From Ruditapes philippinarum (Eukaryota), in the NCBI RefSeq assembly GCF_026571515.1, contig NW_026865682.1, positions 124,001-188,000 on the forward strand: 64,000 nucleotides of DNA, written 5' to 3'. How positions within the stretch are numbered: position 1 is the first letter of the stretch; each line of letters begins with the position of its first letter. The notes beneath the pieces were generated by a model. That model made no database searches, was not told where the DNA came from, and worked only from the letters and a program-made list of their open reading frames with translations. Of the stretch, positions 1 through 64,000 are shown piece by piece. Position numbers and translations under genes: made by a program.

Positions 1-199
1 ACGAAGGCCTTTGTTTGTTGACAATTTTTTCAGTATAACTTGGATTGAAAATAATATTTTTAGCTGGATTTTTGCTATTAGATGAAAGTCTAGTTGCATA
101 TTGAAGTGATAGCTTTTTTCGACGTAGATGAAGTGATGGTTCCCCAGCTTCCGAATATAGACTTTCTACAGGTGAGGTGCGAAAAGCACATAAAGCTAA

Positions 200-807
200 T
201 CGTAAACCCTGGTGATGTATGGTATCTAGCATTTTGAGTTATGATTTTCTTGCAGACCTATATACTACAGAACCATAATCTAATTTTGATCGGATAAGAC
301 TTCTGTATAATTTCAATAGTGTGGAAGAATTTGATACCTCAATTTGTACTTGATAAAACTTTAAGTAAATTTAAAGCTTTTAGACATTTCGTTGAACCGT
401 TGTATATAATGTGGACTTCAAATCGAAAAGATATGAATCGAAAACACTAGATCCCCAACCATTTCGTTCCACTCTTACCAACAGAAGCTGACGAACTTCA
501 TAAAGAGAACAAACAAAAACACGATCCTGGAGAGGAGGAAGAGCCGGGTGTTACAGTGTACGTTTATAAGAATGCGAAAGGAATTTACGAACTTCGTTTA
601 GAGGACAGGCTTATTGGGACGATAGATAAAAAATCCGAGACCGAGAAAGATGAAGGTATCGAGAGAAAGACATGTTTCACAGAAGAAACAGACAGGTCAG
701 CCAGAAACCACGCAGCAACTAAATTGAAAGACGACGGTACTGATACTTCTCCTGACAGTATCACGCAAAGTACAGGACAAGCAGACGGTGCTCAAACTCC
801 TGATTAG
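200..807 (+). pseudogene. Decayed vertnin-like / OTU-type protease domain C-terminal part plus acidic tail, probably transposon-borne
   Basis: Frame 1 from 391 reads VEPLYIMWTSNRKDMNRKH*IPNHFVPLLPTE (TAG at 448 where W is expected). This matches the IMWT...W-x-PNHFVPL motif of vertnin-like OTU-fold proteins. The same frame continues into track ORF 556-807. The upstream part has stops and frameshifts. Confidence 0.6.
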
Positions 808-1080
808 ATTTTATAGGTAGATTATGACATTGAGCAACGTTTTGACAAGGCATCAGAGACAAGACACTTATCTTCAACCGCCGATGACAAAACAAAGATA
901 GAAACCGCAAACACAAAATTAATAACGTCGACGTCACAGTTCTAACATCGACACCTAGAAACATCCGTCTTAGAACAGAAGAGACCGTCATAGAGTAATT
1001 TAAAACTAGATCACCTAAAGGACTTAACCCGATGCATAATTGAAATCGAAATAACAGATAAGAAAAATTATTCATAGCAA

Positions 1081-1660
1081 ATACCGGCACCTGCAGACTT
1101 CTTCAAAGTTACATCGAATAATTAACAACAATGCTTAAAATGCAAATAATTCATCAAGGGCTCTAAATTTAACTTAAACAGACACTACAAAATACACAAG
1201 AAAATGATTACGATGTTTATATGTTTCTACTGCGATCGAGAATATACAAGTAGGGGCAACCTGAAAACGCATTGCCGTAAAATACACGGTATGGAAATGA
1301 GAAGATACAAAACCAAAACAGAGAACAGAATAACGATCAAAGACGAAATGAACCCGTAAAACCATGGAAACAAGCTTTTGAATGTACTCTAGTCAAGAAA
1401 TCAACAACCATACATACATTTAGAATTGTTCAAGAACAAAAACAATGGCTAGCCAAAAGGTTAACATCGGAATTCAATTGTACGCAAATGATAAATGAAA
1501 TGACAGTCACCATTACCTCTGTCTCCATTTCGATCCAACCGACACAAGACATCTCAGACAGTACTAGCTATGTAAGAGTATGCCAAGATGAAAACGATGA
1601 TTTTGTCTACACAAAATACCGGGACATAAAGATCCACTCGATCTATGGTATTTTTAAATA
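1081..1660 (+). pseudogene. Decayed two-finger C2H2 zinc-finger ORF
   Basis: Frame 1, 1132-1287: CLKCK*FIKGSKFNLNRHYKIH then CFYCDREYTSRGNLKTHCRKIH (C-x2-C...H-x3/4-H). After a frameshift near 1360 it continues KPWKQAFE...TFRIVQ...IHSIYGIFK* to ~1660. In-frame stops at 1123 and 1147. Confidence 0.75.
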
Positions 1661-1832
1661 ACTAAAAATGACTCCACCATAACTTTAACATTTATTATTA
1701 TTTTATAAATACACATTCAAAACTATTTACAGGGAAAAGAACCATCTGAACAATAATTTCTAAAAATAGATTTTCACGTGACACAAAGAACCGTCAAAAC
1801 TATACCTTAGTAGCATTTTCTGATATATCTGT

Positions 1833-1869
1833 ACCCTGATGAAGGCTATTGAATAGCCGAAACGTAGGT
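1833..1869 (+). ncRNA. Minimal type I hammerhead ribozyme (Penelope-like-element pLTR type)
   Basis: ACC(1833-35) CTGATGA(1836-42) A GGCTA-TTGAA-TAGCC (stem II, 1844-58) GAAA(1859-62) CG TA, then GGT(1867-69). The core CUGANGA...GAAA...UH is intact, ACC/GGT forms the short stem I, and stem III is the palindromic ACGT. AATAAA follows at ~1874. This is the known layout of PLE minimal hammerheads. Confidence 0.8.
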
Positions 1870-2212
1870 CTTTAATAAAATTACAGTAACCTGACCCACT
1901 TTGTTTCGTGTGTTTCTCTTCCCTTATTCATTTTATTAAGTTATTTTTTAGTAAAACGAAACCGCGTCAGAACGACTGGAATTTTGAAGACGACTTCAGT
2001 TTTCTTTTCTTTAATAGGTTTGCTCCATTAAAATAGTTATGAATATTTATAATCGGTTTTCAACATAATCATGCATGCTTTTTCTTGCTAATCCATTGCA
2101 AACTTCAAAGTACGATTGATTGAAATAAAAAGAAATCTATTTCATTAGTAAGAGTCACCCTTAAAGTATAATAAAAGATATTCAAAATAAAAGAAAAATT
2201 CAAAAATCTTGT

Positions 2213-2258
2213 TTATTCTTAATCACGGAAAGAAATTATTCTTAATCACGGAAAGAAA
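2213..2258. repeat. 23-bp tandem duplication
   Basis: TTATTCTTAATCACGGAAAGAAA x2. Confidence 0.9.
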
Positions 2259-3479
2259 TCGAAGAGTTTAGAAACAAAATATGATATTTTACGAGAAATC
2301 GAAAACTAGAACTGGAAAAGCAAAGGAATATCAAATTCCAAAAAGCCGCGTCCTGTGAACGTTGCCTTTGCCTTGTTGATTTTTGTTCTTTTTTTTGTGT
2401 CTAAAACGAAATCACAAATGACGAATTTTTCTTAATCAAATGTTCTTCAAAATGGAAGACGATGATAAACAATAAGTTCGCTATATGTAAATCTGTTCGA
2501 TATAAAATTTCCTGATACTAGAAACTTATTCGCTATATGCTTACAAAGAACTCCGGATAAAAGAAACATATTTTGAATGCCACAATTAGTTGTTATAAGC
2601 GGAGATTACAGTACTACTTTTTTAAATTCTATTAATTATTTTATAAAAAAATTATTTCTAACAAAAATTAACAATTTGTTTTTCAGTTACGGGCAACGAA
2701 ATTTTGAGATTTCGTCTAAAGCCTATCGGTTTGACTGCATGGCTAAAATCTCGGGAAATCCGAATCATAATAAAGGCGAAACATATACGATGGTAATCAG
2801 AACTACATGTAAGACGTAAGTAGATCTGAACTCTAATCAGATTGGCGGTATCTTGCATCAATCAGTCGAAACAAAGAAACTTAAGATGGAAGTTTCACAA
2901 GATAATACTTAAGAACTAAATTTATCAACTGGAAGTATGTTACTTGTACTTTAAAAAGCAAGAACGATAACCGTCCATATTTCTTTCAAATATTTGATAG
3001 AAAAGTATTATAAACATACTAAGGCCTTATATATTTTTTAGGGGAACCTGCTTTCCAGGAATAGGTCAGGTAGGTCGGTTTCTTATTTATTCAAAATTTG
3101 ATCATTAAATGCCGAGAAATGTTCATGCCCTGTTTTTTTTACAGATGTGGTGAACGGGGTACGTAATCAAAGTGCTAAAAGCACTGGATGCGCCGGTCAA
3201 GGAAAGAGAATTGCATAAATGTTGTTGAAAAAGAACCAAACATCAGTCATGTTGCATCAAGAAATTTATAAATTCACGAAGGGCAGTAAAATTCTATGCC
3301 AGAATTTTGTTATATTTTCGATCCTTGAAGATCGTTCAGCACGACATTATTGTTGTGTATACATATCATGTTGTATTTTCAGTCTCTTGTCTTTTTAACT
3401 TGGGTGGTTCTAGTATCAGTTTTAGTTTCGCCAATTGTTTTCTCGTTTAGGGCACACACATTCTTTTACTTGGGGACCA

Positions 3480-4680
3480 TGTGCCGCTTTTCATGGAATG
3501 GCACTAATGTGTCACATTGAATGTTCCATGATGACCGCCGTATGAACATATCTGCGGAGTTTTCTAAATTTCGCCATTTTTGTGTTTAAATGTTAAATTC
3601 CGCTTAAGCCGGTGCTAGGGGTGGGGGCCTGAACGGTACTGCATTTTCAAGTACCGTCCATGAACAGGCTCAATCAAACCGAGTCTGCAACATTTTCAAT
3701 TTTGTCGTGTTGTGTTTTCTTTGGGGATTCTAATTTTCTTTATTTTATTAAAGCTGACACATAAGAGGGACACTACTACATTTGTTTGTACTATGCAAAC
3801 AGTTTAAAGTTCAAAGCTTAAGTGTATTCACCTGTGTTTTCCCAGGGAGAACAGACAATGAAGCAGCTGAATAATGCAGCCTTTAACAAACTTAGGCATT
3901 TGTTCAGAAATGCACACTTTATAGCAAAGACAGACCGTACACAGATTAGGTCAATATCTGTCAATTCGATAGAGCCAAAGGACTCACACTACAGATAAGT
4001 ACTGTGAAAAATTTGTGCAAGTGTTAATGCAAGTTTTTCTCTATTTTAAAATAGAAAAATACGGAATCCCTAAAGAAAGCCCAACACGACAAAATTGAAA
4101 ATGTTGCAGGCTCGGTTTGATTGAGCCTGTTCATGGACGGTACTGGAAAGTGCAAGTTACCGTCCACGCCCCCTAGCACCGGCTTAAGCAGAATTCAAAC
4201 ACGAAAATTGGTGAAATTTTAAAGTTGCTTAATTTCTAGGTTAAACGCGTATGTTTAAATACTGTACTTGCCGCTCTTTCAAAAGTCCACAACTGGAATT
4301 TTCTCTAATTATCGCACGTCATATTTTGTAATTGTTCAGGAATTATGTGCGCCATTGAAAGTTTCATGATCACCGTCGGATGACCACATCTGTGGATGTT
4401 TCTTAATTAAAAAATTCACCATTACGTGTTATAATGTTGAATACGGATTAAGCCGGTTCTAGGGGGCGTGACAGTAGCTTGCACTTACATTACAATCCAA
4501 GAACAGGCTGAATTAAACCGACCCTGCAATATTTCCAATTTTGCCGATTAGGACCTTTTTCAGAATTCTATTTCTTCTCTATATCATAACTAAAATAGAG
4601 AATACAGAATCCCTAAAGAACGCCCAACACGACAAAAGTGAAAATGTTGCAGGCTTGGTTTAATTGAGCCTGTTCATGGA
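3480..4680. repeat. Foldback-like cluster of a dispersed ~140-250 bp repeat in alternating orientation
   Basis: TTAAGCCGGTGCTAGGGG...CAGGCTCAATCAAACCGAG...CAACATTTTCAATTTTGTCGTGTT at ~3605-3740 (+), reverse complement at ~4048-4190, again (+) at ~4445-4585 and (-) at ~4590-4680. Confidence 0.85.
3846..4025 (+). pseudogene. hAT-superfamily (ZNF862-like) transposase fragment
   Basis: Translates GEQTMKQLNNAAFNKLRHLFRNAHFIAKTDR / TD*VNICQFDRAKGL. This resembles the LFRNAH..AK..RP..D....C..D..KG segment of ZNF862-like hAT transposases. Contains a frameshift and a stop. Confidence 0.65.
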
Positions 4681-4684
4681 AAGT

Positions 4685-5470
4685 CATGCATATCAAACTC
4701 ACATTGACCTTGACTCATATATTGTCTTGGCTTTTAAGGTTAAAATATTGAATTTCAAATTATTTTGTCAAAAATTAATTATAACAAGTTGGTAATTGAA
4801 AAATAATTCATCTTCATTCTTGGACAAAACAACCTTCGGACAAAACATTCTAAAAAGGTTGAAACTGATAGTGACCTTGACTGTCAAGGTCAATTATTTG
4901 AATTGTATGTTTTAATTGCCATAATTTTGTTCTTTATATACATGACTTGCTACTAAACAAACATATTGAATACTTTAAATGTGACCTTTAATTGACCTTG
5001 ACCGGTAAGGTCAAATTAATGAAATTCTCTTGTTGCCTTTTTGTAACTGGGTATAACTTTGTTCTTTATAAATGGATAAACTTCATATTTAGAAATAACA
5101 ATTTTAGGTCAGGACCTTCATGTATATAAATCTCAAACTGACATTGACTCATGCATGACCTTGACCTTTAAAGTCATATTGAATTTTCACTAATAATTGC
5201 TATAATTGGCCGTAATATGGTTATTAATCAATGGATTATCTTCATTCTTGGACAGAACAAACGGACGGACAAGAAATTGTAAAAGGTTGAACTGACATTG
5301 ACCTTTATATGAAATTAATAATGAAGGGCAATTAAAAAATTTAGGTTAGTTGCCATAATTTTGTTATTTATTCGAGGATATAACTCATCTGTGGACAAAA
5401 CAACACTTGTGACCAAACAGATATGTTACATTATTAAGATATTACGTTAACCTTAAATGGCATTGTCACA
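4685..5470. repeat. Degenerate repeats with recurring TGACCTTGA motif (old HINE/pearl-type internal array)
   Basis: TGACCTT(G/T)A recurs at ~4706, 4872, 4993, 5156 and 5299, with similar flanks (ATCTTCATTCTTGGACA.AACAA at ~4811 and ~5238). Confidence 0.55.
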
Positions 5471-7699
5471 AAATCAATTATATTTTATCTATTTTTAAAT
5501 ATAATCTCTTATAAACCTTTTTCTAGGGATAGACAGTTATAATACTGACCAGTCTAAATAGTTTTCTTCATACCTGAGTGATCACTTACCTGTATTAGTT
5601 AGCTGGCCAATGTGTTTAAAAAGTACTGTATCTTTAGTTCATATAGGTAACACTCAGTCAGTTTTTTTTTTCAGTTTTATGAAGAATAATGATGTTAGAG
5701 CTTAGCAGAATTCATTATTTAAATTTAATGATAATGGTGTTCATTTCATAAAGCCATTTAAATGACAAGCTTTATTGAACAGTGCCTGTTTACCTAGATA
5801 TCAGGGTCATGGTGTTGAAGGACATATCAATGTCAAGAGCGTGCGTGGTGCTATGGTTGTATTAACGTTGAATATCATGCAGTATTTTGTATTATGCAGA
5901 GAGTTGGTCAACATCAATTTAACATCTACGCAGAATCCTTAACTTTTATTTTGCTGTTCGACATTGTCCATCGTTGGTAGGAGGTGACATTTCGTAGTTA
6001 TATATTTACCTTTATAGGTCGGAGGTAACATTTTTTATTATGACCTTACATGGTCGGTGTGAATGACTTTCAAAATTAGTGTGAATATTGACCTTTTTAA
6101 GGTCGGAGCAGTTGATAACTTCGTGTGGCATTTTACAAAGTGTTTTAGACGGCAAAATAAACTGTTAAGTGGAAAGAACGATAGAGGCAATATATGTGTT
6201 TTGATCTATTTTTCTAAGAATATTCTATAGTGACAATACTTCAAATTTCTTTTAACTCTTTAGTAAACTTAAAATTTCATAACTATCAAACAAGTATTTT
6301 TCTATTTGATAAAATTATATAATTTTAGTAAATGTATTGAATTTTGTTGTATAAATTAATGTGTATATACATGTAAAAGGTATTTTGTGTAAAATAGTTA
6401 TTTTGATGATAGATCTTCCCATTCTGGCCATCTCTGACTTGTGACAGGCATTGACATCAAGGTCAGATGATTGAATTTGGCTTTGTTTCCAGAATTTTAT
6501 ATTGCCTTTACTTTGTCATTTACTTATGAAAATGTTTAAATATTTATTTAGACAAAAATTAGACGTACAAATAATTATAAAAAAACAAGGGAACAATTGT
6601 TTTCTTTAACTTTCTTCTTAAAGATTTATTTAAACCGTTTATTTGTTTGTTATTATAGCAAGTTAACAAAGAAAAGGTCTTGACAAGCGACGCCTCGCCT
6701 TGCGATGGTTTTTGTTAGGCCAAATTATTAGCAACGTGTCAGTGTCGCTGTTAAGCCTAAACAAACAAACAAATAAACTTCAAATGAACTGTTTAAAATC
6801 AAAACAGACCTAATTTAGCGCGTTAAGTCTTTTTGATAACGTTAGAGAGGACAGAGTCATTAAGTGGTTACAATGTTTGCCTAGCAATGAAGCTTAAGTC
6901 AATTTATATTGTTTCTTTAGAATCTTAAATAATTGTTTTCGCTTTAATTAATATATAAACTGAAAGAGTTTTTTTTTGTCAGTTTTTGTGATTTTGTTTT
7001 AGTGATTCCCCTTAACCCTTTCCGTTGGAATATTTTCTAATTTAGTGCATTTTGTTCTTTTTTTAAAAAATGTCAGCCGTTGTGTAAATGGAAGTGGTTT
7101 CATTTAAACACAATGTGTTCTAGATAAGTTTTAAAATTTGATTTTAGGGTTTTAATATTAAAAAAATACCCTCCCCCACCCCCATCATTTTTACATTGAG
7201 TTTAAAATTCTGCTATTTTATTCAACATACTTTTTAACTGTGTTGGTTTAATTCATGGGGAGGGGGGGGGATTCCCCAAAATTAAAGGGGGAAAAAAAAA
7301 GAACTTCAAATAGCTAAAAAAAATTTTGTATTTTTACTTTGCATAGTTTTTTATTTTTCTCAAAAAGAACCATTGGCCTTTAAAAAATAAAAATATTTTT
7401 TGGCCCCATAAAAAAAAAAATTTTGGCCAATTTATCTTCGCAGTTGATCCAAACCCTTAACGGCTTTGTTAGCAAGGGTGGGGCCCAACGGGGAAACCCA
7501 ATGTTTTTTGTATTAATTTTTTTTCAATTTTGGAATAACCTGGTTTTGACAATGTCACATATAGAAATTGGTTTTTTAAAATTTTTTTATAGCGTTATCA
7601 ATGTATAGTATAGTTGATAATAATCTTTTACAGATGCGTTGATTATATATTGAAATGACTATTGAATACTACAAACCGTTTATAAGTAATTATCTCACC

Positions 7700-7802
7700 G
7701 ATTCAGTAGAAAAGGCATTTATTAGTTATTTTTCAGTATACCTTAGTGGCATTTTATGAAGCTCTAGTGGGTGAGGTGAAACTCATCTTCGGAAAGGTAG
7801 GA
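7700..7802 (+). promoter_or_regulatory. Putative core promoter / non-coding first exon of receptor 1, splice donor after 7796
   Basis: CTCATCTTCGGAAAG|GTAGGA is identical in both paralogs (GT at 7797 and 19871) while the flanks diverge. Inr-like TCAGT at ~7733. Confidence 0.5.
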
Positions 7803-8639
7803 ATTTCTTACTTTTTGTTTGTGTTTTTCGGTTAATTTAATGTTTCTTTTATGAGCATTTCCAATTCTCTGAATTATGTTTCATGCCAGTTTGCTTGACT
7901 GTGATTTTTGTAAACAAATATATGAAAAGTTGGACTGACATAGTGGTCATTTTCCTGAAAATATTAAAAAATTTAACAAGTATTTGAACTTGTTAAGATG
8001 GTGCGTTATTATGCGTTTTTCTCTGAAGTATTATCCATCCTATATCCGTTTTGTCATATAGCTTATTATATAAAAATAAATAACTCGGAATTTTTATCTT
8101 AGACAACGTCTTATTTACATTCATCTTTTAACATAAGCAGCAATTCAATCTATTAACAAAGTCTTGCCACTGACTAGACAATATTGCATTATCTAGATGC
8201 CATTCATGTCCGGCCAAAAATCATAACTGTTCAAATAATGATTTTATGCTTTGTTACCATACTCGATGAAATATATTATTCGCCGTTACCTCGGTTGGAC
8301 TTGAATGTACAATGTTGGATTAACCATTCGATCATTTCTTTTTTGCATTGTAAACCCATTTCTTTGTTAGAAGAAATTAATTTTGATTACGATTTTATAT
8401 AGTGTTTTTTTTTGTAAACCACTTTCTATCAAAATAAATAAAAACAAGAAAGAATCTGGTTGACAAGGTAGCACTGTCTTGTTCCCATATATTTGTCTTT
8501 GATAGTGCTATTTTTTAGCCTTTTTGGGTTATTTTCACAATCAAAACTTTTTGAACAAGAAATTAGGTGTTTCGTTTTGTGCCATAGCTTCTTCACATTG
8601 GCGACATCCTAATATAAACCTTAAATGCCAAAGAAGCGA

Positions 8640-9320
8640 ATGATACCCCCAAAACGACAAAATGGTACGTCATTGAAGAGACGAGTATAGGCAATGTCAC
8701 TCTGTCGATTCGACTTTACATCTTTGGCGCACTATCATGTCACTTTAACATATTGCCTCATCATGTCGATGCATAATCATATCGTACTTTGGATATTGTC
8801 TCTTTGTTTTTACCAATCGTCTCGTCAATGCAAATTATTTCTTTGTTTCGACACATTGTATTTTTTGCTTTGGAACATCGTTTTGCTTCGTCGTCTCATC
8901 GTTTGATTGATTTGTTATTGTGTTATAATGTTTTTGTACCATACGGTTTGTCGATACGGTGAAGCGACCGGATAATACGCCGAAGAGACAAGATAGTGTG
9001 CCGAAGAGAAGACAACAGCACGATGACACCTTGCGTCAATGATATGATAATGTTGTGACTCAACGGGTCCAAACGATGTAATGTTACACTGAAACGACGA
9101 GATGACAAGACGATGCAATAGAACGGCAAGACGATGCATCGGCAAAATATTTATTTGTTTATTTTGGTATTATCCCTTCAGGGCATTGTGTCATCGTAAC
9201 GTCTCTTATGTTCGGTCAATTGCTTAACCATTTAGGCTAATCGCTTCTTCCAGATTGAGTTTTAAGTTTCCCTTATGTCGCCGAAGCAAAAAAGATACGA
9301 TGGCCTAAACTGAAAACAAT
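8640..9320. mobile_element. CpG-rich foldback-like insertion in the receptor 1 upstream region/intron
   Basis: Absent from the paralogous region of gene 2. The left half is rich in TCGTC/TGTCG and the right half in GACGA/CGATG (imperfect inverted low-complexity arms). Confidence 0.5.
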
Positions 9321-10122
9321 AAAGAAGAATTCACGAATTTCATATGTTTTAGTTTTGATATCAAAAGTACAACAATAGGAAGAAATACAACAATAGGAAG
9401 AAATACAGAGTTAAAAAGCGCTTTTTTTGGTAATTTGACAATATTATGAGAAACTTTAAAAAAAAATTATTTAACTACATTAGTAATGCGGACAGCTACT
9501 AAACATTATATTCATTTACAAAAATGATACTATTGGTATATACCTACAATTCTAAGATGTCAAAAATTCAACTTACTACATGGTTATCATATATTATAAT
9601 TTATTTAGTCTTTATATTATTGGACCGCATCTTTACTTTTTTGTTTATGAACTTTTTAGGTATTATGTGAACGGACAAGAACGGACTCTAATGTCATTGG
9701 CGAGATAGTTAGCAAATTTACCTTCGGCGTTTGCAGTCTGAATTCAATACATCAACATCGTTTATGAAGACAATTTACGTCTTTGAATGTAGCTATAATA
9801 TGGATTTGACTGGAAATAAGTTATTCATTCGTGATATAAGCTGTATGGCACATCGGAAAATTGGAAAATTCATAGCATTCTAACGTTTGCAAATTGTGTA
9901 CTTTTCTTTTGTACATTTCGTTATAGATGACATGATAATTTAAGTTGAGTATTTTCTATTAGCTGTGTAGCTTTAAACTTTACAAACGGACATTAAAGAA
10001 CCAAAGGTAATGATTGGGTTATTATTTTTAACCAAATAGCAGGAAAACACTGTTATGAAATGCTTTCATTTTTTAAAAATACCGTCTGATTATTGTACAA
10101 GATTTGTTTAAAAAAACTACTG

Positions 10123-11103
10123 ATGATGAGTAACAACAGTACTGTATCTGATGTCATGTTGAATAATACTATTTTAAATGATATAAATTTAAACGATGAC
10201 TCATTAATAATACGACTGAGTGTTATTAGCTGTTCAGCACTTTACTTGGTGTTTGTTTGCATTGTTATCTTTGCAATGCTGAAAACCAAACGCATTCCTA
10301 ATATAGCAAGATTTCTTTCAATAGTGTTGTTGCAATCCTATGCCGCTATATCATTTATAAATATAGCTAGGCGAATAATCAACTATGAAAATCAAGTGTT
10401 TGTTAGTGTAACAGTATATGGAGTAGGACTCCGAATGGTTAGTTACATAGTTATTGCGATGCTATTATTTGATAGGGCTGTTGTCATTCAGTCCCCATTC
10501 TTCTACAGTCGTCATTGCCAAAGGTCAGTAAGAATCAAGTTTATTGCTATCGGCATGTGTTGTATGGTGTTCGTGGGATTTGTATCAGGAATGACTTGGA
10601 GCTGCAACCTTACTTCATCAATTAGCGTTTACAGAAAGCTCACATGCTTCAAAACTTTATCCCCTCCATTTATTGGCCCTATACTTGGTGCAACAATTCC
10701 TATCACATGTATTTGCTTATCAACTATTTGGAGGGTTGTTTTTCGACAGTCAAGAACTCTTAAAACTAAAAGTATCGTCAAGATATTCAAAACAACATTT
10801 GCAATATCACTAAATGGTGTAAGTTTCCTCATTTACGTGGTGCTGTACGTCATTTCAGTGGCTACAGTTGATTCAATTCAGATAGTGTTGTTTATATTTG
10901 AAGTGCTTTTTACCATTGCCGCTTTAACAGATACTTTCATTTTTGCACTTTGTTTTAAGGAATGTCGCTTAGAACTGTTAAAGATAGTGTCGATGTGTTT
11001 TCCGACGCTTAATCAAAGAACTGAGAACCTTAGATATAACGTTTTCAACATTCAAATTTCGGAAAATAAGGTTCGAAAGCAAAAAATCAAGTCATTTACG
11101 TGA
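10123..11103 (+). CDS. Orphan seven-transmembrane receptor (divergent rhodopsin-like GPCR), 326 aa, single coding exon
   Basis: N-terminal N-glycosylation sequons (NNS, NST, NNT), seven hydrophobic segments, DRA at the DRY position followed by xxIQSPFFY, two Cys in ECL2, DTFIF at the NPxxY position, helix-8-like FKECRLELLK. Start set at ATG 10123 because the paralog starts at the same MMSNNS and has the same length. Confidence 0.88.
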   Translation: MMSNNSTVSDVMLNNTILNDINLNDDSLIIRLSVISCSALYLVFVCIVIFAMLKTKRIPNIARFLSIVLLQSYAAISFINIARRIINYENQVFVSVTVYGVGLRMVSYIVIAMLLFDRAVVIQSPFFYSRHCQRSVRIKFIAIGMCCMVFVGFVSGMTWSCNLTSSISVYRKLTCFKTLSPPFIGPILGATIPITCICLSTIWRVVFRQSRTLKTKSIVKIFKTTFAISLNGVSFLIYVVLYVISVATVDSIQIVLFIFEVLFTIAALTDTFIFALCFKECRLELLKIVSMCFPTLNQRTENLRYNVFNIQISENKVRKQKIKSFT

Positions 11104-11805
11104 TCATTTATGTTTATGCATATAATATATTCTATGCAGAGAAATATTGTTCAGATGAAAACGGCAACCCCTATTGACAAACACCATTCAGAAGACAAAG
11201 AGTATATTGCTGCTTAGATGTGTTGACCTGTAGTTTAAATTACTGTTTTGAGATGACATTACTTTAAAGAGGGCAGTATTGCAGATGCTCAGCATTGCAG
11301 ATGCTACTATTATTTACTTATTATTTCATGGATAGAGAAACACTTCTACCCAACAGTCATGAGGTGTTGTAAATACCTTACTTTCCAAGATAAGTTTCCT
11401 GCATATGTTGTAAATTAATGCTACTCATTTTTATATGGCATATCACAATCATAAATAGATTATTTACATGCTTACAGATGTTGTTGTTCACGTTTGTGCT
11501 ATATGCTGGTAATTATAATTTGCTTAGAGAAAAAATAAAATCCTACAACCTCATATGAATATGTGAATGCTAATATTTGATATTAAAATGTAAGCACGTA
11601 GCTTGAATATGTATGACATAAAATGTATGCTCTTTTTGATAAACACAATTACCTACGTAAGTTAGATAAATACTTCTGATTGACCGATCTTCTGCATTGT
11701 AAAAATGATCACCAGAATTTTAATAATTGATGAAACGTCAAGCCTATTGGTTTGAAAAAACTGTTATGATTATCAGGAAAACTGTATATCCGTCTGTTTT
11801 GATCT

Positions 11806-12565
11806 ATTATGTCGCTTGAAAAGGCGACCTATAGGGGTTACTTTTGTCGTCGGTGTCGGCGTCCCCTTAAGCTTGTCCGGAGCATAAGTCAATCATAATA
11901 AGTCTGATTGACTTCAAACTTGGTATGCATGCTTCTTATAATAATCCAAAGTGCAGTACACAAGAACCGGTACTCTGCACTTCTTAATTTTTTGAGTTAT
12001 TGCCATTTGTTAATTTTCATACTTTATTTTTGTCCGGGCCATTTCTCCTAATGTGAAAAAGCTATAGACTTGAAACTTCATTGGATGATAGATCTCATTA
12101 AGAATAAGTGCATAGCATAAGAACCGGTACTCTGCATTTCTTAAATTTTGAGTTATAGCCCTTTGTTAATTTTCATACTTTATTATTGTCCAGGCCATTT
12201 ATCCTAAAGTATAAAAGCTATGAACATGAAACTTCATAGGATGGTAGAACTTATTAAGAAGAAGTGCAATGCACAAGAACCGGTACTCTGCATTTCTTAT
12301 GTTTTTAGTTATTGCCCTTTGTTTATTTTCGTTCTTTATTTTTGTCCAGGCCATTTATCATATATTATAAAAGCTATAGACTTGAAACTTCATAGGATGA
12401 TAGATCTTATTGATAACAAGTGCAGTGCACAGAAACTGGTGCTCTGCACTTTTATTTTTTGAGTTTTTGCCCTTTGTTAATTTTTATATTTTATTTTTGT
12501 CCTGGCAATTTCTCCTAAACCTTATGTTCACAAGGCGACACATCCGACTCGCGGATTTCTAGTTA
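11806..12565 (+). mobile_element. HINE/pearl-type (Helentron-derived) non-autonomous element with ~4 internal repeats of 156-157 bp
   Basis: 5' hairpin GTCGCTTGAAAAGGCGAC, GTCG(G/T) microsatellite, repeats with GAACCGGTACTCTGCA at 11964, 12121, 12277 and ~12432, 3' subterminal AAGGCGACACAT plus hairpin ATCCGACTCGCGGAT and CTAGTT end. Absent from the paralogous flank at ~22840. Confidence 0.8.
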
Positions 12566-13358
12566 TTTTAAGTTTCAGTTTCTTTTTTTCCAATACGCAA
12601 AGTGATATACAAAGGGACCGATTTGTTCGACAAAATAATATATTTATTATTAATTCCCGTTTATATCTTATTGATTTGCCTAGAAATATGACTGCGCATT
12701 TTAAGTTTTCGTGTTTTGTTGTACTTTTTACAAGATAATATCATTTTCAGGGACATTTTAAATTTAAAATTTATTATTGACATGAATTACTGCGACTATT
12801 GTCACCATCCGAATCTTAGTGTTTTATGTCTTAATTCTTTCGCATCATTTCTTTTGACAAAAAAGTTACCAGACTGAGTTACATTGGTAACGTTTTAAAT
12901 ATCGTCCGCATAATCAAAGGCACAATACATGCACCGTTGTATTGGATACAAATACACTTATTGCACGTCGTCTGTCACATGACTAATATACCTATCTTCG
13001 ATTGTGAGTACTTTTTAATACATGTTCATCAGTAGACCGTCTGTTACACAATTCTTTCAGTACGAATGGTGTTTAAATATAAATGCAGGAATGGTGTTTA
13101 AATATGAATGCAACTAGAGAAATATCTCGCCTTATGTACGAACTAGTACATTAATCGCATATATTGTTGCGTAAGCTCTCAATTGATACAATACATGTGT
13201 AAATCAGTTCAGTCTAGTTTTGGCAAAAGCTCGATTAACGTTAAATACTCGTGTATACTAAAGCTAAAATGTTTGGGAAAAGTTTTTTCACTGACCAAAT
13301 ACGAATCTATATCAAGAACCGCTTTATTCTTAGTATACAAATGAAATACCTAATAAAA

Positions 13359-13542
13359 GACCGCCTCCGTGGTCGAGGAGTTAGAGTCGACGACTTCTAA
13401 TCCAGTTTCCTCTCTGGCGTGGGTTCGATCCCCGGGAGATGCTTTGGTAGTAAAGCGCGGGGTAAGGTTGTCTAGTACTGGTGTAACTCTCCAGGAACGA
13501 TGTTTAGGAAACTTTCCGCCTATAGACAAACAATCAAACAAA
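13359..13542 (+). mobile_element. tRNA-derived SINE (copy 1, 3' tail partly deleted)
   Basis: A-box-like TGGTCGAGGAG at ~13370, B-box GGTTCGATCCC at ~13422, (AAAC)n-like tail. A second copy is at 36744-36961 (-). Confidence 0.85.
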
Positions 13543-15751
13543 TATTTTTAATAAATGAAATATGTCGTGTTTATGGGAACAATGAACTTTCCTTTTCATC
13601 TGTCATGTCACATTGTGGTGTTAGAAATATAAAAGTGGTGTGGTTTCAGTAACTTATGCACCTCATCCGAAAACTTCAACTTTGGCAAAAAATGGTTGAA
13701 AAAAGTAATTGATTTAATTGTTACTGATTCAAGATTTACAACTAAAATTATAGCTAAATGTGCTCATATAATTCTCAGACGTGATTTAAAAATGAGAAAG
13801 GTAAGTGACAGATGGATACCCAATTTTCTTACAAAAAACTTGTTCGAGTAAGAATCTCCAAACAATTGTTGAAACAATTACGAGTTTAATTGGACACACA
13901 AGAGGTACACATTCTTTCTTTTTAACAAGAGTCGACCCTTTATTTTGTAAAGCTTTCAATGTGTATTTTCCTGTCAAACTTTTTTTTTCCTGAATATCAT
14001 GATATCTTACACATGTTCGTAATAGATTTTATCAAGTCAGTTCACTTTAAGAGCTTTTTGTCTAAGTTTTATCTAAAAACCTGTTCGATGACTTAAAGGT
14101 ATCGAACTTGGATTCTAATATTTAACTTATTCACATGTACAAACTCTTTTTTCTTTTAAGGCCTATCAAGTATAGTGATCGGCACGGAATGGCCAATAAA
14201 GACCCAGTATCGCCGTAAAACACACAAACAAAACAACAACAACAAAAACCCTTATAACACAAGTAAACTGAACTACAAATTTTTTTTTTAAAGAAGCATT
14301 TTACCTTACTATTCCAGAACAGTTTAAAACGAAATTGATTTTGAAAACGTCACATTTTCCACTTATTCAGTATGATAGGAGGTTTCTAAACATTTGCAGA
14401 TCTGTTGTAACATACAATCTACACGCTTCTTTGTATTCGAAAAGAAACAATTCTAAAACTTATGTAACATTAATGTCTTCAAATGTTTCGATGCATCTTT
14501 GACATCTCGAACTTATTTTCAATTTGCTATTATTTTGTTAACTTTAGATTCAGAGGATTTTAATTAACTGATTTTGCTGTTCTTGTTATTCCCGAGTTTT
14601 AATTTCTCCTAACAGTAAGCTTGTTCTTTTTGATATTAATTCTTGCTTAACATCATTATTTTATTAAAATATAGTCAATATTAATTTAATTTTCATCCCG
14701 TGGTACCATATTAATTACATTTTATGATTTAATTTGTTTTTGGAACACCTGTCTAATCTTTTCATTAAAGTTAATGTCTTTTCAAAAAGCAAAACCTTCA
14801 CGTTCATGTGAAATTAAATTTCTATTAAATACACGATTGCTACTAGTAGATAAATGAATATTGAGAGTCGAATGTATGCAACATATTAATATGTTTGAAC
14901 AAATTATTTGCCGTGCGGGGCATTATGCGTTGCTACCACCTATAATGTGTCCAATCAAATTTGAATATTTCATTTTTCATCAAGTTTAATAGTTATTATG
15001 GTAAAATTATCTAAATCATTATGATCACGTTTACCCTTGAGCATATTTGTTTTGGCCGAAGACTAGCTAACGTCAGTTTAACTTCCAGTAAAACTTACAG
15101 GTCTGGAAAGAACTGTTTATAGGAAGAATTTTCATTGGTAATTTTAAATTACAAATTGAAATCTAAGAATCACATTGACAGTTCCAAGATAAAATGTAAA
15201 GGATAGTTCTTTTCATTCTAAAATACAATTCAGAGGATAGTTGTTGCCATTATGCAATAAAACGTAATGGACAGTTCTAAAAAAAGTGTACAGGATACAT
15301 CAAAAACAAAATTTAAGTCACACGTAAAAAAATGAAAAAGGCGCATCTGAAAATATACTCTAAATATAAAAGTTGTCCTACTTCGAAGAAACATCTCTAT
15401 GCTTATAATAAAATTTCTATGTTTCCAAAAGGATATTTTTTTAGCTATAAGAAATTATCATGTCATTGTTAAGCAAGCAATGGTAACATTTCTATATGTA
15501 TCGAAAGCTTAGAAATAACATATGCAAGTTTTACCAGTTTTTCGGCTGAGTTTCATTTTTAAAGATACATGTATTTCTTGTTTCGAAAAAAATAATATGG
15601 TTATAATGTTAAAATATTGTTTTTTCCTTTAAATTACGTTTTAACTAGACGTGACGTCCATTTCGAAATGGTTGCGCTTATAATGAAGTCATTTAAGGTT
15701 CGTCTCACAATAAGGATAATTTTTAATTGTTCTCAGTTACTAAACACTGTT

Positions 15752-17718
15752 TTTTTAGCTCACCTGAGCATGCTCAGGGTGAGCTTTTAGGATCGATGAT
15801 TGTCCGTCGTCCTTCGTCCGTCCGTCGTCCGTCGTCCGTCCGTCCGTTCACATTTTGTTGTTAACACTCTAGCGGTCGCATTTTTGCCTCAATCATCATC
15901 AAACTTAGTCAGGATGCTTATCTAGTTGATAGCTCGGATGAGTTTGAACATGGGTGATCTCGGATGAAAAACTAGGTCAAAAGAGCTAAAAATAGAAAAA
16001 CCTTGTTAACACTCTAGAGGTCACATTTTTGCCTCAATCATCATCAAACTTGGTCTGGATGTTTGTCTGGGTAATAGCTCGGATGAGTTCGAACATGGGT
16101 CATCTCGGATGAAAAAGTAGGTCACCGGAGCTATAAATAGAAAAACCTTGTTAACACTCCAGCGGTCACATTTTTGCCTCAATCATCATCAAACTTGGTC
16201 AAGATGCTTGTCTAGTTGATAGCTAGGATGAGTTCGAACAGGGGTCATCTCGGATGAAAAACTAGGTCACCGGAGCTAAAAATAGAAAAACCTTGTTAAC
16301 ACTCTAACGGTCACAATTTTGCCTCAAACATCATCATACTTTGTCATGATGTTTGTCTAGGTGATAGCTTGGATGAGATCGAACATGGGTCATCTCGGAT
16401 GAAAAACTAGGTCACCGGAGCTAAAAATAGAAAAACCTTGTTAACACTCTAGCGGTCACATTTTGGCATCAATCATCATCAAATTTTGTCAGGAAGCTTG
16501 TCTAGGTGATAGCTCGGATGAGTTCGAACATGGGTCATCTCGGATGAAAAAGTAGGTCACTGGAGCTAAAAATAGAAAAACCTTGTTAACACTCTAGCGG
16601 TCACATTTTTGCACCAATCATCATCAAACTTAGTCAATATGCTTGTCTAGGTGATAGCTTGGATGAGTTCGAACATGGGTCATCTCGAATGAAAAAGTAG
16701 GTCACCGGAGCTAAAAATAGAAAAACTTTGTAAACACACTAGCGGTCACATTTTTGCCTCAATCATCATCAAACTTGGTCAGGATGCTTGTCTAGGTGAT
16801 AGCTTGCATGAGTTCAAACATGGGTCATCTCGGATGAAAAACTAGGTCACCGGAGCTAAAAATAGAAAAACCTTGTTAACACTCCAGCGGTCACATTTTT
16901 GCCTCAATCATCATCAAACTTGGTCAGGATGCTTATCTATTTGATAGCTCGGATGAGATCGAACATGGGTCATTTCGGATGAAAAACTAGGTCACAAGAG
17001 TTAAAAATAGAAAAACCTTGTTAACACTCTAGCGGTCACAATTTTGCCTCAATCATCATCAAACTTGGTCAGGATGTTTGTCTAGTTGATAGCTTGAATG
17101 AGTTTGAACATTGGTCATCTCGGATGAAAATCTAGGTCACAGGAGCTAAAAATAGAAAAATCTTGTTAACACTCTAGTGGCTACTGTTTTGATCCAAATA
17201 TCCTGTAAATTGGTCTGAAAGTTTGTTTTGATGATTTCTAAGTCAAGTTCGAACATGGGTCATTTTGGATGAAAAACTAGGTCACACCGTCCAAATATTG
17301 AAAAACCTTGTTAACATTCTAGTGGTCACATTTTCGACTCAATTATCATCAAACTTGGTCAGGATGCTTGTCTAGGTAATTGCTCGGATGAGTTCGAAAT
17401 CGCATGTGAAACTAGGTCACCGGAGCTAAAAATAGAAAAATCTTGTTAACACTCTAGTTGCTACTGTTTTGATCCAAGTATCCTGGAAATTGGTCTGAAA
17501 GTTTGTTTTGATGCTTTCTAGGTAAAGTTTGAATATGGGTCACCTGGGTAAAAAACTAGGTCACACTGCTCAAATATAGATAATCCTTGTTAACACTGTA
17601 GTGGTCACATTTTTGACTCACCTGTCATGAGACTTGGTCAGAATGCTTGTCTAGATAATTGTTTGGATGAGTTTGATGGATCAGGTGAGCGATCTAGGGC
17701 CATCATGTCCCTCTTGTT
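15752..17718 (+). mobile_element. HINE/pearl-type (Helentron-derived) element carrying a 145-bp tandem array (~12.6 units)
   Basis: 5' T-run plus palindrome AGCTCACCTGAGCATGCTCAGGGTGAGCT; (GTCC/CGTC)n microsatellite at ~15800-15847; units starting at 15861, 16006, 16151 ... ~17590; 3' subterminal inverted repeat TCAGGTGAGC (17681-90), hairpin AGGGCCATCATGTCCCT, CTTGTT end. Confidence 0.9.
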
Positions 17719-19774
17719 TATTTACATACTGATAAACTTTTACTGTTATTAGGAATATGAGAAAAGCAAATGAAAAACAATAAAGTAAGCAATTTCACTC
17801 ACAAACAATGACGTGTTATAACTACCGTCAATTAAAACTATTTGAAGCGAAATGCCATTTTATTTATTTTAGCACACAGTTAATCTCAAAATTCGGTTGA
17901 TATTCTGTCGTTTTTAAAACATTGCAATGTAGTGACTTGATATGATAAGACTGGGCAAATACCGTTCAATCGAATATCTAAAATACCAATATGCGCCGTA
18001 GGGAAACGGGAACGATGAAGGATCTGTATATTCAAACTGAAAATTGTATTCGCCTTTGACCCCCGTGCGTATACAAGTAAACAAAATAAGAAGATAAGAT
18101 CACAGTACTAGTGTCTTTAATTCGCAAAGAACTGATAAATTTTGTTCATGTCAGAGCAGAGATATAGTGCTAATTACCATTGAAAGGATTTCATGATTAA
18201 TCATAAAAAAGTGACATACGGTTGCGAGAAAAATGTAAATAATACCTTAGCCATATATGATTACGGTTACAAGATTAAGCAACATGATTTACGCCCATAC
18301 TCTTTAAGAACTTATAGTACTCTTTAAAACAAGAAATGTTCTTGTTTTTAAAGTTTTGCATTATGTCGGCAATGGATTCGGGACAATTTTCAACAGAGAC
18401 TTACCGTAGAGAAATAAAAAAAATGCCATAGATCATATTTTAAAGAATTGAGACAATTCAATTGCAAAAAGGGGTTTTAGGGGAACACGTAGCAGAATGT
18501 AATTAAGTCATACTTTTATATGTTTTATTTCAATAACAAATGGTATTTTTCAAAGTTTAAACTAACTGATTGCTTAAAGAAAGTTAACTTAAATTATAAC
18601 ATTGTTATAACTCACATGTAGCAACGCATTTAAGGCCTACTTACTATAATAGTGTTTGGCAAAACATCAGTGCCACCGTTAAACACAAACAAACAAAATG
18701 AACAGCGAATGAACTTTTAAAAGTCAAACAGGCTTATTTTCAGTGATTTTATATTTTTCTGGTCCTTCGGAATCAATGATTTCAGCTCTTTAAAGTGTTG
18801 CAAAGAATGAGTACCGCTCAATCCAGTTCTAGGAGGCGTGATTTTGCATGTTTCAATTATGCTTCATGTAAAGACTCAATCAAACCGAGTTTGTAATTTT
18901 ACTGAATTTAACTAATGCTTCCGAGGGATAAACCTTTCTTCAGATATTAATCCATTTGACAAATTTAGCAGGTCAATGCTTTAGACTTTAGATGACTATA
19001 GAGAATGCAGAGTTGTTAAGTGATAACAATGTCTGACTGCAACTACATATTGGAAAAAAAACAAAAGAAACACCACTCTGTTTAGCTAAAGTCGCTTAGT
19101 AGTATCTTTGTTTCCGAAAAGACTTTAATAATTGTTTTTGCTGAATAATATTTAGAGCAAAGTGTTTTATGTTTGTCTGGTTTTCCGATTTTATCACAAA
19201 TATTCCCTATTACCTTTATATATTGCATTTTGTTCCAATGAAACATTAATTAAGAATGTTATTTCTTTAAAACAATTTGCTTTAGATAGTTATACTTAAA
19301 TATGTAAGAGAAGATGCCCCCACCTTTACCCTTAATAATGATGTGATTAAAAATTACTGTAACATTTATTTTATTCTACCTGTGCAAGTGCCATATGATC
19401 TGGATTCATACAATTTGGATCCATATTTTACCTGATTATTTTACTCTTCACGAAATAATACCATTAATTTAGCAGGCAATAATTTAAAAATTATGCATCT
19501 AAAAGGGATCGAATGTGTTTCCCTTTTACAGATGTATGCAGTCATCAATTATTTGGTCTTATGTCGGCGGTTGATCCACCTAACTGACTGACCTCTTTGG
19601 ATAATAACATTTACTTCGCAAATGTCCCGGTAAACCTACATGTAAATTAAAATGTTATAAAACCTGGGTAACAATATATGGTGCTATCAATGTAACGTAT
19701 AGTTGATAATAACATGTTACAGATGTGTTGATTATGTACTGAAATGACCATTGAATACTAATTATCGTGTATTA

Positions 19775-19876
19775 GTTATTATAGAAAGGACAATTATAAG
19801 TAAACTCCGATTATACCTCAAGCGTATTCGCTGAAGTTCTTACGGTCATGTGAAGCTCATCTTCGGAAAGGTAGGA
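19775..19876 (+). promoter_or_regulatory. Putative core promoter / non-coding first exon of receptor 2, splice donor after 19870
   Basis: TATA-like TTATAGAAAG at ~19779; CTCATCTTCGGAAAG|GTAGGA shared with the paralog. Confidence 0.5.
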
Positions 19877-21237
19877 TTTTTTGTGTTTCTTTTTTCGTAT
19901 ATTTTTACCTTTCTTATAGCATTTCCAATTCGGAGACTTGTTTTTGCATGCTTGTTTCTTTCACTAAAATATATTGATATTTGGACTACTCGTATATGGC
20001 ATTAATTTGCCTTGACAAACATTTCTTCCATTACGATCACTTGTTTAGATGATGCGGTATTATTTTTATTATTTTTATTGTAATTGATATAAAAATAGAT
20101 ACTTCTAAATTTATTTCTAATGCAACGTGCTGTTTACATGAAGCTATTAACATTAGCTGCAATTCAGTCTACTAGTATATAAACATTTACATTCTAAAAC
20201 AAAATATTATCACTGACAAGACAATGCTACAGAATCTAGATGCAATTCGCCTAGAATCAGAACTGTTCAAATTATAAGTTGATGTATCGCGACCATGTTC
20301 AATGAAACATGCTAATCGCCCTTACCTAAGTTGGTCTCGAAACTACAGTTTTGTATATATTTTCACAAAACATAATCACTCGATCACTTTTTCAATTAAT
20401 TGGACTTGCATCTCTACGTTGGAAGACATTTATTTTAATTCAGATATGTATATATAAGTGTCGCTTATGTAAACAATATACCCGTTTTTTGTCAATTGAT
20501 GATTTTTTTTACAACTTAGTAATACCTAGCGACTCGGGTACACTAGATTATCAATAGTTTATAAAAAGTCATATAACTTAAGTTCGCTTATTTATTTGTG
20601 AATCGGTGGTATGAAAGTTCCTCCATAATCAATTTGTTATTAAATTGGAGTTCTGAAAGGGACAGAAAAAATCGACATGGTAATTATAGGAAATATTGTT
20701 TTAAATAAGACGTTTAGTTATTGCAATGCATCTTTAATTTTTGTTTGTTCATGATCTTTTAGCATGCGAACAGACAAGAATGGGCTCTAAAGTCATTGGC
20801 GAAGTGGTTAGCAAACCTGCCTTCGGCATTTACAATCCAAACTCGATTCATCAACATGGCTTATCAGGTCAGTTGACGTCTTCGGAGGAAGCTATAATAC
20901 AAGTTAACTTGAAAACCGTGATATAAGCTGCACGGAAGATCAAAAAATTCTATTTAATAGTATTCACTGGCATTATGTTTGTAGTAATCGCACTTAAGAA
21001 AATGGTGTTTCTTTCCTTTCTACATTTCGGTGATAAGTGATAGGAGGATTTAAGTTTGGTGTGTATATACTTTTAGCTGATTAGCTTTCAATAACGGTAC
21101 AAACGGACATTATGGAACATTGACGATTTGGTTATTTCTTTTTAAACAAAAATTGGAAAATACTGTTATGCAATGTTTCCTTTTTTGTAAAATTAATTTA
21201 TCCAATTATTGTATTAGAGTAATTAGTAAAATAATTC

Positions 21238-22218
21238 ATGATGAGTAACAACAGTAGTGTATCTGACGTCATGTTGAATAGTACTAATTTAAATTATATA
21301 GATTTTAAAGATGACTCATTGATAATAAGACTGAGTGTTATCAGTTGTTCAGCACTTTATTTGTTGTTTGCTTGCATTGTAATCTTTGCAATGCTGAAAA
21401 CCAAACGTATTCCTTATATGGCAAGATTTCTTTCAATAGTGTTGTTGCAATCCTATGCCGCTATGTCATTTATAAATATAGCTAGGAGAATAATCAACTA
21501 TGAAAATCAAGTGTTTGTTAGTGTAACAGTATATGGAGTAGGACTCCGAATGGTAAGTTACGTAGTTATCGCCATTCTGTTAGTTGATAGGGCTATTGTT
21601 ATACAGTTCCCATTCTTCTACATACGTCATTGCCAAAGGTTAGTAAGGATGAAATTCATTGTTATTTTCATTTGCTTTGTGGTGTTCGTAGGATTTGTAT
21701 CAGGCATGATTTGGAGCTGCAACCTTTCTTCACCAATAAACGTTTACCAGAAGTTCACATGCTTTAAAGAATTATCACCTCCATTTATTGGTCCTATACT
21801 TGGAGCAACAGTACCTATCACATGTATTTGTTTATCAACTATTTGGAGAGTTGTCTGTCAAAAGTCAAGAACTCTTAAAACCAAAAGTATCTTCAGGTTA
21901 TTCAAAACAACATTTGCTATATCACTAAATGGTGTAAGTTTCCTAATCTACGTTGTGTTTTATGTCATTGCAGTGGCTACAATTGACTCAATGCAGCTTA
22001 TGCTGTTTATTTTTGAAGTGATTGTTACCATTGCCGCTGTGACAGACACTTTCATTTTTGCACTTTGTTTTAAGGAATGTCGCTTAGAACTGTTAAAGAT
22101 AGCGTCGGTGTGTTTCCCCAAGGTTTATCAAAGAGCAGAGAGCCTTAGGTATACCGTGTTCAACATTCAAATTGCGGATAATGTGGTTCGAAAGCACAAA
22201 CACAAGTCGTTTAAATGA
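21238..22218 (+). CDS. Orphan seven-transmembrane receptor paralog 2, 326 aa
   Basis: Ungapped ~81% aa identity to 10123-11103, with the same 7TM pattern (DRAIVIQFPFFY, DTFIF, FKECRLELLK). The reading frame is intact while the flanks carry many indels. Confidence 0.88.
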   Translation: MMSNNSSVSDVMLNSTNLNYIDFKDDSLIIRLSVISCSALYLLFACIVIFAMLKTKRIPYMARFLSIVLLQSYAAMSFINIARRIINYENQVFVSVTVYGVGLRMVSYVVIAILLVDRAIVIQFPFFYIRHCQRLVRMKFIVIFICFVVFVGFVSGMIWSCNLSSPINVYQKFTCFKELSPPFIGPILGATVPITCICLSTIWRVVCQKSRTLKTKSIFRLFKTTFAISLNGVSFLIYVVFYVIAVATIDSMQLMLFIFEVIVTIAAVTDTFIFALCFKECRLELLKIASVCFPKVYQRAESLRYTVFNIQIADNVVRKHKHKSFK

Positions 22219-24616
22219 ATATGTAAGTTTGTGCATATGATATATTCTCTACAGAAGGCAAGCGCAACCTCTGCTGTTCAACACCATCCGGAAGACAAAT
22301 AGTGTATTGCTGTTGTGTTGACCCAAAGAAATAAAATGTAGCCTAAATTGCCGATTTTGAGATGATAGTACTTTATAGAGAGCAGAATCGCAGAGGCTAT
22401 AAATATTGATATATAATGACATGCTAAAACGTTTCGATCCAACAATTATCGGATCATAACATTTATCTACAGAAGTTGTAAATACCAAGCTTTAAAGTAT
22501 TAGTTTCCTTTATATGTGCTCATGCTATTCAGTTTTATATGGCATATAACAATCACAAGTATATTATTGCTTGCTTACAAGTGTTGTTTTTCACGTTAAT
22601 GCTGTACCCTGATAATAGTATTTTGCTATTAAAAGGCAAAACATTCAGAAATAAATACAAATTAAATACTACCTTATATGAAAATGTGAATTTCAATGTA
22701 AATATTTTAAATTAAAACGTAAGCATGCAGTTTAAGCATTAAATGTATGCTCTTTGTAATAAATACAATAAAAAGTGTGACATTTTTCAACAGAAAATAA
22801 AGTAAGAATACATAAACTGTGCTTTCATGTGTTTTGATCTATATACGAAAAACATTTTGTTATAAACATTTTTTACGTTTTCAATTTTACTTAATACGCA
22901 AAGTGATGTCAAAATGAAATACCTTGTTCAACAATATGTATGCCTTTCCGATATGTCTATTTTATATCTTATTAAATTGCCTACAAATACAACTGTGCAA
23001 AGAGTAAATCTTCTACATTCTAAGTTTTCGTGTAGTTTTTTACAAAATAACAACAACGAAAATAAATTACTACGACGATTGTCACCATCTGATTCTTAGT
23101 GTTTTAAGTCTTCAACATTTTGCATCATTTCTGTTGACAAAAACATACAAGACTGAATTAAATTGGTAACGTATTAAACATCGTCCGGAAAATCAAAAGT
23201 ACAATATATATATACACACTGTGAATGGTATTTATTATACGAATGATTAAACTTTAACACATCGTTGTCTTGGATACAATAAACAATTTTGCACGTTTAG
23301 TATATGACTATTATTATTATGATAACCATTTCCCAAGTTCTACAGAAAAAAATATTAATGTAATAAAGAGTTTTCAACAAAACAATGATATGTTAAATGG
23401 TTTTTATCGAATGAGCAATAAATAATATTACATAGAAATTGTATGATAAACAACTCTTATCTGTACAAAAGTTGTATACCTATATTTGTATTCTCCCCTC
23501 CATTGTGTGTACAAAGCGAGTTAATCATGCAATCTTCCATACATGTTCAGTAGTAGAGCGCGAGTTAGCCTTACCTGTAACACAATATTTTCAGTACTCA
23601 AGTGTAGAAAGCACTTGTTTGATTTGTCATCTTTTGGCGTAAGCATGTTTATTTCTATCGACAGCTGCAGGGTATTTGTAGCACATTTCTTGCAAAAGTG
23701 TTGAGCACATCGTATAATCGTAAACAAGGCTGTTGACAAAAACAACAACACAAACTACGGCGCCAATGTTTGTAATATTTTTATGTACCACAATAGATGG
23801 CGGTATAAAACTCTGTTTGGTTTTAATAGCATCCTAAAGTTTAGTACAAAGCGAGTCTACGATTCCTTAGTCCTCGCCCAGAATCATTCTTAGTACTAAT
23901 TAAGAGCAGGACAATTTCAAGCTTTACCTTTTAAGACTTCGGATGGAAAAAAAAAATCATTTGTTCTCTGCTTATAGACGGTATTTGATTCTATCCTCCA
24001 TTGCAACGTTTGCGTTTTTTGCCTGGCCACCGTTATGTTACACGCACACTTTATCCCAAATTTACAATATGTACTAGATATATAAATAAATTCAGGAAAC
24101 AGAATTGAATAACGAAATCATTAATTATATACATTTTGAATAAAAACAAATAAATAAATGAATAATTCAGACATATTGCATGCGTTATTAATACATGGAA
24201 CATGATGTTGTTACGTTTTTTATTTTAAATTACATATATGTCTTTTCGGCAAAATGTTGAGTAATCAAATATTTCCATCTTTATATTTTTTATATTATAT
24301 ATCATAATGATAAAGTATTTCATGGTAGGTGATTTGTGTTGTGTAGTTTGTTTGCTCCGCCATTTAATTTTTAGGTTTCGAATGGCGGCCCACAAAGCAG
24401 AGGACGACAAAGCGCCCATTAAATCGTAATTTCGTGTTTTAGCTTGGCGCCTGCAGAGCGGCGAATATACGACATGGAACAAATCAGAAACAACAATATG
24501 TTCAATGTTTATTGTTTGCTTTATTAATAATAATAAGGGAATAAAACGCATCAACCAAGCAGCCATTGCAATACTTCTTAATATTGTGTTTAAGCAATAA
24601 GAAATAATACATAGAG

Positions 24617-24742
24617 TACTACTACTATTTACTACTACTACTTACTACTACTATTTACTACTACTACTTACTACTACTATTTACTACTGCTACTTACTAC
24701 TACTTCTTACTACTACTACTACTACTAATAACAATAATAATA
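24617..24742. repeat. (TAC)n microsatellite with ~26-bp higher-order unit, ending in (TAA)n
   Basis: TACTACTACTATTTACTACTACTACT repeated ~3x, then pure TAC and TAA runs. Confidence 0.9.
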
Positions 24743-26864
24743 GAAGAATGACAGAGTAAGAAACAATCTTCACACAGTTAATTTTAATCGCCTAACATTT
24801 CAGTTATTCTGTAAAAACAGAAGACATTTCTTTGTTGTTTTTTTTATAATTTGCCGGGTCATTAATAAATTGTTTTATTGCAATCACGTCTGTTAAACTA
24901 ATTCATTTTCAATACGTATCGTCAGGAAACATTTTTAGCATACTTTTTCCCATAGTTAATCTGTAGTCTGACGGTTCATAACATTTGCCTTTGGCCTCAT
25001 GAAAATAATTTATCATTATGAAGGTACAGAACGGGTGGTAAACGTCTACATTTATTGTAGAAATAATGATGTAACATTAAAATTAATGAAATTGTTTTCG
25101 CGATGAAAATAAATGCCGTCAGCAATGTCTTTACACGTGCTCTGGAAAATGTCAGAAGAAGATATTGAGATTATTTTCCAATTACCTTCAAATGTTATGG
25201 AACGTATTGTAAAGTAAGAATATTTGCCTTCTGCATCAAACGTACTTTCATATAAAGTTTTTTTTATCTAAGTCAGAAATGCGGATTGTAGATTAAATAA
25301 GATTAAATTTAATGGCCTGCAAAAGTAATGTCTCCGTAAATAAGCCATATTAATAAATATAATCTGCAATTAAGATTTAATATAAATATATGCAAATACT
25401 ATCTATCCATTATAGACCATTATACAAAGCGGAACAATTTAAATTCTTCTTTCTCCTCTTTCTAATCAGCGAAATAGTTTTCCTGGCAACAGTCTAAGAA
25501 GCGAATGTCTTAACTCGTGAAATCGATGTGCGGTCGATTTGTTTGTTTAGTTTTTACGTCGCATGACAACAATTCAGGTCATATGACGCCGAAACAGGAA
25601 AGATTATTTTAGCTTATATCGTGTATTACAGACGTAAAGCAAACGGTTGCTGTAATTCTGATACATCAACTCCTTAAGGCAACCCCTCAGCCACAAAGGG
25701 GAAGTGCGATCTGCTATTTATTGTTTATCGTGTTACGAACTGAAAGCATGAGTTCTGTTGCCCGTACACGCAAAGAACTTATTTCTGTACTATTTTTATT
25801 AATTATTCTCGTGAAAGGTGACTTATGTTTTTGCTTTACCAAAGAATAAAGCTATATCAGAAACATTGAATCGTTTCCGAAAAAAGTTTACAGTATACTT
25901 AGGTATCTTTTTGAATCACACTTCAGCAGCTTATAGCGTAGAATTATGTAAGAGATGTCATCTTGCCAATGCTTGGTGAAATTATATATAAAGCACATAT
26001 ACATTTTGACGTCGACACTCTTGATAAAACTACATACATGTTTTTAATAAATATATTTTCCGATAAAGAATGAAATATTTATTATAAATAAGCTTTGCAC
26101 ACAAAGGAGTTGAATAATTTAAAACTATATCAAGTATAATAAAGCAATTACTCAAATGCAGTTTTTACATTTTTGTCGTATCACCACGTTATTTATATCA
26201 TGATGTAATACTTTCTTTACAAAACTGTTTATTACAGTGTGCAGTCAAGAATATGTGATATATTATATGATATATTATATATTTGTTTATTCATATGCAT
26301 TATTTTCTTACATTCAGTTTTGTTTTATTTTTAAAATAAACATGTCGTTTCCATAACCAATATTAACAATCATTATCAAGTTTTTAAGGAATATTTACAC
26401 CTTCCTATAATTGCGTGGCTTTTTTAATCAAGATAAGTAGAAGTTGTTTGTTTGATTACATTTCAATGATCTGCAAGTGAACATTTATTGACAATGATGT
26501 AACAGTTACGAAGATGCTTATTATAAAATAATGTTATAAGAGTGTAATACAGTACATGATTTATAAGTTGTAGTTGTAGTTTTAACTAACTTATTTGCAC
26601 CAACTTGTTTGAGGCTTACATACTAAAGTGTCCGTCGCAGTATGGCAAGTAAGATCGCCATTTAACTCAAACAAACAAACAAACAAAGTTAAGTCAGTTA
26701 ACGTGCTACGATCCATGTTTTCAGCTCAGTTCTGCGGATACTTGTGTTAAGGGGCATGAGTGTAGCTTACATGGATCATCGTTTTCCAAGAACATACGCA
26801 ATCCAAGCAAGCGAAATGTTAGTGTAATAGTACTAGGTATTCTTTAAAGTGTGCATTTTTGATT

Positions 26865-27003
26865 AAATAGAGAAAATAAGAATCCCTTAAGAAAGCCCAA
26901 CACGTCAAAATTGAAAATGTTGCAGACTCGGTTTGATTGAGCCATTTCATGGACGGTACCGTCAAGTGCAAACTACCGTCCACGCCCCCTTTCACCGGCT
27001 TAA
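26865..27003 (-). repeat. Dispersed copy of the 3.6-4.7 kb repeat family
   Basis: AAGAAAGCCCAACACG.CAAAATTGAAAATGTTGCAG.CTCGGTTTGATTGAGCC...CACCGGCTTAA is near-identical to 4048-4187. Other fragments lie at ~18815-18900, ~48925-48962 and ~55840-55935. Confidence 0.85.
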
Positions 27004-27349
27004 ACCTGCTTAAGAGGTAAATGGCAGTTCAACACATTTCCTAACATGCCCAAGCTAACATGAATTAGAAGTATTAAATCTTCGAAACGGAACGCATTTA
27101 ACTTTTTATCATGAAGTATAAAAACTTAAAGAAACCCCTTCTCCTTCTCATTTAAGTCAAATGATCTATATGTCAAGATTTATGCATTTTATGTAATAGC
27201 AACAATTTCGATAAAAGCAACTAGAAACTGCCGCTAGAAACTCCCGATGAACTTCAGTATTTCTTTTACAAAATACAGTCTGTTTATTTTCAGCTTTGAC
27301 GTATTGATGTATAAAACAAGAACAGGTGCCGTCGGACAGAACAATTTCT

Positions 27350-27600
27350 TTGATGGGTAATTAAATCTTACCTTCAAGTGTGAGCCCTTCAGTAATATTC
27401 CATTTCAATCATTATTTGATTTTAAGCAAACACCATTCCATTTACATCTGACACGGGACTACGTCATTTGTATTATTTGTTGAAAGTCTGTGTCAGCTAT
27501 GAGTGTAATCGTGCGGAAACATATCGAAGGAATATCATTCAATACTAGGTTGTCTAGACATTAAACTTTAACACGCAATTAAAATCAATTATCACTTTAA
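27350..27600. repeat. Non-coding block paralogous to 31587-31820
   Basis: Shared colinear segments ATGGGT.ATTAA, TATTCCATTT.AATC.TTATTTGATTT, CAAACACCATTC, CATCTGACAC, CGTGCGGAAA, AAGGAATA, TCTAGACATTA. Confidence 0.8.
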
Positions 27601-28299
27601 TTCTAATTTTTATCTATTTTTTTAGAATGCTTCATATTTGTTTATACAAAAATTAAATAAATTGTACCACAGTGTAAGCTTATTTAAGTGAAATATTGGT
27701 GCTTGTACGCACATGTTTGTTAGACAGATACCTGTTTGTTTTATTCATTTAAACATAATACAAATATTTGTCTTTCCCGTTACACTTACTTTGAATGACA
27801 ATAAAATTTGCCAAGCGAAAATAATGATTTTTAAGTTGCTGTACAATAGGCGTAAATGATAATTAGAGTTTGTTGCGTAAACGACTTTCTGGCATAAGTT
27901 TCAGTTGTCCATGTAAGTGCCAATGGTCAATGAATAGGTAAAGTAAATACCTTAACAGTTTGCCATAATTGTGTTAACGATTAACTTTTGAAAGGAATGT
28001 GGTAGTGTTTTTGTGATTAAGGTGTTTTTTATTGTTATATTCTATCATTAACATTTTTTTCAATATCAATTATAGGTCAATCGCCGTTAAAATAGTCAAT
28101 ATTTCAGCATATGTTACTATGTTTTCTTAAGTAAGCATTAACATATTTTCTAAGGTCAATATCAAGTTTCAAGTTTCAAGTTTATTGGCAAATCGACAAT
28201 GAACATTGTCTTTGGCCATTTACACACATACATTATATGGCAAAGACATTTAACAGCAATATAACTATAAACATGTTTACCCAATATCAACCAATAAAT

Positions 28300-28950
28300 T
28301 TTTATTTTAAATGCTTTTAAACCATTTAGATCAAGTAAACAAGAGCTGGGTTGTAAAGTATTTTGACATTAAGATTGCTCGTAATGGTCTTGAATATACG
28401 GCAATACTGTTTTACGCTTAATAATACCACATCTTATATTTATGCCCTATGTCATCGGTAGCTTTTTGCAAACAATTTATGTAGCATTTTAAAGTACATG
28501 TACTAACATTATTTCAGGCTGCAAACAAATCCAGCATAAAAAAGTACGGTGCAAATTATTTTGACTCCGTTGAAATTAACCTTTAAAATAATTTGTTTCT
28601 TATGAATTTTGTTTAAAATTGTTTTTCATTAAGATCCGTATTACTATTATATTCTTGTAACACAATCCTGACAGAGCGATGCATTAAAGCATTGCAAACC
28701 TTTTTGGTTTAATTTCAAAATGAGTTGTACAAGTGGGGTTGATAATTTAATACCATGTAAAATACAAAATAGAGACATTGATGGAAGTTTCAGGTTGTTT
28801 TGGGCGTCTGTCTGGCATTTGTGTTCTTAAATTATTTTTAGATAATATTCGCTTTAGGGTACAAATCATGAAATATATTGATAACAATCCAATTCCCTTT
28901 ACAAAAGTCTTTGATCTTCAAAGGAACGTATTATGTTCATATTTAGATTT
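28300..28950 (-). pseudogene. Possible heavily decayed paralog of the 7TM receptors
   Basis: Colinear minus-strand islands: IIRS at 28934 (cf IIRL), KIICTVLFYAGFVC at ~28530 (cf KFIVIFICFVVFVGFVS), RIFKTI at ~28397 (cf KIFKTT). Spacing is similar to the intact gene. Many stops and frameshifts. Confidence 0.35.
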
Positions 28951-31900
28951 TGTTTCTTTTTTTAGTTTGTCATTAACACACAGTAAATACCTCAGAGCAT
29001 GGTGTCCATTATAAAAGTGTTATTTTAGCTACATTATAGACTATCTATTTACTTATTAAAGTATTTAATCATATTTGGGTTTCTGGAAACAAAACAACTA
29101 TTTTTTCTTATCTCAAATGCTACATTGACACAATTGTCAACAAATTATACCGTGTACTTTAAAAATTGATGATTTCGGTTTGTACTTGTAATGATATGTG
29201 TGGTGACCACGCCAAAACATTTAGAACAATACTTCGAATTTGGATTCGATTTTAAATGACTGCATAAATCAAAGTTTCATCGTTTTTTTTCTAAATGTGT
29301 TTCAATGAAAATTTGAAAGATTATTTGTTAACACAGTCTATTTACAAATTATAATGATAAATTCCAAAGAAATCTTCAATATGAAACTGAAACTGACATG
29401 ATAATCAATGTACAAAAATCATGTTGAAAAATTAATCTAGTACAAGACAGAATGCCAGAAGTCTAAAGCAATCAAGTACCAATAAATGTAGCAGCAGACA
29501 TTAGTCTTTCAATGATCTACAACAAACTGATCTTTTGTTATTGCAATCCTTTTGGTAAAAACTTATATGTTTTTTCTTGTTTAAAGGTTTTATCAATTCG
29601 AATTACTGCAGCATGTCTAATGAAAGCAGCACATCAAATACGACACATATCTAATAACCGCAGCAAGTCCAATATGCGGCAAGTCCAATAAATGTTGAAA
29701 CTGGTTGATCCTTGGAATATTTTGCAAAAAAACAACAGTATTCTATAAACATAATAGATTCGGTTTATTAACTCGGTTCAAGCACCGGTTTTAGCCCTTA
29801 GCTTCAATCATGCAATTATTGTACTGCAGTGAACCAGAAAAAAAAGAAAAAAAAAACCAAACAACTATTAAAACATTACGGGACAATTAAACGAATGTCT
29901 GAAAGCACCTGACACCGACGTGCTAGTGAATAAACAAGCAGACATTTCTTTTTTCTTGTGTCATTAGTGAACTGTTTCTATCGAAACAACTTCTATTGAT
30001 GTATTTAAGCCAGGTAATATTGTAATTGGTCTTACAAATACTCTCAGACCGTTTACATATAACATATCTTTATATTTTCATGAACTTTAAGATTGCGTTT
30101 GCTTAGCCAGGACTGGTCTATATCTGTTTTATTGATAATTAAAAATGCATTAATATTAAAAAGTTTGCAATTTAGTAATTATAAACCCTGTTTGCTATAT
30201 ATTACACGAACGATGGAAACTATCAGGAGATCTGATACTATAATTATTTTGAAACCAACCTTTGATTTCTATCAGCGTTATTTTAGTTAAAACAGAATTT
30301 TTTATTCTGCACGAAACAAATTTAACTTTGATATTGTGAGAAATACTGGTCAAAATTGTATAGGAAATTGAAATCAAAATGGTTACAAAAATGGCTTGAT
30401 ATATCTAGAGACATGGGATCGGGTACACTGACTAGTAATGTAAATAAATATTCTTTGTATTGTTTCTTCTCAATACAAGAGATTGTGTTTTCCTTGTTTC
30501 TAATATAATGCCTAATCGGCAGAATTTTGCTGTAACTATAAATTACACCGCATATTTTGTCATGTCCCATTAATCTTCAGTTTTTCTTATGAATAATATA
30601 CAATTCTAAAGTTGGGAAATATTGTTTTGTCAATACAATGAATTGTGCCCTAAAACATCTGTGAAATAATTAATGCAATAAACATGCTTTAAACATATCT
30701 CAAGTATAATTTAGCAATCACTTAATATGTGTCGACTGTACGTATTGTACTTTTATGAAATTATTTTTTGTTTAGCAACTAAATATCTGTACAGTTGAGA
30801 ATACAAGACATGTTATGTGGCCGTTTTATAAATATTGCTTCTATAACTTTTCTTCATCTAACGATTATAACTCTGTATTGAATAGGAGGGTTATTTTGTT
30901 GTTTAAATTCTTCCGAAGGGATCACCTTTTTTCCATCTCTTTATACTCCATAACGGCGGGGTTCCAATACAGTGTAGCAGTTTTTCAATGTTACCCCATA
31001 CGTTACTTCATTGTTGTTGTATTTTTCTGACCCTTCGGGATCATTGATTCAAGAACATTAAGTGTTGAAAATTGAGTACCGCTCGGACCTATGGTAATAA
31101 TGGGCTGCTTCGGGGTTGTCGCGTTTTCGATGTCCTGATTTAAAGACTCAATTGGACAGAAAGTGGAAATTTCCATGTAATTATGTTGTTTTAATGCTTC
31201 ACCCATCTTCCACATTGTTCAAATTGATTTCTACGACGATATATTTGAGTTTTACATTTGTCCTAACTCGCTCCTTAACACAATCATGCGCAAGAAAGCC
31301 GAATATTTAAGTGTAACGTTTTAGCAACATTATTGTTTAACTTCTTTCAGGTTAACAATTTGAAACCGAGCAACAAAAATAAGCACTCGAAGTAAAGTTA
31401 CGCAACATCAGCGGTAAGTGTAATTTAATGAGGAAATCAGTAACATTTATTAGAGTTTTTAACATATTAATATGCCGATTATAATTGTAAAATAAAATGT
31501 GTTCGTTTCTATCTTTGCCATATGGTTGGATATTATCGCAGTCAATTACAAAAACCAAATGCCTCCTGCAGGGGGAATTTCTCTGAATGGGTGATTAAGT
31601 TTCATGCTTAACTGTAATGCCTAACAGATTATTCCATTTTAATCGTTATTTGATTTAAAACAAACACCATTCAATTAGCATCTGACACTAAATTACACTA
31701 TTTCAATAATTGATTATAACTCTGTATTGAATAGGAGAGTAAACGTGCGGAAAGGTTTTCAAGGAATAGCATTTGCGATAATTCTAGACATTAGATATTA
31801 GCACGTATAAGAATTCAATAAGCAAATTGTTTCTAACAGCAAAAATCTTTTAAAAGGCGCTTCTTATCATGCGCAATTTAAAGATGTTTGTACCATATTT

Positions 31901-32599
31901 CACACTGTATTGGCTAACATATGTCTTTGTTTCAGTAAAATGCTGATGTCGTTTACAAAGTGATTGCAAGTTCGTTTCCGTTATCGAACACAATCAAAAT
32001 ACAAGTATATGAACACAAGATGAATTTTGAACGACGATAAAGTTTGACAACCAGAAATTATATGTGTACATTATGTATACAATTGATGAATGTTTAAGAT
32101 AAATCAAAAATTTATATTTGTTCCTTGGCATCTGTTAGGTATTTGTTTTCTTAAATTGACTATTTTGAAAGAATAGTTGTGTTCTTTTTCTTGACATAAG
32201 ACAGATCTGAAGGAATATATTGATTTTCATATTTTTGTAAATTTCCCTTGATTATTACCCCTGTAGAATTGCTAACTTTTTAATTTAGTTGAATTTTAGA
32301 AGTTTTGTTCCTTTTTATATTTAGTCCACCAAATAGACATTGTAGAAAAGTAAATATCTTCGAACGTACTATATAATTATTATAAATCATTTTGCTTCGC
32401 TACTTGTCGTTCATTTAGCTATCAAGATATTCAATATTCATTAGTTTGAATAGGATATTTATAATTCTGTAAAGAAAACAATTAACTACTATTATCCAAA
32501 AAGAAGATCCATAACATTATCAACAATACGATTTTTTATGATTATACACCTGCGGAGTTGACAAGAACTTAAAATCATTTTGTTATTCAAGACAAAGGA

Positions 32600-32930
32600 T
32601 AATTTGTGATCACAGACTATTTTTAAATTATGATGATCAATTCCAATGACAAATTCATTATAAATTTAACAATTTCATGATAATCAATGTAAAGCAATGT
32701 TGTTAAAAAATGGAGTTTGTACAGAACAAAATGCAAGGAGTGTAGTGCAATAATATACAAGTAAATAACACGGCGAACCTCTTAATTTGTGATAATTATC
32801 TATGATAGCATTCTTATTGTTATTGCAATCATTGAGATAAGAACTCATTTGTTTAAATTTGTCTAAAGATTTTATCAAATCAAAACAAGGAGCAATAATT
32901 GAATACTAATTCTTTTGTCCATTGATTACG
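32600..32930 (-). pseudogene. Probable decayed paralog of the 7TM receptors (TM2-TM3 region)
   Basis: Minus strand reads KRISIQLLL (cf ARFLSIVLL), then VLISMIAITIRMLS*IIIT at ~32788-32841 (cf VFVSVTVYGVGLRMVSYIVIA), and in an adjacent frame SVQTPFF (cf VIQSPFF). Confidence 0.45.
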
Positions 32931-33705
32931 TAATCAGTGGGCTTATCACGCATCCGGAAAATGATATACTGCACGCCAGGAAACAAATTATAAAATGAAA
33001 ATGAGACAAAGGAATCAAGTTTTGTTTTGTTACCTTGTTTTAAATGTTTTGTTTTGTTTTGTTTCTTCTTTGGACTTGTATTTAAATCACCAAAACATTT
33101 TTGTCGTATCTCCCTATTTAACTAAGCGAGTGAACAAACTTAAGTGACGACGAAATATCAGTACCTGACCCACAAACAGTCAAGCATTACTAGTAATGAT
33201 GTTAAAGTATGTACTGCAGTAATTTTCAACTATTGATACTGAAACAGAATAACTCACGCAGAGGATTGCTACTACTGGTACTGGAACTGCATTGTGTACC
33301 ACAAATTATACTGTAGAGCAGTGCCAATGTAGTTTTTTTATTTCTTATGAAGTATTGAAAGACTAGATTTCTAACATTTCATGTTATATTTTATTCATTT
33401 ATAAAAGTGCAAATTTTTAAATCCAAATCTTATTTAAGAAAAACCATAAAGATTTAAATGAGAATTTGTAGCTTTAGAGAAAATATAATAATACATTCGT
33501 CTTAAATTGTCATAGCAGTTTAGTTTGCCCTTGTGTAACTGTTAAAAGCAAACAAATAGCAAATCATAACAAAGGTGCGTGTTATTATATACAGGAAGAA
33601 AATGGAAGGTTGATTATTTCACATGCGATGTAATATAAGCCGATCTGATTAATGTTAAAGTGAATAGAAATATATACGATATGATCGTATGTGATGCAAA
33701 AATTA

Positions 33706-34561
33706 AACAAGAAACATGGCAATGCCACGAAACCAGGTTTTCAAAAATGTTGTTCTGATTCTATACTATAGTATGAATTTTGGAATGAAGATTGCTATGA
33801 ATATTCAAAAGATTATAACATGACATGAAGGAAAAGATAATATTCATGAGAATACATGATAATGAGTAGGATGTAAATTTCGGCTAACAATACTGTCTGC
33901 AAGGAGTATACTTAATAATGAGACAACAATTTGAGTTAAATGAAAGCAAGTTTGAGAGGGTTCTATAGATGTTTTAGTACAATCATTGAGACATCAACTG
34001 CTGAAACATCATATAGAAATATACGCTTGCTCTAAAATTCTTCAAAAAGTTCAAATTTTTTAAAATTTTCAAGTTACAAAGTAGACATGAAATAATATAT
34101 CATATCTTTTTTAAATTACCTCCAAAGATGATATGACCTTTGACTGCCAAATCAAGTTAAAATCATGTAAACAGGATTTTCAATGTTAATGTCACTGTGA
34201 CCTTGACCTTGGAGCCAGCCATGCGGAACATGCGTTCTGCACGTCATCTTGATGTGGTAAACATTTGTCTGAAGTTTCATTAAAATTCTTCAAAGGGTTG
34301 AAGAGTTACAGAGCGGACAGGATTTTCAATGTTAATGTCACTGTGACCTTGACCTTGGAGCCAGCCATGCGGAACATGCGTTCTGCACGTCATCTTGATG
34401 TGGTAAACATTTGTCTGAAGTTTCATCAAAATTCTTCAAAGGGTTGAAGAGTTACAGAGCGGACACAATTTCGTTTGACGCCCGCCCGCCCATCCGCCCA
34501 TCCGCCCGCCATACCCCAATCTAATAACCAGGATTTTCAAAATTGAAAACCTGGTTAAAAA
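33706..34561 (-). mobile_element. HINE/pearl-type element (reverse orientation) with two near-identical 146-bp repeats
   Basis: AACAAG end plus hairpin CATGGCAATGCCACG and subterminal AACCAGGTTTTCAA; repeats start at 34171 and 34317; (CCCG/CCAT)n microsatellite at 34480-34510; terminal palindrome AACCAGGATTTTCAAAATTGAAAACCTGGTT then an A-run. Confidence 0.8.
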
Positions 34562-35859
34562 GCAATACTTCCAAAATGTGTGTATAAAATAAAAAAGCCA
34601 ATAAATTGCTTTAAAGTGAATGGTGCATGCACAAAGTCATTGCTAAACGAATAAAACCCTACATAAAATAGCAAAATAATATTTTGTTCATTCTGTTTAC
34701 GTACATTTTTCATGTGCATTAAATAACAGAGACATACTATGTTACAACTTTTCCGAGAATCAGCCATATTATAATGAAACAAATATAATTTTACTGTTGA
34801 TACATTTTCTTTAAATATTTTATAAGATATAGATTTATACCCTTTCATCAAAAGAGTAAAAATAACACAATTTTTGTATTTAAAAATAACTAAAACTTGA
34901 CTATTATTGACCTTAACTATGGATGTAGTAATTTTGTTTGTAAATACAAATACGGTATGATTGATTTGTCTTAAATTAAAACTATATATTTAAAATATTT
35001 CTTGTAAAATACTGTTAACACTATTTTCTTTTCTTTTTTTTCAATCAAGTAAACAGTAAATATTTTTACCACTTATGCTTGATATTTTAACACTATTTTA
35101 TATTTTTTTCAATCATGTAACCAGTAAATATTTGTCCCCTTATACTTGATACTTTAATGCTAAATGTATTATATAAAAATTGTTCTAAACTAATAAATGT
35201 TATATTGATAGTGTGATAAATAATAATAAATTAATGAAAGTACTGTTGCTAATATTTAATAATTTCCAAACGAAGGTTCTGCTGCAATGTTCCAAAATTT
35301 AGTTATGGTACTGGTACTGGTCCTGGATAAATTAGCAACTGGAACAGGCTTTCTATTCCATAAGTACTTATGCATGTATGCTAACAAAAGAGTATTCTTC
35401 AACCAAAATGACTTTCCAAGTCAAGTCTGTCTATAGTGCAAGTTATTAAATGTCAGCCTTCAGACGATATGGTTATCTTTATTGCTTAACACATTAAATA
35501 TAAGAATGGCGAAATGCATGTAATAGATATATGTTGTTTCTACCTCTACGGTGGAAAGTATGCGCGCTACATTGTAATAATCTGTTTCTTATCAATTATT
35601 ATTGTGATTTTTCAGTTACTAAAATATTGTAGGATAAAAATAGAATTGATTAAGAATAGTTTAATGTTATTGTAAAGAAATTTAAATGCTACACCAAAAT
35701 ATGCATTTACTTTGCACAGGCATAAAATATCTTTGTCAAAATCAGGGTACATGTTCTTTCAGTTTACACTCTAGAAAAAATATTAAATTTTATGATTTAC
35801 GGTTATCGGAAAATTGCTACCCCGACATTCTGTAGAGATAACAGTCAGACGTGTGTTAT

Positions 35860-36217
35860 AAAATATGATAAACAAGATCAACAAGGAAAGGCGGCGTTCA
35901 ATGAACGCAACCCCCACATGACCCAGCAACAAGAACCAATGGCAAGGAGCCCAGGGGGACCCCAAACAAAAACAGGACAAAGACAGAGCACGGATAGGTT
36001 AATCATTAAATGATAATTAATTTGTAACTGATTAGGAATTCAAAGAAAATAAAAATAGGCCCACAAAGGGGAAGGGGACAGGAGACCGGGGGAGGGGGTG
36101 GGGAGTAATCAAAGAAATAAAAACTAGAGGCAATGGGAAGATACTTACCGTAGACGAGAAAACAACAAGGGACACAAGCAAAAGGCCACCCTTGGGACAG
36201 CCAAAAAGCCGTTACTG
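35860..36217. repeat. GC-richer interspersed repeat; related inverted fragment at ~59945-60050
   Basis: AAGATCAACAAGG...ACGCAACCCCC here versus GGGGGCTGCGT...CCTTGTTGATCTT at 60004-60046. The latter is an insertion relative to paralogous blocks at ~45535 and ~54830. Confidence 0.5.
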
Positions 36218-36237
36218 AATGTATATGATTTTGTAAT

Positions 36238-36342
36238 TGTCGTAGATTTACATATTATACTTTCCCGCGTTACTTTGTACGAAAATGGCGCTTTGTGATA
36301 CGTTGACGTCTGTGACGTCGTTATTGTTTATTATTGTTGTTG
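36238..36342 (+). repeat. 5' LTR (truncated by internal deletion)
   Basis: ~105 bp similar to 41037-41140, then fused directly to the last gag zinc knuckle (CQNRNRKHHTTIC at ~36341). Confidence 0.85.
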
Positions 36343-36743
36343 CCAGAATCGTAACAGAAAGCATCACACAACTATCTGTAAGTCTGATAGCCGTCGTAAT
36401 TCTAGTACAAAATGTGCTACACAGTAACCATCTGAAGCTACAGTAATGTATTCTACCGCGCATCAATTTAGATCCGGGGTATTGCTAAAGACAGCAATGG
36501 CTGACGTTTGTTAAAAAGATATATGTAGCAAAGCAACCATACTTTTTGACGAAGGAGCAAAAAGAAGTTTTATCACCGAAACTCTTGCAGACGAGCTTCA
36601 ATTAGAGAGGGAAAAATCTAAAACAATCCGACTATCTGCATTTGGGGGCAGAAGTAATCAGATGCAACACTTTGACCAAGCTACAGTGTATCTTGTTACA
36701 GACAGAGAACAGAAAATACCGCTGAAAGTTCTGATTGTCCCGA

Positions 36744-36961
36744 TTTTTTGTTTGTTTGTTTCATTTTTCGCCTTTTCCCAACTGTATTTCAGTCATATAG
36801 GCGGGTAGTTTCCTAACCATCGTTCCTGGAGAGTTACACCAGTACTAGACTACCTTCCTCCGCGCTAAACTACCAAAGCATCTCCCGAGGATCGAACCCA
36901 CGCCAGAGAGGTAACTAGATAAGAAGTTATCGACTCTAACCCCTCGACCACGGAGGCGGTC
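36744..36961 (-). mobile_element. tRNA-derived SINE (copy 2, full length) inserted in the Pao protease region
   Basis: Reverse complement of 13359-13525 plus a tail ATATGACTGAAATACAGTTGGGAAAAGGCGAAAAATGAAACAAACAAAC. Removing it restores VLIVP-TIATP. Confidence 0.88.
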
Positions 36962-38740
36962 TATAGCGACACCTATAGATAAAACACATAGTTCTGACAT
37001 TTCAAGTTTGTCTTACCTTAAAGGATTAAAATTGGCACATCCAGTAACGCATGATAAAGAGTTCTCTATTTCTTTACTACTCGGAGCCGACTTTTAGTGG
37101 GATATTGTTGAGGACGAGATTATACGTGGCACAGGGCCTTCTGCCGTAAAGTCGAAAATCGGATACTTTCTGGTTGGACCGATCAATTCAAGTAAAAGTA
37201 GCAGAACAGATTTTAATCGTGATGGTGTCTCACAGACCACAGGACATATCGATAGAACGCTTCTGGAGTCTAGAAAATCTAGGAATTACACCAAATGACA
37301 CAGACCGGAAGTTACAAGACGAAAGACAACAGTATCAGCTGACGTCAATTGAATTCAAAGATGGAAAGTATACTGCACGGTTAACAATGGAAAAGTGACC
37401 ACCAAGAACTAGTTAAAATTATGATATTGTCGTGAAACGCACTGAAAGTACTGTCCGAAGATTGAGCAGAGAACCCGATATGCTAAGAAAATATGGAGAT
37501 ATCATTGCAGAACAAGAGAGGCAAGGGTTCATTGAAAGAATTCAAGAGAAAGAGATACAGATGAAAAAGCCCACCCAAACATTCCACATCGCCCTATTTA
37601 GACAAATTCCTCAACTACGCCTATAAAAAATTGTATACGACTGTAGTTGCCGTAAAACGCCTCAACATACCATCCTGAATGATTGCCTACAGTCAACAGC
37701 CCCAGTCTTAAATGAACTAACCTCAATTCTGCTGAGATTTCGTCTGCATGCGTATGCTGTTACAACAGATATTGAAAAGGCGTTTTTGCAGGTGGGATTA
37801 CATACAGATGACCGAGATATGACAAGATTCTATGGCTGAAAGATCTGAATGACCCCAACAGTGACTTTTCAACTTATCATTTTAAAGTTGTGCTTTTTGA
37901 TGCAACTTGTGCACCATTCATACTCAACTTAACGATACTAAAACATTTAGACAACAATCCACATACAACGGTATCAGAAATATGTCGAGATTTATGTAGT
38001 CGATAACGTCATATCCAGTTTCAAAGAAGAAGAAGAGTGCCTTAATTACTTTAAAGAAGCACCCACCTTGATGTCCAAAGCCGGAATGAATTTGAGATCT
38101 TGGAACTCCAACAGCAAAAAAAAATTACAACAAGAAGCCAGCAAATTAAATATATTAGATACTGACGACGTCAAGAAAGTCCTAAGTCTACGTTGGGAGC
38201 CGTCAACAGATATAGTGACCTATGTGAAGAGAAATATCCATGTTTCTTCTCATGTAACAAAGAAAGTGATATTGAAATATTCATCTCAGATATACGACAC
38301 CCTTGGAATACTATGCCCAGTTACCGTCCGAGCCAAACTTCTGTTACAAGACATTCGGAAACAAAAGTACGAGTGGGATGTACCACTTCCGGAAGATATT
38401 CATCAGTCATGGTCAAGCCTAGCGAAAGACTGGAACACTGTAGCCACATTTAAATTCCCGAGAAGATATTTTTCTGACACAGCCGAAACCGGAAACGACA
38501 GACGGACAACCTTGCACATCTTCGTGGATGCAAGTATTAGATCGTATGGTGCAACGGCGTTCATTTGTAACGGAAAAGATTCAACTCTGGTGATGGCAAA
38601 CAATCGCGTGGCACCGCTCAAACCTTTAACTCTGTTCAAAGTTGAACTCATGGCGGCGCTGATTGGAGCTAGACTAGCAAAATATTTGCAGACCACATTT
38701 CCTACAGCAGACATCACACTGTGGTCCGATAGTCAAATTG

Positions 38741-38920
38741 TACTTTATTGGCTATCTACGAAAAAGACACTGAAAAGATTCATCGAGAATCGTGTAAAGG
38801 AGATATATGACCTTACGAGCCAATACGTTTATTACTTTATTGGCTATCTACGAAAAAGACACTGAAAAGATTCATCGAGAATCGTGTAAAAGAGATATAT
38901 GACCTTACGAGCCAATACGT
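38741..38920 (+). repeat. 88-bp tandem duplication inside the Pao RNase H region
   Basis: 38741-38828 and 38833-38920 differ at one base, with a TTAT spacer. The 92-bp offset shifts the frame. Confidence 0.9.
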
Positions 38921-40034
38921 ATGGAAATATTGTCCAACAAGCCAAAATCCAGCCGATTTACTGACAAGATGTATAACAGCTGACAAATTCATGAAGAACG
39001 ATCTTTGGATAAAAGGACCAATATGGTTATGTGACAAGACAAAATGGCCGATATGGGAGCTCTCAAACAGGTTAAACCTGCAGACGATAATTGAAGAGCA
39101 AGCCACCGGAAGTCAGCAAGCAGAGATAGACGAGCAAATGATATCTGAAGTTACACATAACGTACCCAATAATAACATACGTAATATTATTGACATTAAG
39201 AAATATAGCAATCTAAGTCGGTTACTTCGCGTTACAGCTTATATTCGCCGATTTATTTAAAACTGCAAGGTCGACCAGTAGAGACGAAACTTCGACCATC
39301 TCTCTACTAGTAAACTTCATCTAGCAGAACAGCGATGAATACATTATTGTCAAGCATATGTATACAGTACAGAGATACGTGAATTAGAGAGAAACCAGGT
39401 CAAAACACCATTAATAAAGCAGCTTTGATTATTTCTTGACCAGACCGGATGTATCCGCTGCGGCGGAAGACTTAACAATGCACCTGTGGATGACGTCACA
39501 AAGTACCCGTACCTCCTTCCAAAGAAGTCTAAACATACTAAATTGATAGTACGCAATGCCCATGAGTTACTCGGCCATAGTGGTTTAAATGCTACAGTTA
39601 CCAGCATTAAACGTCATTTTGGGTACCAGCGATGCGACAATGCGTAAACGCCGTAATCCGAAACTGTGTCACATGCCGTAAAGTGCACGGACTTCCATAC
39701 AAGTCACCGGAAGTCCCCTCATTGCCGAAATTTAGAGTAGAAGAAGTCCCACCCTTCAGCATTACTGAAGTAAATTTTACTGGTACAATATATATTAAAG
39801 AACCCTCTGCACACTGGCCATAGCTTTCGCAGAAGCGGTGGGTCTTCGCAGAAGCGGTGGATAAAATATGGCCGTTTGTCGTTTTCGGTAAGTATATGAC
39901 TGAATTTTGTTTTATGTTTAAATGTTTTACTGGAAACACTCAATGAGACTGGAGTCCACATATGTACTCTTTCAACCTATTACACGGGCACGGTGCAATT
40001 CATTGTCGTTTATGCAAACAATTCTGTATCGTTT

Positions 40035-40820
40035 ATCTCTTTTTGAGTGCCATATAAATTCAAAACAATTTTGTGTAATTGTTTTTATAATTTCTTCCGG
40101 TGGACTCGGAAAAACAGATATTATTAAGGTAAGTTTTGAAATAATTAAGGATTTTAAAATTGATATATTGCCAATTGTTGTTAAATGTCTTGCTCTCCAT
40201 CTATTAATGTCTGCTTTAAATTGGTTTAATTTATTCTCGTAATTGATTTTGGTTATTAAGTCACAATTTGAATGGAAAGTTATGCCTAATGTTTTTGCAC
40301 ATTCTGAGGTCCAAATTATATTTGAATATTTTTTTCTACAAAAGATTAAATCATGTTGATTTCTAAGTGAACCTATTCTGAGAACTGTACATTTTTTGTA
40401 ATTAAGTTTAAGACCAGAAATAAAGGAAAATTGTTCAAATATGTTCAAAGTTTCTTCAAAGCTGCTTGATTTACCATTTAATATTATAGTTGCATCGTCT
40501 GCAAACATGCTATTTTTAACTTCTACATCAAAAATTTTAAAACCTTCAATATTCCTATTTTGTCTTATAGCTATTGACAATAGTTCAATTGCTAGGATAA
40601 ATATATATGGAGACAATGGACATCCTTGTCGTACTCCTCTTTTTATAGAGAATGAATCAGACAAAAAACCATTGTAAAGTATGCAACTCATGGGTCTTTT
40701 GTAAATAAGTTCAATCCATGCTTTTAAATTTGGTCCAAAGTTAAAAAGATCTAATGTTTTAAATACGTATTTGTAGCTTATGCTATCGAATGCTTTTTCA
40801 AAATCAGCAAAAAATAATTT
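40035..40820 (-). mobile_element. L1/Tx1-clade LINE reverse transcriptase fragment
   Basis: One open frame: FADFEKAFDSIS..FNFGPN..WI..RGVRQGCPLSPYIFILAIELL..SMFADD..SGLKLNYKK..IWHSKRDK (includes most of track ORF 39972-40691). Confidence 0.92.
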
Positions 40821-41036
40821 TAAAAAACTTTAGAATTGCTTACTGGAAATAGTTCAAAACTACACTTATTCATTTAAATAATCTACGAAATGAATGTCCC
40901 GCGTTTACAGAGACTTTCAGATTTAAATGATGACCATTTTCTTATTAAATAATACATTTCTTTTAAATCAGATTCATACATTGATAACATACGTGCAATT
41001 TCATGTGCTATTTATTACTTTTCGCGGCCCCCAAAA

Positions 41037-41231
41037 TGTCGTAGATTTACATATTATACTTTCCCCCGCTACTTTGTACGTAAATGGCGCTTTGTGATAC
41101 GTTGACGTCTGTGCCGTCATTATTGTTTATTATAGTTGTTGTTATTGTATTGACGTAGATACTTGTAGTAAACTGAGAAAAGAAGACACAACGCTGTAGT
41201 ACTTTATACGAAATTGATGCCATATACGATA
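41037..41231 (+). repeat. 3' LTR, 195 bp
   Basis: TGTCGTA...TACGATA, preceded by TTTTCGCGGCCCCCAAAA and followed by TSD GTAAT. Confidence 0.88.
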
Positions 41232-41499
41232 GTAATTAAGGTGGCCATTTCCAAGTCCTATGAACGAAAACTGTCAGCAAAAATCTTTCCCTTTATTATA
41301 TGCATTAGATTTTCCTTCAGTTATTCAGATAGGTATTGGTTCAAGACTCAAGTACTATTATAAAAGCAATAAAAACAAACTTGAAAAGCGGTGATAACAC
41401 TTGCGTAAATTAAACTATCATAGCACTCAAAAAATTTAAAAATAAAAATTTAAAATAAATGTACAGTAACAAATAAATAGAAATATATCGATGCGGATA

Positions 41500-41812
41500 T
41501 ATGTAATAGAAAGAGCACCGAAACATGAGGCTATCTGATTTGTACGAGGGGGCGTAGCCCCCCGAGTATTAATCAGATTGCCGAGTGGTTTGGTGTTCTT
41601 TCTCTTTTGTATCATAGTCAAACATAAAAACACGTTCCCTGTTGTGACAATATGAAACCCCGGCAAAAATGAAACAATGAATGAACATCTGAATATAACA
41701 TTTCTGTCACTTTCCCATTATCTGCCGTCACAATATGTAAACCCCAGTAAAAATGAGCCAATCAATGGGCATGCTCTGGAGTGCGGGTAATTAATACCCG
41801 CACTCCAGTTAA
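41500..41812. mobile_element. Non-autonomous element fragment with GC-rich hairpins (possibly Crypton- or Helitron-related)
   Basis: Hairpin GGGGGCGTAGCCCCC at ~41548; 14-bp-stem palindrome CTGGAGTGCGGGTA-ATTAA-TACCCGCACTCCAG at 41776-41808; internal direct repeat (T.ACAATATG..AAACCCC.G.AAAAATGA) at ~41645 and ~41727. Confidence 0.4.
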
Positions 41813-42529
41813 CGAACTGTGCATGTATATGTATACTATTTAACCCTGACACATTTTCAACAGAAAGTCTCCAAACTATGATACAATTAACACTTATACA
41901 TTTGTAAATGATAGAAATAACAGCAGGTCATGTAGAAAGTTTACAAATACATTAAGCAAACGTGTAAAACATATGACAAGCACGCATCTTTTAAGAGGTA
42001 TGTAGTAAACATTGAATCAAACTTTCTTGGACTACCCTTTACTTTTCTAATGTTTGAGGTTTACTTTTAGTTTCCCCTTGAATCATTCCTGACAAGACAG
42101 CTAACAAATGTTGGTGTTTGTTCTTTCTTGAAAAGAAAACGATAAATATCTTTCTCTAAATTTCCCTTATGATAAATTTATTGCTTTCTTAGTAATGAAA
42201 TACATTGCCATGTAGCATGTTGTACTACAGAACGTTTTGCATTTAAAAAAAGAACCACTTCAATTTTCAAGAGAATGTGTTCTTTGATAAATTTATTAAT
42301 CGTGTTACAGTGTTGATTACTTTTGAAACCCATTTTGTGTACAGTAGTTTTAAATTTCTACAGAATGACACACTTGAATGAAATAAAAAGAAAAGGAAGA
42401 AAAAAGCAAGCAAATTGCGTTTTAGTTGCGGTTTAATTGAATGAATGATGTTTTAAAGAGCTTAATGTATTATAACAAATGAGTATAGTAATAACATGTT
42501 TTTATTAACAAAATGAATAACTTGGAAAT

Positions 42530-45500
42530 TATTAACTGTCAATTTACATCAAGTCACTACATTGAGTCAAGTAGTTTCAAAAGACATTGTCCATTACTTT
42601 TTAAATGAGTTATATTATCTTAAAAAGGAAAACACATTTGATTTTGGATAAAGAAATCGCTTCTTGACCGTGTTTCTGAATGTAAAATCAGCATGCCTCC
42701 TGATTCATGATGACTTTTATGACAATTTTGAAAATGTATTAATAAAAGTTAAATTTTTCAAGTGACTACTTTTTTATTTCAACAGCATTTGTAATCCACG
42801 TAAACTATCAAAATAAGAACAAATGTGCAAAAGTAGCCCCTATAGAAATTTGATTACAAATACAGTAAGATCAGCCTTCAATCGAACATAACATGTTAAT
42901 TATTGCTTGGATCTTAACTCTACAACTTCCATACTATGCAGAATAATTTTATGATAACAGCAAGTCTACTTTATTTACACATAAAATATCTGTAAAACAT
43001 GTTTGCATGTATATGGAAACAAGATGTATATTCCTACTTTAAACTAAACATAAAGTACTTACAAGATAAAAATTGTTGAATTTTTTGTAATATGGCATAA
43101 GGATGCGCTTGAAATTACATGTTCGATAGATAAAGAATACGGTGACTACTTTCATATTGATGCGTTAGCGATAAGTGTTCCACATTGTAAGAGAACTGCC
43201 TTTTGGGAAAGCACACAACACGTCATAACAACGATCTTACTTAGCTATTAATGTAGACATATAATAAAAAAAGTCTCTGCAGTCTCGTCAAATTTTATTT
43301 AACACTTTTTTACTTTCAACTCTTTGTAAGATACTTTAAGTTATTGAAAATGTAAAAGGTTTCTTAGCATCATTTACATTTCCAATAATAAAGAAATATT
43401 ACAATTGATGTACTCCTTTATCATCATCTACCCCATGTGACCACTACAAGGCAAAAAATACTGTCCGGGTTGACAATTTAACGAGCCGTCTTAAAATGAA
43501 AAAAAAAAAAAAAAAAAAAAAAAACAAAGATACAGTTTAATGTTTTTCATTAATTTATATTTCTTTTGTTCCCTTGTTTTTGTTTGTTTGTTGTTTGTAA
43601 TCATTTTTGAAATTGAAAAGTAACATTGAAATCCTTAACGTTACAACTCGTTCCAAATAAACAAAGACAAGACACAAATTTGAATAAATAAATTGTCTGC
43701 TCTATACTAAATGGCATTCACAATAAAGGAATGTGTTAAAATATGTTAAACAGGTTAGCTACGATGTATTTTCTTGAAGACCAAATGTCTTCTGCCTATC
43801 GCTTATAACAGCGTGTTTCCTTGTACTCTTATACCATTACTTGTTTAAAGTTTTTTAGCATAAATTATAAGACCCAATTGATATAAACAAAATATCTGAC
43901 AGATCTTAACTGCCTTTGACATTGACATACACATGCACTTCTTATGCGTAGAAGATCAAATTGAGAAGTTATGTAACAATTTAAATCTCCGATGTTGTTA
44001 GGTAAAAATGTGATACTAAACAACAAAACAACTGACTACATTTCTTAATTATTTGCCATTTCCACATACTTATACAAAATAAACAAATAGGTCAATTCGA
44101 CAAAATATTTCAGCGGTTGTCTAATGAAGGTTACCATAAGACGTCATAGGAAATCAGAACTGGTTAGTTTCAGAATATTTAAAATACTATTTATTAGCTG
44201 TTTATTTCGTTCACAACCGAGTGAAGATGAAAGTTTTATTTGATAAACTAACATATTATATATAAGGTTTTTATAAATGTTGTAACTATGTCTCGTAATA
44301 TTGTCATTTGTTGTTGTTAGTGTGCAACAACTAAGAAGAAATATATAGGATGCCAAACAATTATTCAACATCATTTTAAAGAAATCATAAATAATTTAGC
44401 CTTGGTATCGGAATGATGAAATGCGGTGTATAACACAAATAAAGGATAACTTTACTTTAATCTACTTAAAAGGAATGCTATACATGATTTATGACTTGTT
44501 CATGGCTTATTTTTAGATATCTTAAAATCTTAAAAAGTTTTCAAGTAAGTGCCATTCATTATTAACTCTGATTTTCAAACATAAATGTGTACGTCATGTA
44601 TAAAACGTGTATAGGCCTTCAGAAACTTCATATTCAGATCTAAACCCTATTATATCATTAGAGCATAATAGCTTAATTAGCAATAAAATCTGCTGTCAAT
44701 ATTCTCTAAAAAATACATTCAAAGCATCAAAGATCACAAATCAAAGATTAAACATAAGAAATAATGATTAGTGGAATCAATTCAGACAGCTACATGGCGC
44801 CTTTTATCACACTTAGTATTAATAATTCTAAACCTATTAAAAGTTAATGTTCTATTTTTTGCAAAAAGGGGATTACAACAGATAAAAAAACATGTTACAC
44901 TTAAAAAGTGTAATGCGAACCTTGCCTATGAAAACAGATGAACAAATAGCTTCTTGATTGCCAATATCACAATAACACTTCTACCATCTATGAACACATT
45001 AAAACATTTAAAGCATTCAAACAATATAGATTTGTTATGCGATAAAATGTGTTAAAACGTGAACGAAATCCACTCCCCAATCCCTCTCACAATCCCATTC
45101 TCCCAAAAAGCAATTTTCAACTGGTTTGGAATAATACTCAAAAGGTCAGTAAGAACTAAACAGTACGGTACAGCTGTATACAACACTGTCATTGTTATTT
45201 ACAAGAAAGTGTTTGTCATTAGTAATGTGTCAACTTGTATGCACTGATATTTTTATGATAACATTATGTGGCCTTATATTTCTCCGGCGGTAATTAAACA
45301 ATTAATGACCCCTGGATATGCGTTAATATTTTTATAATATGAAAAATATTTATATAATTGTGTTTGTTATTATGAATAAATATATTGACATATTCAGTTT
45401 ATGAGTTTAACTAGTCATATATAATATATATTTTATGAAACTTGCCTATACTCGCCTTACAACAAATATCAACCATCATTAAAAGTATTTTGTTTTAAAA

Positions 45501-47850
45501 TGAAGGTTAAAGCTTTGTTCATTTCTTTCTGTACATTCTAGTGATATTTGATATTTTACGAAGTCTCAGTAGGTATAAATGATATGCTTTTCGTGTTCAC
45601 GATAAAGGTTTATTATCATTTTACAGAGCGTAGAGTGCTTATAAAACCGATTTTATGAACGGAAGTTTTAAATATCTTTATAATTATACATAAATCGTGA
45701 CTGAGGAAACAACAAACGCAAACTTAGATGTGGTTTAATTAAAGAATGAATAACGTTTCAAAAAGTTCAAAGGTGTTGAAGACCAGCAGCGACGTGTTGC
45801 TATATAATAAGAATGACATTGGCAATTAAGTTAAGTGTTCTTAACAAAATGAATCATTAGTTGTGCTTACTGACAATTCTCATCAAACAGCTATAATGGT
45901 TCAACTAATTTAAACCGACTTTGATCTAAATGAGTACAAAGACCATCATGTTGTAAAAAGACACCATGGTTTTTTAACATGTTCAATACAATGTATGGAA
46001 GAATAAACTAGACATTACAGCACAATGCTTATATTTGAAACATGACTAATATTTCCTTTCCTTATACAATAAAGTGACATATTCCTTTTGTTGACGCAAT
46101 TCCTGTGAAACAAACACTTTTAAATCCGATGCAATTATTACACAGCTTTTTTAAGGAGGAGAACCTTGTTTCATTACCACTCCCCGAGTAGTTGCAATCT
46201 ACAGAGGTCTATTACGTAACTATTTTGGTTTACAGAAAGAACTTTGCAATTGAAGACTATAGATAGGATCGCATTATTGCTAATGATAACATTATTGCGT
46301 GATATATTCCTTGTAGATAATTTGTCGCTGCTGTCTTTTGTGAAGATAAGAAATGTAAGATTTTGTCACTTAGTATGATATCACAGTATGATTGTTAGGA
46401 GATAATAAACAAAATGAGTCATAAGATTCTTAGTCTTATTAGATTATTTACATTTTATTATAAGTAACTCTAATAAAAGGAATTTAGTTACAGATTACAA
46501 ATGGTACAACATGTTTGCATTTTTGATACATAATGTTTGAAACAGATTATAATAAAACTTTAAAGGACTAATCTCAAGATTCGACATTTAGTCTTTTACA
46601 TTTAAATTCACCAATTAATTAGTTCATAAGATTTATTTTAATATTTCCTGAGATATCATATCTATTTATTCATAGATCATTTATCACCTAATTCTTACAA
46701 AATTTCGTTCATACAATTGTAATTTACGATGTGTACAAATAAAATGTCATCTGTTCAAATTGAATTTTAAATTATGAAGTTGTTCTTTTTAATCCGTAGT
46801 AAAGGATTTATCCAGATAATGTTCAGATTTCCTATAATTCATGAGATTCAGCGGTAAATTAATACACAGTATTTGAAATGTCATATCTACTTCTTCTTTG
46901 ACTACTATGTGAATAATTCAACTTAAAATCAATATTGTTGTTTTGTACAAGCACAATATGGTATCCTTGTAAGTATAAAGAATATAATGACAAAAGGTCT
47001 ATATAAGTTAAACAAAGCATAGCTCAAAAACTAAACAACGCTGATGGTACAATGTTAATTATTTGGTTTTTAAGGATATCTTATTCTTTAAATAACGTTT
47101 CAATTCCAGGTTAATAGGATACCATGTGCTTTTATTTTGAGTAATGCATTGATGCAAGTAAAAGTAATGGTGAAGACAGTTTAATGATGGAAAATATAAA
47201 TCTACACTTTATAAAATAGTACTTTAATCAAAGACTTTTATATTATCGAAAGTAAATATTAAATCGTATAATTTAAAGTGAATTCTTATATTGTTACAAT
47301 AATACGTTCAAAATAATCATAACAGTCATTACCGGAAATATATCATCAATACTGGTCATAGTTTCTTCTCCTACTAACCAAACCTTAGATACAATTTCAG
47401 TTTGCAATTGTACGTTCGGGGAGGAAAATTATCACGAAAGTACTGATACATTTCTGGTATTTCACTGCCTCATAGACATTTTATTCAAACGAGATAGATC
47501 CGAAACATTAAACCATTTTTCATAATGGCATCCGATCACAAAAACATTTCACATGAAACCAGTTTCATAATAGTATCAAATAAATCTGACATCTTTACCC
47601 CCCAGCAGATCCATTCAATTACAAATAGGCAATTTACGTGATTGTTTCCGTTTAGAAAACCTCAATTACAGCCAATATTGACTGACAAGCAGTTAACAGA
47701 ATGTGGCATTATTGCTAAAGCAATGCGTCTATTTTTGTAATATTTGTGTCTGTACCGATTATCAGTAAAACAGATTTGTACGTATATAATATAGTCGATC
47801 TACAAGAGAGGGTATCTTTATTTTTAAATCACAAAATACAATATGTACAG
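42530..47850 (+). repeat. Duplicated blocks a1 (42530-44460) and b1 (45430-47850)
   Basis: a1 is colinear with 57530-59740; b1 is colinear with 54730-56730 and 59855-60700 (e.g. AAAACCGATTTTATGAACGGA at ~45643, ~54947 and ~60162). Confidence 0.9.
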
Positions 47851-49479
47851 CTTTTTGTATTACAAAATGAAATGAAGAGCTTGCTTTTCAAAGCATTATG
47901 CCTTTTCTTAAAAAATATTATTTTATTCTTATATGACTTATTTTTACACATTCATTCAATTAGAGATTTTATATTTTTGATCGGCACAACATTTTGTATG
48001 TTTATGGTAATTCCTTCTAGTATTTGGCTTTTTCTGGTTTGGTGATTTCAATACTCCTACTTGAATAAAGAATAGTCATCCCTCGATTATGTTGCCTGCT
48101 TTTCAACTTTTTTATTTTGATATGCATGCTTCATAACCTCTGATTCATTTCAAAATGTTATTTTCGTTAGTTTCACACATTGTTTTTATTTTCAGGGCAA
48201 ACGTATTTCTTTTATATGCTGATTGTCATGAATTGACACTAACGTCATGATATACATACGAGTACATCTGCTGATGTTTCCAATTTTTAAATTTTACCAT
48301 TTCAAGGTAAATCTTGAATACTAAATGTAGCGTGTGCTTGGAGTTGTGGACGGACGGTTGCATTTTCCAGTACCGTCCATTCACAGATATATACAAATCG
48401 AGCCTTCAACAGCTTCATTTTTAGGCGTAAGGGTGTTCTGTACTTTTTTGTTATTTCTCTATATTTTACTTTATTCTTGCGTAACAACTGCGCATACGGA
48501 TATACATTAACATACAAGAAAACACGCATAAACATAGATTTTTGGATTACGCGCCTTTCATGCACGTCTTTTAATATGCATGACTCAGGGCGCACTGTGC
48601 AATATCTAAATGCAATGACGGCCCGGTAGTTTTACTTTTGTCAAAACAGAATGGTTACCGTAAAATAACATCTCACTCGCATGTAGAACGCATGTACAAA
48701 CAGCGGTTCTGTTAATATACAAAATATGATAGCGAAACGCAAACTATCGATTTTGTCGAATTCTTTTATGCAATAATACTGCTAATGGAACTTTTTGTGC
48801 ATTGACTTCTGCAGTAGACCACGCAACAGTTGATACAACCATCAAGAGTTTTTTCTCCATTATTCCGTTTTTCATAGGTATCTTTGCTTTGTCTTACAGA
48901 CGGCGTTCTAAATTGTCAAATCAGTATCCATGTACAGACTCAATCAAACCGAGTATGCAGTGTCCATGTTATTTAGCTGTTTTAAATCTTTCCAAGTGAT
49001 CACTTTTTTCCCCAGATATTCAGAATACTCAGGGTTTTTCTTTGATTAAAACTATGTTACGTTTTTTGAAACAACAATTCTTTAGTGTTACTTTTATATA
49101 TGAAGATCTAAAAATAACCGTAATCGGCAAACCCTACACTGATATATATGTATATATCCTGGTGTACTGCGACTCATTTTCCACTCCCTTTGTTATACGT
49201 TCTTTTGTCCAGGAAAATTTGTTAGAACCATTCTTTTCTGAATAAAATGAAAAGGGCAATTGATATTCATAATTTACCTCTTGTTAATTATATCGAATTT
49301 GTACTTTATACTTTTAGACGTTGTTTTTATTATTTAAATTGATGATATAAAAGAAATCTCATGAGAAAAATGTTAAAGGGTAAAATATTGCATATATTTA
49401 TACTTGTTATTATATATATTTATTTCTTTGATCATAGACAACTTTTTAATTAAATAGAAATAATAAGTCCCTTTGAGTT

Positions 49480-49654
49480 TCACAAAAGTACACTATTTAA
49501 TCTTATGGTAATCTTATTCTTCATGTCTTGTTCTTTCAGCAATACAAAGAGCACACTGACCTTCGGATAGTGAATAATAGAACTAATTTGCCTGATTGTC
49601 GACGACAAAAACAAACATGATACTCCCATTGTGACAATTTATGCCTGCTGGATT
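49480..49654 (-). pseudogene. Possible relic 5' coding exon of a 7TM-family gene (or a short ORF)
   Basis: TTTCAG acceptor at 49655-60, ATG at 49629: MGVSCLFLSSTIRQISSIIHYPKVSVLFVLLKEQDMKNKITIRLNSVLL*. The paralog at 62029 keeps both acceptor and ATG. Confidence 0.3.
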
Positions 49655-50559
49655 CTGAAATAAACAGTCTGTAAAATATAACCATATTACTACAGCTTGT
49701 CACATTCTATTCTCTTTATAAACATTTATGTTTGAACAATGATGGAACAGAAACATGTGTTTTGCTTAATTGCCTGATAATTGTTTGTGTTAGATGAAAT
49801 AATCGTGAGAAAACAACTGTTTGCTCTCAAAGACGTGCACGGCACTATCATTTTATAATCTTGCAAACGAGAATAGTGTCTCTTTTTTATGTCAATGAGA
49901 TATATGATAGTGTATAATTAAACATTTCATTATCATTACCCTAAAACAGAGCATCATTTGAAATGAACCTTTATGTACTTTTAGTAATGCATAGTTTAAT
50001 TATTTCAGTTCGATAAGTTTTTTTAAACTATTACAATGTAATACACCATTACTAAACATGAGAGTTACAGGTGTTAAAGTGTAGGCCATTTGATATTTTC
50101 TGAGAAACGTTACATTATTACATATAATTTCGAGAAATTTCTGATAAAAACATTACGTGCATGTTTGACATTTTTCCAGAATTTTTAAATTTCTCCGTTG
50201 TATTTTCTTGTCTCCAACACGAAAACCTTGATACGTGAAGCTTTTTTTTTCTGATGTGCAGTTTTCAATTGAAATAAACAAACTACATCTGATTGTAACG
50301 ATTAATTTAATTGCTGATCAAGTTCAAGGTCAATTCAATGCAGTCTAAATATCAACAGCTAAGCGTATACACCATCTCAGTAGGGGCGGAGCGTTGAATT
50401 GTTTTATCATATTATTGGATAATGCACGTCACGCGTATACTTATCTTCATTTACATACGCTAAAACGGTTTGGCAAATAGAGTTTTTCACACATTTATAT
50501 ATTGTGTTTTTATTGTTGAAACTTGTGACATTACGAGGCGGCGTTCTCTAAAAACACAA

Positions 50560-50757
50560 TCACTTGACAGGTAAAAGTGGTCGTTTAATGAAAAAATGGA
50601 TCTCAATTAGCTGACTTATTAGCGGTCGTTGGTCGCGTTGAGTAAAAGTCGCTGAATACATGAAAGATATAGAGAGAAAATGAACGGGGGGAATTGAAAG
50701 TAGGCGCATAAGACAGAAGTCGCTTAATACACGTGATTGCATGGGCAAGTTAGACTG
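50560..50757 (-). mobile_element. Tc1/mariner-like MITE fragment
   Basis: Minus-strand end TA|CAGTCTAACTTGCCC...TATTAAGCGAC with repeated AGCGAC/ACGACC motifs. The other TIR was not found. Lies inside the Y1-specific insertion. Confidence 0.45.
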
Positions 50758-53700
50758 TATATAATATTTTCCCGTGGTCATGTTTCATAAGAATAAAAAA
50801 AATAAGATTTTGTATCTAACTTAAAACAACATTCAATACGCGAAATGTGCAGAAATAGTTAAATTTATCTTGTTTCATAATACCTGCCAAAATCCAAGAC
50901 ACAATGATTTCTTCGCGTTGAAGGATACATAAGAACTCATGAAGTGAAGTAAAGAAAAACTGGCTGACAGAGCTGCAAATTAATTAATTGCATTAAATGA
51001 AAGTGATGTTTAGTAAAGACATAAACATTTGGAGCCAGCCTTATTAAACTAAGACTATATCAATGCATTGGGTCATTTGAAATCTGGCATTGTACACGCT
51101 TTGCAAACAGGATGTTATGAACAAGAGGGGCTTTCTTCAACAAAAACACTATCCTAATTATTTACTTATGATGGGCTGTTTAAATTTAGATATTATGTTC
51201 ACAAAAAATTGGATTGTCTTTACATTTTAAACATATGTACAAATAATTTGTTACGTTTTGCTAGTTTCTATTTTGAGCATGGAATGACAGATGGAAATGA
51301 GCTCGTTTAAAATCATAATGAACATGATAAAGTTATAACAGCTGATTAAAGGTCGGAAAAGCTTTTTTTTACAATGAAGCAATAAAAAGGGACTTGTTTT
51401 ATATCGCGTAGATAAATGCATGTCATATCTTATGTCATATAACCATCAATCATTGAAATCTATATAATAATTATTTCCATTCATCTACATTGATATTGTT
51501 TTGAATAATTTTAAAGTTACAAATCAAATTGAAAAGAAAATATTAACGGAACATTTTCTTTTTCAATAATAAGTCTCAGTATGTAAATTGTTAAAAAAAG
51601 AATCGTTCTTAGTATGCGATTATATATTTGCATCTGATATCGTCAACATTTAACAAAAAATTGCGAATTGCGATAAATGGAAAACGAGTTTAGCTCACAG
51701 TTTGGCATGTGTAGGCTCGTGTCTAAAATTATATGACCTTTACAGTGCCGGTGCCACAAGATATCTAACAAACCAAACAAAAACAAAATTAAAGTCAAAG
51801 ACGATAAATATTTCTATACATGCGTATTTAAAATGTATAGACTAAGTGAAATCCTCAAACCGTTTTCTTTGAATAACACAATCACTTGATAGTGTAAGTA
51901 AACAATGCTTAGCTTATTTGTTGCGTTTTGTTTCTTTTTACGAAAATAGATTCTGCATTAACTAATTCTTTTCTTGTTATCAAAAAGATTTATTTAAATC
52001 ATGCATCTTGCAATATTTAGTTCACTTAATATATAATCTTCTGCGTATTTTGAAGATGACAAAATATGTATCCTAACATTTACTCACTTAAAATGACATA
52101 TCTTAAGCTATTTCAGAAATGAAGAATAATGGCATAGCTTTTAAAAATCTTATCGAATAAAAGCAAAAACCTTTAAAATGCAAAATAATCATTATGAAAG
52201 ATGGCTTTTACTATTCATTAATTTACTTGTATACGTAAATGGAAATATCTCTGTTATGGATTATTTTCTTTCATGTAGAAAATACTGACAATTGCTATAC
52301 AGTTTCTTAAAAAAAAACAATCTTGAGTACACAGAGACGATACGTTACATTTTACAAGCTACAACACAATATAGTGTCATTGATACATTGACAGTTTGTT
52401 TTAAGAAAGTACCAAAATAAACTTGACTAGTTATAGGATATGCAGCTTCACATACATTGTTTATGCATTCTCTTATTTAAAAAACATACTCAGTATTGTT
52501 TTAAATTTCAATAAAATTCTGGAAGAAATTTATTTTATCAGAAAATGAATTTTGTATTGAACATATTCATTTATAAATAAAGTAAAAGCAATGAAAAAAT
52601 AACATTTTGTTCTCCATTACAGAAAATAATAATTCTACAAAAATGTCACAATGCTAGAAGTAATTATACTCAATTAGAAAATAACTTCACCTGCCTTTAG
52701 TTCAATATTACAAGTAATTCGATTCGAAGCCTTCTAAACGGAAAAAGTAGGTTGCCACCCTCTCTAATATTGAACGGATCTGCTTGGGGTAAAAAGTGCC
52801 TGTGTTTCTCTAATCGATGTGCAAATCAAAAAAACTTTGATTCATACTATAAATTTACTTACGGGCATATAATTGCATTTATCAAATAAATCGATCATGT
52901 TTATGACGTAAACATGAACAAACTTCATGAATTATTTATAGATACACAAAAGTAGATATTTGAAGCAACCGTTACTGTATGATGATGGATAATATACTTT
53001 AAAACAGAGATGCATGTTTAAAGCAGTTATCTGAGAACTAAGGAGTTCAACAGGATAATATAGTATTCAAAAGTCTATATCGTGTTACTGAAAACTGTTT
53101 CACGTATTAAGGAAAATTCAAAAGCTCTATAAAGTAATGGAACTGATTTACATCAATGTCGTAATCAAGTCGATAAACTTGTTGTAATTGTTCATTGCGC
53201 GTTCTTAACTTCAATTATATTGCATAAATTCCAAATGTGTTTATTAATATATTCCCCTGTTTATTCTCAATAAATCACTTACGAAAGTAACGATCTTACA
53301 TACTTACAAATAGAGATAAATTTGTCTGTTTAATGTTTTATCTTAATTATTCTGTCACTCAAAAATTGTTGAGACTTAAGATGTTCCAACATAAATAGAG
53401 CCTTCGATAAAGTGCATACTTTTATCTTATTATTATGTTATTGCTAGATTCTGTTATTAGAAATAACCAAGAAAAAAACATATCATTAACAAAATTGTTA
53501 CCTAAAATGTATGACTTTATAACGAAAACTATGTCAATTAGAATATACGCGATGCAATTTTATATACTTGTAGGTTATCAATTAGTTATTTTCTTACATA
53601 CTAAGTTGCACTAAAATGCTGCTACACCTCAATTTACAATTAAGATATAATTTCGTTCCATCAACAATTTTACTCAACACAAACATCTGTTTTAATACTT

Positions 53701-54729
53701 TAACATAGCAGTATAATGAAACGCAGTGTATAAAATGACATACTGAATGATACCTTTTTATAATTCTTACATTTAAAGCAAAGCATTATGAAGATACAAC
53801 ATTGGTCTGTATGTGCAATTGTAACCATAAGCATTTCATTGTATCTTATAAAGTACACGCAAGTCATAAAGCGCTTATACGAGTCAACGGATAGAAACAT
53901 CCGTATTATGTAAGTGACAAATACGGTAAGGTAAATGAAAGTGTATGACTTACTTTCTTTTTTGAATCCCATCTTAGCTGTGCATAGCGAAGTCAGAAAC
54001 AGAAACCTATACTAAATTGGCCGTGGCCTTTTTTTTACTAAGCTGGTGTTTTCATCCGTCATTCATGATTTTTCTTTGTTAATAATGTTTCTCTGTATGA
54101 AATAACTTATGATACGTAAAATCGTAAATTGAATCTTTTTAGTCTTAAACTCTTAACTAGGTATCAAATAAAAGAGAAATGTTGTAGTAGTCCGTTCTGA
54201 AGACATTTAATTTGCAACTCGGTTATTTTGAAAAAAATGGCTTAAATTGTCATTTCACGGTTATAAGTTATACTAGCCACATTATTATTTACGACACTGA
54301 CTGATGTTTGCGAATGTATTATAAACAATGCGAATAAAAAATATACCAATATCTACAACATATTAGAATATTCTCTTGTTTTTTCTCTTGCTTTATTTAC
54401 TGGTTTTCTTAAGCTTTATTTGTTGTTTATCTTATATGAATGAATTAATTATCTTTCTTCCATCATTAGTCCTCGGCAAATATTTTGAATGGACGAAAAC
54501 GGAGATTTTTGAGACTTTAAAAGGCACGCTTATGAATATAAATCTTTATCTGAAAAACAAAAAAATAAAGTTTCATGCTTTATATTTCATCCCTGTTCTC
54601 ATATATTTTACAGTTCATCTCGTTTGAGATTTTTGTATTCCTTGTCTTAACTATTTTGAAGTTATTACCATTCTAAATCAGAAACATTTCTTAAGAGTAT
54701 TTTTATTGGTATGTTTAATAGGTATCGTT

Positions 54730-56730
54730 TTATGAAATTTGCCTATACTCACCTTACTTCAAATACCAACTTTCATTTACCTAATTTGTTTTAAAATGAA
54801 TGTAATAGCTTTGTACATTTCCTTTGTGCTTTCTTGTGATATTTAATGTGATACAAAGTCTCTGTAGGCATGGATGATATGCTTCTCGTGTAAACGAGAA
54901 AACCTTCTTTGATAAAAGTTTATAGCATGTTACAGAGAGTATTTCCAAAACCGATTTTATGAACGGAAGTTTTAAATATCTATATATAAGTTAATTGTGA
55001 ATGAAGAAACAACACACGCAAACTTGTAGATTTATAATATAAATGACATTCGCAAGTAAAGTGTTCTTTACAAAATGAGTCATTAGGTTTATTTATTAAC
55101 ATTTATAGTGATTCAACTAATCTAAGTCGACTTTGATCTAAATGATTACAAAGGCCATTACAGTCGTTGGATCTTAAACGGGAAAAAACGCGGTATTTCA
55201 ATGACAGCAAAATGTTTACATTTGAAACATGATTAATATTTTCCTTTCCTAATGCAACATTGTGACAACGTTAAGGTTATATCTTAAAAAAATATTCTTT
55301 TTGTTGACGTTATTTTTGTGAAACAAATTCTTTTACATCCGATAAAATAATATCATCGCATCTATTGTACGAGATCTCTTCATAATTTGGAAAAAAAACA
55401 TGTTCAAAGGTTATCAGATAATTGAAGGGTCTTATTCAAAAACTCGAATTTTTTTAATATTACATAAGATTTATTTTAATATTTGCTCAGATATCACTTC
55501 TATTTATTCATACATTACATATCTCGTGAATTCAATTAATTTCTGTCAAAAAATTATAATTCACCATTTGGACAAATAAAATTCCATCTGTTCAAATAAT
55601 TGAATATAAACTACGAATATATTCTTTTTTATAGATAGCAAAGGATTTATCCAGATAATGTTGGGATTTCCTGTCATTCATGAGATTCAGTGGACATAAA
55701 ATACACATTATATAAATGTCACTATACCTTCTTTTTGACAACTATACGAATAATTAAACTTTACAATCAATATTGCTGTTAATACAAGTAAACTATGGTA
55801 TCCTTTTAGTAAAAGGGACATAACGAAAAATGTCCTTATAAAATAGAGCAAATGCCAATCCCTAAAGAAAGTCCAAAACGGTGAAATTGAAATGTTGCAG
55901 GTTCGGTTTGATTGAGCTTCTTTATGAACTGTACCTATAAGGTAAACAATTTATCAACGTTGATAATACATGTTTATTATTTGGTCCTTGCACTATCTTT
56001 TCCTTTAAATAACGTTTCAATTTCAGGTTTATCGGATATCGTATGCTTTTATTTTGTGTATTGTATAATTATATGCTGGAAGAAAATTTAGTTGTGGAAA
56101 AAATCTGCACTTAAAATATTTTAAAATAAAACGATAAATCAAAGACTTTTTTATCATCGACACAAAAAATTTAATCATACATATTAAAGTGCAATTCTTT
56201 ATAATAGATGGAAAATACGTTCAAAGTAATCATATCTTTTCAGTCATAACAGGAAAGATTCCAGTACTCGTCATAGATTTCTTTCATACTAAAGCATAGA
56301 TACATTTTCAGTTTGCAATTATATGTTCATGGACTAAACTTAGACGTAGGTACTGACACATGCCAGGTTAGAGTCACATCGTAGATATTTTATTTAAACT
56401 GGATCGATCTGATCACAAAAAACTTATCACATTAAACCAGTTTCATAATAGCATCAAATAAACCTGACAATTTTTACCCCCAGCAGATCCATTCAATCAT
56501 AAATAGGCTATTTACGTGATCGTTTCCGTTTAGAAAACCTCAATTGCAGCCAATATTGACTGACAGGCATGTAACAGAATGTGGCATGATCGGTAAAGCA
56601 AAACGTCCATTTTTGTAATATTTGTGTCTGTACCGATTATCAGGAAAACAGAATTGTAAGTTTATAATGTAGGCGGTCTATAAGAGATGTTTTAATTATT
56701 TTTTAATTACTAAATACAGCTTTTTGTGAT
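54730..56730 (+). repeat. Duplicated block b2
   Basis: Colinear with 45430-47850; best conserved at 56410-56690 vs 47530-47810. Confidence 0.9.
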
Positions 56731-57529
56731 ATATATAACTTATCATGATATTTTTCTGTATAAATAAAGTATCTAACCACAAAACATTAATTATTTTGAT
56801 CTCAGGCATTCCGTCAATAATCCAAATCAGACGGTGTTATTAATGCTAGAACATATACATGAACAAAACCCTGAAAAGATGACGTTTAGTTAAGGCTAAT
56901 GTCTAAAACATATGAATTTTAAGATAATAAAAGTCTTAAACATGTCCTTAAACACTTCACCAAGTTCACTGATTATAAGCATATAATGTCAAAAGGTGAT
57001 GACCAGGGAAAAATTTAATTCTTCTTAACCTTTTATGGTGGCAGTAAATGTACTGATTACTACTGTGTAAGAAAACTTTCCCTTATTTCAGTACGAAATA
57101 ATTAAAATTAGATAGAATAAACTCTTTATTGCATTCAATGAAATGTCATATGAGTTCATGCTTACTAGCTAAAAATAGAAAAACGACTCTTTTTAGTTCA
57201 AGTAGTTTAACTAATTTTGACACTTTCTTCCTTTCTGCGGAATAAACATTATTATAGAAGAAAGGCCAGGAGTTTATGAAACGCATCTTCCTACGGTCTT
57301 GCTAGACAAAAATAACAAAATTTGTTAATGTAAATACGACTACAGTTTATTTTCTTGCTCAAACTACATAAACAACATTTAAGTTGTTGGTTGATAATAG
57401 CCGTCTGTTTATTTCAATTTTGTTCTTTTGCACAGTAAAACCAAACAAAAACAAAACTGAACTATTTAGATGTATTGTGCGTGTGTGTTTTTTTTTTGTT
57501 TATTTTAAATGAATGTATTTTTAGGAAAT

Positions 57530-60500
57530 GATTAGCTGTCAATTTACATCAAACCCTGAGAATGATTCAGGTAATTTAAGGAGAAATTATCATCTATTAA
57601 AACAGTGCAAAGTCCGAGACAGATAGAGAAAATGAGGCAGCAGAAAGTTGGTTTAATTAAATAATAGTCGCGGTAAAGCAAACGGGAAATGACAGAACGG
57701 CGAATATATTTGACATGATTAATTTTGCCTAATAAAATAATGAAGACATGCCCACGTAATGGTTGTATTTGAGAAAAAAAAACAATTGATTTTGTTGAGA
57801 TCACCGTGTTTGAAAATTGTTCATAGACATTTCTTAAAGCAGCTGGCCTCCTGATTCATGTTAATGTATATTAAAATTTTTAGAATGTACTTAAAAGTAA
57901 AATTTTGTGAAGTGAAGAAAGAATATAATTTACACATTACAAATAGCACTTACAATCCACGTTAATTACCAAAACGGGGGGTCGTCAAATATGCAAAAAT
58001 AGCCCTACAGCGTTAGGCATTCATAAGAAATTTGGAGATATACTAGTTTACTCCAAAATCAGTCAGAACATGTAAACTATTATTTGAATCTTGAATCTTT
58101 TTATTTATCTTACGTTTTTCTCAATTTTGATGATATTAAAATATTTCGACTCATCTCGAGGCATGCAAATTTCAGAAAGGAAACGACTTTCATATACTAT
58201 AAAATATTGTATTTATATTAACAGCAAGTTGAATTCTATTAATTCATATTTCATTTGTTAAAATTCTTTTACATGTATGTGAACATAAGATGTATATTCT
58301 TACTTTAAACTAACACAATAAAGTAATTATCAAGATAAATTGAATGTTTTGTCATGTGACATGAGAATGAGCTAGAAATTACACGTTCGATACATAATGA
58401 ATCATGTGCTTATTTTCACATTATTGCAATAGCTATAATTGTACCACATTTTATTAGAGAACTGCCATCCCATATGTATATTTAAGGAAAGCACTCAATA
58501 TGTTATAAAAATGATCTTCTATTATTGTAGACTTAATAATTAGGTCTCTGCAGACACGCCACACTTTATGTAACATTCTTTTATTCATTGTAGAGAATAC
58601 TTATTACAATTTACAAATAATGTACTCCATTACCATCAGTATTTGTCTAATATGTTCCGTGTGACCACTTAAAGTAAAAAAAATACCATTCGGGTTGAAA
58701 GTTTGACACTTAAAAATGGAAAAACCCATATAATTTCACTTCAGATTCTATATATTGTTTCCTCTGACAATTACTAACTACACTAGGGCAAATGTTATTC
58801 AACACATTTTCTTATTCAATACATTTCCTTAGTTCTCTTGTTTATTCTTTTTTCGGAATTATCAAGTAGCATGGAAATCCTAAGCGTTACAAATAATTCT
58901 AAGTAAACAAAGACAAGACACAAATTTGCATCAATAAATTGCTGTCTACTAGATGGCATACATAATATCAGAATGTGTCAAAATATGGTAACCAGCTTAG
59001 CTAAATATGTTTGCTACAATAAAACAGTGTCCGCTGTCTAATGTTTATAACGACATGTCTCCTATTACTCGTATAATATTAATTATTTGATAGCATTTTA
59101 TCTAAATTATAGGACCCAACTTGACAAGACATTGTAGCGGTTGTGTACTTGACAGAGGTTCCTCCTGTGACGTTATATGACATCAGTACTGTTAAGAAAG
59201 CAGAATCTTGACTCCAAAATCAGATGTTATTTCTCGTCAAAACCGAGAGTAGATGGTAACTTTATTGTACTTGTATAAACTTACATCTTCCATATTAGGT
59301 TTCTACAAATGTTAAAACTACACAATGTATGTCTCGTTAAGTTGCCATTTGTTGCCATTAGTGTTAGAACTAAATTATTTTTCATGCGTTATAGGTTTTA
59401 ATATTCCAGAAATTTCTATATGTAGCTATTGATGTCAGTTTAAATTTATCAGTTATGTCAAATATATTTGATCGGGAATTGTTCTCTAGAACAAAAAAAT
59501 GTAATTGTTTGTGTTTCAAATAATATATCAAACACAATATTAGTAGATATTTTAACAACCCTACTCTATATTTTTAGACAAAATAATGCTGCATAAAATG
59601 AATTATTGGTTAATGTTTCAAAGAAAAATACAATCTGAGACACAAGGACTAAATTCATCTTAAGGAAATCATAAATAATCTAGCTTTGATATTGAAATGA
59701 TGATTGCGACGTATAACACAAAGAAATGTGAACTTTACATTTACTTCTCATATATTTCAAAGTCCATCTCGTTAGAGATTTTCTGTATTTCTCTATTTTA
59801 AACCAGTTTGTATTCTATCGGTATGTTTAAAATGTTATCATTTTTAAATTTTGCTAAATATACTCACCTTACTACAAATACCAACATTCAATTAAGTAAT
59901 TTGAAGGTATTACTTTGACATTGTTCATTTTCTTTGTGACTTAATATCCCCCCCCCAGTTTTGCTTTGGTACCTTCTGGGTGCCCTACTTGGCTGTGTCG
60001 GGGGGGGGCTGCGTCCCGTAAACGGTGTCTCTGCCTTGTTGATCTTTATTTTTTCCTAGTGATATTTGATGTTATACAAAGTCTCAGGAGGCATGAATGA
60101 TATACTCCTCGTGTTTACGAGAAAAACTTCTTTATCATGTTACAGAGTGTAGAGTGCTTTTAAAACCGATTTTATGAACGGACATGTTAAATATCTATAT
60201 ATAAATTAATCGTGACTAAAGGAACAACACATGCAAACTTAGATGTGGTTTAAATAAAGAATGAATAGTGTTTTTAAAACGTTCAAAGGTGTTACAGACG
60301 AGAAACGACGTGTAGCTTTATAATAAAGATGACATTCGCAATCAAGTAAAGTGTTCTTAACAAAATGAATCATTAGGTTTATTTATTGACAAATCTCATC
60401 AAACAGCTGTTACAGTAATGATTCAACTAATTTTATTCGACTTTGATCTAAATGAGTACAAAGGCCATTACAGTTTGTGGATCTTATAAGGGAAAAAATA

Positions 60501-60700
60501 TTGTTTATATTTGAAACATGAATAATATAAAATTTTCTCTTTCGTAATACAACAAAGTGACAACGTTAATAATATATCTTAAATAGTATTTTTTTTACGC
60601 AATTTCTGTGAAACAAAAATCCGACAAAATAATATCAAAGCGTCAATTTTACACAACATTCTGAATGAGGGAAATCTTGTTTCATAACCTCTCCCTGTAT
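57530..60700 (+). repeat. Duplicated blocks a3 (57530-59740) and b3 (59855-60700)
   Basis: e.g. CTGTCAATTTACATCAA at ~42536 and ~57536; TAAACAAAGACAAGACACAAATTTG at ~43658 and ~58904. Confidence 0.9.
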
Positions 60701-61699
60701 ATTTATATTTTCCATGATTAAACTTTCTTCCAGCATATATGCATTACTCAAAATAAAAGCATATGATATCCGATGAACCTGACATTGAAACGATATTCAA
60801 AGGAAAAGAAAGCCAAATGACTTTTTTATTCATATGAAAATGGTTTAGGACAATGTCTTAGAGGTAAAGCAGGCTCAAAAGCGCAACACAAATAGTGCTG
60901 CCAGTCTAAAAAGCGAATCAAATCGAAATGGAGCCGCAAAACGTATGGCATAACAAGTCTAAATTGCGCAACAATCCAAAAGCCCAAGAGGTCCATTAGT
61001 GCCTCTGTCAAAGCAAGTAATTTTCAAAGTAAATGAGACATAGCGAAATCACTGAAAAATCGGCTTAACACATGGATCTTAATTAAGATAAATGCTAGTC
61101 AATGTTCAATGTATGAATATATTATATAGTTGTTGTAATTCCTTTACAATGTTGTGATTATACTCAAAAGGTTTCCATCATATACCAATTTCAGTATTTA
61201 CACCCTGACAATGACGGCTCCCTTCGTAAGTATATTGTCTCTAAAATGACAACCCGTGTTCACTTTAGCTTCGATAAGTCTTTGTTTCGATATCAAAATC
61301 GAACGGTAGAAACCATATGCTAAACAGTTTAAAGTAAACTGCATAATTACATAACATTTGATCCTTGTAATTAAGTATACAACCTCTTGTTTGACGTAAA
61401 TGACTTACTTTTCCTCTTAATTTATAACTATAAATTTCTATAGTAGTTATGAATATGACAGGTCATAAGAACGGAAAAAAACATATTTGTAATTTCATGC
61501 TGTGTGTTTTTTTCTAAATTGTACGATTACACGATCACATTTAATATGAGCAAAAAACCAGTAACATACATGAAAGCAGTAGCAGCGTTTTTTTTAGGAT
61601 GTATAAACTATAACATCTTTGTCAATTACAATATACGAAAAATGGGTAATTACTGCTTTTTCTTCTGACGGCATTTTATGACGTTTGTATTTTTATCTT

Positions 61700-62054
61700 T
61701 TTAATTCAAATTGACAATAAAAACACTTTGTAAAGAAATTTCATTAAGAAAATGCTTAAAAGTGAAAACACTTGTGAATAAAAGTGAATAATTGCGTATA
61801 TTTATACTTGTTATTATATATATTATATCTTTGAACATAGACAGCTTAGTTAAATATAAATTATTAGTCCCTTTGATTTTCACAAAAGTACACTGATAAA
61901 TCTTTGGTAATCTTATCCTTCCTGTCTTGTTTTTTTTAGCAATACAAAGAGCACAGTGACCTTCAAAAAGTGAATAGTATAACAAATGTGCCTGATTGTC
62001 GCCGACAAAAACAAACATGATCCCTCCATTGTGACAATTTATGTCTGACGGATA
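61700..62054 (-). pseudogene. Possible relic 7TM-family coding exon (TM1-TM3 like)
   Basis: Acceptor TTTCAG at 62055-60, ATG at 62029: MEGSCLFLSATIRHICYTIHFLKVTVLFVLLKKTRQEG*DYQRFISVLL* (cf IIRLSVISCSALYLVFVCIVIFAMLKTKRIPNIARFLSIVLL), followed by a hydrophobic stretch NYSLLFTSVFTFKHFLNEISLQSVFIVNL in another frame. Confidence 0.35.
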
Positions 62055-64000
62055 CTGAAACAAATAGTTTATAAGATATAACCATATGACTACATCTTCT
62101 CACATTCTACTCTCTTAAATAAACATTTATGTTTGAATAATGATGGAACAGAAACATGTGTTTTACTTCATTGCCTCATATTTGTTTGTGTTACATGAAC
62201 TTATTGTGAGAAAACAACTGTTGGCTCTCTCGTACATGTCAATGGAATATGTGACTGTCAATAAATAAAACATGCTACTATAATTACCGTTAAAGAGCAT
62301 CATTTTGAAAGTGAACCTTTATGTTCATTAAGATTAGTAATGAATAATTTGCTTATATCAGTTTGATTAGTTTTTAAATAATTTTAAGTTACAAATCAAA
62401 TTGAAAAGGAAATATAAACGAAACATGTTTTTTTCAATAATGAGTCTCAGTGTGTTAATTTTTAAAGAGGATCATTCTTAGTATGCAATTACATATTTGC
62501 ATTTGATATCGTCAACAATTAAAATACAGTGCGTATTTATAAATGGAAAACGAGTAAAGCTCACTGTAATGCATGTGTAGGTTTGTGTCTGAAATAATAT
62601 GACTTTTACAACTTCGGTGTCACTAAATATCTAACTAACCAAACAAAAACAAAATTAATGTCAAAATTATTTCATTGTTATCAAGCAACTAACACATATA
62701 TCTTAATATTTATTTCACGTAATAGATTATCTCCTGCGTAACAATCTTGAAGATGACAAAAATATGTATCTTAAATTTTACTCACGTAATTGATACTCTT
62801 CTTAAAGATGACATATTTTAAGTTATTTCAGAAATGAAGAATAATGGTATAGCTTTTAAACATCTTACAGAATAAAAGCAAAAACCTTTTAAAATGCAAA
62901 ACAATCATTATGAAAGAAAGCTTTTACTATACATTAATTTTCTTGCATACGTAAATGTAAATATCTCTGCTATGAATTATTTTCTTCAATGCAAAATATA
63001 ACACTGTAAAACCAGTCTCTTTTCGAAATTAATGCGTTTATCCTTAAAAGATTTATTATGCTCAATTAACATATGTGAAAATACTGGCAATTGCTATAAA
63101 GTTTCTTTTTAAATGTACAATAAACAACACAGTGACGATATGCTGCGTTTTTTATGCTACATACTATAGGTAAACACAATATGAATATATAGTGTCATTA
63201 ATTCATAGGAAGACCCAGTATAAGTAAGACTTCGAAAAATTTCTGCCAGATTTTTTTTTGCGATGGATGATTTTTGTATTGAAAATATTCAATTTTCAAT
63301 AAAGTAAAAGCAATAAAACTAGCATTTCTGTTCTACGAAATGTGCAAAAAATACGCAATGCTAGAAGTAATTAAACTCCTCACCTGCCTTTAGTCAATAT
63401 TGTTAGTAATTCGAAGCTTTCTAAACGGAAACGAGTGGGTTAGCAACCTCTCTAATATTGAACGGATCTGCTTGTGCTAGAAAGTACCTGCGTTTCTCTA
63501 ATTGACGTGCAGTAGAAATGCATAAACTGTTCAAACTATGTCTTATTCTAAATGTACTTACTGGCATGACTGTTCAAACTTAAAATTGCATTGATCGCAT
63601 AAATCGAACATACTTATGACATAAATATGAACAAACCTCATGAATCATTTATTGATACAACAAAGTTGATGTTTGAAGCAACTGTTTCCGTATGATGAAG
63701 CATAGTATACTTTAAAAAAGATATGCATGATTAAAGCAATTACCAAACTGAGAACTAGGGAGTACAACAGGATAATATAGTGTTTAAAAGTCTATATCAT
63801 GTTACACAAAACATTTAAACGCATTAAGTAATTTAAAAGCTCTATATAGTAGTTGAAAGGATTTACATAAATTTTGTAATGGAATTTTATTTTATCACGT
63901 CGATAAACTTATGTTGCAATTTCTGTTGTAATTGCTCATTGCGCGTTTTAAACTTCAATAACATGTATAATGCATAAGTTTCAAATGTGTATGTTAATAT
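61790..64000 (+). repeat. Duplicated block Y2 (runs off the window end)
   Basis: Colinear with 49385-53240. Confidence 0.9.

Follow-up and report, generated by a model that had tools for sequence, protein, structure and literature searches.

The left end of the window, by which we mean the whole 64-kb stretch of DNA that was analysed, is read here, with moderate confidence, as the remains of three dead mobile elements, stacked by chance nesting in a mollusc-like genome. The first would be the 3′ part of a gene for a Sola2-type cut-and-paste transposase that carries an OTU domain C-terminally, the second an antisense LINE that has inserted into this domain, and the third the 3′ end of a non-autonomous unit mobilised by Penelope-like elements (PLEs), consisting of a zinc-finger gene, a spacer, a minimal hammerhead ribozyme and AATAAA. 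All coding parts of this copy are broken and the copy is dead; a nested remnant of this kind is in itself nothing unusual. Its relatives include bivalve proteins annotated as vertnin or as uncharacterised that, judging by their motifs, appear to be Sola2-type transposases in which the OTU catalytic motifs are kept.

An earlier note on this DNA had described three co-oriented parts, and these are present, all on the plus strand: the OTU words at 397-477, two C2H2 fingers, and the hammerhead with its AATAAA. The features to which the text refers are as follows.

1-392, minus strand: LINE-like reverse transcriptase gene fragment, C-terminal region (six-frame translation)
394-480, plus strand: vertnin-like OTU domain, C-terminal strands with the catalytic His (match to the relative P0005, matches to long relatives, fold of a relative)
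481-965, plus strand: low-complexity tail, belonging with the OTU end to one transposase-OTU gene (homology to the relative P0004, stop counts)
966-1044, no strand assigned: linker, outside the matches to both P0004 and the relative P0036
1045-1661, plus strand: remnant of a gene for a ~205-aa protein, with two C2H2 fingers followed by a C-terminal region of no recognised kind (homology to P0036)
1662-1832, plus strand: AT-rich non-coding spacer, 3′-UTR-like (no open frame)
1833-1869, plus strand: minimal type I hammerhead (motif scan and simulation)
1874-1879, plus strand: AATAAA, possible polyadenylation signal (read from the sequence)

The OTU end and its transposase relatives

The words PLYIMWTS...*IPNHFVPLL are read at 397-477 in frame +1, with the codon of the catalytic His at 460-462 and an in-frame stop at 448. 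The closest relative, P0005, is identical at 35/43 residues over 394-510, its homology beginning at nt 394 in the plus frame, which rules out the OTU motif being a chance antisense reading of the LINE. The stretch 394-480 is matched by 17 of 21 long relatives (described below), and a tblastn search of all 21 against the window gave matches only at 391-576. The half of the domain that holds the catalytic Cys is not present in the window copy. The OTU/vertnin-like identity that the earlier note had proposed for a protease ORF is supported by profile search, which led to relatives of which one is named Vertnin, and by the fold of a relative; the ORF itself is not there, only the last strands with the His being left.

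What lies to the left is the minus strand of a fragment that we take to be LINE-like, from the C-terminal part of the reverse transcriptase. It is 5′-truncated at ~393, carries a frameshift near 330 as well as stops, and runs off the start of the window; searches with 1-392 of Pfam, NCBIfam, PDB, plasmids and papers gave no LINE match. Since OTU homology begins at 394 and is preceded by this antisense LINE-like sequence, position 200, at which the earlier note had placed the start of the element, falls inside another element, 200-392 being part of the LINE-like fragment. No continuation of the LINE was seen by Pfam at 1870-4870 in six frames, and the LINE is thus more likely to be the later insertion. 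It would have inserted into the OTU domain at ~393 and removed the Cys half, which would then be expected on the far side of the LINE, outside the window in the upstream direction.

To the right, the OTU end passes into a low-complexity tail to which P0004 is 74% identical across 556-939. The tail runs in frame +1 to ~915 and then probably in frame +3 to ~965, as judged from stop counts (3 stops in frame +1 over 394-915, against 10.9 expected) and from the last residues of P0004, which score 32 against 928-960 in frame +3, a score equalled by 3/1962 other windows and 8/3000 shuffles. The stops per frame over 916-1044 (2, 9 and 2, against 2.8 expected) are uninformative. Frame +1 contains eight in-frame stops between 388 and 1356, and neither coding frame is intact. 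If there is a junction between two elements, it lies within 966-1044.

Relatives of the OTU end were collected with a query from 388-1122 (245 residues), which returned 11 proteins; ten cover the OTU end and none extends beyond query residue 181. A profile built from ten of the 11 then returned the 21 long relatives, whose lengths run from 991 to 1947 aa and whose names point to Dreissena, Mytilus, Ostrea and a symbiont MAG; one of those from Mytilus, P0022, is named Vertnin by UniRef. They are only 31-54% identical to P0005, so the layout of this subfamily may be a different one. The OTU lies downstream of a DDE-transposase motif in 17/21 (HGKG..D in 17, SDG...QY in 14 and DFSEN in nine of the 21), its Cys motif is kept in 19/21 and its His motif in all 21, and a YPG-type end motif is present in nine. 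Nine relatives show both motifs, and in all nine 81-83 residues separate the first catalytic Asp from the second, close to the spacing of 83 in the Sola2 profile, where conserved Asp stand at positions 32 and 115 (PMC5751038, supplement). The relatives also fit the consensus of that profile around these two Asp, in a comparison by eye with five parts of the profile; on this match by eye, the relatives compared would be Sola2-type transposases. They differ from Sola2 by the C-terminal OTU, and the window itself holds only the OTU end and the tail, with the transposase core and the terminal repeats falling outside it. Sola2 is on record in bivalves, with 14 curated families (PMC10294476).

In intact relatives a single intronless ORF encodes, in this order, a DDE transposase, the OTU and a variable tail. 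A scan of prokaryotic genomes with the OTU alignment yielded one locus (L001) of nine candidates, a 3367-bp internal piece with <300 nt after the domain, in which transposase and OTU form one ORF at the DNA level. L001 (1-3367) and another relative, P0015, are animal-type transposase genes inside bacterial MAG records (Sedimenticola and Ca. Thiodiazotropha), most likely host DNA in these assemblies. The Pfam OTU model barely detects the long relatives (3/21, E 0.006-0.015). The predicted model of the L001 domain (pLDDT 92) has OTUD1 as its best Foldseek match (E 2.5e-5) and OTUD3 as its best VIA match (Z 13.7, rmsd 3.1, 134 aligned), which confirms an OTU fold for the modelled domain. Atlas places P0007 beside OTU clusters.

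The other four long relatives (P0032-P0035) comprise one pogo-type DDE_1 protein, one Helitron protein and two proteins with SAP domains, which we take to be Zator-like. Here the OTU module stands at the C- or the N-terminus, and its presence on pogo-type, Helitron and SAP-bearing proteins suggests exchange between transposon superfamilies. The earlier note had regarded the OTU as accessory cargo of a PLE. Its relatives speak otherwise: 17/21 are fused to a transposase, and a C2H2 pair, a DD motif of reverse transcriptase type and a GIY-YIG pattern are each found in 0/21. At the protein level, the OTU thus occurs in contexts unrelated to the other two parts.

OTU domains on DNA transposons are already known from Ginger1 and Helitrons (PMC2836005, PMC9741609). 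The Ginger1 OTU has been proposed to protect the transposase or to tune repair (PMC2836005), and a similar role has been proposed for the deubiquitinase domains of Helitrons (PMC9741609). The present relatives are like both in that a mobile-element enzyme is fused to an OTU-like protease, C-terminally in Ginger1 as here, and differ in that the transposase belongs to another superfamily and the OTU is of a long, vertnin-like type. By analogy with these proposals, intact relatives would transpose by cut and paste, while their OTU probably deubiquitinates the transposase or repair proteins at the integration site. We found no description of a Sola2 transposase with an OTU in the literature searched, the original Sola paper, Repbase and Dfam lying outside its scope, and we regard the combination as a modestly new transposase variant; it extends the pattern of deubiquitinase-carrying DNA transposons and provides intact enzymes to assay.

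Vertnin (VRTN) is described in PMC10318531 as a recognised inactive OTU homologue that lacks the catalytic site. It shares the OTU-like papain fold with the relatives, one of which carries its name in UniRef, and by that description it stands in contrast to them, as their Cys and His motifs are largely kept. That bivalve proteins annotated as vertnin look like transposases suggests a possible transposon origin for vertnin.

The zinc-finger gene and the hammerhead

Finger 1, at 1132-1197, has the spacing C-x2-C-x13-H-x3-H and an in-frame stop at 1147; finger 2, at 1222-1287, has canonical spacing and a Pfam zf-C2H2 score (E 0.04) below the cut-off. The gene contains three stops and a frameshift near 1345, past which it continues to a stop at 1661. 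A query from 757-1356 returned two proteins among 19 candidates, and one intact relative, P0036 (209 aa), covers 1045-1655 of the window, its N-terminal 104 residues being 68% identical and its C-terminal 106 residues 55%. This protein has a start Met of its own and is without OTU and tail, and it supports the earlier claim that the zinc-finger ORF and the OTU frame are distinct. A single fused ORF from OTU to fingers is not supported, as the match to P0004 stops short of the point where P0036 begins with its Met; among 1139 candidates no long protein matched the whole read-through from OTU to fingers, which is weak evidence.

In Pfam, P0036 shows weak C2H2 similarity only, and its single-sequence model (pLDDT 36) is unusable. 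A scan of prokaryotic genomes for its DNA locus gave 15 pattern matches and no confirmed one; an Atlas search with the frame of 1281-1658 and searches of PDB sequences, NCBIfam and the phage and plasmid collections gave nothing informative, and no family name was found in the libraries searched. A weak match between P0036 and P0030 (E 0.031 among 32 sequences) was taken as chance.

The gene is followed by the spacer and then by a hammerhead in which stem I (1833-35 with 1867-69) has 3 bp, the core spans 1836-1866, an extra A at 1843 precedes a 6-bp stem II (1844-49 with 1853-58), and a palindromic ACGU at 1862-65 takes the place of stem III, with cleavage predicted after A1866. A minimal hammerhead with palindromic stem III followed by AATAAA was thus rightly recognised in the earlier note. 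The hallmarks of the minimal PLE hammerhead are present, namely the core, the extra base 9/10.1, G10.1-C11.1 and the palindromic stem III, and its site 3′ of an ORF is likewise as described for PLEs (PMC4209133). Stem I is typically 4-5 bp in PLEs and 2 bp in Drosophila virilis (PMC4209133), as against 3 bp here; the window copy is a single one (the only hammerhead found in the 64 kb by motif scan), and the ORF before it is the zinc-finger gene and not a reverse transcriptase-endonuclease. Most minimal hammerheads are reported to be single motifs, and a single motif did not cleave (PMC4209133); cleavage of the lone minimal hammerhead here is not expected. When two copies were cofolded, the minimum-energy form was not the active dimer.

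A rival view, which we consider highly improbable, takes the hammerhead for a motif that arose by chance or has no connection with the rest, and the zinc-finger gene for a fragment of another DNA element. The 3 pairs of stem I, the absence of an Rfam match at the gathering score and an unexceptional folding energy (z -1.5) are compatible with it, and a loose hammerhead descriptor gave 7 matches in 150 simulated 64-kb windows; against it, a strict descriptor gave none in the same 150, and of the four features that, according to the defining paper, turn up although the search does not ask for them, the three that can be checked on one copy are all present (PMC4209133).

Retrozymes are a further comparison: non-LTR retrozymes likewise bring a type I hammerhead into animal genomes (PMC7229834), whereas retrozymes are described as short, non-coding tandem repeats (PMC7229834; bioRxiv 10.64898/2026.07.22.740005) and the window motif is single, minimal and placed after a coding remnant, with no repeat of 1660-1960 in the window. 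By eye, the plus strand shows GTAGGT within the hammerhead, then CTGAC at 1891, then a pyrimidine tract that is followed by AG near 1940; 1864-1940 could be a 77-nt intron, recalling the 75-nt intron of the Penelope repeat (PMC8557442).

The earlier note had further placed here, as one of two possibilities, the 3′ end of a large PLE-type retroelement, and this is not supported, as no reverse transcriptase or endonuclease was matched by Pfam at 1870-4870 in six frames and an antisense LINE lies directly upstream. Directly 5′ of the hammerhead, 394-1830 consists of OTU tail and zinc-finger gene, with no reverse transcriptase, with or without GIY-YIG. The same observations bear on a reading in which everything from the OTU onwards is one hammerhead-terminated retroelement, Terminon-like or a non-autonomous PLE, with two captured pieces as cargo, a zinc-finger gene and the 3′ part of a Sola2-OTU gene; both would move through an RNA that ends at the ribozyme. 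We hold this decidedly unlikely. The order of ORF, ORF, spacer, hammerhead and AATAAA on one strand fits it, and the co-oriented ORFs that end at a 3′ hammerhead recall the Terminons of bdelloid rotifers, which bear diverse accessory ORFs in this position (PMC6431247); PLEs with extra domains, among them a Josephin-like protease motif, have also been described (PMC8557442); a search of the supplement of that paper gave no matches. Terminons, however, need a reverse transcriptase and telomeric repeats after the hammerhead, and the cargo listed for them is without OTU or C2H2 (PMC6431247). Besides the missing enzymes, the window shows no second hammerhead, the telomeric-repeat complements CCCTAA, ACACCC and TCACCC do not occur in 1867-2100 (where there are only single TAACC and CCCTTA words), and the relatives of the OTU are transposases. 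In the literature searched, with the original Terminon paper outside its scope, no hammerhead elements with OTU or C2H2 cargo were found.

One unit or several

Whether the transposase remnant and the zinc-finger gene belong together turns on the ~80 nt between them. Homology to the tail reaches ~965 and the gene begins at 1045; both lie on the plus strand and for the most part share a frame, and so short a gap leaves room for a link between the two. An A-rich strand bias runs unbroken over 400-1800, fading near 1800-1900, and decay is similar in the tail and the zinc-finger gene. Both observations count against nesting, as does the lack of any transposase sequence found to resume after the hammerhead.

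The short gap, the shared strand, the bias and the similar decay speak for a reading, unlikely in our judgement, in which one Sola2 DNA transposon subfamily carries both the transposase-OTU gene and the zinc-finger gene, as two ORFs or as one ORF with a frameshift. The zinc-finger protein would then bind DNA as an accessory factor, and the hammerhead would be a solo PLE remnant that arrived later or else a 3′ signal of the element itself. P0004 (74%) and P0036 (68%) are about equally diverged from the window, as this reading would have it, and no target-site duplication marks an insertion: the best candidate flanking the zinc-finger and hammerhead block is 8 nt long, and 156/300 random pairs equal it. 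Set against this, none of the 21 long relatives ends in C2H2 fingers and nine have the YPG-type end motif. No protein covering both tail and fingers was found in the searches, which is weak evidence in view of length limits and word seeding.

OTU tail, zinc-finger gene and ribozyme may also travel as one unit. A single mollusc mobile unit of Sola2 transposase-OTU, zinc-finger gene and 3′ minimal hammerhead, moving either as a DNA transposon with a transcript that ends at a PLE-type ribozyme or by PLE mobilisation, appears to us an unlikely form of that idea. Were the three parts one unit, DNA transposons would be linked to ribozyme-processed retroelements, and a PLE-mobilised unit that carries a DNA transposase together with its own deubiquitinase would be a class I/class II hybrid.

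In the nested stack that we favour, the third piece would have inserted where the transposase tail stops. Two hammerheads pairing through the palindromic stem III would cut its transcript, and a PLE reverse transcriptase would copy it in trans. The zinc-finger gene before a PLE-type hammerhead, for which one intact relative but no family name turned up in the libraries searched, may point to a non-autonomous PLE that has not yet been described.

Other features of the window

Beyond the left end, the Pfam searches covered 1870-4870 in six frames and, elsewhere, four of the nine other long ORFs of the window. Two paralogous ORFs on the plus strand, at 10090-11103 (337 aa) and 21235-22218 (327 aa), have hydrophobic segments and are GPCR-like by eye, with no Pfam match, and the DNA upstream of them is also duplicated (7588-7900 with 19677-19965, 71%). 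A stretch within this duplication was weighed as a second pseudo-LTR and not accepted: 1801-1823 matches the sequence at 7737 at 21/23 positions, which 7/200 simulated queries equal under strict gaps, while under lenient gaps the maxima of all 12 shuffled queries exceed its score; the match is borderline against chance. On the plus strand, 7737-7796 forms 60 nt between AG and GT, like a non-coding exon, and shares a GAAA.GTAGG word with the hammerhead region.

A MITE-like cluster of inverted and direct repeats occupies 3580-4700, with 108-nt arms at 3640-3747 and 4047-4154 (89%). A short peptide at 3845-3998, within it, resembles a piece of hAT transposase, with no Pfam match. Further along, a BEL/Pao retrotransposon remnant lies on the plus strand at 37951-39260 (Pfam Peptidase_A17, E 8.5e-39), followed on the minus strand at 39972-40829 by another fragment of a non-LTR reverse transcriptase, the second in the window (Pfam RVT_1, E 2e-21). 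Between the two GPCR-like ORFs, at ~17000-18300, there is a tandem array whose repeated unit is visible in translation.
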